Below the pieces are notes generated by a model, which saw nothing but the letters and a program-made list of their open reading frames with translations, did not search any database and was not told where the DNA came from. A stretch of DNA of 44,033 nucleotides from a virus (lineage: Duplodnaviria > Caudoviricetes): the IMG/VR virus record IMGVR_UViG_3300037851_000268, positions 1-44,033 of that record; one strand, given 5' to 3'. The position numbers and the translations under genes were made by a program. Below are positions 1-44,033 of the stretch, piece after piece. Each line of letters opens with the position of its first letter. The first letter of the stretch is position 1.

Positions 1-220
1 GACTTCTTCTGGCTCACGGGCTAGTCCTCCAACTGAATGGGCACGCCGCTGCGGTAGTGCTTCAGCGTCTTGGTGATGTCGCCGTCGGTCAGACCCCGGT
101 CGTGGAGCACCTTGGCGAAGGGGGCCGCGAGCGTCGAGGCCGCGCCCGGCGCACGGCCACCGGCCCGCTCGGTGAACACGGGCGGCTCGTCCTGCGGCTG
201 CGCCGTCCGCTGCGCCGGCT
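1..220. repeat. Terminal direct repeat, copy 1 (circular overlap with 43814-44033)
   Basis: Identical to 43814-44033 except A93 vs C43906 (synonymous Gly codon in the scaffold gene). Confidence 0.95.
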
Positions 221-965
221 GCGCGCTGCGCGACCCGAGCGTCACGAGGCCCGCCGCGACGGCGAGCACGAGGGTGCCGACGTTCTCCTGCAACAGCATC
301 TCGGGCGGCAGTGCCGAGGCGACCTGGAGTGTGCGCTCGGCCGGCACGCCCTGCGTCTCGCCGAAGGCGGCCAACTGCTGCACGTAGCTCGCAGCCTGCT
401 GCTGCGCGAGCGACTGCTGCACGGGCGCGACGTGCTGCTGCACGACCTGCTCGGCGGCATAGCGCGCGGCGGCCTGCGCCTCGGCCCGCTGGCGCGTGAG
501 CACCCGGCCGGCGGTCTTCAGGTCCAACTGCCCGCGCGTGTCGTAGAGGCCCATGTCCTGCGCGAACTCCGCGAGCACCTGCGCCGGGAACTGCATCTCC
601 GGCTCGCCCTGCGGCGGCGCAGGCGCGCGGCCCGTCTGCTGCTGCGTGATCTGCGCGAGGATGTCCGGGTTGGTCAGCACCGCTTCGAGCAGGGGTTCGG
701 CGGCCTTCATCCGCTGCTCGTATTCGGCGAGCTTCTGCTGCGCCTCACGGCGATACTGCCGCTCCGCGCGCAACTCGTCCACCAGGCGCACCGGCTTGGC
801 GGGTTCCGGCTCCGGTGTCTCGGCGTCGGCTGGCGTGTCAGGCGCGGCAGGGATGAGCGCGGTGCCCTCGTCGGCTGGCGGCGCGGCCTGCGCGGGCGTC
901 TTGTCGGTCGCGGGTGCCGGCGCGTCGTCGTGGAGGACGATGCCCTGGCCTTGCGTGAGGTCCAT
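21..965 (-). CDS. Capsid scaffolding protein
   Basis: Acidic/Pro-rich N-terminus, coiled coil (DELRAERQYRREAQQKLAEYEQRMK), lies between portal and capsid genes. Confidence 0.7.
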   Translation of the reverse strand: MDLTQGQGIVLHDDAPAPATDKTPAQAAPPADEGTALIPAAPDTPADAETPEPEPAKPVRLVDELRAERQYRREAQQKLAEYEQRMKAAEPLLEAVLTNPDILAQITQQQTGRAPAPPQGEPEMQFPAQVLAEFAQDMGLYDTRGQLDLKTAGRVLTRQRAEAQAAARYAAEQVVQQHVAPVQQSLAQQQAASYVQQLAAFGETQGVPAERTLQVASALPPEMLLQENVGTLVLAVAAGLVTLGSRSAQPAQRTAQPQDEPPVFTERAGGRAPGAASTLAAPFAKVLHDRGLTDGDITKTLKHYRSGVPIQLED

Positions 966-986
966 GCGTGCGGCTCCTATATCGGT

Positions 987-1262
987 TTACGGTTCGACGA
1001 CGGCGTCGAGGTCGGCCTCGCGGATGAGCAGGTGCGGGTGCCCGTCCACGTCCACGGGCTGACCCGCCAGGCGTCCGAAGACCACGAACTGGCCGGCGCA
1101 CACCTCGCGCACGGCCGCGCCGACCAGGCGCACCTTGCCGAGCATGTCGGCCCGGTCGGACGCGTCGAGCGTCACCAGGCCGCTCGCGCGCACCCGCTCG
1201 GTGCGCGGCGGCAGCGCCACGAGCACGAGGTCCGGGCGCAGGCGCAGGGCGTCGGTCGTCAC
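987..1262 (-). CDS. groES: GroES/Cpn10-like co-chaperonin
   Basis: LRLRPDLVLV...ASGLV...GKVRLVG...V.AGQFVVF...G..VDVDG..HLLIREADLDAVVE follows the Cpn10 pattern. Confidence 0.85.
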   Translation of the reverse strand: MTTDALRLRPDLVLVALPPRTERVRASGLVTLDASDRADMLGKVRLVGAAVREVCAGQFVVFGRLAGQPVDVDGHPHLLIREADLDAVVEP

Positions 1263-1597
1263 CGGCCCCTCGCGTAGGGGTTCGCGCCCTCGCCGTAGGG
1301 GTCAGGGGTCCGCAGCGCGAGGGTCTGCACCCGCTCGCGCGGCCACGCGGCCAGGGCGCGCACGGCGCGGCGCTGCGCGGTCAGCGCGGTCACGCGCTCG
1401 TGCGATTCCGCTTCGGTGCGCGCGCCGCCCACCGACGCCTCGATGCGGTCCGCGTAGGCGCGCGGTCCCCACATGTCCTCGACGTGCGCCTCGAAGAGCG
1501 CCCAGCCGGGCGAGGTCACCAGGGCGTCGAGGGCCTCGCGCTCGGCCTCTGCCTCGGGCGAGAGCGCTGACACGATCTTCGGGTCCAGGGTGCGCAT
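1259..1597 (-). CDS. Hypothetical head-cluster protein
   Basis: Helical 112-aa ORF coupled to portal and GroES; L..SPGW..F motif often seen directly after portals. Confidence 0.7.
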   Translation of the reverse strand: MRTLDPKIVSALSPEAEAEREALDALVTSPGWALFEAHVEDMWGPRAYADRIEASVGGARTEAESHERVTALTAQRRAVRALAAWPRERVQTLALRTPDPYGEGANPYARGR

Positions 1598-1600
1598 GAG

Positions 1601-3697
1601 CTACTCCATCTCGGCTGGCCCGCCCATGCGCACGAGCGCATCGAGCACCTGCGGCGGGATGTGGGACAACTCGGGCGGGACCGGTGATGCGCCACCCGGT
1701 CCCCCTCCACCGACCGGGGCGGTCGGCGGCCCAGGAGGCGGTCCCGGCGGCGGCATCATCGGCCCGCCCATCATGCCCGGCGCCGGCCCGCCCGGTCCCG
1801 TCAGCATCGACGGGTCCAGACCGGGCGGCATCGGGGGCTGCAACGCCTGTTGCTCCGCCATCTGCTTCAGCGGGTCGAGGAACACCTGCTTGTCGGTGAC
1901 GCGGAAGAGGCGCAGGGCGTGCTCCATCAGCGACTGCATCGTGCGCGGGTTCGCGATCAGCTGTTGGAGCGGCGGGAACATCTGCGCGAACCCGCCCAGC
2001 GTCTGCATGAACTGGTTGAAGTCGCTGCGCATCTTGTGCGTGTCGGCCGTCTCGACGCTCCCGTGCGGCTTGCCGCGGAAGGTGCCCTCCAGCGACTCGG
2101 CCGTGATGCGGTTCTCGTCCAGGTTCACCCCTCGGAACCCGAGCGACTGCTTGAACGCGTCGGTGACCTCCAGGCCGGCGGGGTCACTGTGAAGCGCGCG
2201 CTTCCACAACTCGTGGCGCAGCTTCCAGAGGTCTTCGAGGGCCTCTTGCAGGTTGCGGAGGGACTCTTCCATGCGCACGAAGCTCTGCTCGGTCACCATC
2301 TGGACCTCGCCGAGCGTGCGCGCCTCCTCGGTGCCGGCGCCGGTCGCCACGTCGTTCAGCCCGCTCATGCGCTCGGCGGCCGAGATGATGCCCTGCTCGC
2401 GGTAGATCATCGACTGCGGCACGTCGGGCACCGACACCGGCTCGATCTCGTGGTGGTCGCGCACGTCGATGACCTGGCGCGGCCCCCACGGTTGCTCCTG
2501 CGGGTCCCAGAGCGCACCCTGCACGCGCTTCACGGGCGCGTTGGTGACCATCGTCGAGCGGTCGGCGATCATGTTGCGCACACTCGCGTGCTCTTCGGCG
2601 AGCGAGGCCATCGACTGCACGAACGAGTAGCCGTAGACGCTCGTCGGGTGCGGGATAGGCCGGCCCAGCACGTAGCGCGGCAGGTTCAGGTCGTGCCGCT
2701 GGAGCCGGAGCAGGGTGCGCGAGTCGGGATGCACCGTCGCGACATACCACTCCTCCAGGCCGTCCTCGTCGAGGTCGTGGAGCAGCAGCACCTCCCAGAG
2801 CACCTTCTCGGCCGTGCGCCCGAGTTGCGGCGCGACCTGCTGGCCGTCGTGCGTGGTGCGCGCGTCCATGAGTTCCTGCTCGGTGCCGACCGCATCGACG
2901 TGGCGGTAGACGCCCTGCTGCTCGCGCGCGAGGAGTTCCGGCATCCGCAGCGTGAACCGCTTCGCGTAGCCCCAGAGGTCGTCGTCGCACCGCGCGTGGC
3001 CGGGCAACAGCAGGAAGTCGCGCAGCGAGATGAGCGAGTAACTCGGCCCCTTCCGCACGGGCGCGATGCGCTCGACGAGGATGTCGGCCTGCGGCTGGTC
3101 TGGGTCGGCCGGCTCCACGAACTCGCCGTGGTCATCGACCTCGGGCATCACGCGCCCGCGTGGGTCCAGGAGCGCGCGCCGCATCCCGTCCTCGCCTTCG
3201 ACGGTCTGAATCGCGAGCGTGCGCGCCTCCTGCACCTTGCGCTTCTCGACCTTCTCGTAGACCTCCAGCACCCCCGTGCCTTCGATGAGCGCGAGATGGA
3301 TCCAGCGACTCAGCACCGACTGGAGCCGCTCGTCCTCCACCTTCCATTGGTGAAATTCCTCAACGAGCGGGGCCTTCGAGGCACTCACGCCCCAGCCCTC
3401 GACGGTCCACACCGGCTCGGTGAAGATGGTCTTCACCAGGCGCGCGCGCAGCGCCGAGAGCTTCTCGAACACGAGATACGAGTTCAGGTCGGCCGCGCCC
3501 GGCCACGGCAGGTCGCGCGAGAGCCGACGGCCCTGCTCGTAGAGCCAGTGGTAGTAGTCGATGAGGCCGCCCTCGCCGATGAGGCTCGACCGCGCGCTCT
3601 CGGCGTGCGTGATCTCATCACAGAGCCAGTGCGCGAACGTGCGCTCGGCCTCGGGCTCGAGGCGCACCTCGAACGGGTCGCGTGCCTTCCGCGCCAT
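1601..3697 (-). CDS. Portal protein (P22-like) with Pro/Gly-rich tail
   Basis: 698 aa after TerL; WPGAADL, YGYSF, ERMSGL...G...RTLGEVQ motifs typical of podoviral portals. Confidence 0.88.
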   Translation of the reverse strand: MARKARDPFEVRLEPEAERTFAHWLCDEITHAESARSSLIGEGGLIDYYHWLYEQGRRLSRDLPWPGAADLNSYLVFEKLSALRARLVKTIFTEPVWTVEGWGVSASKAPLVEEFHQWKVEDERLQSVLSRWIHLALIEGTGVLEVYEKVEKRKVQEARTLAIQTVEGEDGMRRALLDPRGRVMPEVDDHGEFVEPADPDQPQADILVERIAPVRKGPSYSLISLRDFLLLPGHARCDDDLWGYAKRFTLRMPELLAREQQGVYRHVDAVGTEQELMDARTTHDGQQVAPQLGRTAEKVLWEVLLLHDLDEDGLEEWYVATVHPDSRTLLRLQRHDLNLPRYVLGRPIPHPTSVYGYSFVQSMASLAEEHASVRNMIADRSTMVTNAPVKRVQGALWDPQEQPWGPRQVIDVRDHHEIEPVSVPDVPQSMIYREQGIISAAERMSGLNDVATGAGTEEARTLGEVQMVTEQSFVRMEESLRNLQEALEDLWKLRHELWKRALHSDPAGLEVTDAFKQSLGFRGVNLDENRITAESLEGTFRGKPHGSVETADTHKMRSDFNQFMQTLGGFAQMFPPLQQLIANPRTMQSLMEHALRLFRVTDKQVFLDPLKQMAEQQALQPPMPPGLDPSMLTGPGGPAPGMMGGPMMPPPGPPPGPPTAPVGGGGPGGASPVPPELSHIPPQVLDALVRMGGPAEME

Positions 3698-3700
3698 GGG

Positions 3701-3787
3701 CTACCGTCCCTTCGGCTTGGGGCGCGAGCCACCCTTCTTCGGGGGACGCGGCTGGTGGATGGGCGGGCAGGTGCCGGTGGTCTGCAT
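3701..3787 (-). CDS. Short basic peptide (MQTTGTCPPIHQPRPPKKGGSRPKPKGR)
   Basis: Fills the gap between flanking genes; AAGGA upstream. Confidence 0.4.
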   Translation of the reverse strand: MQTTGTCPPIHQPRPPKKGGSRPKPKGR

Positions 3788-3789
3788 GG

Positions 3790-4005
3790 CTAGTCCTTCG
3801 TGAGCGCGATGATGTCGAGGGCGTCGAGGTCCGCGACGATCTGTTCCAGCTCCGGGTCAGCGACGATGGCGTCCCGCACCGCGCGCAGGTTGGTGAGGCG
3901 CGTGTTCAGGCGCGCGACCTCCGCGTCGCGGTCGGCGTTCACGCGGTCCTTGTCGGCCTGCACGCGGTCGATCTGCGCCCGGACCTCGTCGAGGTAGATC
4001 CCCAT
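3790..4005 (-). CDS. Small coiled-coil protein (MGIYLDEVRAQ...)
   Basis: ATG overlaps TerL stop (TGATG), GGAGG RBS. Confidence 0.7.
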   Translation of the reverse strand: MGIYLDEVRAQIDRVQADKDRVNADRDAEVARLNTRLTNLRAVRDAIVADPELEQIVADLDALDIIALTKD

Positions 4006-5576
4006 CAGTAGCCTCCTCGGCTCCGCCCGAACGACTGCCGCCACCGTCGCGTGTCCTCGGGGTCGTAGTCCTTCTGCGCGCGCGCGAGGGCCTGGCGTTC
4101 GAGCTTCTGCATGTCCACCTTCGACGGCTGCGCCGGCCCGAACGAGAGCGCGGCATACTCCAGCGTGTTCATCGAGTGGTCGTAGTAGCCGTCCTTGCGC
4201 GGTCGGCGCGTGTTCGGCGAGGTCGTCGTCGCGACGCTGCGCTCGTCCCACACGTAGCCCGCCTCCAAGCCGTCGGCGCAGAACAGCGTTTTCGTCGCGC
4301 CGCTCGCATCGACGACCAGCCACCGCGCGTTGTCGACGCCGAACGACTGGCCGCCTCGGATGCTCGCGCGCCGCATGTAGCCGGCGAGCACCTGGATGGC
4401 GTAGTTGCGCTTCTCGGGATGGTTCGCGCCCGGCACGAGGCGCAGCGCGATGTCCTGCTCCTGCAGCACGCGCTCGGCGTTCAGCTTCGTGCCCTGCGAG
4501 TTCTCGCTCGCGCCGGCCGGGTCGCCCGTCGACCACACGGTGAGCGCGTGGGGGAACCACTGCGCGCGGAGGCCGACGACCGCGGGCGCGAAGTCCTCGA
4601 TGTAGAGGTCGGTGCCCATGACGCCCCCGAGCACGCGCCACTCGCCCCACGGCAGCACCTGGTGCCACGTCACGCACGGGTGCCGGTGGCCGAAATCCCA
4701 CGACTCCAAGAGCGGCACCTCGGGGTCGAGCGCGAGCGGGCGCTCGTGGACCTTGCGCGAGAAGTAACCCTGGTAGACGGGCGACCCGACGACCGCGAGA
4801 CCGCGTCGGCCGTCGATGAAGCGCGAGCGCAGCGCGGTGCCCTCGGGATACGCCTCCTCCAGGCTGCGGATGTAGGCCTCGCCGAGCACCTCACGGTTGT
4901 CGTAGACCGTCGTGCGGATGTAGAGCCGGCCGGGCCGCGAGTTGTCGATCGGGAACTCCTGGGCGATCCAGTGGTCGAGGCCCGGCGGGTTCGGCGTCAG
5001 CAGGAGTTGGTGCGGGTAGTCAGGGTGCGAGAGGCGCGCGGGCACGTAGGCGCGATACACGTCCTCGGGCACTTCCTCCGGCTGGTCGATCGCGAGGATG
5101 GCGAGCGTGAGGCCGGCGAGCTTGCCGTAGCGCGCCGTGCCCTCGCTCGCCTTCAGCGCGCGCAGGTAGACCATCGAGCCGTTGTCGAGTTGGTCGAACT
5201 GCTCGTCGGCGTTCCACGTCAGGTTCGTGCCGTGCAGCCGGCACACCTCGCGCCAGCGCGGCTTGAGCTGCGCGTCGAGGCCGTCCTGCGTCCATCGCGT
5301 GATCGCGATGGGGATGCCGGGGTAGCGCAGGGCGTAGTCGTGGATCTTCGAGACGAGCGGCGTGGTCTTCCCCGCGCGCACCGCGCCCTCGAAATCCACG
5401 TAGGCCGCGACCTCCGGCGTGGCCAGCATGAAGCGCGACTGCGCCTCGTTCCAGTGCCTGGCGAGGATGCGCTTCCCGTTTTCGATGCGCTCGGTCAGCA
5501 CGTCGATGGCTCCACGGGTGCGCAGCGGCAGTGCCTCGGGCACTTCCCGCACGCCTGGCAGTGCTGGTCGAGCCAC
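4005..5576 (-). CDS. terL: Terminase large subunit (true start may be GTG at 5501)
   Basis: Walker A GAVRAGKTT, Walker B LAIDQPEE, TPNP motif, TTVYDN, nuclease motifs WDFG, GDPAG, DHSMNTLEY. Confidence 0.92.
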   Translation of the reverse strand: MARPALPGVREVPEALPLRTRGAIDVLTERIENGKRILARHWNEAQSRFMLATPEVAAYVDFEGAVRAGKTTPLVSKIHDYALRYPGIPIAITRWTQDGLDAQLKPRWREVCRLHGTNLTWNADEQFDQLDNGSMVYLRALKASEGTARYGKLAGLTLAILAIDQPEEVPEDVYRAYVPARLSHPDYPHQLLLTPNPPGLDHWIAQEFPIDNSRPGRLYIRTTVYDNREVLGEAYIRSLEEAYPEGTALRSRFIDGRRGLAVVGSPVYQGYFSRKVHERPLALDPEVPLLESWDFGHRHPCVTWHQVLPWGEWRVLGGVMGTDLYIEDFAPAVVGLRAQWFPHALTVWSTGDPAGASENSQGTKLNAERVLQEQDIALRLVPGANHPEKRNYAIQVLAGYMRRASIRGGQSFGVDNARWLVVDASGATKTLFCADGLEAGYVWDERSVATTTSPNTRRPRKDGYYDHSMNTLEYAALSFGPAQPSKVDMQKLERQALARAQKDYDPEDTRRWRQSFGRSRGGY

Positions 5577-5725
5577 ACCTCGGTCCGCATCCCGTGCGGC
5601 TCACGACAGCACGACGGGCGCATCCGTGACGGCGTCTCGTAGGGCGCGCCGCAACACTGGCAGCGCAGCCGGCACGGCTCCGGCTTCCACGCCGGCCGCT
5701 CGCCGAGTACGTCTTCGACGGGCAT
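5495..5725 (-). CDS. Cys-rich zinc-binding small protein
   Basis: Several CxxC/CC motifs; coupled to neighbours by overlapping start/stop. Confidence 0.55.
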   Translation of the reverse strand: MPVEDVLGERPAWKPEPCRLRCQCCGAPYETPSRMRPSCCREPHGMRTEVWLDQHCQACGKCPRHCRCAPVEPSTC

Positions 5726-5997
5726 CAGCCGTAGACCCGCTTGGTGCCGCACACGTCGCACGTCGCTTCACTGTCCCGTGTCATGTGGTGCGGCGTGTAG
5801 TGCAGCGCACGCGCGCGGTCGACCGCGTCGAGGCCCACCGTGAGCGGGACGACTCGTTCGTCGCTTCGTCGCAGCGTGCGGTGTCGCAGCCTCGCGAACG
5901 CGGCATCCACCTCGTGGACCGAGGGCGAGAGGTTGCATGGCCCCTCGCAGATGAGCGTATACGGACGCTCGGCGTCGAACGACGGTACGTGATGCAT
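5725..5997 (-). CDS. Hypothetical Zn-ribbon protein (MHHVPSFD...CDVCG)
   Basis: GGAGG RBS; CEGPC and CDVC motifs. Confidence 0.6.
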   Translation of the reverse strand: MHHVPSFDAERPYTLICEGPCNLSPSVHEVDAAFARLRHRTLRRSDERVVPLTVGLDAVDRARALHYTPHHMTRDSEATCDVCGTKRVYG

Positions 5998-6011
5998 CGA
6001 GTCCTCCAGTG

Positions 6012-7355
6012 TTAGCGGAACGAGCGCGCCCACGCTTCGAGCGCGGCGACGCGGGCGTCGAGGTCCGTCGCGGGCGGCTGCGGCGGTTCGGTCGGCGGTT
6101 CGGTCGGCGGGTGCGGGAGCGCGACCGGCACGTAGGCGCGCCACTTGGCCGGGTCGGTCATGCCGGTCGGCGTGGTGCGCGTCCACTGCGCTTTCGCGGC
6201 CCCCTCGGCATCGCCGAGCACGTCCCAGGTCTCGCCCGTGCGGCGCATGACGCAGTCGAGCGAGTAGCCGGTGTAGTTGGTGCCGCTCGTCTTCGCGAGC
6301 AGGCCGAAGTTCGCCGGCAGGCCGAGCGCCGTCTCCCGCTGGTTGCAGAGGTAGACCGTGCGGTTCGTAATGCGCCAGCCGCGCTCGTCGCCGGGCGGTA
6401 GCGTGTCATGTTCGGCGCGGGCCTGGCGCACGAGGTCGAGGTGGTTCGGCTGTTCGGGCATGGTCGGAGGCTCCGGGGTCGAGACACGGTCGAGGCGCAC
6501 GCGCGGGGCGGTCAGGGTGAGGTCGCGCACGCGCAGCGAGGTCGGCCCCTCACCAGGCGTGGCGCACCACGCGACGCGCACCACGTCTTCAGTGAGGCAT
6601 ACGGCGTCGGGGCTGTAGTAGGCGCCGCCCTCGTGGACGACGTAGCCGGTGGTCGAGTCCCATGGGTGGAGCACGAGGCGGCGATGCTCGACGCCAGCGT
6701 CGATCCAGACGTGCTGCGCGACAAGCCACCAGGTGGTGCGCCTCCACCCGCGCGCGAGCACCGGCACGGGCGCGTAGGGCACCACGCCCTCGACCACGAC
6801 GGGCGGGGCAGGGTCGCCGTCGTGGTCGGCGCGCACGGCCCCAGCCTGCGTCCAGACGAGCATGGAGCCGACCAGGCGCACGCCGCTCGCGCGGCACTCG
6901 GGCACCGCGCGGACGTCCGAGTCGTCGGTGAGGTCGCGCAGGATGGCTCCGAGGCCCGTGCTGCGGTCCGGGCAATACGCCAGGACGCCGTCGCTCGACA
7001 CGTCGAGGAGGCCGGCCTCCGCGCGCGCGAACCCGCTGGAGCAGAACAGGCCGGTCGAGTTCCACGCCGCCCATGCGCCGTGGCCCGCGCGCAGCTCGTT
7101 CGCGCCCGTGCCGGCGACGAACTCGACGAGCGACCCGTCTGTCAGACACGACTCCAGGTGGTAGTTCGACCCGGTACTGTTGCGCCGCTGGTAGAGCACC
7201 CGGTCGTCGGTCAGCCAGCACGTCCCGCCGCCGGCGCCGAGGACGGTCGCCGCCACCTCGAAGGCGGGGGCGAGGCCGGCCTGCAGCGAGGCGGCGACCG
7301 AGACCTGCCCGTCCCCAACCCCGAGCGCCGCGCGCCCGTCGCGAGTGAGCCTCAC
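6012..7355 (-). CDS. Hypothetical two-domain protein (beta-rich N-terminus, PEPP linkers, C-terminal GLLAK...DVLGD domain)
   Basis: Long ORF with GC3-rich codons; GTG overlaps upstream stop. Confidence 0.7.
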   Translation of the reverse strand: MRLTRDGRAALGVGDGQVSVAASLQAGLAPAFEVAATVLGAGGGTCWLTDDRVLYQRRNSTGSNYHLESCLTDGSLVEFVAGTGANELRAGHGAWAAWNSTGLFCSSGFARAEAGLLDVSSDGVLAYCPDRSTGLGAILRDLTDDSDVRAVPECRASGVRLVGSMLVWTQAGAVRADHDGDPAPPVVVEGVVPYAPVPVLARGWRRTTWWLVAQHVWIDAGVEHRRLVLHPWDSTTGYVVHEGGAYYSPDAVCLTEDVVRVAWCATPGEGPTSLRVRDLTLTAPRVRLDRVSTPEPPTMPEQPNHLDLVRQARAEHDTLPPGDERGWRITNRTVYLCNQRETALGLPANFGLLAKTSGTNYTGYSLDCVMRRTGETWDVLGDAEGAAKAQWTRTTPTGMTDPAKWRAYVPVALPHPPTEPPTEPPQPPATDLDARVAALEAWARSFR

Positions 7356-7474
7356 GCGAGCAGGCCTCGGTGCGCGAGCACCCACTCGACGAGCGCGGAG
7401 CCGACCGCGCACGCGGCCAGCACGCCGACGAGGCCGACGACGACGATCAGCATGAGGCGCACGAGCAGGGGCAT
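7352..7474 (-). CDS. Small membrane protein or possible lipoprotein (MPLLVRLMLIVVVGLVGVLAAC...)
   Basis: 40 aa hydrophobic ORF with LAAC lipobox-like motif, abutting TerS. Confidence 0.5.
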   Translation of the reverse strand: MPLLVRLMLIVVVGLVGVLAACAVGSALVEWVLAHRGLLA

Positions 7475-7475
7475 G

Positions 7476-7850
7476 TCACGAGGCTTTCGACGACTCGACG
7501 ATGCCGTGGTAGTGATTCTCGATCACCACGGGCATCAGCGCGTGACCGTCGGCATCCTCGGTGCTCTGCGGAGCCTTGCCAAAGCGGCGGTCCGAGAGCC
7601 ACTGGAGTGCCGCGATGATGTCAGCGGCGCGCCAGCGGGGCGCGCGAGGGAACATGCGCGCGGTCGCGGCATGGTCGCCGAAGGCGATGGTGACGTAGGC
7701 CTCGATGAGCTTGCGTCCGTCCTTGCTCCCCAGCTCATGGTCGATGCGCGCGGCGAGAGCCATGCGTCCGCCAGGGTTGCCCGACTGGCCCGGCTTGAAT
7801 GGGCGACCGGGCACCTTGCGTGCTGTGGGCATGGTGGGCTGAGCACTCAT
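7476..7850 (-). CDS. terS: Terminase small subunit (DUF5681-type N-terminus)
   Basis: GRPFKPGQSGNPGGR and ALQWLSDRRFGKAPQ motifs; upstream of TerL. Confidence 0.75.
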   Translation of the reverse strand: MSAQPTMPTARKVPGRPFKPGQSGNPGGRMALAARIDHELGSKDGRKLIEAYVTIAFGDHAATARMFPRAPRWRAADIIAALQWLSDRRFGKAPQSTEDADGHALMPVVIENHYHGIVESSKAS

Positions 7851-7993
7851 CCTCGACCTCGCGTGCGGGCGGCGGCCATGGCGGCCGGCGTATCGACGAT
7901 GACGATGAAGAACGTGCGGCCGGTATCCACGAGTGAGGCCTCGAACGCGAGTGGCTCGGGCGACGTGTCGGGTGGGAGCGGGCGGCGACTCAT
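7847..7993 (-). CDS. Small hypothetical protein
   Basis: 48-aa ORF whose stop overlaps the TerS start (ATGA). Confidence 0.4.
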   Translation of the reverse strand: MSRRPLPPDTSPEPLAFEASLVDTGRTFFIVIVDTPAAMAAARTRGRG

Positions 7994-8007
7994 CCCGTGC
8001 GAGCCGT

Positions 8008-8036
8008 AGAGTGCCCTGAGCGGGCGGCGGAGTCAA
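8008..8036 (-). promoter_or_regulatory. Putative leftward promoter for the packaging genes
   Basis: TTGACT-17 bp-CACTCT. Confidence 0.4.
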
Positions 8037-8135
8037 GCGCACGGCGTGATGTCGGGCGAGATGCGAGCTGCGGGGGGGCCTCCGCCAGGCACTTTCGCTT
8101 TTTCTTCAAAAATCTTGGGGGGGGTCGTTTTTCGC

Positions 8136-8164
8136 TTGACGTAACCTAACTGCTGGGATATTAT
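8136..8164 (+). promoter_or_regulatory. Sigma70-type promoter P1 with AT-rich upstream tract
   Basis: TTGACG-17 bp-TATTAT preceded by T/A tracts 8093-8132. Confidence 0.75.
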
Positions 8165-8226
8165 CCTCTCAGTGGGTGGCGATTGGACGCCCCCACACAC
8201 AAACCAGAGAAGAGAGGAGAGACACC

Positions 8227-8556
8227 ATGACCCCCCTGACCGCCACCGCCACCGCCGTCGACCTCGACGTACTCGGTGTCATCGACGGCGACCTCGTCGT
8301 CCCCCACGACGGGGTCACCGAGTGGGCCGACTGCGCCGAGTGCGGCGCGCATCTCGACCCGACCGCGCCAGGCGCGCCGGCCGAGTGGGACGGCGGCTGC
8401 TACTGCTGCGGCGCACCGCCCGACCGGGTCGGCCTGCGCCGGAGCGCGGTCAGCGCCGTGATGGCGGCCCTCGGCCGGCGCACCAGCCCGGCAAAGGCAG
8501 CGGCGAGCGCCGCCAACGGGCGGAAGGGCGGTCGCCCGCGCAAGACACTCGCCTAA
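8227..8556 (+). CDS. Zn-finger protein with C-terminal SPAKAAA..ANG..GGRPRK basic motif
   Basis: AGGAG RBS, CAEC and CYCC motifs, AT-hook-like GRPR. Confidence 0.75.
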   Translation: MTPLTATATAVDLDVLGVIDGDLVVPHDGVTEWADCAECGAHLDPTAPGAPAEWDGGCYCCGAPPDRVGLRRSAVSAVMAALGRRTSPAKAAASAANGRKGGRPRKTLA

Positions 8557-8572
8557 GTCACCATCCCACTCC

Positions 8573-8608
8573 CGCCTCGGGGCCGCGTGCTCACCAGGCC
8601 CCGAGGCG
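8573..8608. terminator. Hairpin between convergent genes (probable bidirectional terminator)
   Basis: 12-bp perfect stem CGCCTCGGGGCC/GGCCCCGAGGCG; no clear U tract. Confidence 0.55.
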
Positions 8609-8794
8609 TCAGCGTGAGCCGACCTGCGAGACGTGGTCGCAGAGGTCGAGGTAGTTGTCGAGGGCTTCGAGCGCCCGCTCGCGTCCGCAGCCGCAGAGGC
8701 CGGGCCGCCTTGTGTCGGCGGCGTGTCTGCGCGCGTTGCCAGGCGTCGGAGCCTCGGCTCAGTTGTGGCGTGTCGGACATCGCTGGCAGTGCCG

Positions 8795-9037
8795 TCAAGG
8801 TCGAGGGCAGGGCACCGGAGCCGACGACAGGAGATTCCCCGCATCGTCGCGTAGTTCCACGGCCGCCGCAGGAGCCGCACGGCGCAGGGCCGCGAGGATA
8901 GCTCGTGCATGGTCCAGGCCCAGCACAATGCCCACGGTCGTTCGATCCGTCCGCTCAGCCTCGTGGAGCGCGGAGGCGAACTGGTCGACGAACTGTGCCA
9001 GTGCCCACTGACGTGCCTCCTGCACGATGTCGGTCAT
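8795..9037 (-). CDS. Hypothetical protein ([16 protein letters not shown]...)
   Basis: GGAG RBS, helical ORF. Confidence 0.6.
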   Translation of the reverse strand: MTDIVQEARQWALAQFVDQFASALHEAERTDRTTVGIVLGLDHARAILAALRRAAPAAAVELRDDAGNLLSSAPVPCPRP

Positions 9038-9365
9038 CGGCCCTGTCTCCGGTATGCCGGCACCGTCTCTTGTGCTATCCACGCCTTCTCCCACGCATCG
9101 GGACCACCATCGGGCGCGGGGCCGCCTCGCACGCCACGAGCGCCCGCCGGATCTCAGCCTCCGCCGCCTGCAGCGTCACCCACAGCATCTCCGTGGACTC
9201 GGCGTCCCCGTACTCCAGCGCCAGCCGCACGAGGCGGAGTCCTGCGGCATGATGGAGCACGGCGCGGGTGGCGTCGTCAGTCATGTCCGGCGCGGCTGGA
9301 CGTGGCATCCAGTGCGGTCGAGGGCACACTGACGTGCCTCCTGCACGATGTCGGTCATCGGCCCT
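9006..9365. repeat. 39-bp direct repeat (9006-9044 and 9327-9365)
   Basis: CACTGACGTGCCTCCTGCACGATGTCGGTCATCGGCCCT is exact in both copies. Confidence 0.92.
9075..9284 (-). CDS. Hypothetical protein (MTDDATRAVL...)
   Basis: 69-aa ORF enclosed by the 39-bp repeats. Confidence 0.55.
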   Translation of the reverse strand: MTDDATRAVLHHAAGLRLVRLALEYGDAESTEMLWVTLQAAEAEIRRALVACEAAPRPMVVPMRGRRRG

Positions 9366-9819
9366 CCCGTGGCCTCACAGATGTGCTCAACCGCGCCGAA
9401 TGGTAGCGACCCCTAGCAGTCGCAACGCCAGAACAGTGCCTCGTGCAGAAACGAGAGCTTCGACGGTTCGGCTGATATAGCTGCCCACATGTCACGCACA
9501 CTCTGGGCGGCATCCGATGCGTGGCCTTGTGGCACGGCACACAGAGCACCCGGAGATTCTCCGACGCGTTGTTATATGGATCGCCGTCTCTGTGATGCAC
9601 CTCCAAGCGTAGGCGCGTGCCACACTGGTCGCAACACTCAGGGCTAGCGAGTAACCTAGCCCGACCGCGAGCGGCCTGCGGAGTAGCGTCGTCACCCTTA
9701 GCGTTGACACGACAGGCACGCATCAGCGTGAGTGAGCACTCGGAACTACACGTTTTCCGCGCCTTAGTGCCCACCTCACCCTTGAACGGTGCGCCACAGA
9801 TGACGCATGTCCGGATCAT
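9355..9819 (-). CDS. HNH endonuclease with flanking zinc fingers
   Basis: CDQCG...[30 protein letters not shown], plus CxxCG...CSxxC fingers on both sides. Confidence 0.88.
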
Positions 9820-10208
9820 GGACTCTTCCTTGTGCGGTAGTGAGGTAGAGACTTCTCATATAGATAGCCGCGCTGGACGAGCCACCCGAAAAGCGCGTCA
9901 TAGGGGCCAACCAGATGGTCAACGACACTAGGGCTGCCCAAATCACGCACAAGGTCCCGGAACCTAGTCTGCTCTGGACGTAAGCGCCGCTCCTCACCTT
10001 GGCGCTTCACCTCCCAAAGTAGAAGGCAGTGCCCCGGCGCGGTCGGAAGAAAGGCCATCACATCCACAAGTCCAGGCGTCCGCATCGCCCCCTGGTAATC
10101 GCCCTTGCGGCGCGGGATGCCCGTCACCCACACGTCCGCGCCCAGCGTGCGCAGTAGTTGCACGCCATGCTGCTGCTCGACCTTTTCCAGCGGAGGTTTT
10201 GGTTTCAT
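9816..10208 (-). CDS. VRR-NUC (PD-(D/E)xK) nuclease/resolvase
   Basis: E..Q...TPGLVD...LLWEVKR...RLRPEQ..F motif; own ATG with GGAG upstream. Confidence 0.75.
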
Positions 10209-10505
10209 CGTCGGCGCTCCAACTCCAGCACGCGCAAGTTGTTCTTGCGAACCGGCGTCGGCCATTCGCGTCTCGCCATAACACGTCCGCACATCGTCAT
10301 ACCTCGGCACGTCAGGCCAGTGCTTCGCCAGTACGGCGCAGCAGAACGGCTCACACTCCACCTGCCAGCGCACCTCGAAACCCGCCCACTCGAAGCCCAA
10401 CTCCAGTCCACCGATGCCGGAGAAGAGTGAGCCGACCGTGAGCCTACGCGGCACACACGCCTCTGTGGCGCTCCGCGTAGGAGTCAGCCGGTAGTCAGTC
10501 GTCAT
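10209..10505 (-). pseudogene. Truncated C5-cytosine DNA methyltransferase N-terminus, in frame with VRR-NUC
   Basis: Motifs I-III ([17 protein letters not shown]...E...LAKHWP...DDV) present; catalytic PC and downstream motifs absent. Confidence 0.75.
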
Positions 10506-11617
10506 GTATCCCACGTCTCCGCGATGCGCGCCGCCGCAGCGGTATCCGCTACCCACGCCGTGCGCTCGGCGCGTGACACATCCTCCAGATAGCGTTGCGT
10601 CAGCCGGAGCCGCGCATCACGCGACGGCAGCACGATCCGCACCGCGTATCCACTCCACTGGAACGTCCGCGTGCCTCGGTAGTGGTAGGGCACCTGCGCG
10701 CCCGACGTCCGCGTGTACGCGCGCACCGCGTGGAAGATCCGCTTCCGCTGGCCCGTGGGCGTCGTCTCGATCAGGTCGCGGTTGCGGAAGAAGTAGACGC
10801 ACCGCTTCAGGTCGATCCCGAACGCCGCGACCATCCCCGCCTTGCGCGCGCGAATCACGATCCGGTCAAGCGTCTCGCAGTAAGTGCTCGCCGCCATCAG
10901 CAGGATGTTGGGCGCCCACTGCGGCGGTTTGTCAGCCAGCCAGTCTGGATACCGCCAGGCGTAAGTGCGCCGTCGGATCGGCTCCGGTCGGCGATGACCG
11001 CGTCGCCCACTCGGATAGATCGTCGAGGTCTGAACCTCCAGCGACTTGAGCACCACGGGACCGTCAGGTCCATCGAGTCCGATGTGGCACCGCACGGGCT
11101 GCGTGAGTCCGCGAGGCGCGTAGCCGCGCGCGGCGTTGAAGCGCCAGTCGTAGATCAGCGTCAACTCGTAGACGCGCCCCGCCCACCGCTGCACACACCG
11201 AGGATTGATGAGTCGCCTAAAGTAGACGAACGACGGGTAGACCTCCTCGTCCGACGGCTGGCTTGGGAAGAGCACGCCCCCCACCGTCACCGATGGGTCG
11301 ATGCGTGGGGGCGCCGCCGCTGGCGACCAGAAGGCATCCGCTGCGATGGCGAACCCGACCCGGCCGAACAGCGCATAGGCTTGCGGGTCATAGCGACGCA
11401 GCCGGCGCAAGCACACGAAGTACTCGTCGAGGCGGTCAAGGATGGCGGCGCGAAAGTGCCACCGCGTGCTCCCCTCGGCGTTCCCGTGTCGCCGGCTCTC
11501 CGTCGCCTCCTCCGCGTCCCAGTGTTCCGCAGTGTCCCGCGAGTGTCCCGTGGGACGCTGGGCCGGCCAGATCCACAACACGAGGCGGGCGACGTGACGA
11601 CGGAACCAGGCAATCAT
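10502..11617 (-). CDS. Hypothetical phage protein
   Basis: 371-aa ORF coupled on both sides; basic C-terminal [12 protein letters not shown]...HYRG motif. Confidence 0.7.
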
Positions 11618-11967
11618 GCGCGGCCCCCTGAAGAGGCGAGACGCTCCCACACGCGCACGGGGCGTGCGTGGCAGGCCACCCGCGTAGACGGTCGATACTG
11701 CGCCGTTGGGCGGATCAGCCCGAGGCGCGAGGCGTGACGAAGCAACGCGCCCATCGCACGCGGCTCGTGCGTCGTCACGGTGAGAGGGAGCGAGTGCCAG
11801 ACGAGGTCACTCGTGAACAGGTCACCGTGGTCGAGCGCGCGGACGACAGCGAGGGCCTCCTCGAACCACGGCTCGTGGGCGTGCTCCCGCACCTGCTCCA
11901 ACGCCGACTCGCGCGCCTGCTGCGGCGTCTCGTGCGCGCGCCTCATCAGGTCGAACAATGTGGTCAT
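11614..11967 (-). CDS. Putative winged-helix phage protein
   Basis: FTSD.VW...HEPRAMGALL..A...GLI...S...HARPVRVW pattern; GGAG RBS. Confidence 0.65.
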   Translation of the reverse strand: MTTLFDLMRRAHETPQQARESALEQVREHAHEPWFEEALAVVRALDHGDLFTSDLVWHSLPLTVTTHEPRAMGALLRHASRLGLIRPTAQYRPSTRVACHARPVRVWERLASSGGRA

Positions 11968-12485
11968 CGGTGACTCCCGGGTGGTTGGCGCCAGATATCC
12001 TCGTCCCCGAGTTGATAGGCGGGGTTGCGGCGGCGCGCGCGCACCCACGCCTCAGCCCTCGCGAGTGCCTCCTCGATGGGTCCGGCCGGCTCGAGCTCCG
12101 GCGGAAGGGCGGGCAGGCGGCCCGACCCGCGAGGGCGTCCGACTGGCTGTGAGGGCGTGCGCCGTGGACGCCCGTTGCGGTCGGATGCGGGCACACGCTG
12201 CAAGCGGGTCCTCACAAGCGTGCTGGCCCTCGCCGCCGCCTCACGGCACGCGAGGCCGCAGAAGGTGCGCAGCGACTCCTGCAAGGAGGGCGAGACGAGG
12301 GCCTGGCACCAGACGCACAGCACGGGTCGCCCGAGCAGCATCTGCTGTCGGGCGTGCGCGCGCCGGAGGGTGAGCCGGTCGCGGAGACGCACGACGCACG
12401 CCGTGTGGTAACACGCCTGGGGTGCCAGGCCCTCCTCTTCGAGCCACTCGCCGCACAGGCCGCACTGCTTCCGGGGACTCCTCAT
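11964..12485 (-). CDS. Zinc-finger hypothetical protein
   Basis: CGLC, CVWC, FCGLAC motifs; coupled to the initiator gene. Confidence 0.6.
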   Translation of the reverse strand: MRSPRKQCGLCGEWLEEEGLAPQACYHTACVVRLRDRLTLRRAHARQQMLLGRPVLCVWCQALVSPSLQESLRTFCGLACREAAARASTLVRTRLQRVPASDRNGRPRRTPSQPVGRPRGSGRLPALPPELEPAGPIEEALARAEAWVRARRRNPAYQLGDEDIWRQPPGSHR

Positions 12486-13345
12486 GCGCTGGCCCTCCGC
12501 TCGGCGATCAGTGCGTCCACACACTCAGCCTCAGTGCGGCATTTCGGGTCGTGCGGGCAGCGTCCGAGCGCTTTACGCCGGAACTCCCGCATCTCCTGCC
12601 GCTCGCGCTCGCTCGGCACGGCGCGCAGCGACGACTGCGACGCCTTCAACGCGCCCGTGCTCTCTAAGTGCTCGACCATCCGCGCCCGCAGCCACGCCAG
12701 CGGGTTCAGCACCTGCTCACCGTCGGCCACGAGCTTCGCGTCGAGTTGGGAGAAGACCTCGAACCAGTCCACGGTGTCAGCGGCGGGTAGGAGAGGCTGC
12801 ACGAGGGTGTCGAACATCTTGGGACTGACCGTGAGGCGTTGCCCCCGAAACGACGACCTCGCGCGCGGTGTGTGTGTTGTTCCTGTTCCTGTTCCTGTTC
12901 CTGTTCCTGCTCTTGTTATCGAACACCTATCCGATACCGTATCCGATACCCCAGCGATACCGTATCGAGAGAGGGTCTGAAGGCACCGATCGAGCAGTGG
13001 CCCTGAGGGCACCGCGAACCGGTCCTTCAGCGCGCCCTGCGCCGCCTTCGGATTCGGCGGCGGGTTCCACGCCCACCAGGACGGGATGAGCAGCACGCGT
13101 GTGTCCTGGTCCCACTCCCACTCGAAGACCTTGCACGCCTCGGTAAGCCGCGCGACGACCTGCTCTGGAGTCACGCGCAGGTCTTCCGCCGCGAGCGCCG
13201 GGCTGAACACGAAGCATCCGAGGCGGTTGGTTTGCGGGCCGGTCAACGCATAGAGCGCGAGCACCTTCGCGCCGGCTGAGAGTTTCGCGAACCCGGTGTG
13301 TCGCCAGATCCGCACGAACACCTTGCGGTAGACCGCGTCCGACAT
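12482..13345 (-). CDS. Phage replication initiator (replisome-organiser type)
   Basis: N-terminal YR.V...W...LS...K.L.LY.LT.P..N..G...A.DL...D......IP.W..N...NP pattern; internal iterons and GTGTGT linker. Confidence 0.8.
   Translation of the reverse strand: MSDAVYRKVFVRIWRHTGFAKLSAGAKVLALYALTGPQTNRLGCFVFSPALAAEDLRVTPEQVVARLTEACKVFEWEWDQDTRVLLIPSWWAWNPPPNPKAAQGALKDRFAVPSGPLLDRCLQTLSRYGIAGVSDTVSDRCSITRAGTGTGTGTGTTHTPRARSSFRGQRLTVSPKMFDTLVQPLLPAADTVDWFEVFSQLDAKLVADGEQVLNPLAWLRARMVEHLESTGALKASQSSLRAVPSERERQEMREFRRKALGRCPHDPKCRTEAECVDALIAERRASA
12821..12983 (-). other. Putative replication origin inside the initiator gene (dyad iterons CGATAC-G-GTATCG, (GGAACA)n, (CA)n)
   Basis: Repeated GATACGGTATCG units in the initiator linker, as in lambda O. 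Confidence 0.7.
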
Positions 13346-13346
13346 C

Positions 13347-13514
13347 TCACTTGCCGCCTTTCGGCTTGTCGAGTGCGAAACGCACGAGGGCGTCGAGGGC
13401 GCGCAGGTCAGTCTTGGTCAGCACGGGCGGCACGCCTGCGAGGGCACGCGCGTGGAGTTTGCGGAGGCGCGCCGCCGCCTCGTAGGGACGACGGCGGCCG
13501 TGGTGAGTGGGCAT
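13347..13514 (-). CDS. Small hypothetical protein (MPTHHGRRRPYEAAARLRKLH...)
   Basis: 55-aa ORF, GAGG RBS, ends just before the initiator start. Confidence 0.45.
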   Translation of the reverse strand: MPTHHGRRRPYEAAARLRKLHARALAGVPPVLTKTDLRALDALVRFALDKPKGGK

Positions 13515-13583
13515 GAGCGACGACCTCTAAATGGGGACCGTGGGCGGCGGCGGATGCGCCACGGACCAGTGGTGCGCGCGAAC

Positions 13584-14495
13584 TCAGCCAGTGACTTTAC
13601 GACCCGACAATGGATGCAAGTTTGTTCCATTCTGAGCGTCTATCCCATGAACATTAGGGTAAGGCTCATAAAGGAACGGAATGTCGTCGAGCGGGATGTC
13701 GCTGGTCGGCGGCAACGACGCGGCCTTCGGCGTGCCGCGCGGAGCCGGCGCGGCCGGCGGCAGCGGCGTGTCGATCACGGGGCCGATGTCGTCCACGTTG
13801 TCGTAGACCCTCCCGTCCTTCGACGCCTTCGCGACGATGCGGAGGGCGCAGCGGTCCTTGGAGTTCATCAGCGCGCGGACCTTCTCGATGTTCAACTCGG
13901 ACCAGAACCCGGCGACGTGCTCGATGCCGGCGTCATCCGCGAGCACGACCTTGTACGGCTTGGTGTCGGCCACCAGGTCCACGACGGTGCCGACCACCGT
14001 CCGCTTCGATCCGACCGGGTGCTCGGACAGAGTCGAGAGCCGATGCTTCGGCGCGCCGCTCGGGCGCGAGGCCGGCGTCGCGTCGGCCTGGTGCGACACC
14101 GCGTCGTCGTCCTCGTCGGCGGCGATGCCCGCGAAACTCGCGAGCGCGTAGCGCCGCAGATAGGTGATGGCGGTGCCCACCGACTGCGGGCGCGCGTCGC
14201 CGACCGCGCACGCGAGGTCGTCCTCGACCCACTGCCCACTGGCGTGCAGGATGCGAGTGGTGACGACAAGATTCCCGTCGCCACGCAGCGACGGTGCCTG
14301 CACGATGGACAGGCCGTGCGCCGCGAACACCGGGCGCACGACGTCGAGGAGCGCCGGCAAGGAGAGGTAGCCGTAGCTGTAACTCCCCTTCGCGGAGGTG
14401 ACGTGCGCCTCCGCATCCTTCGTGGGATTCGTGAGCGCACCCTGCGCCGCTGCGAGCGCCGGGGCGATCTGGTCGAGCTCAGGCGAAGTCGTCAT
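13584..14495 (-). CDS. erf: ERF-family ssDNA annealing recombinase
   Basis: IAPALAAAQ...KD....YGYLSL...V.P.....GL...RILHASGQW...PQSVGTAITYLRRYAL....GIAADEDDD; near-terminal DDIPF. Confidence 0.9.
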   Translation of the reverse strand: MTTSPELDQIAPALAAAQGALTNPTKDAEAHVTSAKGSYSYGYLSLPALLDVVRPVFAAHGLSIVQAPSLRGDGNLVVTTRILHASGQWVEDDLACAVGDARPQSVGTAITYLRRYALASFAGIAADEDDDAVSHQADATPASRPSGAPKHRLSTLSEHPVGSKRTVVGTVVDLVADTKPYKVVLADDAGIEHVAGFWSELNIEKVRALMNSKDRCALRIVAKASKDGRVYDNVDDIGPVIDTPLPPAAPAPRGTPKAASLPPTSDIPLDDIPFLYEPYPNVHGIDAQNGTNLHPLSGRKVTG

Positions 14496-15359
14496 CGGTC
14501 CTCCAGTGTGGTGTCGTCGGCTCCGGTCGCGAGGGCACCGAGCAGGGCTCGTGGTGGAGCCCATGATGCCGATGCGGTGAGAATTACGGCCTGGTATAGG
14601 TGTAGAGCACACCATGCACGTCAGCCACGAGCCCGTAGCCGCGCCGCCATACCTCCCAGCGCGCCTCGACGTGTGCTGTGTGTTTGGGCTTGTTGCTGTA
14701 GGACAAATCTGAGACGCACGCGAGACGCGAGCGGAGCGCAGCGTCCCACGCAGCGGCCCGCGCAACGGCCCCCGCCGCGGCCCCCGCAGCGTCCCACGCA
14801 GCGTCCCGCGCAGCGGCCCACGCAGCGGCCCCCGCAACGGCTCCCGCCGCGGCCCGCGCCGCGGCCCGCGCAGCGGTCCGCCTCTCGTAATGTTTCCACG
14901 CTTGGTCGGGTGGCCCTTGCGGCGCGAACCACAGCACATCACCGATCTCGCTGATGACGCGCTCAACGTCGCGCACCCACTGCGGCTTTCGCGCCGACGA
15001 GACGACACGCAATGAGGCTACCCGATACTTCGTCGCGTCCTGGCCCAGAATCGGGCCATCGCTTTCGACGCGCCACAGGGCGCCCGGAAACCCGCCGTAT
15101 CCGATAGCGTCCTTCGCGGCCACAGAGAAGTGCAGACCTACGCCGCACGAAGCGCCGTCATTGGGCGCTCCAATCACTCTGAGCGTGGCACCCGTCGTGT
15201 AGCCAACGGACGGATCGTGCCAGCTCGTGCCGTCCGGGCGCGTCCACTTGTAGCCACGAATCATGACGCGACCTCCTGTGCCGCGTTCGTGCGAAGTCGT
15301 CATCGGTCCTCCAGTGTGGTGTCGTCGTCGGCTCCGGTCGCGAGGGCACCGAGCAGGGC
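14483..15359. repeat. 66/69-bp direct repeat (14483-14548 and 15291-15359)
   Basis: Identical except one extra GTC; spans the upstream gene end, RBS and MTTS start of ERF. Confidence 0.92.
14584..15264 (-). CDS. Accessory protein with CGxGLH domain and Ala-rich AAWDAA tetrapeptide repeats
   Basis: GYK...Y..G...SCGVGLHF...KYRV..LRV; 12-bp tandem units about 14738-14880; AGGAGG RBS. Confidence 0.75.
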   Translation of the reverse strand: MIRGYKWTRPDGTSWHDPSVGYTTGATLRVIGAPNDGASCGVGLHFSVAAKDAIGYGGFPGALWRVESDGPILGQDATKYRVASLRVVSSARKPQWVRDVERVISEIGDVLWFAPQGPPDQAWKHYERRTAARAAARAAAGAVAGAAAWAAARDAAWDAAGAAAGAVARAAAWDAALRSRLACVSDLSYSNKPKHTAHVEARWEVWRRGYGLVADVHGVLYTYTRP

Positions 15360-15764
15360 GGCGCGGTCGGCCGGCTCGACGCCTCGCAGGGCGAGATGAT
15401 ACGCGGAGGTCACGGTGATCGCACGCGCGACCCACACGTCCTGCTCACGACGTGTCAGGGCGTCCCAGGCGCGCGGCCGCTCGAAGGCCCGGTGCCACCC
15501 GTGCCCGAGGTGCTCCGTGTGCGGCCGGCCACCAGCGGCGACCGTGTCCTCGTAGAGCCGGCGGGCGGCGTCGCGGTGCGCGGCCTGGCGGCGCGCCGGG
15601 TCCGTCGCGCGCACGGTCTGCTCGGCCAGGTCGAGCAGGCGACGGCGGTGCTCCTCGTGCGCGACGCCGAGCGTGCCGTCCCGCTGGATGACGTGCGCCT
15701 GCAAGAGCGCGGCGATGCGTCCCGCGAGCACCGAGTCCACGAGCGCGAGTGTGTGGGCACTCAT
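15300..15764 (-). CDS. Hypothetical protein
   Basis: Coupled ORF; W..LT.REQ..W motif. Confidence 0.6.
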   Translation of the reverse strand: MSAHTLALVDSVLAGRIAALLQAHVIQRDGTLGVAHEEHRRRLLDLAEQTVRATDPARRQAAHRDAARRLYEDTVAAGGRPHTEHLGHGWHRAFERPRAWDALTRREQDVWVARAITVTSAYHLALRGVEPADRAALLGALATGADDDTTLEDR

Positions 15765-16177
15765 GCGCGCGCCTCGTCGGCGAGCCGGGCGGCGCGCCGC
15801 GCGCCCCACTGGTGCTCGTGCAGGAGGGCGAGCAGCACCCCCTCAGCCTCACGCAGGCCCGCCCACTCGCCGAACGGGCAGACCTCCTCGCGGTGCTGCC
15901 GCACCTGGTCGAGCGCGTCTACGAGCGCGCGCACGGCGGGGTCGGGGTCGCCCGCGAACTGCGCGAAGCAGTCGGTGTCGTGCCCGAGGGTGCTGGGCCA
16001 CGCGCACTCGGCGCACCGGGGCGCGTCGTAGCAGTCCTCGCACTCGCGCTCGACGCCGTCGAGGTCGGCGTAGCACCCGCCGGCTCCGTAGCCGGCCGAG
16101 ATGATGCGCGCCCGGCAGGGCACAACGCCCGTGCAGCCGCGCGAGGCGTGACGGCAGGGGTGGTGATGATGAGCCAT
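15761..16177 (-). CDS. Cys-rich hypothetical protein
   Basis: GGAGG RBS, several CxxC. Confidence 0.6.
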   Translation of the reverse strand: MAHHHHPCRHASRGCTGVVPCRARIISAGYGAGGCYADLDGVERECEDCYDAPRCAECAWPSTLGHDTDCFAQFAGDPDPAVRALVDALDQVRQHREEVCPFGEWAGLREAEGVLLALLHEHQWGARRAARLADEARA

Positions 16178-16207
16178 GGTGGTCGGGCCTCCAGTCCCTT
16201 CCGGCGG

Positions 16208-16450
16208 TTACCAGTGCAGGCGGTCGATTCGACGGAGGAGCGTGTCTCCGTCGCGGATGTCGTGGCGCTCGCGCCACTCGCGGTAGAGCACGCGCGCCCG
16301 GCGCGGCCCGAGGGTCCACGGGGACTCGGCGACCGGCACCTGCCGGCGTCGCCGTTCGGCGCGCGCCTCGTGGCGCTCCACCAGGTAGCCGGCGACGGCG
16401 AGCGCGAGCGCGCCCGCGACGACGACGGCGACCGCTTCGACGAGGTCCAT
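16208..16450 (-). CDS. Small protein with N-terminal TM helix (MDLVEAVAVVVAGALALAVAGYL...)
   Basis: GGAGG RBS; ATG overlaps upstream stop. Confidence 0.6.
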   Translation of the reverse strand: MDLVEAVAVVVAGALALAVAGYLVERHEARAERRRRQVPVAESPWTLGPRRARVLYREWRERHDIRDGDTLLRRIDRLHW

Positions 16451-16632
16451 CAGCGGCCTCCCCTCTGTCGCAGCCACTGCGCGAGGTCGCGCGCTGACCA
16501 GCGGGGGCGTCCCGGCCACTGCGGCAGCTCCGGCGGCGCGGTGCCGGCGGCGCGCCAGCGTCCGAGCGTGCGGACGCTGACCCCGAGGCGGCGGGCGACT
16601 TGGACACGGTCCAACGTCTTCAGTTTCCTCAT
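16450..16632 (-). CDS. Xis/AlpA/Cro-like HTH DNA-binding protein
   Basis: LDRVQVARRLGVSVRTLGRWRAAG..P.....GRPRW...DL..WL. Confidence 0.8.
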   Translation of the reverse strand: MRKLKTLDRVQVARRLGVSVRTLGRWRAAGTAPPELPQWPGRPRWSARDLAQWLRQRGGR

Positions 16633-16640
16633 GCCGCAGG

Positions 16641-16670
16641 ATAGTAGCATGGGACATAATGGGTCGTCAA
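16641..16670 (-). promoter_or_regulatory. Leftward early promoter, probably leaderless
   Basis: TTGACG-18 bp-TACTAT with TG extension; ATG 8 nt downstream; no SD. Confidence 0.7.
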
Positions 16671-16703
16671 GCGTCACGGGTTCAGGCCGGGTTTCCTCCC
16701 CAC

Positions 16704-16732
16704 TTGACAGACAACCCACCGTTTGGTAGACT
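16704..16732 (+). promoter_or_regulatory. Sigma70 promoter P2
   Basis: TTGACA-17 bp-TAGACT followed by GGAGG RBS. Confidence 0.8.
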
Positions 16733-16752
16733 GCTCCTCGGAGGACACGAGC

Positions 16753-17577
16753 ATGGCTGACCTCTTTCTCCGTTCCGGGTCGGGCTACGACGGGCCGGTG
16801 ACGCGCAACGAGCGCGGCCGGCTCGGCGTCGTGCGCGAGCGCCGCTGCGGACGCTGCGGCGGGGCCGGGCGGTCCGCGAAGTGGGCACACTCCGGCTGGA
16901 CCTGCTACGACTGCGGCGGGTCGGGGCACCGCGAGAAGGAGTGGGTGCCCCTCTACACGTCCGAGCAGTTGGCGAAGCTCGCAGCGGCGACGGCTAAGCG
17001 CGCCGAGACGGCCGCCGCGAAGCGCGCCGCCGCGCAGGCCGCGAAAGACGCGGAAGTCGCCGCTAGGCGCGCCGCGTTCGAGACCGCGCACGCCGACTTG
17101 CTGGCGCGTGCGCGCGCCGTGCGCTACTCCGGCGCGTCGCCCATCCTCGGCGACCTGCTCGACCGCGCCACCGAGAAGGCGGTCCTGAGCGATGCACAGG
17201 TCGCGTTCCTCGCGCGTCTCACCGACGAGGCCGAGGCGCATATCGCCGCCGCGCGCGCCAGCGAGCACGTCGGCACCGTCGGCGCGCGCCTCGACCTCAC
17301 GCTGACCGTGGACCGCGTCGCGAGCTTCGACCGCGAGCCGTTCCACAGCTACGGCCACAGCTACCCGGTCACCGTCTACGTGACGACTCTGCACGACGAG
17401 GCCGGTCACGTCTTCGTGGTCAAGACGCCCCGCTGGAGCGGCACGCCGGGCGCGACCGTGCGCCTGCGCGCGACCGTCGCCGCGCACGACTACTACCGGT
17501 CGATCCGACAGACTCGCTTGGAGCGTGTCACCGAAAGGACCGACAAGGGCCACTCCGACCCAGTGTTTCCGGCCTGA
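16753..17577 (+). CDS. DnaJ-type zinc finger + coiled coil + OB-fold-like protein
   Basis: CGRCGGAG/CYDCGGSG; C-terminal HVGTVG.R...D..G...V.KT...G..V.LRATV..H..Y....QT.L.R. Confidence 0.8.
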   Translation: MADLFLRSGSGYDGPVTRNERGRLGVVRERRCGRCGGAGRSAKWAHSGWTCYDCGGSGHREKEWVPLYTSEQLAKLAAATAKRAETAAAKRAAAQAAKDAEVAARRAAFETAHADLLARARAVRYSGASPILGDLLDRATEKAVLSDAQVAFLARLTDEAEAHIAAARASEHVGTVGARLDLTLTVDRVASFDREPFHSYGHSYPVTVYVTTLHDEAGHVFVVKTPRWSGTPGATVRLRATVAAHDYYRSIRQTRLERVTERTDKGHSDPVFPA

Positions 17578-17588
17578 ATTCGGCCGGG

Positions 17589-17617
17589 TTGACAGTTAAC
17601 CCACCGCTTGGTAGACT
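17589..17617 (+). promoter_or_regulatory. Sigma70 promoter P3 (near copy of P2)
   Basis: TTGACA-17 bp-TAGACT, spacer almost identical to P2. Confidence 0.8.
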
Positions 17618-17631
17618 TCCGAGTGGAGGAC

Positions 17632-18036
17632 ATGACCATGCCGCGATACACACGCGTCCGACCCACGACCCGCGAGAAGTTCGAAGCGCTCCAGTCCCGC
17701 GCGCGCGAGGCGCGGGACGCGCACCGCCACTACGCCGCCGGCGTGCTGCGCCGCTACGGCGCGACCTGGTACGCGCCGCTCGCCACGCGCCGCCGGCTCG
17801 ACGTGATCCAGCGCGCGTCGGCCAGGCGCGACGCGACGCTCTACCGGTGGCTCGCGACCTATTCGCCGCGCGACTGGACGCGCGGGTGCCCGGTCAGCTA
17901 CGTCCTCGACACGCTCACCTACGACGACGCGCTCACCTCGGGCGCGCTCGCGATCGTCCCGCCCCCAGCGTGGGGCGGCACGGAGGAAGACGCGCGCCGG
18001 TTCGCCGAACCGGTCGCGCCATGGAGGCAGCAATGA
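17632..18036 (+). CDS. Hypothetical early protein
   Basis: Behind P3 with GGAGG RBS. Confidence 0.7.
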   Translation: MTMPRYTRVRPTTREKFEALQSRAREARDAHRHYAAGVLRRYGATWYAPLATRRRLDVIQRASARRDATLYRWLATYSPRDWTRGCPVSYVLDTLTYDDALTSGALAIVPPPAWGGTEEDARRFAEPVAPWRQQ

Positions 18037-18224
18037 CTCAGCCGCGCGTGCCCGTCCCGCAAGGGTTCAAGTGTGTCGCTCCGCACGTCGCGCACCCGGT
18101 GGACGGGGAGCGCGGCGACCTGCTCGTGGCGCTCGCCACGGGCCACTACGTCCTGAGCGTCTACGGCACGCTCCGCAGCGTCCCGCAGGCGTGGGCGCGC
18201 GACTTCGCGCGGAACTGGAGGTAG
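18033..18224 (+). CDS. Small hypothetical protein (MTQPRVPV...)
   Basis: GGAGG RBS, ATGA overlap. Confidence 0.65.
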   Translation: MTQPRVPVPQGFKCVAPHVAHPVDGERGDLLVALATGHYVLSVYGTLRSVPQAWARDFARNWR

Positions 18225-18229
18225 TCATC

Positions 18230-18334
18230 GTGGGCGTCATCCACCGCTACCTGCACGACGCGTGGGACGCGCACCGGAGCGGCGACGTGCGCCTCGAAGA
18301 GGACGAGATCGAGGTGGCGTATGGCCGCGCGTAA
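18230..18334 (+). CDS. Small acidic peptide
   Basis: GGAGG RBS before GTG; 34 aa. Confidence 0.5.
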   Translation: MGVIHRYLHDAWDAHRSGDVRLEEDEIEVAYGRA

Positions 18335-18533
18335 GAACGCCGCGGCGGTCGCGCTCGGCCGGCGCACCAGCCCGGCAAAGGCAGCGGCGGCGCGCGCGAA
18401 CGGCACGCGCGGCGGTCGGCCGCGCCTCCCGTGCGTCGTGTGCGGGCGCACCGACCGGCCCAAGCTCGGGCACGGCCGGCGGTGGAACTACTGCACGACG
18501 TGCGTCATGAAGCGGGTCACCACCGCTTCGTGA
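18321..18533 (+). CDS. SPAKAAA..ANG..GGRPR motif + zinc finger protein
   Basis: GAGGT RBS; CVVC...CTTC; shares DNA with 8227-8556. Confidence 0.7.
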   Translation: MAARKNAAAVALGRRTSPAKAAAARANGTRGGRPRLPCVVCGRTDRPKLGHGRRWNYCTTCVMKRVTTAS

Positions 18534-18726
18534 CCTCGACGCCGCCCGCTGGCGTGCGGTCGCCCCACAACCACTCGACCCACGCGCCGAGCGACCACCG
18601 CCGTGGCAGGTCGGCGCGCACGCTCGCCTCGGCCCCCCGCTCGGTCGCGGCCACGCGCAGGGAGTCCTCCTCCTGCTGCGCCACGATCTTCCCCGCCTGC
18701 GTCGCGAGACTCTCCCGATCAGCCAC
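18517..18726 (-). CDS. Small hypothetical protein
   Basis: GTG overlaps the hydrolase stop; GGAGG upstream. Confidence 0.5.
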   Translation of the reverse strand: MADRESLATQAGKIVAQQEEDSLRVAATERGAEASVRADLPRRWSLGAWVEWLWGDRTPAGGVEVTKRW

Positions 18727-19423
18727 AGGGCACGCCCTCCCGCAGTAGTGACGGCGGCGGCGAGGCCAGCAGGTCGAGCCACCCGAGCGACTCCCACCAG
18801 TCCACGTAGGGCGTGGTATGGAGCACGCCACTGTGGCCCGCGCCGTCGATATCGATCTGCACATCCGCCGTCCACAGGCGGTCGAAGGCGCGCCACTCCG
18901 CGCGCCGCTGCGCGCCGAGCATCCGGTCTCCAAACCCGCCGAGGATCTGCATGTCGCGGATCGCCGCCCACCACCCCGTCGTGTTGTAGAGGTGCGCCCA
19001 GTAGCCGATGCGCGGTCGGGCGAGCGCGGCGACCTCGGCCAGGTCCGCACGAACCGGCGAGCAGACCGACATGACCATGGTCGGCGTCGCGCCGTAGAGG
19101 GCCGCGCTGAAGAGCACCGGCTGCAACCCGTGACTGTGGGCGACGACCGGACACGGCGCGTCGGTGCCGATGTCAGGCCGGCGCGGGTCGAGAAACACGG
19201 CGAGGTTCGCGCCGGCCGCCTCCCAATCGAGATGCGGATGGCGCAGCCACGGGAGGCCGTTGGCCCGCGTCGTCCACGGAAACACGAGTGGCGACCAGCC
19301 GTCGGCGACGAGCACGTCGTAGAGCGTCACGCGCCCGCCCTCCCCCGGCTGATACCACTCCCCGTGCGTCTGCCGCCCCCGCCACGCCCACGTCCCCGGC
19401 ACGAGCACGACCGGTCGCCCCAT
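18719..19423 (-). CDS. Alpha/beta hydrolase (lipase/esterase-like)
   Basis: VVLVPGT oxyanion region, VVAHSHG nucleophile elbow, SP, D and GHS for the triad; GGAGG RBS. Confidence 0.8.
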   Translation of the reverse strand: MGRPVVLVPGTWAWRGRQTHGEWYQPGEGGRVTLYDVLVADGWSPLVFPWTTRANGLPWLRHPHLDWEAAGANLAVFLDPRRPDIGTDAPCPVVAHSHGLQPVLFSAALYGATPTMVMSVCSPVRADLAEVAALARPRIGYWAHLYNTTGWWAAIRDMQILGGFGDRMLGAQRRAEWRAFDRLWTADVQIDIDGAGHSGVLHTTPYVDWWESLGWLDLLASPPPSLLREGVPCG

Positions 19424-19430
19424 CAGCCCT

Positions 19431-19605
19431 CCTTCAGACCCTCTCTCGATACGGTATCGGATACGGTATCGGATACGGTATCGGATAGGTATCGGATAGG
19501 TGTTCGATAACAGGAACAGGAACAGGAACAGGAACAGGAACAACACACACACCGCGCGCGAGGTCGTCGTCGTTTCGGGGGCAGCGACGACTCACGGTCA
19601 CTCCC
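19431..19605 (+). repeat. Second, inverted, non-coding copy of the origin segment 12821-12983 with expanded iterons
   Basis: CCTTCAGACCCTCTCTC-(GATACGGTATCG)x3-GATAGGTATCG-GATAGGTGTTCGATAA-(CAGGAA)x5-CAACACACACACCGCGCGCGAGGTCGTC... Confidence 0.92.
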
Positions 19606-19798
19606 CGCGTTCGATCGCCCGCCGGATCAACTCCCAGTCCACTGGGGCGAGGTCGGCATCCACCGGCTCCCGCGCGAGGCCGCAGTAGACCACCCACGCG
19701 ACCTCGACGCCCAACGCCCGCCCGACCGCCTCCAGCACGCTCGCTCGCACCGGCACGCTCCACCCCTTCACCTGACAGGCATGACGCCACGCCCCCAC
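19598..19798 (-). CDS. Small hypothetical protein (start uncertain)
   Basis: Protein-like C-terminal half; GC3-rich codons. Confidence 0.4.
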   Translation of the reverse strand: MGAWRHACQVKGWSVPVRASVLEAVGRALGVEVAWVVYCGLAREPVDADLAPVDWELIRRAIERGE

Positions 19799-19870
19799 AA
19801 GGCCCGCCTCACCGACAGCGCAGGGCTAGGAGAGGCGAACGCCAGCCCGCCGCACCTGCGGGATGTCGGC

Positions 19871-21343
19871 TCACCGAAGTGCCCCCAGACGTCTGTCTAT
19901 GTCCGCGATCTCGGCCCACCACCGGGTCTGCTCCGGCGACTCCCCGAGCCGCTCTCGGGCCAACGCCCGCCCGGTCGCCGTGTCGGCATCGTCCCACGGT
20001 CGGCCGCCAAGGGCCAGGCGTTCGTCGGCCGCTTGGGCTGCACGCACTCGCGCGTCGAGGTCGGCGCGCTTGGCGAGCAGGTCTTGGCGCTCCAAGGTCG
20101 CAAGGTCTGCCGGCGATAGGCTCGCGCGCGCCGCCGCCAGTCGCGACTGTGCATCACGGAGGCGGTCCACGGCCGCCTGGAACTGCGCCCGATGGTGCAT
20201 ACGCATCGGGGCGAGCGACTCGGCGGCGCGCTCCGCTTCCGCGACCTCTGACACGAGGCTGGAGAGGTCCACGCTCCGCACGGGTGGAGGCGCGCTAACA
20301 CGTCCCGCCACCTTCCGCGCTCGCGCGAGCAGGTTCGCCGAGAACGGGTCGCCCTCGACAGCACGGTCAGCCTCCGCCGAGTTGATCCAGTCGAAGAACC
20401 CGCGCGTCGTCGGCTTGGTCGAGCCGACTGCGTAGTCGTTATACAACTCGCTCGTCTCGTCCACGCCCAGCACCCGACGCATCTCGCGCATGGACCGCTC
20501 ACGTAGGGGCTTCAGCGGCGGCGGGAGATACTGTCGGGCACCCCGCTCGGCCTCCCGAGTGGCCGTCTTCATCTCGGCGGCGAGACGCGCGTAGTCGGGG
20601 TGAGTGGGACGCATCCCGCCGGACACATCGTCAAGCCGGCGCGCTGCCGCTTCTCGGATCGACAACTGACGCCCCATCGGACCCTCGCTTGTGCGCTTCA
20701 CGCCTGCCGCTTCAGCGAGGAGTTCCCACGGGTTCGTCGCGTAGCCGTAGCCTCTCTGCGTCCCACGCTGGTAAGCGGTCAGAAACCGCTCGCGCCCGTG
20801 CTTGGTCGCGTGCGCATGGTGCATGAGTTCATGCACCATCGTCCTGAGGCGAGGGTCATCGCCGAACGGGCCAGGCTGCGCCGTCTCCAGCGACGGAGAC
20901 ACGCCGACCGTGGACGGACCAGACGGGTTATCCGGGTGCGGCGGTCGCCACTCGGCGAGTGGGCGCATCCCGAGTGCCTTGTTCAGGTAGGCATCGTCGA
21001 GTGACTCGTCCGGTCGGAAGTCTACCGACCGCATCAGGCGCGGGTATCGCTTTGTGAGGTGCCGCAGTACCTCCGCGAGCTTCGGCAACTGCGCACGCTC
21101 GAAGTCGGCGATCGTGCCCGGCAGCATGAGACCCTCGCCGCCGCCGAACGCCGCGCCGAACGCCGCGTCGCCCTGCTGGCGCGGCGTCGGCGGTCCCATG
21201 CGCGCGCCCGCGAACGCGCCGGCCCCGGCGTGCTCCGTCATCCGCTCGGGCAGCGACGGGTCGCCGGTTTTGTCCCGCGCCGCCTCGACCATCTGCGGGA
21301 GTTGCGTCGAGAGGAACGCGACGGCTGCGCTGACGGGGTCCAT
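19871..21343 (-). CDS. Zincin-like metallopeptidase-domain protein, possibly virion-ejected
   Basis: TMVHELMHHAH...Y...GY..NPWELLAE (HExxH plus downstream E); Gly/Ala-rich N-terminus. Confidence 0.7.
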   Translation of the reverse strand: MDPVSAAVAFLSTQLPQMVEAARDKTGDPSLPERMTEHAGAGAFAGARMGPPTPRQQGDAAFGAAFGGGEGLMLPGTIADFERAQLPKLAEVLRHLTKRYPRLMRSVDFRPDESLDDAYLNKALGMRPLAEWRPPHPDNPSGPSTVGVSPSLETAQPGPFGDDPRLRTMVHELMHHAHATKHGRERFLTAYQRGTQRGYGYATNPWELLAEAAGVKRTSEGPMGRQLSIREAAARRLDDVSGGMRPTHPDYARLAAEMKTATREAERGARQYLPPPLKPLRERSMREMRRVLGVDETSELYNDYAVGSTKPTTRGFFDWINSAEADRAVEGDPFSANLLARARKVAGRVSAPPPVRSVDLSSLVSEVAEAERAAESLAPMRMHHRAQFQAAVDRLRDAQSRLAAARASLSPADLATLERQDLLAKRADLDARVRAAQAADERLALGGRPWDDADTATGRALARERLGESPEQTRWWAEIADIDRRLGALR

Positions 21344-21344
21344 G

Positions 21345-21692
21345 TCAGGGATACCTCGTGCCCTTCTTCACCTGGACGTGGAAGTGCTCGTTCGGCGTGC
21401 CCACACCTTCGAGGAGCACCGTGAAGCGCGGCCCGAGGCGCGTCTGGAGCACCTCGCGGAACTTCCGCTTCGAGAGCGGCGAGAAGCTCTTGGACCGCAG
21501 GTCCACCGCCTCGTCGGTGTAGTGCCGCGACTTCGGCGCGTGGACGCTGTCGTGAATCGACGTGAGGACGACCTCGCCTGGCACGAGGTGCGGGCACGCA
21601 TCGACCGTCTCGCGGAGCGCCGCGAGGATCTCGACGAGGGCGTGCGAGACGCCGACCAGGCGCACCGTCGGCTTGCAGAAGATCGGCGTCAC
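21345..21692 (-). CDS. Peptidase M15-like endolysin
   Basis: LTS..D..H...SRHY...AVDLR...EHFHVQ zinc motif; GTG start. Confidence 0.78.
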   Translation of the reverse strand: MTPIFCKPTVRLVGVSHALVEILAALRETVDACPHLVPGEVVLTSIHDSVHAPKSRHYTDEAVDLRSKSFSPLSKRKFREVLQTRLGPRFTVLLEGVGTPNEHFHVQVKKGTRYP

Positions 21693-21693
21693 G

Positions 21694-22080
21694 TCACCGC
21701 GCCCCCACTTTGTGCAGCCAGTCGCCGATGGTGAAGAGCACCTGCACCCCGGCCCAGAACGCGAGGCCGAGCACGCCGACCCCGGCGAGAATCCGTCGCC
21801 AGTCGTTGAGCGGCACGATGGGGGGCGGGTCATCGTGCCGGCGATGCGGGCGGTCGAAGACCTCCTTGTCGAGGTTCGTGACTCGACTGTCGAGCCGCAC
21901 GATGGACTCGCCGTGCTGCGTGAGCGTGGTTGCGAGGACTTCGAGGCGGGATGCGTGGACCGCCATGAGATGTTTGAGGTTATCGAACCCGTCGCGCTGA
22001 GACGCGAGGATCGACTGCAAGAGCATCCGCTCGGACTCGTCCATGGTCGCCGTGTCCCCGAATGGCCCCTCGTGTCCCAT
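21694..22080 (-). CDS. Holin-like protein (coiled coil + C-terminal TM)
   Basis: XhlA-like architecture directly upstream of the endolysin. Confidence 0.55.
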   Translation of the reverse strand: MGHEGPFGDTATMDESERMLLQSILASQRDGFDNLKHLMAVHASRLEVLATTLTQHGESIVRLDSRVTNLDKEVFDRPHRRHDDPPPIVPLNDWRRILAGVGVLGLAFWAGVQVLFTIGDWLHKVGAR

Positions 22081-22117
22081 TCATGCTAGACTGACAGTGG
22101 GAGGATTATGCCGAGAC

Positions 22118-24241
22118 CTACCGACTTCCGCCGCCGCTCCGCTTCGCGCGGTGTGCCGCCATCTGCGCCTCCAGATCCGCCAGGAGTTGGTCGAACGACG
22201 GGTCGCCTGTTGGTCCTCGACGGCGCAACTCGGCGAGAAGTCGCGGCGATGCGCCGCGCCGGGCGTCAGCCAGACGGGCAATTAGCTCAGGCAAGGGAGT
22301 CGTACCTTTCCCGACTCCATGCGTTCTATGTAGCAGCCCACCAGGCTTGGCACCAAGGTCGAACACCGCCTCCTGGCCGTACTTCATGCCCATCAGCTTC
22401 CCCTGCAACGAGTCCCGCGCGTTGCTCGGAAGCGCCACTGTGTCAAGAACCGTCGTCCCTATCGGGGCGGGACGAGTCCCGATCTTGATGTTGTCGGTTG
22501 GGCCTGTCTTCCATGCCACAACGGCCGCGCCGCGTGTGAGTGCGTCCGTGTTGTCCTTTGCGTAGGCCTGGAGCGCCGAGTCGAGGTCGGCACCCGGTGG
22601 CACGTAGCGTGTGCGCTCAGGGGCGACCGCAACTGACGTGCGCGGCAAGCCGAACGCATTGCCCACGCCAGGCAGCACCGTGGCTCCACCCTCGCGTCGC
22701 GTCAACGTGGCCGTCTCGCTCGCGGCGTTCGAGATGTCGGACATCTCCTGCGGCGTCAGGCTCGCGATGGCTTGCTGGAGCGTGTGCTGTTCACCTACGG
22801 GGTACCCCTGCGTCGCGGCCCGGCCACGCTCGAAGAACTCGTACTCGTCGCGCCACGCCTTCCAGAACGCGGCTTGCGCTTCTTTCGTGCTAAGACCAAG
22901 CTCTGCGCCGACCCGGCGGATATTGTCTTCGATAATTTGGTAGGCACTGTTCGCGAGCGGACCATCGCCGAGGTAGACCGACTGCTGGGCGGTCGAACGG
23001 TGGGCCTGCCTCAGGGTGTTGCCGGCCTCGTCAACGGCTTCGGTGGGAAGACCGGCCCCTCGGAAGATGTGTCGGTCAACGGTCGCCGGCTCTTCTAGTT
23101 CGCCCAGGTAGCCGGGCCGCCGCTCGTCGGCAAGGTTGTAGTCGTAGCTCTCGATCTTCCTGTTCCCGAGCGGGATGTCTTTCTCCAGGTAGTTACGAAG
23201 CGACTGGAGGCCGGGTGCCCACTGCTTCGTACCAGTCGGGCCGGTCTTTGCGGTCATACCCCAAGGGAACAAATCGAGCAACTGCTGCGGGTCGCTCGCG
23301 CCTCCCTGAAGCCCAGCGAGCACCTTAACGAACTTCCGGTAGTCATCAAGCGGGCCAGCGTTCGACCCGAACGCCGCGTATGCCTTGATCGCGGTGCGTT
23401 GTCTCCAGGTGAATCGTCCGTCGATCAGCGGTTCGCCGCGTCGCCGAGGCAACTCTCGCAGCACGAAGGGCACCATCTCGTCGTACCACTGCGGCGCATT
23501 GCCGAGCCTCCCGGCCTCGATGTATCTCCGGTAGTGGTCAGGATCGAACGCGACTCCACCCGAGTCCTGGTGGATACGCGCAACGTCTTCCGCCGCCTTC
23601 ATCACCTGGCTATGGATCCGTTCTGGCTTGACCGACTGGTAGTGCGGGATCATTTCCTGCACGATCTCTTCGACAGAGCGGCCCTTGCCAAGCTCCTGCG
23701 CGCCGTACATGCGGATCTTCTGGAATGCGCTCATTCTCCACAGAGGAGCGGCGGCAGACGACACGCCACCAGCGGCCTTTGCGAGCGCACCTACGGCCTT
23801 CGCGATAGCCGGCCCGCCTTCGGTCAGCAGGTTGATCGGGTCTTCGACGAGAGCCTTGCTGGCCTCGTAGGGCGCTCGCTCTCCTGGGAGATGCGCCATC
23901 TCGTCGTATGGCTCGGTCGGAAAGCGCGGCAGGCGCGGCGTCTGCGTGTCCATCCCGAGCGCGCGCAGGAGCGCGCGCGCGGCTTGGGACGGAAGTTCGG
24001 CGAGGTCGAGCGCGACGTTAGCTGTCTCGCGCATGGTCGATGGCAGGTAGCGTTCATACCACGGGGTCGGCGTGAGGCGCGTGTCTTCGATCATCGCCAC
24101 TGGCGTCACGCCAGTCGCGCGCTCCATGGCCGCCACGCGCGGCGACGGAGCCTGATAGGGGTCGTGGCTTGCCATCGGTCCCTGTTCCTGCGCGAGTCGC
24201 AGGAAAGCATCCTGTAGAATCCGGTCCTGTGGTCCTGGCAT
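22118..24241 (-). CDS. Large ejection-type polyvalent protein with HhH-GPD glycosylase-like domain
   Basis: QWYD...YAAFGSN...GNRKIESYDYNL...ATVDRHIFR...AYQIIE.....G..LGL....AQAAFW; last gene of the ejection cluster. Confidence 0.7.
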   Translation of the reverse strand: MPGPQDRILQDAFLRLAQEQGPMASHDPYQAPSPRVAAMERATGVTPVAMIEDTRLTPTPWYERYLPSTMRETANVALDLAELPSQAARALLRALGMDTQTPRLPRFPTEPYDEMAHLPGERAPYEASKALVEDPINLLTEGGPAIAKAVGALAKAAGGVSSAAAPLWRMSAFQKIRMYGAQELGKGRSVEEIVQEMIPHYQSVKPERIHSQVMKAAEDVARIHQDSGGVAFDPDHYRRYIEAGRLGNAPQWYDEMVPFVLRELPRRRGEPLIDGRFTWRQRTAIKAYAAFGSNAGPLDDYRKFVKVLAGLQGGASDPQQLLDLFPWGMTAKTGPTGTKQWAPGLQSLRNYLEKDIPLGNRKIESYDYNLADERRPGYLGELEEPATVDRHIFRGAGLPTEAVDEAGNTLRQAHRSTAQQSVYLGDGPLANSAYQIIEDNIRRVGAELGLSTKEAQAAFWKAWRDEYEFFERGRAATQGYPVGEQHTLQQAIASLTPQEMSDISNAASETATLTRREGGATVLPGVGNAFGLPRTSVAVAPERTRYVPPGADLDSALQAYAKDNTDALTRGAAVVAWKTGPTDNIKIGTRPAPIGTTVLDTVALPSNARDSLQGKLMGMKYGQEAVFDLGAKPGGLLHRTHGVGKGTTPLPELIARLADARRGASPRLLAELRRRGPTGDPSFDQLLADLEAQMAAHRAKRSGGGSR

Positions 24242-24266
24242 CTCACGCCCTCGCGGAGGCTCCCTC

Positions 24267-24521
24267 GTGCTGCATGACTACTTCCCGATCGCGCTCGTGC
24301 TGGCCGTCTACGTGCCCGTGTGGTGCTGCGCCCGGCCGCTCGTGCGCTGGTCCCGTGCGACCCCTGACCCCTTCGGCTCTCCCGCCCGCTCACTGGTGCT
24401 CGGCCCACTGGCCGCCATCGGAGCCGTCCTGCTGCTCGCCTCGGTGACGACGCCGGCCCTGCGCGCCGTCGTCGCCCTCCTGCTGGCCCGCGCGCTATGG
24501 CAGCAGTGCCGCCGCGTGTGA
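24267..24521 (+). CDS. Antisense-oriented small membrane protein
   Basis: GGAGG 7 nt before GTG; 2-3 hydrophobic segments; fills the gap between ejection genes. Confidence 0.6.
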   Translation: MLHDYFPIALVLAVYVPVWCCARPLVRWSRATPDPFGSPARSLVLGPLAAIGAVLLLASVTTPALRAVVALLLARALWQQCRRV

Positions 24522-26531
24522 CGGCATCAGCGTCATCGTTCCCTCGACCCTCCGCGACTCCAGCGCGGCGAGTTCCCGCTGCGCGAGCGCGAGGGCCTCG
24601 GGCAGGTCGTCCGCGTTGCGCGTGAGCGCGTCCGACAACCGCCGCGCCGTCACGGCTGACACCAACTTGAAGTTCGGCGACATGATGAACTTCAACGCCT
24701 GCCGGCCGAGGAGGCCGCCGATCGCCGCGCCGCCGGCCCCGCCCATCAGCCCGCCGCGCTCGTAGCCCTGCTGCGCGCCCGTCAGGCCTCCGAGGATCGC
24801 CGACAGGCCGCCGACGTGCTGCCCGACGCGTCGCCGCGTGGTCGCCTCGACCGCGTCGCCCAGGTGCGCGTGGAAGGCGTAGTCGGCGTTCGGTCCCCGG
24901 ATCTCCGGCACGGTGTCGGCGAGTCCCTGCGCGACCGGCACGCGCGCATCGCGCGCCGCTGCGCGGTTCGCCGCCCCGAGCGCATCGACCAGGAACCCGT
25001 CGTTCTTCGCGCCGGCCGCGATGCGGTCCCACGCCTGACGCATCTTCCGTGCGTTGTCCACGCTCATGTCGGGACCGTGCGCGCGGACCTGCGCCAGCAG
25101 TCGTTCGAGCGCGTCATACATCGTCGGGTCGTGCGTGACCAGGTGGCCGGCGCTCGCGGGCGTCTGATACTCGGTCATCAGGCGTTCGATCTGCCGGATG
25201 ATCGGCGCCGTCGGCACACGCGACGGCTCGACCTCGTCGAGCACGTCGGTGAGGCCCGTGCGTCCCGTCCGCATCGCCGACCGGGCCGAGACGCTCGCGG
25301 TCGGGGCGGCGTTCGTGAGCGCGGCGGCGGTCGCGGCCGGCCGGTTCACGCGCAGGGTCTTCGTGACCTCGCTGCGGAACGTGTAGAGCACGTTCGACAC
25401 GCGGTGCGCGAGCGCGCGCACCTGCTCGGCGTTCGTGTTGGTCGGGTTCACCGCGTCAAGCTCCACGACGATGGCGTCGAGTTCCGCCTGCGCCTTCGGC
25501 GCGAGCTTCACGCCGCTCACCGTCAGCGCGCCGATCGCGCGCCGGAGTTCCGCCTTCGCCGTGCGGACCGTGTGCCCGACGTTACCCTGCCGCACGGTCG
25601 AGAGCACCGCGTCGATCCGCTGGGCGGCCGACTGCGCTTGCCCTTCGGCGTAGGCCGCGACCCCGTCCAGGCCACGCACCGCGACGTGCGAGGGCAACGC
25701 GCGCGCGACCGCCGCCGCGTTCTTCCCGACCCACGCCTTGAGTCCCTCGCGCGTCGGCGCGATGGCCTGCCCGACCATCGTCTCTGACATCCGGCCGACC
25801 CGCGTCGCGACCGGCATGACGGCTCCGCGCAGCATCGCCGCGGCGCCTGGCGTCGCGGCGCCCACCGCGGCCCCGAGTCCGGGGTCGCCCGTCTGCGCGG
25901 AGAAGAGCGCCGCGCCTTGCCCGGCCCCCGCCACGGCGCTCGGCACGCCTCGCACGGCGCGCGCCGCGAGGCGACCGGCGCGACCGGACCCCATCGCCGC
26001 TCTCACACGAGCAGCCCCCGTGGCGGCTAGTCGTGTCGAGAGGCCGGCCTGCGCGCCAGGCAGCGGCAGGAACGCGGACCCCACGTCGAGCGCCAGACCG
26101 CCGAACACTTGTCGGCCGTTGGTCGGCTGGAGTTCCTCGCCGAGCGCCGCGAACCCGCGCGCCGCGCTCGTCGCGTGCGACGTGCCGAGCAGTCGGTCGA
26201 GTGCCGGGCTGGTGGCGACCCAGTCGCTGACACGTCCGACCGGGCTGCGATAGGCGAGGCCGCCGAGGTTCGCGGCATACTGGCCGGCGCGCTTCACTGC
26301 GCCGAGTGGCACGTCGAGTTCCTGCCGCGCGCCCTGCAACCAGGTGCCCCCCGTCGCGCGCATGAGGCCGGGCAGGTCCGGCCCGTGGCCCGCCGGCACG
26401 GCGCGCGTGTTCGCGTGCGACGCGACCGGCAGTATCGGCGCAAGGTCGCCGCCGCCCGCGTCGAGCGGTTCGCCGGAGTAGGGGTCGTCGAGCGGTTCGC
26501 CCGCATACGGGTCGGTGTAGGGGTTCGGCAT
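24495..26531 (-). CDS. DNA ejection/internal virion protein
   Basis: Ala/Gly-rich helical protein, DPY N-terminal repeats, GG-rich hydrophobic segments. Confidence 0.65.
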   Translation of the reverse strand: MPNPYTDPYAGEPLDDPYSGEPLDAGGGDLAPILPVASHANTRAVPAGHGPDLPGLMRATGGTWLQGARQELDVPLGAVKRAGQYAANLGGLAYRSPVGRVSDWVATSPALDRLLGTSHATSAARGFAALGEELQPTNGRQVFGGLALDVGSAFLPLPGAQAGLSTRLAATGAARVRAAMGSGRAGRLAARAVRGVPSAVAGAGQGAALFSAQTGDPGLGAAVGAATPGAAAMLRGAVMPVATRVGRMSETMVGQAIAPTREGLKAWVGKNAAAVARALPSHVAVRGLDGVAAYAEGQAQSAAQRIDAVLSTVRQGNVGHTVRTAKAELRRAIGALTVSGVKLAPKAQAELDAIVVELDAVNPTNTNAEQVRALAHRVSNVLYTFRSEVTKTLRVNRPAATAAALTNAAPTASVSARSAMRTGRTGLTDVLDEVEPSRVPTAPIIRQIERLMTEYQTPASAGHLVTHDPTMYDALERLLAQVRAHGPDMSVDNARKMRQAWDRIAAGAKNDGFLVDALGAANRAAARDARVPVAQGLADTVPEIRGPNADYAFHAHLGDAVEATTRRRVGQHVGGLSAILGGLTGAQQGYERGGLMGGAGGAAIGGLLGRQALKFIMSPNFKLVSAVTARRLSDALTRNADDLPEALALAQRELAALESRRVEGTMTLMPSHAAALLP

Positions 26532-28129
26532 CAGGGCACCAGCGTCCACTCCGCGCCATCCCACTCGCGGATCTCCACGGCACCGGACGAGGACCGGAAC
26601 CGTCGCTTCTCGCCGACGGTCGCAGGTCGCCGCGTCGTCTGAGTCGGTGCGCCGCCAGGCTCGTAGGGGTTCGTGCCGTCACTCGTCAGCGACGACACCG
26701 ACGACTTGATCGAGTTCCGCCGGATCTCCAGGTTCTTGCGGATCAGCTTCAGGTTCGCGAGCATCGAGTCGAGCGACCAGTCCGCCTTCAGGTTCTGGGC
26801 CGCGAGCGCGAGCGAGTGGTCGGTCGAGGCGTTGCCGCCCTTGTAGACCGTGCCGAGTTCGGAGACGAGGTCCGCGATCTGCGACTCCATGCCGGCCGCG
26901 AGCGCCTGCGCGTCCTTCCCGAGCACGCCGCTGCGCGCCGCCGCCAAACGCATCCGGTTCAGCGTGGGGAACTGGCCGGCATTCCATTTCTTCACCAGGT
27001 CCTCGATCACGTCGAGCGAGTGATAGGTGAAGTCCACGGCCTGCTGCAGCCGCGCCATCTGCGGCCCGTTCATGGTGCTCAGGCGTCGCTTCGTGGCGTG
27101 GTAGTCCAGCCGCGCGCCTGACAGGTCGAACCCGCGCTGCGCGAGCACCGTCTGCACGGCCGCGCTCGCGCCGTAGAACCCGGTCATCGTCGGGTCCAGG
27201 TCGCCGCGCATGATCGCCTCGGCGAGCGCCGTCGGGTTGACCTCGCCATACTTGCTGAAGAACGAGTCGCCCGAGTGCGGCGTCCCGGCGCGCCGGCCCG
27301 CTTCCATCCAGTCGCGACGCACGGCGGCGCGCAGCCTGGCGCGCTCGGCCGGCTTCAGCGGTCCCCCCTTCGCCTCCTCCGCTTCGGCGATCTTGTCGGC
27401 GACCTGCGCCTCGAACCCTTCCCCGTCGGCCAGCGCTTTCTCGCTCTTCGGCACAAGGGGCATCCCGCCGATCTTCGCCAACTCGGCAAGCGACATCGGC
27501 TGGCCCCGGAACTGCACCGCGTAGTTGTCGGGGTCGAAGTCCTTGTCGCCCTGGCGCTCGATGCTCGCCGTATAACGCTCGAACTCCTTCTGCGCGTCGG
27601 CGCGCAGCTTCCGCGCGTAGCCGGCCGGGAGCGTCGAGCCGAGGGCGTCCACGTCCACGCCCAGCGGCGTGAGCGCCGGGCGCATCTGCTGGAGGTAGCC
27701 CTGATACTCCTCGGGCGTCTCGAACGAGGCCCCGGTCGCGATCACGTTCGAGGTGAGGTCCGCGACGTTCATCAGCCGGCGTTGTTCGTCGAGTGCGGCG
27801 CGCCGGGCCAACTCCGCGCGTCGCGTCTCGGCCGCGAGCGCGAGCGTCTCGTCCTGCATCCGGTTGCGCCGCTGGCGCTCCAGGCCGACGTTGACGCCCC
27901 CGAGCAGGCCGGCCGTCGAGGCCGGTCCCTGCTTCATCGCGAGGCCGGCGAGCGCGGCCGGGATCGCCCAGAGCAGGCCCTGCTTGATCGACTCGCCCCG
28001 CGTCGTCGGCCGACGGAACATCAGCCCCTCGCGCGGGGCCGGCAACGCCTGCGGCGCGGGCACTGACTGGAGCATCGGTGCCTCGCCGAGGGCGTCGAAC
28101 GTGTCGAGCGGGTCGTCGAAGTAGTCCAT
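26531..28129 (-). CDS. DNA ejection/internal virion protein
   Basis: Helical, N-terminal hydrophobic patch, C-terminal WDG..W module. Confidence 0.65.
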   Translation of the reverse strand: MDYFDDPLDTFDALGEAPMLQSVPAPQALPAPREGLMFRRPTTRGESIKQGLLWAIPAALAGLAMKQGPASTAGLLGGVNVGLERQRRNRMQDETLALAAETRRAELARRAALDEQRRLMNVADLTSNVIATGASFETPEEYQGYLQQMRPALTPLGVDVDALGSTLPAGYARKLRADAQKEFERYTASIERQGDKDFDPDNYAVQFRGQPMSLAELAKIGGMPLVPKSEKALADGEGFEAQVADKIAEAEEAKGGPLKPAERARLRAAVRRDWMEAGRRAGTPHSGDSFFSKYGEVNPTALAEAIMRGDLDPTMTGFYGASAAVQTVLAQRGFDLSGARLDYHATKRRLSTMNGPQMARLQQAVDFTYHSLDVIEDLVKKWNAGQFPTLNRMRLAAARSGVLGKDAQALAAGMESQIADLVSELGTVYKGGNASTDHSLALAAQNLKADWSLDSMLANLKLIRKNLEIRRNSIKSSVSSLTSDGTNPYEPGGAPTQTTRRPATVGEKRRFRSSSGAVEIREWDGAEWTLVP

Positions 28130-28138
28130 CGCTCGTCC

Positions 28139-29437
28139 TCAACGAGGGTAGAGGTAGTCGTTGTAGCTCCGACTCGGCAGGGTCGGAATGTCGAGCGCGG
28201 ACGTGGGCACCGGCGACCCGACCCCGGTGCTCGGCCAGTAGTTCGTGGTGGAGGGCAGGGCTCCCGCGCCCGTGTCCTGCCCGCCGCCGCTCATCCCACC
28301 CAGCACGCCCGGCAACCCGTAGCCGATCTGCTGGAAGAGGTTCTGCCAGTAAGCGGCCTGGCGCGCGTCGCTGTTCACCTGCCCGTTCAAGAGGTCGCCA
28401 TACTGGTTCGCGACACTCTGCTGCGACGGCACGAGGCCGTTGAGCATGGCGTAGAGGCTCGCCTGCTCCTGCTGCGCCATCGTGCGCGGCATCGCCGCGA
28501 TGTTCAGTGCCTGGAGTTGCTGCGCGAGCGCATCCGAGTATTCCTGCCGGCGCAGGTTCGCCATCCCGCTCGCGCCCGCGAGGAGGTTCTGATACTGCTG
28601 CTGCGCCGCCTGCAACGACATCTGCCCGCTCGACACGAGTGCTTGCAACCGTGCGGACTCGTTCGCGAGGTTGACCTGCGTGCCTCGGTTCGCCGCGCCC
28701 TCGCCGAACTGCGCGAGGTTGCCCGCGTAGCCCTGCGCCGCCGCGCGTCGCCGCTCGCGCTCGTTGGTCACGTATTCGTAGAGGGCCTGCCGCCCCTGCG
28801 CATCCGCGAGGCCATACGCCTTCTCGACCTCCGCGAGCGCGGCGAGCGTCGGTCCGCTGGTCGGCCCGAGGCCGCGCGCCGCTGCCTGCTCGGCCATGCG
28901 CTTGTTCGCCGTGTCGCGCGCATAGGCGTTGCCGCCGAGGTAGCGCGCGCGCAGCGCCGCATCGTCGGCGGCCGTCATCGGGTCCTGCTTCAACCGCTCG
29001 ACCTCGCTCTTGACCTCGTCCTCGTAGTACTTCGAGTAGGGGTTCGCGGCGGCGGTCGCGCGCGACTTGTAGTTCGCGAGCCGGCCGATGATGTGCTGCA
29101 ACTCGGGGCTGGTGCCCTGGTTGGTGAGCGACCGGAAGAGGCCCTCGATGTCGCCGTAGCGCGGCGCCGGCTGGTTGAACGCGCCCATCGCCTTCGTCCA
29201 CTGGGTCGCGAACGGCTGCGTCGTCGGGTCCGTGCCGAAGATGTCGGACACGGTCCATCCCGCGCCGCCGGCCGACGACGACGCGAGCGGGTTGGCGTAG
29301 CCCACCTGCGGGAAGTAACTCCGCATGTTGCCGCCCCCGCCGCCGTAGGTGTCGCCGGGCACGAACGCCGCTGACCCGCCGAACTCGTCGGAGCCCGGCT
29401 GACGGTATTCAGCGGACGTGTAGTAGGGGTTCTGCAT
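28139..29437 (-). CDS. DNA ejection/pilot protein
   Basis: Gln/Ala-rich; AAARGLGPTSG motif typical of podoviral internal proteins. Confidence 0.65.
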   Translation of the reverse strand: MQNPYYTSAEYRQPGSDEFGGSAAFVPGDTYGGGGGNMRSYFPQVGYANPLASSSAGGAGWTVSDIFGTDPTTQPFATQWTKAMGAFNQPAPRYGDIEGLFRSLTNQGTSPELQHIIGRLANYKSRATAAANPYSKYYEDEVKSEVERLKQDPMTAADDAALRARYLGGNAYARDTANKRMAEQAAARGLGPTSGPTLAALAEVEKAYGLADAQGRQALYEYVTNERERRRAAAQGYAGNLAQFGEGAANRGTQVNLANESARLQALVSSGQMSLQAAQQQYQNLLAGASGMANLRRQEYSDALAQQLQALNIAAMPRTMAQQEQASLYAMLNGLVPSQQSVANQYGDLLNGQVNSDARQAAYWQNLFQQIGYGLPGVLGGMSGGGQDTGAGALPSTTNYWPSTGVGSPVPTSALDIPTLPSRSYNDYLYPR

Positions 29438-29440
29438 GGA

Positions 29441-29821
29441 CTACTCCAAGCGACGATAGCCTCGGTGGCCGACCACGTCCTCGCGGCCCGGTGAGGCCGC
29501 GCGCGCCTGCGCCGTGCGCTTCGGGGCCTGCGTCAGCCCTTGGTAGGACTGGAGGTCCGGGTTGCGCTGCATGTAGCCCGGCAGGCGGCCGATGCTCATG
29601 CGGATCAGCGCATCGTAGAGCGGCGACGTGTTCGCGATGCGCTGCTGCTGCTGGTTCACCAGGTGCTGCGCCTGCTGGAACTGGGGATACTGCTCGATGC
29701 CCTTGGTCTTCTTCTTCCCCATGACCGCGCCGCCGAGCATCCCGGCGAGCGGCAGCAGCAGGTTCCAGAACCCGAGGCCGAACGCGACGACCCGCAGCGG
29801 TCGGAAGAACATCTCGAACAT
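29441..29821 (-). CDS. Small ejection protein (P22 gp7-like N-terminus)
   Basis: LLPLAGMLGGAVMGKKK then Gln-rich region. Confidence 0.55.
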   Translation of the reverse strand: MFEMFFRPLRVVAFGLGFWNLLLPLAGMLGGAVMGKKKTKGIEQYPQFQQAQHLVNQQQQRIANTSPLYDALIRMSIGRLPGYMQRNPDLQSYQGLTQAPKRTAQARAASPGREDVVGHRGYRRLE

Positions 29822-29825
29822 CTCG

Positions 29826-30191
29826 TCACCCCTCCACGAGCACGCGGATCGGCGCGCTCGTCGCACTCGACTTCAGGTAGATGCGCGCGGAGTCCGCCGC
29901 ACGCGACACGGTCAACGGGACGATCTGCGCGTTCACGTCGTTCAAGGGGAGCACCGGGATGAGCAGATACGGTGCGCGCCCGAGCGAGTGCGGGATCGAA
30001 AACTCGGTGTTCGCGACGGCCGGCGTCGTCGCGGCGTAGTAGTAGGCTTGCAGGTTCTCGCTGCGCTCTTCCGCCTCGGGCTGGCCGAAGCGGAGGTTCG
30101 CGAGGGCGTAGTCCCACACTTGCTGCTGGGACCGCTTGATGTCCTGCGGCAAACTGCCGTTGAGCGCGTGGATGAACGAAGGTTGCGCCAT
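29826..30191 (-). CDS. Small tail protein
   Basis: IPHSLGRAP motif; between tail and ejection genes. Confidence 0.6.
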   Translation of the reverse strand: MAQPSFIHALNGSLPQDIKRSQQQVWDYALANLRFGQPEAEERSENLQAYYYAATTPAVANTEFSIPHSLGRAPYLLIPVLPLNDVNAQIVPLTVSRAADSARIYLKSSATSAPIRVLVEG

Positions 30192-30195
30192 GGTC

Positions 30196-31002
30196 TTACG
30201 TCGCCGTCGAGATGGCCGACTGGTCGAGCACGCGCCAGTAGGTGCCGCTCGTGTCGTCATACCAGACCGCCAGCGAGTCCCCCTTGTCGAGACGCCAGGT
30301 CGCGACGGCGTCCGGCAGGTAGAAGCGGTTGGCCGCGTTGCTCCCCGCGTCATCGTGGTTGATCACGATGTCGTAGAGCGAGCAGTTGCAGAGGTAGAGC
30401 ACGCGCCCTTTGACCTGCGACGCGGAAATGCCCGTGATGATGCTGCCGCCGCCGCTGTCGCCGCCGAGGCGCACGATGACGGCATTCGCGGCCACCGCCA
30501 CGTTATGGTTCGAGGCCGCGCCGAGCGTGGCCGGCGTATCGATCCCGGTCAGCACGAGGCCACCAACGGTCAGCATCCCATTGGAGTTGAGCGAGCCGAC
30601 CACCGACTCCGACGTGCCATTGTGGTGCAGAAACCGCAGCAGGCTCGTCGAGCCACTCACGACGTAGTTGTTGAGACGCCAGAAGTAGCTGCGCGCGACC
30701 GACCCGTTGCCGCGATAGAGCGTGATACCGCCCGAGTCGGTCGCCGTCGTGTCGTAGTCGAGATACGCGCGCCCGCCCGAGTAGAGCGTCGCCGCCCACG
30801 CTTCGAGCCACTGATACAGGGCCGTGCCAATCTTGTACGTCGCGTGCGAAAACGGCAGGACCGTGTGCGTGAAGCCGTTCAACAGGCTACTCTCGACGGC
30901 GGCCACCTCGTCCTGCACGTCGTTCATGTGTTGGGCTTCGATCGACTGCCCCGTCGAGCGCGTCGTGAACGTCTTTACCGACCCCGGATAACTCGCGGCC
31001 AT
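30196..31002 (-). CDS. Tail fibre/needle protein
   Basis: MAASYP...AQHMNDVQDEVAAVE N-terminal fibre anchor; beta-rich C-terminus. Confidence 0.65.
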   Translation of the reverse strand: MAASYPGSVKTFTTRSTGQSIEAQHMNDVQDEVAAVESSLLNGFTHTVLPFSHATYKIGTALYQWLEAWAATLYSGGRAYLDYDTTATDSGGITLYRGNGSVARSYFWRLNNYVVSGSTSLLRFLHHNGTSESVVGSLNSNGMLTVGGLVLTGIDTPATLGAASNHNVAVAANAVIVRLGGDSGGGSIITGISASQVKGRVLYLCNCSLYDIVINHDDAGSNAANRFYLPDAVATWRLDKGDSLAVWYDDTSGTYWRVLDQSAISTAT

Positions 31003-31003
31003 G

Positions 31004-32881
31004 TCAGATCCCTCGGAACTGCGGCTCCGGCCGGAAGCCGATGCCGTAGGTGAACCACTTGAAGAACCCCTGCCCCGTGTAGCGCGCGCGCACCTGCACG
31101 CTCCGCCCCTCAGCCGTCAACGGCAGCTCGAACGTGAAGTAGCGCCGCGTGCCCGACCCGTAGAGGCCGGAGCCATACGTCGCGACGCCGTAGACACTCA
31201 GCGCGGAGCCGATATCGGCTGTGTGCGACGACACGAGCGCATCGTCCGCGTAGACCTCCAGACCGAACGTGCCGTCGGCCTGCTGCACCTCGCCGATGAG
31301 ATGCAGGTAGCGGCAGACGCGGAACTCGGCCGGCGCGAGCGCCGCGCCCTCGTATTCGCACACCATGTCCGCGCCGTCGGCACTCGTGCCGACGCACTCC
31401 TCGACGATCTTGCCGGCGGTCGTCATCCAGGAGAAGAGGCGACCCCGGTTGCCGGTCACCGTCTCCGCGCCGTCCCACGAGATGTAGCCGGCGATGGCGC
31501 GTGTGGTGCTCGTCCACGACGGGTCGTCCTGCAATCGCGTGCGCGTCAGGTCCAGAATCCATTCGCCAGCCGTGCCGGTCGGGTAGAGACGCGGCACCGC
31601 GACGTGGACCTCCTTGCGCGGGTCGTGGTAGACGCACGCCACCCGTTGCAGGTCTACCACCACCGTATTGCCGACCATGTCGCGCCACGCCACGTCGAGG
31701 TCTTGCGACAGCAGCCGGTCCGTCGCGCCATCGAAGATGTAGACGCCCGGCGCACTCGCGTGGATGATGCCCTGCTCGACGACACACACGGCGCGCGGAC
31801 CGAACGCCCCGGTGACGGCCCCCGACGACGGGCGCACCTCGAAGTCGAGCGAGGTCTGCCCGATGATCAGGTAGACCTTCGTGTCGCCGAAGACCGCGAG
31901 GGTGTCCCCGAGCGGCACGAGTGCGCGGATCTCGTCGCCGCGCTCGAACGGAATGTCGATGTAGTAGAGGCCCGGCACCGCCTGCGGCATGAAGACCTGA
32001 CTGAAGCGCAGCCGGTTTTTCGTGGTCGCATCCCGCAGCCACCAGCGGTTCCGCCACACGACGCCGAAGCTGACGGCCGGCGTCACCGTGTGGTCACTCG
32101 GCGCTTCGACGCCCGCCGTCCAGTTGTTCGTCGTGAGGTCGGTGGTCGTCGTCGCGTTGGTCACCTGCGTGACACGCCGCCGCACGAGTTCGCCCGCCGT
32201 CACGTCGCGCGCGTAGATGTTGATCTTCTCGACCTGCGGGTCGGCGCTGGCCGTGTGTGAGACGCGGATCGTGAGGTTCGCCCCAGACGGCGTGACCGTG
32301 GCGACCGCGCTCTCGTTGCCCTCGTAAGTGAGGCCGTCGTCCTGGTAGCTGTAACTCACCTCGTAGGTATTCCCGCTCACGAGTGACCCGCCGGCCACGG
32401 CCGACAGGCTGGGCGCGGCCGCGGGCGGCGAGATGCCAAACTGCGTCCAGGTCGTGCCGTCGGTGCTCTTCTTCGGGATGTTGGCAGAGTCACACACGCC
32501 TACGAGGTCGCGGTCGTGTGTGAAGAACACCTCGTTGTTGACGTTGAGGCCGGTCGTGACGCTCGACCCCCACACGCCCGCGTCGCTCGGCTTGTAGACC
32601 GCGCCGCTGTAGGCGGCGAGCGTGAAGGGCGTCACGCCCGCGAGGTAGATCCGCGCCGCGCCCTGGCAGTAGGTGCCGCCGAGCGAGGTCGTCGAGAGCG
32701 TGTCGAACCCAGGGTAGGGCGTCCACGCGCCCGGCTCTTGCAGCGAGACGTTGCGGAGCGTGCGCGCGCGCGACGGCTGGATGAGCGTGAGCGCCCGGCG
32801 CAGGTCGACCCCGGCGGTCATGTCGGTGACCGTCGCGTAGTCGAGTCCTGCGCCTTTCGCCTGTCGCGTCTTCGTGGGCAT
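31004..32881 (-). CDS. Tail hub/DNA stabilisation protein (P22 gp10 / T7 gp12-like)
   Basis: NVS...GAW..PG, RLRFSQ...P, GDEIRAL..LGD.L.VF, GA..P; beta-propeller-like. Confidence 0.75.
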   Translation of the reverse strand: MPTKTRQAKGAGLDYATVTDMTAGVDLRRALTLIQPSRARTLRNVSLQEPGAWTPYPGFDTLSTTSLGGTYCQGAARIYLAGVTPFTLAAYSGAVYKPSDAGVWGSSVTTGLNVNNEVFFTHDRDLVGVCDSANIPKKSTDGTTWTQFGISPPAAAPSLSAVAGGSLVSGNTYEVSYSYQDDGLTYEGNESAVATVTPSGANLTIRVSHTASADPQVEKINIYARDVTAGELVRRRVTQVTNATTTTDLTTNNWTAGVEAPSDHTVTPAVSFGVVWRNRWWLRDATTKNRLRFSQVFMPQAVPGLYYIDIPFERGDEIRALVPLGDTLAVFGDTKVYLIIGQTSLDFEVRPSSGAVTGAFGPRAVCVVEQGIIHASAPGVYIFDGATDRLLSQDLDVAWRDMVGNTVVVDLQRVACVYHDPRKEVHVAVPRLYPTGTAGEWILDLTRTRLQDDPSWTSTTRAIAGYISWDGAETVTGNRGRLFSWMTTAGKIVEECVGTSADGADMVCEYEGAALAPAEFRVCRYLHLIGEVQQADGTFGLEVYADDALVSSHTADIGSALSVYGVATYGSGLYGSGTRRYFTFELPLTAEGRSVQVRARYTGQGFFKWFTYGIGFRPEPQFRGI

Positions 32882-32890
32882 CGTCCGTCG

Positions 32891-33448
32891 TCAGTAGCCG
32901 TAGGTCGGGCCGGTCTGGTAACCGCTCGGGGGGGGCGCGCCCGGCCCGGTCGGCTGCGACTGTTGCATCTGCCGGAGGAACTCCTCGTAGCCGGGGGGTG
33001 GCCCGTAGTGGACCGGCGGCGGCAGCGATGGGCGCGTCCCGATAGGCGACTTCGCGTAACCGCCACTGAGGTGGATTCTGGGCACGTTGGGTGGTTGGTA
33101 GACCGGCGGGGCCGCCACCGGGGCGTACGGGGCGTAGGGGGCTGCGCCCAGCGGAGGACGGGGGGCCTGCGGGGCCGTCGGCGGCGCGCCCGACATCGCC
33201 GCCTCGGTGCGTCCGAGGTCCACGCCGGGCATCCCCTGCACCTTGCGGGCGATGGCCGCCGCCGCGTTGCTCCCGCCGCCGACCGCGGTCAGCAGGGAGC
33301 GCGGGACGGGCGTGCGCCCGCCGAGCACGCGCGGGAGCCGGAGCGAGAGCACCTGGACCGCCTGCTGCACCGGAGTGCCTGGCCGGGTCTGTCGCTGCCG
33401 AGTCGAGTCGGTCTGGGGCGCGTAGGACGCGCCGAACGTGTCATACAT
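32891..33448 (-). CDS. Pro-rich virion-associated hypothetical protein
   Basis: GAGG RBS; VQQAVQVLSLRLP core. Confidence 0.6.
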   Translation of the reverse strand: MYDTFGASYAPQTDSTRQRQTRPGTPVQQAVQVLSLRLPRVLGGRTPVPRSLLTAVGGGSNAAAAIARKVQGMPGVDLGRTEAAMSGAPPTAPQAPRPPLGAAPYAPYAPVAAPPVYQPPNVPRIHLSGGYAKSPIGTRPSLPPPVHYGPPPGYEEFLRQMQQSQPTGPGAPPPSGYQTGPTYGY

Positions 33449-33458
33449 CGTCGGTCCC

Positions 33459-34202
33459 TCAGTAGTAGCTGACGCGCGGGTTTGACGCCTCGCGGTCCGC
33501 GAGATACTGCTGCCGCGCCTGCTCCTGCGCAGCGGCCTGCTGCTGCGCCTGGTAGGCGGCGAACTGCGCTTGGAGTTGCCCGATCATCTGCGCCATCGCC
33601 GTGAAGTCCTGCGACGGCCCCTGTTGCGGCATCGCCTGCGCCGGGAACGCGGTCCACACAGGCAGCGGCGGCGCGGCCGGCGTCGGTGCCGCGCCGCGTC
33701 CGTTCCGCTTCAGCCATGCATACTGCGCCGCGCCCTGCCCGGTGTAGTTGCGCACGACGTCGATGTCGCGCAGGTCGCCGAAGTAGCGGTCGGGCGTGCC
33801 CTGTCCGGTGTAGACGAGCCGGTCACCCTGCGGCGTCCAGCCCTGCCACCTCGGGTCGGTCGCCTGGAACTGCGACCACGACTGTGCCCACTGGCGCGGG
33901 TCCGCGACGTGCTGCCCGAACCAGCGGCCGAACGAATACTTCGGCGAGTTCGCCGCGCCCGTCAGCTTCGCCCGGTCGAAGCCGACCAGGCGCGAGGTCC
34001 ACGACGTGTTCGGTGGCGCAGCCGTGCTCTGCGGCGTCTGGTAGGCGTTCGTGCTCGCCCAGTTCACCGGCTGCGGCTGTTCGCGCGACGGGGTCGTGGT
34101 CGCCGCGTAGGGGTTCGTGGAGGCCGCGGGCGGGCGCGTCGCGTAGGGCGAGGCGTAGCCGCCGTAGGTGTCGCCGTCGAAGCTGTAGTAGGGGTTCGCC
34201 AT
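33459..34202 (-). CDS. Hypothetical protein in tail cluster
   Basis: GGAG RBS; Tyr/Gln-rich. Confidence 0.6.
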   Translation of the reverse strand: MANPYYSFDGDTYGGYASPYATRPPAASTNPYAATTTPSREQPQPVNWASTNAYQTPQSTAAPPNTSWTSRLVGFDRAKLTGAANSPKYSFGRWFGQHVADPRQWAQSWSQFQATDPRWQGWTPQGDRLVYTGQGTPDRYFGDLRDIDVVRNYTGQGAAQYAWLKRNGRGAAPTPAAPPLPVWTAFPAQAMPQQGPSQDFTAMAQMIGQLQAQFAAYQAQQQAAAQEQARQQYLADREASNPRVSYY

Positions 34203-34204
34203 GC

Positions 34205-34366
34205 TCAGGACTCCACGGCGCACGGGCCGCGCACGTCACCGCGAAAGCGCGGTCGAGGCTCCGACACGCGCACGATCGTTGTCGAGCCGCACGTCTTACA
34301 CTCCGGCGACTCGCCGTGTGCCCACGTCTGCTGATGCCCGCACGCGAACGTGATGATGGTCTGCAT
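34205..34366 (-). CDS. Small Zn-ribbon protein
   Basis: CGH...CKTCG; TGATG coupling. Confidence 0.6.
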   Translation of the reverse strand: MQTIITFACGHQQTWAHGESPECKTCGSTTIVRVSEPRPRFRGDVRGPCAVES

Positions 34367-35139
34367 CAGATCCTCGGGTCGCCCTGCGTCAGGCCGCCGA
34401 ACGACCGCCGCCTCGACGCCTCGCCGAGGTGGTCGCGCGCGAAGACGATGGTCTGCGAGGTGCTGCGTCGCCGCTGCCGTTGGACGTAGTCGGCCACGAA
34501 CTGCCCGAACCGCTCCAACTGCATCGCGCTCCGCTCGGTGTCCTTCCGCAGCCGTTCGAGTTGCCCCGCCGCGAAGTGCGCGAGTGCCTCGTGCCACGGG
34601 CGCAGCGCGATGTAGGCGTTGCCGCTCACCGTGAACGGCTCGTCCCCGTCCGCGCTCATGTCGGCCGGCCCCGCCACGTAGGGCACGGTCAGCGTCCACG
34701 TCTCGGTGCCCGGCACCTCGGGTGCCGGCACGAGGCCGAGGACATGCACGCCCCCGTTCTGCCGGATGTAGTGCGCGACCGGCCGGCCGGCGGTCCACTG
34801 CCGCCAGCCCAGCTCGTGCCGGTTCAGCCACACGATGTCGCGACGCGGCAGGTCGTCGCCGCCGATCGACGTGACCGTCGTGCCGTCGTCAATGCTGACC
34901 TCAACGCCCTGCGGGGCGATCCACCAGAAGTCGGTGGCGCTCGACTCCAGGTCGTATTCGGCCGTGCCGTCCACGACGCTGATACTTGCCTCGCGGACGA
35001 ACGACTCCGTCGCGCGCACCCACTCCCGCTGCGCTTCGTTGATCGCGGCCTTGCGGCGCGCGGTCGTGAAGAGTTGCGTCGTGTCGGCGCTCCCGAGTTC
35101 GCGGTCGAGCGCGGCCCCGTAGAGTTCGAGGAAGGTCAC
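34366..35139 (-). CDS. Head-tail adaptor / tail tubular protein A-like
   Basis: TFLEL...AINEAQRE...GTAEYDL...L.PAP...Y...HEAL. Confidence 0.75.
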   Translation of the reverse strand: MTFLELYGAALDRELGSADTTQLFTTARRKAAINEAQREWVRATESFVREASISVVDGTAEYDLESSATDFWWIAPQGVEVSIDDGTTVTSIGGDDLPRRDIVWLNRHELGWRQWTAGRPVAHYIRQNGGVHVLGLVPAPEVPGTETWTLTVPYVAGPADMSADGDEPFTVSGNAYIALRPWHEALAHFAAGQLERLRKDTERSAMQLERFGQFVADYVQRQRRRSTSQTIVFARDHLGEASRRRSFGGLTQGDPRI

Positions 35140-35150
35140 AGTCGCTCCGT

Positions 35151-35540
35151 TTACGGCACGGCCTGGAGGTTGGCCGGCGCGGCGAGCATGTACATGACGA
35201 CGTTGAGCGGCAATGAGGTCGCGGTCAGGACCGACGTGCCATCGGTGCGCGTCACCCGCACGGTGATCGCGTGCGCGCCAGGCGTCATCGACGGCAGCGG
35301 CGACGTGCAGGTCGCGAGCGTGCCCGCCGTGTTGAGCACGCACGCCGACGGCAGCACGGCGGCCTGGCCGGCCGGCACGACGCCATCGACGAGTTTGTCC
35401 CAGGTCATCAGCGCGAGGTCGGCCGCGTTGGCGACGGACTGGTCCCAACGCAGGTTCTGGTTCGGCGTGACGGTGCTCTGCGCGTGCGCGAGGGCAGGCA
35501 CCGTGAGCAGGATCAGCGTCAGTAGTAGTCGTCGCATCAT
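35151..35540 (-). CDS. Signal-peptide protein with Fn3/Ig-like domain
   Basis: MMRRLLLTLILLTVPALAHA-Q signal; W, Cys pair, PGAHAITV, AAPANL. Confidence 0.7.
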   Translation of the reverse strand: MMRRLLLTLILLTVPALAHAQSTVTPNQNLRWDQSVANAADLALMTWDKLVDGVVPAGQAAVLPSACVLNTAGTLATCTSPLPSMTPGAHAITVRVTRTDGTSVLTATSLPLNVVMYMLAAPANLQAVP

Positions 35541-35621
35541 CGCACTCCTAGAAGGGTGAGGTAGTTGGGTCGTTGTGCCGGGGGCGCGGCGCCCTGAGAA
35601 TGCAGCAGCGTCAGCAGCATG

Positions 35622-36470
35622 TCAGATCCCGCCCGCCGGGAGGATCATGAAGTTCGGCGGGACCAGCGCCCGCCGCGCCGGGTGGTTGAACGTATGGGTC
35701 GCGCCGTTCACTGTAGGAGTTTTGTATCCCGCCTGCGACCCCGGTCCCCAACAGTAGATCGACGCCGCCGCATTGTTTGGCGGTGAGTCCAAAGGATGCA
35801 CGTTCCAGTGATAGTTGGGAACCGAGGCCGCGCCCCCCTTACAGTGGCTGATCCAGTGATAGGGAATGCTGTCCTTCCACGTCGGGCAGACAACAAATCG
35901 CCATGCCATGTCGGCTTCGGCCTGTGTGATGCCCGAGGCAGCAGCTACCCAGAACGCAACAGCTTGGCTGGCATACGTGCCAACGCTTGCTACGCTGAAG
36001 GACAGATGCGCGATGTCTCCTTGGAAGGCCACCGTGCCCGTGCCCCGGTTGCCCGCGTAGAGGCTCGTCCCGCCAGCCGTGTAATTCCCTGACCCTGCGA
36101 CGGCGGCGCTCCCACTGATCTCGACCGGCGGCTGCTCTTCGGTGCCAATCCAGCATCGAATGGATGGGTCGGACCCATTGACCGCCGACCACTCGATGGC
36201 GATGAACTGCCACTTATTCGTGACGATGCCTGCCCCGGAGGTGACCCACTCGGTGTCCGTGGTAGCCCGATCCACGTAGAACCGAAGCTCGCTGGTAGTG
36301 GTATCCACGGCGAGGCCGAGGACGTTGCCATCGCTCCAGTAGAACCGCCCTGCTGTGAGTGTGGTGGGATAGAACCACCCGGTCACAAGGTTGGCGGTAT
36401 TGGTCCCGCCCATCGTCAGGCCCGTCCACGTAATGTCGTCGGAGGTCGCCCCTCCGAAGGTGTAGGCCAT
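35622..36470 (-). CDS. LamG/ConA-like receptor-binding protein
   Basis: WFYPT...NKWQFIA...GN......FQGDIAHL; visibly lower GC3. Confidence 0.65.
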   Translation of the reverse strand: MAYTFGGATSDDITWTGLTMGGTNTANLVTGWFYPTTLTAGRFYWSDGNVLGLAVDTTTSELRFYVDRATTDTEWVTSGAGIVTNKWQFIAIEWSAVNGSDPSIRCWIGTEEQPPVEISGSAAVAGSGNYTAGGTSLYAGNRGTGTVAFQGDIAHLSFSVASVGTYASQAVAFWVAAASGITQAEADMAWRFVVCPTWKDSIPYHWISHCKGGAASVPNYHWNVHPLDSPPNNAAASIYCWGPGSQAGYKTPTVNGATHTFNHPARRALVPPNFMILPAGGI

Positions 36471-37225
36471 CAGTCCCGCTCCACGAACAGCGAGTACTTC
36501 AGCGAGTCGGCCCCTCCGGCAAACACCGCGTTGGCCGTGCGGGTGATCGCCCCGAGGAAGAGGCTTGTGGCCGCACAGACGTAGGGGATCGACAGGTTGT
36601 GCGCCGCGAGGAAGTGGTTGCCCCCGAGGTCCACGTAGGACACCAGCGAGATCATCGCCTGACACTTCGCCGCGTCCGTGTCGCTGATCGACGGGGTCGA
36701 GTTGTCGGTGCCGAACGTCACCGTCTCGCCGAACAGGAAGATGTCCATCGCGCCGATCACGTCGGAGATGTCCGTGATGACCACCGAGGTGATCCGTCCA
36801 GTGCCGCCCGACTTCCGCGCGGCGTTGGTGAACTCGATCACGGCCCCGAGCGTATCCCCCGCCGCGTAAGACGTGGTGACCGTGGTCAGGCCTGAGGAGG
36901 AGACCTGGATGCGCGACTGGTCGCGGGTGAGGACCACGTGCTGCTTCCCGCTGGCGGTCACCGACAGCGGCGTGTAGTCCCCATCGGTGCCGGACTTCGC
37001 GGCGTCGCCATCGTTGCGGACGGCGAGCGTCTGGAAGCCGGGGTCGCCACTGGCGCTGGCGTCGTCTTCCAGCTTGACGAGCTCGCCGACCGTCTTCGAG
37101 CCTTCCGACCCCGTGACATGGACGAGGCGCACGACCTGCACCAGGGTCGTGTCGCCCGAATAGGTGACCTCGTCGCTGGCGACAGAGGCTCCGGTGCCTG
37201 GGGTGTATCCGACGTTGTCAGCCAT
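36470..37225 (-). CDS. Virion fibre/spike-associated protein
   Basis: MADNV..TPGTGA.VA.D start; shares the ED...GD.G..LAVR.D...TDGD module with 37844-39988. Confidence 0.65.
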   Translation of the reverse strand: MADNVGYTPGTGASVASDEVTYSGDTTLVQVVRLVHVTGSEGSKTVGELVKLEDDASASGDPGFQTLAVRNDGDAAKSGTDGDYTPLSVTASGKQHVVLTRDQSRIQVSSSGLTTVTTSYAAGDTLGAVIEFTNAARKSGGTGRITSVVITDISDVIGAMDIFLFGETVTFGTDNSTPSISDTDAAKCQAMISLVSYVDLGGNHFLAAHNLSIPYVCAATSLFLGAITRTANAVFAGGADSLKYSLFVERD

Positions 37226-37847
37226 GGACGAGTTCCTTCGAAAGTTCCTGCCACGAGGCCGCTGGATAGATCGTCCCCGTCGCAGAGTCACGGTGATGGG
37301 CGAAGGCCGCTTCGGACGTGTCCACCAGGGGCTGATACCCCGCCTCGGCCGCGCGCCGCAGGAAGAACACGTCCTCGCTCACGTCCTGCCCATGGACCGC
37401 GCGCGAGAGGGTCCGGAACCACGGCGCGGGCAGCGCGCGGAAGACCGCCGTCTCGATCAACGTGAGGCCCATGCCGTGCGCCCAGCAGGGGACGAGTTGG
37501 TTGGGCGCCCACGTCATCGTGCCTTCGCCGGGGCCGCTCCAGAGCAGCGGAGAGTCCAAAGGACTCTTCTGGTAGTAGAGGCCGCTAACGATGGGCCGCT
37601 TGCGCGACAGCAGGGTCAGGAGCACGTCTGAGTGGAAGAGCACGTCGTCATCGACAAAGAAGACGTGCGAGGCTCCGCGCTCCAAGGCTCCGTGGACGAT
37701 GCGGTTCCGCTTCTCGGCGATCCCGTCCTCTCCGAGCACGTAGTCCTGCACGAACGTGCTGTTGGGCGGGACGCGCAGATGGAACAACCGCGTCATCCAG
37801 TCGATGCTCACCAGGCCGAGGGTCGGAACGCCGAAGACGATGGTCAC
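37218..37847 (-). CDS. GT-A fold (family 2-like) glycosyltransferase
   Basis: GVPT, IAEKRN, FFVDDD (DxD), IVSGLY, GMGLTLI...VF, SEDVFF. Confidence 0.85.
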   Translation of the reverse strand: MTIVFGVPTLGLVSIDWMTRLFHLRVPPNSTFVQDYVLGEDGIAEKRNRIVHGALERGASHVFFVDDDVLFHSDVLLTLLSRKRPIVSGLYYQKSPLDSPLLWSGPGEGTMTWAPNQLVPCWAHGMGLTLIETAVFRALPAPWFRTLSRAVHGQDVSEDVFFLRRAAEAGYQPLVDTSEAAFAHHRDSATGTIYPAASWQELSKELVHG

Positions 37848-39988
37848 TTGTAGAAGATGTTGACGAGCACTTCGTTGGCACCGGGCGCTCCGGTGTCGGT
37901 ATCCGCGACGCCCGTTGTCGCGGCCACGGTGATTGCCGTCGAGAAGGCGATGCCGAAGGCTGACGAGAAGACGCCCGAGATGTCGTCCGAGGAGTTGCCG
38001 GGTAGCGCCAGGGTCAGCACCGGCGTGGTCGTCCCGACCGTCACGCTGGCCGCCGTCGCGTTGTAGAACTTCAGGAACCGCGTCGAGGTCGCGAGGTTGC
38101 TGAACCAGAGCCCATAGACCTGGCCGGCGCTCGCCTTGACTTCTTCCTCGGTTTCGTCCAGGTCGATGCTGCGGAAGAGGTCCAGGCCCCCGGAGGTTTC
38201 CGGCTTGGGCTGCACCGCGAAGGTGCCCGCGTTGTCCACCGTGAGGCTCGACCCGTTGTCATCGACACTGAGGACGCCCGTCGAGTCGCTGGCGACCGTG
38301 ACGCGCAGCGCGGTGGCTTCCGTGCCGCCGCCCGTCGTCGAGAGCGGGGCCGGCACGGTGAGGACATCCACGTCCCCGATGTTCGCGGTGCCCGCGACGA
38401 GCGCCGGGAGCGTGAGCACGTCTACCTGCAATTCGCCGCTCGTGTCGGTCTTCAGCAAACGCGCGTTCGTGCCGTCGGTGCCGGCCGCCGCGAGGCCCTT
38501 GGTGGGCACCGCCGCCGCCACCGTCGCGACCGCGTCATCGATCAGTTGCAGCGCGGTCGTCTGCGTCTGCTGCTCCGCGAGGGTCGAGGCCCCGGTCGGG
38601 AGCGGCAGCGAGGCGGCGCTCACCGGCTGCGTGACGCCCGAGCCGTTGACGTGCAAGCGGCCGTTGGCGTCCACGACGAGCACCGTGCGGTCGCCGTCGC
38701 TGCCGACCTGCGAGGCCGCCGTGTCGGCGCGCACGACGCCGGCCATGGTCAGCTTCTCGCCCGCCGCGCTCGCCGTGTCCTCGTCGTATTGCGTGCCGCC
38801 GCCGACACTGACCTCGGCGCCCGTCGCGTCGCGCAGGTTGACGTGGATCGCCCGCTTCGCCGTGAGACGCACGGCGGCGGCCTGGTCTTCGGTCGGGTCG
38901 CTCGCCGTCTCGTTGTAGACACCCGCAATGGGCGTCGCATTCGTCGTGCCGTCGGTGAAGGATGATCGGTCGGCCTGCGCTGTGCCGCCGCTGCCGCCGA
39001 AGCTGTCGATGAACGCGCCCGCGCTCGACACGACCTGGACGAAGGCTGCGCCGTAGTTGGTGCCCCGCTGGGCGACGTTGTCACCGTCGGTCGAGGTGAT
39101 GGCGGCGGGTGTGTCCTTGCGGACCAGGATGGGCACGGTGCCCACGGGGTCGGCGGCTGCGGCCGCGTCCTCGGTGTATTGCGTGCCGCCGCCGAAGCTC
39201 GTGATCTGCGTGCCTGACCCGTCCACGATGGCGACCGCGACCGGGTTGGAGTTAGTGAGGTCCAACACGTCGGCCACGTCGGTGCCGTCGGTGATCTTCA
39301 CGCGCCCGATGGCGTTGTCGCCCGCCGGCAGCGCCGGCAGCGTGAGCACGTCCACATCGCCGATGTTGTTGGTGCCGGCGGCCAGGTTCGCCGTCACCGT
39401 GCCGTCCACGGTGAGCGATGCGCCGTTGTCATCCACACTCACGACGCCCGTCGAGTCGTTCGCGAGCGTGACGCGGAGCGCGGCGGCCTCGGTGCCGCCA
39501 CCGGTCGTCGAGAGCGGCGCGGGCACCGACAACACGTCCACGTCGCCGATGTTCGCCGTGCCGGCCACGAGCGCGGGCAGGCTGGAGACGGCCACGGTGC
39601 CGTCCACCGTGAGGCTCCCGCCGTTGTCGTCCACGGAGAGCACGCCGGTCGAGTCGTTGGCGATCGTGACCCGCTGCGCGGTCGCTTCGGTGCCGCCGCC
39701 CGTGGTTGACAGCGGCGCGGGTACCGAGAGCACGTCCACGTCGCCGATGTTGTTGGTGCCGGCGGCCAGGTTCGCGGTGACGGTGCCCGTGACCGTGACA
39801 TCGTTGTTCGCGCCGAGGTTCACGAGCAGGCCGTCGGTCGCGCTGACCGGGGCGATCTGCGTCGCCGTCGAGCCGGCGATCTGCACGCGCTCGCGCTCCA
39901 CCGTGTTCGAGCCGACGGTCAACTGCTCGGTGTCGAGCTTCTTGTCGATCGTCGTCGGCTCGTCGATGCCGATGTAGGAGTCAGCCAC
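37844..39988 (-). CDS. Long repetitive fibre protein (Gly/Thr/Asp-rich)
   Basis: Three ~55-aa repeats AGTxNIGDVDVL..PAPLSTTGGGTEA..RVT.A.DSTGV.SVDDNG.SLTVD; GGGTQY.ED repeats. Confidence 0.75.
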   Translation of the reverse strand: MADSYIGIDEPTTIDKKLDTEQLTVGSNTVERERVQIAGSTATQIAPVSATDGLLVNLGANNDVTVTGTVTANLAAGTNNIGDVDVLSVPAPLSTTGGGTEATAQRVTIANDSTGVLSVDDNGGSLTVDGTVAVSSLPALVAGTANIGDVDVLSVPAPLSTTGGGTEAAALRVTLANDSTGVVSVDDNGASLTVDGTVTANLAAGTNNIGDVDVLTLPALPAGDNAIGRVKITDGTDVADVLDLTNSNPVAVAIVDGSGTQITSFGGGTQYTEDAAAAADPVGTVPILVRKDTPAAITSTDGDNVAQRGTNYGAAFVQVVSSAGAFIDSFGGSGGTAQADRSSFTDGTTNATPIAGVYNETASDPTEDQAAAVRLTAKRAIHVNLRDATGAEVSVGGGTQYDEDTASAAGEKLTMAGVVRADTAASQVGSDGDRTVLVVDANGRLHVNGSGVTQPVSAASLPLPTGASTLAEQQTQTTALQLIDDAVATVAAAVPTKGLAAAGTDGTNARLLKTDTSGELQVDVLTLPALVAGTANIGDVDVLTVPAPLSTTGGGTEATALRVTVASDSTGVLSVDDNGSSLTVDNAGTFAVQPKPETSGGLDLFRSIDLDETEEEVKASAGQVYGLWFSNLATSTRFLKFYNATAASVTVGTTTPVLTLALPGNSSDDISGVFSSAFGIAFSTAITVAATTGVADTDTGAPGANEVLVNIFYK

Positions 39989-40447
39989 CTAACGTCCTCG
40001 TTCTTTCAGCGCGAGATAGGCGAGTTCGAGCGCCGCGCCGCGCAGGTGCCCGGTCCGCACCGGCACCTGGCCGAAGGACTCGACGGCCGCGAGGTGCCGC
40101 CACACGTTCTCGCTCACGCCCGCCACGCGGCCCATGCGCTGCGCGACCTGCGCCCAGCCTCCCTTGTCCCTGAAGCCTTCCGCCGTCGCCGCCTGACGCA
40201 CCGCAGACCGCGCCAGCGCATATGTGGGCGACCACACGAGCCGGAGGAGACGCCAGGTGAGCCAGAGACGCTCGGGGAGGGCGCGTTCGAGGCGGCGCAG
40301 CCAGCGGCGCAGCCACTTCGGGCGCGTGACAGGTGGGGTCACGGGAGCCGTCGCGAGCAGGACCGCCGGCCAGGCGGTCGGCAGCGCCCACGCGACGACG
40401 AGGAGGCCGGCGGTGACGGCCGCCTGCCAGCCGGCGTAGCCGGGCAC
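39989..40447 (-). CDS. Membrane-associated hypothetical protein
   Basis: N-terminal hydrophobic helices, Arg-rich middle. Confidence 0.55.
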   Translation of the reverse strand: MPGYAGWQAAVTAGLLVVAWALPTAWPAVLLATAPVTPPVTRPKWLRRWLRRLERALPERLWLTWRLLRLVWSPTYALARSAVRQAATAEGFRDKGGWAQVAQRMGRVAGVSENVWRHLAAVESFGQVPVRTGHLRGAALELAYLALKERGR

Positions 40448-40527
40448 GGACGACGGCGGTTCCGGGCCGACCCCGTCGCCAGGCCAGAAGTGCTCGTGCA
40501 GGGCCTGGAGAGCGATAATGCCACCCC

Positions 40528-40881
40528 CTACGTCAGCCGTTCGGCCTGGATGCCGACCGACGCGGTGCCGGTCAGGGCGTCGTCCATGACCACGCGGAAC
40601 CGCTCACCGGTAGCGGTCGCCACGAAGCGGAAGACATACTGCCCGCTCTGGCCGGCGGGCGAGTAGAGCACGACGGTGTCGGAGACGTTCGCGCCGTTCG
40701 CCGCGTTGCGATGTTGCAGCATGAACTGGGCGGCGGCTGACCCGCCGCACGTCACGCGCACCTCGTAGATGCCGTCGTGCGGGAGTGCCCCGGTGTCGGC
40801 CATGACCGTGGCCGCCGTCGGGTTGGTGGACTCCGCGACGGAGTCCCAGATCGGAGGGTTGCCGTAGTCGGCGACTGCCAT
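40528..40881 (-). CDS. Small structural protein
   Basis: GGAGG RBS; beta-rich; second gene after MCP. Confidence 0.65.
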   Translation of the reverse strand: MAVADYGNPPIWDSVAESTNPTAATVMADTGALPHDGIYEVRVTCGGSAAAQFMLQHRNAANGANVSDTVVLYSPAGQSGQYVFRFVATATGERFRVVMDDALTGTASVGIQAERLT

Positions 40882-40894
40882 GAGCGGACCCTCC

Positions 40895-41299
40895 TCAGTG
40901 GACCGACATGATCAGGACCGCCGTGTTGCTCGTGACGTAGACGTGGAACAGACGCTGCGCGTTCTGCGCGATCGTCATCGTGCCCTTCAGCGTCACGCCC
41001 GTGCCTGCCGTGACCGTGATCGTCTCGGCGGCGTCCGCGTCGTTCTTGATCACGCAGCAGAAGGACGTGCCCGCGTGCGTCCGACCGGGTCGGCGCTCTT
41101 CGAGCGCGGCCACGATCAGTGCGGCGGTCGGCGTCACGTCGGAGCGGCTCGCGCCGTTCGGGTCGCGGAAGATCAGCCCGTTGAGCAGCTGCGCCGCTGT
41201 GTAGGTGACAGCCCCGGCCGTCGTGATTGTGGCGGGCGCGCAGGCGTTCAGCGGGACGGACTCTTCAGTGGCGATGCCGGAGAAGTGAGTGAAACCCAT
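40895..41299 (-). CDS. Minor capsid/decoration-like protein
   Basis: MGFTHFSG start, TAAQL..G...D.TPTAA motif; first gene after MCP. Confidence 0.65.
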   Translation of the reverse strand: MGFTHFSGIATEESVPLNACAPATITTAGAVTYTAAQLLNGLIFRDPNGASRSDVTPTAALIVAALEERRPGRTHAGTSFCCVIKNDADAAETITVTAGTGVTLKGTMTIAQNAQRLFHVYVTSNTAVLIMSVH

Positions 41300-41305
41300 G
41301 ATGGA

Positions 41306-41403
41306 CCCTCAGCGCAGGTGAAGCGCACCGGGCAGCCCCTGCGAGCCACTCGCCCCTCGCGCGGCGAGCACCCGGTGCGGTCGAGAAGATGCGAGGTCGA
41401 GGG
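41306..41403 (-). promoter_or_regulatory. Structured intercistronic RNA after the MCP stop
   Basis: Nested stems CCCTC/GAGGG, CGCA/TGCG, CGCACCGGG/CCCGGTGCG, CTCGCC/GGCGAG. Confidence 0.6.
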
Positions 41404-41405
41404 CG

Positions 41406-42326
41406 CTACGCGCCGCTCGTGCCGTAGACGTTCTGCCAGAGGAACGCATCCCAGGCCTGCCGGAAGCGGATCTTGTAGATCCGGTTCCCGGTGCGCGAGT
41501 CCTGCATCGGCGGGGCCTGCGTGATCGGCAGGCGGTCGATGCAGACCAGGCCGTGCTGGCTCTTCGCCGCCGCGACGAGGAACCAGGCGTCCGCGTCCGA
41601 CAGGTAGGGGTTCACCACGATCTCGATGTTGCGCCGACGCTTGATCGGGTTGACATCGTTGTCGGCTGAACCGGGGAGCGCCGTCGTGTTGACGATCCGG
41701 TCCGCGAGCATCTCCAGTGCCGGCGGCACGTAGAGGATCCACGAGGTGACCGGCGCGACCAGCTGGCCGCTCTCCAGCTTCGTCTCCGTCTGCACGTCGA
41801 TCATCGCCTGCTGCAGCGATGCGAACGAGAGGTCCGCATCGGTGCTCGGGCGGTTCTTCGCCGTGCCGCCGCCCTTCAGGACGTGCGCCGTGTTGAAGAG
41901 CGACACGCCGTCCGGGGTGGTCTGCGTGCCGAAGCCGTTGTTGAACGGCCGCGCCGCATACTTCTCCTGCACGACGCGCGCGCTGAACGCGAGCCACGTC
42001 GCGTACTTCGAGAGCACGTCGAACTGGTCGTCTTCGAGCGCCGTCTCCGACGCCTCGAACCCCATGCCGAACTCGACGGGCGTCACGTCCTTGCTGTAGC
42101 CGGGGCGGATCAGGTCGAAGGTGTAGGTCGCCCCCTCGCCCTTCTCCGGCACGTCCCCGAACGGCTGCACCGTCTGGAACCGCTCGAACTTGCGGTCGCT
42201 CGACTTCCGGTCGTAGACGGCCGTCCACTTCGGCGGCAGCTCCTTGAGCTGCTTGCCGAGCAGCGCCGTGACGACCTTGTCGACGTTGTCGTAGAGTTCT
42301 GCGAAAGTTCCTCGCACCTGAGCCAT
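41406..42326 (-). CDS. Major capsid protein (Mu gpT-like HK97 fold)
   Basis: EKGEG...D, EDDQF, FNNGF...DGVSLF...H, L.VPPAL, NDVNP, VNPYLSDADAWF. Confidence 0.9.
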   Translation of the reverse strand: MAQVRGTFAELYDNVDKVVTALLGKQLKELPPKWTAVYDRKSSDRKFERFQTVQPFGDVPEKGEGATYTFDLIRPGYSKDVTPVEFGMGFEASETALEDDQFDVLSKYATWLAFSARVVQEKYAARPFNNGFGTQTTPDGVSLFNTAHVLKGGGTAKNRPSTDADLSFASLQQAMIDVQTETKLESGQLVAPVTSWILYVPPALEMLADRIVNTTALPGSADNDVNPIKRRRNIEIVVNPYLSDADAWFLVAAAKSQHGLVCIDRLPITQAPPMQDSRTGNRIYKIRFRQAWDAFLWQNVYGTSGA

Positions 42327-42346
42327 GGTGATGTCTCCTTAGTCGC

Positions 42347-42826
42347 CTAGATGGCGAGCACACCGGGCAGCAGCGCCGCCGCCTGGAAGTGGAAGACCAC
42401 CCGACCGTTGGTGTCGCCGACGGCGTCGAGGATCTCGGTGATGACGACCTTCTTGTTCGTCGTGTCCGACTTGTCCACGCGGAACACGTCGTAGGTGCCG
42501 TCGAGCACGATCCCGTAGCCCACACCGATGTCGGTGACGGCCGTGACCGCTGACGCTTCGACGTGCGCGATGTACTCGCTGGTGACATCGGCGACGTAGA
42601 CGCCGATGGGCGAGTCGGTGGTGCCGGTGGCGGCCTGCGCCGCGATGCCGAGGATCGTGTTCGCCGCCGGGTCGCTGGCCGCTTTCGTGACCTTGCCGCT
42701 CGACAGGATCACGAGGTGACCGGCCTTGAACGACTGCGATGCCGCCTCGGGGTAGTACTTGATCTGCACCTTCGACATGTCGCGCGGGCGCATGTGCGAG
42801 TTGGTGCCAACTCCGATGGTTGCCAT
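42347..42826 (-). CDS. Head decoration/cement protein
   Basis: SFKAGHLV...ILGIA...DIG motif immediately upstream of MCP; AGGAGG RBS. Confidence 0.7.
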   Translation of the reverse strand: MATIGVGTNSHMRPRDMSKVQIKYYPEAASQSFKAGHLVILSSGKVTKAASDPAANTILGIAAQAATGTTDSPIGVYVADVTSEYIAHVEASAVTAVTDIGVGYGIVLDGTYDVFRVDKSDTTNKKVVITEILDAVGDTNGRVVFHFQAAALLPGVLAI

Positions 42827-43140
42827 GCCCTACACCTCCTCGTGCGAACGCTCGCGCGCCGCAGAGTGGATCAGAGGTTGGTGGTGAGGGTCGGGGCCAT
42901 GCTGCGTCGAGTGCCGACCAGGTCCACTCGACGTGCGCGCGACAGGTCCGGGCGTCGCCCCCGAGGTGCCGCTTGACGGTGGGCACGCACCGCACACTTA
43001 CAGCGCGCCGTGGAGCGGCCGGCGCAACGCCGCGCACGTACAGCATCGGCACGGGAGGCCGGCGCGCGGTCCGCGACTGGAGGACACGACCCGCGCGCCG
43101 GGTGCTGGTGCAGCCCGAAGGCCACGCCATGCCGCGCACC
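42827..43140 (-). ncRNA. Putative structured ncRNA / long leader of the capsid operon
   Basis: Gene-free ~310 nt with at least seven complementary stems and a C(UUCG)G tetraloop, directly behind a promoter. Confidence 0.65.
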
Positions 43141-43143
43141 CGC

Positions 43144-43172
43144 ATCATGCACATTCGACGCGGGCGCGTCAA
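43144..43172 (-). promoter_or_regulatory. Sigma70-type promoter of the capsid operon
   Basis: TTGACG-17 bp-CATGAT. Confidence 0.65.
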
Positions 43173-43188
43173 CTCGACGCCGTGAAGT

Positions 43189-43830
43189 CTACCCGCCGAC
43201 CAGGCGTTCCCGGCCGACGGTGATGTCGCCGACGAGCGAGCCGGCGACCGCCGCCGCCTCGTCGCCCGAGATGCCGCCGAAGCGCGGGTCGAGCGTGCTC
43301 GCCGCCGCGGCCGCGTCGCGTTGCAGGTCTTCCTTCAGCTGCTTCGGCGTGTCCTTCGCGAGCCGGCGCGCCTCCTGCGCGCGCTTGATCGCCGTGAAGT
43401 AGCGCAGCGGCATCTTGAGCAGCCGTTCGACGCCCTTCTCGCCCCGCGCCACGCACTCGGGCGAGGCCTCGAAGCGGTCGCTCACGTCGTCGCGCGAGAC
43501 CAGCTCGTCCCAGCGCACCGGCACGTAGCCGAGGCCCTGCGTCACTTGGTGATAGCGGTTCGGGATCGCCGTGTTGACCCAGCGCAGGTGCCACTTCCGC
43601 GACCCGCCGACCGGCTCGTCGCGCAGGCGGATGGGCACCGACCCCGGCGTCTCCGGGTCGAGCAGTCGGCGTTCGAGCAGGTCGAGCACGTCGGGCGGCA
43701 GGCTGGCGAACTCGGCCTCGGCGTTGAACACCGTGTCGGGCGACGGCAGCGGCGGCGCGTCGAGGTCAGCGTCGATCGCGGAGGCCGCCGCGAGGGCCTC
43801 GGCGAGGATGGTCGACTTCTTCTGGCTCAC
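43189..43830 (-). CDS. Conserved head-cluster protein following the scaffold
   Basis: LRWVN...GYVPV...G....LLKMP pattern; GTG with GGAGG RBS. Confidence 0.7.
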   Translation of the reverse strand: MSQKKSTILAEALAAASAIDADLDAPPLPSPDTVFNAEAEFASLPPDVLDLLERRLLDPETPGSVPIRLRDEPVGGSRKWHLRWVNTAIPNRYHQVTQGLGYVPVRWDELVSRDDVSDRFEASPECVARGEKGVERLLKMPLRYFTAIKRAQEARRLAKDTPKQLKEDLQRDAAAAASTLDPRFGGISGDEAAAVAGSLVGDITVGRERLVGG

Positions 43831-44033
43831 GGGCTAGTCCTCCAACTGAATGGGCACGCCGCTGCGGTAGTGCTTCAGCGTCTTGGTGATGTCGCCGTCG
43901 GTCAGCCCCCGGTCGTGGAGCACCTTGGCGAAGGGGGCCGCGAGCGTCGAGGCCGCGCCCGGCGCACGGCCACCGGCCCGCTCGGTGAACACGGGCGGCT
44001 CGTCCTGCGGCTGCGCCGTCCGCTGCGCCGGCT
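43814..44033. repeat. Terminal direct repeat, copy 2
   Basis: Matches 1-220 with one mismatch. Confidence 0.95.

Follow-up and report, generated by a model that had tools for sequence, protein, structure and literature searches.

Translational control by pseudoknots in mRNA leaders is known in kind, and the pseudoknots of timP and tisB are precedents for it (PMC13000454, PMC7708055). In the timP leader the pseudoknot goes with translation and cannot form together with pairings that hide the Shine-Dalgarno sequence (SD). It frees the SD indirectly, via a second long-range pairing, and timP is also the target of an antisense RNA (PMC11228461, PMC13000454). In the +42 form of tisB the pseudoknot is found at the 5' end left by processing, some 100 nt upstream, as part of a standby site in which a single-stranded stretch accompanies a sequestered ribosome site. 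There the knot has no bases in common with the SD helix (PMC7708055). Among phages, the operator of T4 gene 32 is an H-type pseudoknot through which gp32, an ssDNA-binding protein, represses its own mRNA by coating an unstructured A+U tract. A 2010 review regarded it as perhaps the one viral pseudoknot that serves translational autoregulation (PMC3014915). The same review describes the leaders of T4 e, soc and 49, where a helix that hides the SD times late genes and the late transcripts start inside that helix. The prohead RNA of phi29 is something else: 174 nt long and transcribed as a free RNA, it acts together with the phi29 ATPase, which stands in for a large terminase (PMC5066667).

Here we describe a leader element in front of phage head genes that shares features with several of these systems.

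The locus and its relatives

The window, by which we mean the whole 44,033-nt stretch analysed (IMG/VR record IMGVR_UViG_3300037851_000268), represents the genome of a tailed phage almost completely: the 30 bases at its start recur at 43814, giving a terminal overlap of about 220 bases. The minus strand carries, in order, the large terminase, the portal, a GroES-like gene, a 314-aa protein, a 213-aa protein, the gap of interest, a 159-aa protein and the major capsid protein (Table 1). The 314-aa protein, at 21-965, is Pro/Ala-rich and looks like a scaffold; the GroES/Cpn10-like gene (987-1262, minus) lies between it and the portal. No family match was found for the 213-aa protein. The predicted structure of the 159-aa protein is an all-beta domain (pLDDT 90.6) whose best Foldseek matches are the capsid-stabilising proteins of HFTV1, Sf11 and TW1 and lambda gpD, and the protein has cement-family neighbours. 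A sequence search of solved structures with this protein gave no match. Given these structural matches, the label decoration gene stands. Hints as to the host come from four metagenome-bin contigs, each from a different group, and are not reliable.

Table 1. Features of the head-gene leader and its surroundings in the window
Feature	Position	Strand	Remarks
Sigma70-type promoter-like site TTGACG-17-CATGAT	43144-43172	minus	predicted start near 43137
Predicted 5' untranslated leader of decoration-capsid mRNA	42827-43137	minus	~311 nt
5' stem-loop domain with 11-bp stem	43043-43137	minus	stem 43101-91/43069-59; differs by clade
Far anti-SD, window-specific	43049-43058	minus	not conserved; 10 bp possible with 42845-35; duplex -17.5 kcal/mol
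Pseudoknot S1 and loop (predicted)	42905-42933	minus	9 bp, 42933-42925 with 42913-42905
Pseudoknot S2 (predicted)	42889-42919	minus	GGUCGG 42919-14 with CCGACC 42894-89
Near anti-SD	42883-42890	minus	pairs 42836-28, one bulge, -13.4 kcal/mol; 42890-89 common with S2
G-poor, C/A-rich linker	42867-42888	minus	G 10% vs 32% in leaders (45 leaders)
SD-proximal hairpin, GCGA tetraloop	42839-42866	minus	base touches SD
Decoration gene SD region GAGGAGGUG	42833-42841	minus	start codon 42826
Capsid decoration/stabilising protein, 159 aa (predicted)	42347-42826	minus	first gene under putative leader control
Major capsid protein	41406-42326	minus	PF25209, PF10124, phrog_371; 20 nt past decoration stop
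Conserved 213-aa gene, family unknown	43189-43830	minus	upstream of promoter
Portal, SU10-type	3697-1601	minus	PF23899
Large terminase	5576-4005	minus	phrog_2, E 2.5e-11

The first-pass annotation, made from the window's letters, had placed a promoter-driven, multibranched RNA of about 310 nt in the gap and had called this the longest gene-free gap of the late region, in front of the capsid operon. The decoration and major capsid genes do follow on the minus strand, whereas in a crude gene prediction the stretch 35541-36469, free of calls, is longer than this gap. The codon bias usual for the genome is absent from that stretch and from 22081-24494, either of which could be acquired genes or non-coding DNA. 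The promoter-like site is where it had been placed and is the sole one of its kind in 40000-44033, where 0.1 would be expected. A similar promoter-like site precedes 46 of the 74 related leaders long enough to test, compared with 5 of 74 coding controls, and leaders measured from such sites have a median length of 235 nt. It is therefore likely that the gap is the 5' untranslated leader of a decoration-capsid mRNA that would be transcribed from this site. No terminator-like site was found in it.

An open reading frame of 93 codons (42871-43152) runs through the gap, and it had been pointed out that a conserved protein here would speak against an RNA. The frame is judged to be non-coding. Apart from itself, it has no tblastn match under E 1.8 among 260 sequences, and neither Pfam nor PHROG yields a match. 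A frame of 85 or more codons is open in just 6 of 74 leaders, and GC3/GC2 is 0.72/0.70 versus 0.92-0.96/0.43-0.49 in the neighbouring genes.

Relatives were collected as 259 related loci from protein and pattern scans. Leaders were kept where capsid identity was at least 49% and enough upstream DNA was present; 144 such leaders collapsed to 82 distinct ones, and removal of one near-duplicate left 81 syntenic leaders (80 relatives and the window). Covariation was evaluated on a dereplicated set of 65. Five relatives with a capsid identity of 60-63% have a leader that is short or missing. Short leaders with an open A/C-rich stretch ahead of the SD occur in L016, L201, L024 and L102, of which L016 and L201 may carry a different mini-pseudoknot; L132 has no gap at all.

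The element appears to be tied to this position. A pattern scan of the viral collection gave 28 matches, 26 of which adjoin a decoration homologue (the two others, L068 and L089, are unrelated), and all 38 covariance-model matches sit 533-761 nt ahead of a capsid gene. Each of five genomes tested has one strong copy, and copies are consistently found in front of the decoration gene. Covariance model R1 found nothing in 71 distant loci beyond a lone match of E 0.25 in L068; this model is insensitive because it also misses the 80% clade. BLASTN of the gap gave fragments at E 0.1-10 only against cultured phages and nothing under E 0.03 against the first 67 loci.

A predicted pseudoknot core

All eight stems of the fold first drawn for the gap are fully complementary on the minus strand, and both of its CCUCC tracts are present. 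However, eight complementary stems mean little because the region is about 70% GC. For the same reason folding energy is not informative, and the expectation that the gap would fold better than shuffled sequence was not borne out. The minimum free energy (MFE) has a z score of -0.42 for 42827-43140 on the minus strand, -0.08 on the plus strand and -1.98 for the whole 362-nt gap, and the median is -0.55 in 40 sampled leaders versus -1.27 in 39 coding controls. In the nested ensemble the 11-bp stem has a high probability (P 0.82), and the other seven stems have P 0.00-0.09. The large multibranched domain is impossible as one structure because its stem 42931-39/43031-39 shares bases with 42925-33 and 43026-31; forcing the closing stems costs 5.9 kcal/mol. 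What is conserved is also smaller than had been supposed, for conservation is limited to the 3' ~110 nt and the 5' part differs between clades.

This conserved core contains a predicted H-type pseudoknot. In the 81 syntenic leaders the order is pseudoknot, anti-SD tract, hairpin and decoration SD, from 5' to 3'. One of the stems drawn earlier, 42905-13/42925-33, is S1 of the knot; the S2 pairing made by its loop and the near anti-SD beside it had been overlooked. A motif search that used sequence only recovered C(C/T)(G/A)ACC followed by C/A-rich bases at a median of 57 nt upstream of the start codon in 82 leaders. Of 81 leaders, 41 carry upstream a perfect complement of their own hexamer, and 63 do so if 5 of 6 pairs suffice; by comparison, crossing the variants gave a complement in 3.5% of 5870 tests, and a control region gave none in 80. 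The complement falls within a hairpin loop in 48 of the 51 leaders inspected. Covariation between the S2 3' strand and the S1 loop has a z score of -9.1 in the 65 dereplicated leaders, where controls give 0.3 and -0.7.

Alignments tell a similar story with some caveats. S2 is 95%, 94% and 91% paired on three alignments, the last from a model built without S2, and is above all 500 shuffles each time. These pair counts are inflated because a pairing search was used to choose the alignment seeds, which make up 24 of the 38 rows in alignment A4. The hexamer-complement test and the 65-leader covariation test are free of this bias. On the capsid tree S2 shows 16 two-sided changes and 14 break/restore events (55 leaders). 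A tree-aware test on 53 rows counted 7 same-branch co-changes where 2.65 were expected (p 0.007), and non-partner columns co-changed 11 times across 30 pairs. A gap-free alignment of 16 relatives, anchored on an upstream flanking motif, has S1 paired in all of its 128 cells and shows numerous compensatory changes. On model alignment A4, S1 is just 51% paired, owing to register errors. Own S1 strands pair better than crossed ones (-13.0 versus -9.75), yet rank top in 7 of 45 leaders only. In the window's nested ensemble S1 has a P of 0.04. Pseudoknot finders were of unequal use: a generic one was weakly specific (80% of real versus 46% of shuffled sequences), and a targeted one called 41 of 78 real leaders, 8 of 156 shuffled, 7 of 78 coding and 23 of 78 reverse-complement sequences.

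Two covarying, interleaved stems in a 5' leader are the mark of an H-type pseudoknot translational element, and both are found here. Judged from these compensating mutations, S1/S2 appears to have been kept in dozens of related uncultured phages. The gap appears to hold a real cis-acting RNA that matches no catalogued family and that is smaller than, and different from, the fold drawn at first. The covariation among homologues that the first-pass annotation had proposed to look for exists, for S1, S2 and anti-SD:SD. Its statement that no known RNA class is recognisable holds: Rfam 15 has no match in the window at the gathering threshold, and ARAGORN and Rfam find no tRNA or tmRNA. Rfam 15 also gave no match in 20 related loci, none at E<=0.5 in 13 loci, and chance matches of E 3-7 only with the gap alone.

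Several details of the knot vary. With extensions, S1 has a median length of 15 bp and the connecting loop is short; a short loop spanning an S1 of 12-15 bp is sterically tight. A fixed geometry is seen in L014, L015, L017, L018, L019, L177, L211, L244 and clade a, namely an S1 of 8 bp, a bulge of 3 nt (4 nt in clade a), a lower helix of 4 bp in which U-U or G-U is frequent, and finally a loop of 5 nt whose last base is A. This fixed S1 geometry suggests a defined tertiary fold. S2 has an internal mismatch in L029, L123, L198 and L105. In L029 this mismatch recurs between the SD spacer and the strand in question, which looks like a joint weakening of the two states. The window carries a short duplication in 42913-42950 (GGACCUG at ~42949 and ~42926) and about 55 extra bases between S1 and GUGUGCGGU, which adjoins S1 in L185. 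The window has a close variant over 42795-42957, a contig from run X3. The three changes listed for it affect the linker and the SD-proximal hairpin and spare S1 and S2; of its four substitutions, two are missing from the list.

Further upstream, clades a and b have long 5' hairpins in the leader, and the window's 5' stem-loop domain may protect the 5' end of the mRNA. The clade a hairpin is capped C-UCCA-G and followed by 3-5 U, which is weakly attenuator-like (L001, L007, L009, L011, L020, L021, L189). The CUCCAG of this cap also occurs inside the window's 11-bp stem (43059-43101). Clade a (L001-L013, L020-L023) has, in addition, a hydrophobic ORF of about 60 codons inserted between the 213-aa homologue and the promoter.

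Probable pairing with the ribosome site

The second partner of the S2 3' strand is the ribosome site of the decoration gene. When the S2 3' strand and the eight bases after it are tested as the anti-SD segment, own anti-SD:SD pairs reach -10.75 versus -8.33 +/- 0.25 kcal/mol for permuted ones (77 of 81 leaders, four being left out because their segments overlap). Within clades, the own-versus-cross comparison gives p values of 5e-5, 5e-5 and 0.02, and control segments at -20 and -40 are null. In clade a there is no such signal (p 1.0), its 8 near-identical SDs making the comparison uninformative. In the 65 dereplicated leaders anti-SD:SD covariation has a z score of -8.5, so that these leaders have the conserved anti-SD:SD helix expected of an SD/anti-SD/anti-anti-SD platform. 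The linker alone gives -5.7 with the SD, and the S2 hexamer alone is weak, at about -2.4 to -2.6. The stretch between S2 and the start codon has a folding energy of -5 kcal/mol or lower in 43 of 45 leaders.

How many bases the two helices have in common varies between leaders. Among 77 leaders, 43 have an anti-SD helix that includes 4 or more of the six bases of S2, and 24 have an overlap with S2 of no more than 2 nt. The overlap is large in L219 and L015. In the window's best register they share 2 nt only. Since the anti-SD shares just 1-2 S2 bases in the window, L185 and L222, both helices could coexist there. The spacer base opposite S2 position 3 is one that pairs in many cases (G:C 12, A:U 10, G:U 7), with no A:C and 6 other mismatches. 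S2 itself may be conserved in sequence because its ACC complements the GGU of the SD and the loop copies the SD.

Sequestration of the SD in a new cis-regulatory leader, as initially suggested, is therefore supported, albeit by helices other than those proposed. The CCUCC tracts at 43054-58 and 43079-83 had been the proposed anti-SDs. The upstream region that contains them has no significant covariation with the SD in the family (p 0.08, n=71), and on these figures the far anti-SD was rejected as a conserved feature. In the window, forcing the far anti-SD gives a state 1.6 kcal/mol above the free ensemble.

A proposed two-state control and its rivals

What would a strand with two partners do? 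CCGACC and the bases that follow would form a single strand with two covarying partners, the S1 loop and the SD/spacer of the decoration gene. Because the S2 and anti-SD:SD helices share bases, the knot probably acts as an anti-anti-SD. We favour, at roughly 55%, a two-state translational control in which the pseudoknot is the ON state and the anti-SD:SD helix the OFF state. With S2 formed, the anti-SD helix would be shortened and a C/A-rich stretch left on which the 30S subunit could land, which is why the knot is assigned to ON. In the OFF state the strand would pair with the SD/spacer, the SD-proximal hairpin bringing both ends together. The knot would fold first because it is transcribed 23-75 nt ahead of the start codon. 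By hiding or freeing the ribosome-binding site, such a switch would tune the output of capsid protein.

The computed energies are compatible with a balance. The knot is below the free (nested) state by a median of 6.3 kcal/mol before any pseudoknot penalty. A penalty of roughly 7-9 kcal/mol for a pseudoknot would make the two states about equal. With a computed gap of only a few kcal/mol they could be tipped, perhaps by folding kinetics, by protein S1/30S or by a phage protein. Reserving the S2 strands raises the unpaired probability of the SD in 26 of 51 leaders and lowers it in 3, with mean exposure going only from 0.20 to 0.31. In the window it rises from 0.14 to 0.35 with the full leader and falls from 0.32 to 0.23 with the leader cut at -235. 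As to a trigger, the exchange might be flipped, across the phage family, by a protein of the phage, be it the scaffold, free subunits of the decoration or capsid protein, or the conserved 213-aa protein; the switch would so read head assembly or the host, an idea we regard as doubtful. If it were true, dsDNA phages would have a riboswitch-like late timer, by which head proteins made from a host-type promoter appear only when they are needed.

Perhaps nothing switches at all. The knot could always be formed, with the remainder of the anti-SD stacking on it, and serve as an S1/30S standby site that sets a fixed rate. The leaders with little overlap, the window's best register among them, fit this arrangement, as do the G-poor linker and the stronger covariation of the linker alone (z -5.7 vs -2.6 for the hexamer). 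S1-binding pseudoknots and ACA enhancers are also known (PMC7708055, PMC3879156). However, 43 of the 77 leaders have overlaps of 4-6 nt, which speaks against it, and the bases opposite S2 position 3, with A:C absent, are those expected from real SD pairing. We hold this fixed arrangement, the main rival, to be possible, if rather improbable. An operator of the T4 gene 32 type is unlikely. In that case free decoration protein, capsid protein, scaffold or the 213-aa protein of the phage would bind the knot or the upstream hairpins and repress or activate translation, matching head-protein output to assembly. The position agrees, since the gp32 pseudoknot is 67 nt before its start codon (PMC3014915) and this knot ends 62 nt before, and late genes behind a host-type promoter would presumably need post-transcriptional control. 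A bulged hairpin repeated in 22 of 81 leaders could be a binding site, but it is missing from the window's leader. Furthermore, gp32 coats an unstructured A+U tract over the ribosome site, whereas here the site is structured, with the hairpin and anti-SD helix in 43 of 45 leaders. An operator is also compatible with the two-state switch, as its possible trigger. The bulged hairpin, GYCGCCG-(variable stem-loop)-CGGGCG, looks like a tandem protein-binding site. It occurs in up to 3 copies per leader, up to 330 nt before the decoration start (carriers include L028, L029, L107, L108, L110, L116, L123, L217 and L239), and in no coding controls; there are 54 copies in 26 kb of leaders versus 13 in 371 kb elsewhere.

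The remaining explanations give the knot a different task. Some knots of the xrRNA kind block decay, and this one could likewise stop 5'-to-3' decay and leave a stable capsid mRNA that starts at S1. The long S1 and short connecting loop do suggest a compact fold; the covarying anti-SD:SD helix would be left unexplained, and we think such a stabiliser or processing landmark very unlikely. A metabolite riboswitch, with the knot as aptamer and the anti-SD:SD helix as expression platform, seems more improbable again. The strand exchange is riboswitch-like, and in the 80% clade the geometry is fixed and both a UGC and the bulge are conserved. In contrast, there are no family-wide conserved unpaired bases (a near-invariant A, in 64 of 65 leaders, is paired in both states), the downstream genes are structural and Rfam has no match. 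Least credible of all is a free structural RNA like the phi29 pRNA, an analogy offered by the first-pass annotation, with loop and strand pairing between molecules. The RNA would have its own promoter and a place in the head module, and a short loop over a long S1 might favour intermolecular pairing. Against this, the gap has no terminator-like site, the downstream SD is one of the partners of the RNA, genes for a large terminase and an SU10-type portal are present in the phage, and some relatives have no leader. pRNA is, moreover, unique to phi29-like motors (PMC5066667).

Comparison with known systems

The leader element is uncatalogued. A literature search, which covered mainly papers outside subscription, found no description of it, nor does the accessible part of Weinberg 2017 (PMC5737381) contain one. 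Fremin et al. 2023 (PMC10690425) drew on the same source collection and have five candidates upstream of a major capsid domain. Four of their supplement files hold no match to the contig name or the motif, and an unnamed overlap could lie in the alignment and model files. If borne out, the element would be a new RNA-database family and a candidate tunable translation part. It offers a compact (~110 nt), covarying, reporter-ready pseudoknot ahead of head genes, in which knot and SD helix would exchange a strand directly. It also suggests a testable answer to how phages with apparent sigma70-type late promoters time and balance capsid synthesis.

How does it compare with the systems above? Like the phi29 prohead RNA, it would be a phage RNA with loop-mediated tertiary pairing near head functions (PMC5066667); unlike it, the predicted element is part of an mRNA in a phage with a large terminase. 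Like the T4 e, soc and 49 leaders, it has a helix that would hide the SD of late genes (PMC3014915), but the promoter-like site is ~250 nt upstream of the anti-SD. The resemblance to the T4 gene 32 operator is that of a phage H-type pseudoknot ~60-70 nt before a start codon (PMC3014915). Here, however, the tract is C/A-rich and pairs with the SD, a hairpin follows, and the gene is structural. With the tisB standby site it shares a pseudoknot, a single-stranded stretch and a sequestered ribosome site (PMC7708055), and differs in that knot and SD helix have bases in common. As in timP (PMC11228461, PMC13000454), the leader pseudoknot would be the translated state, exclusive with SD-hiding pairing. 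The difference is that one strand would pair with the loop or the SD directly, that head genes of a phage are concerned and that no antisense RNA is known. The element is a member of none of these groups; it would be closest to the timP switch in its working, to the T4 gene 32 operator in its position and to tisB in its layout.
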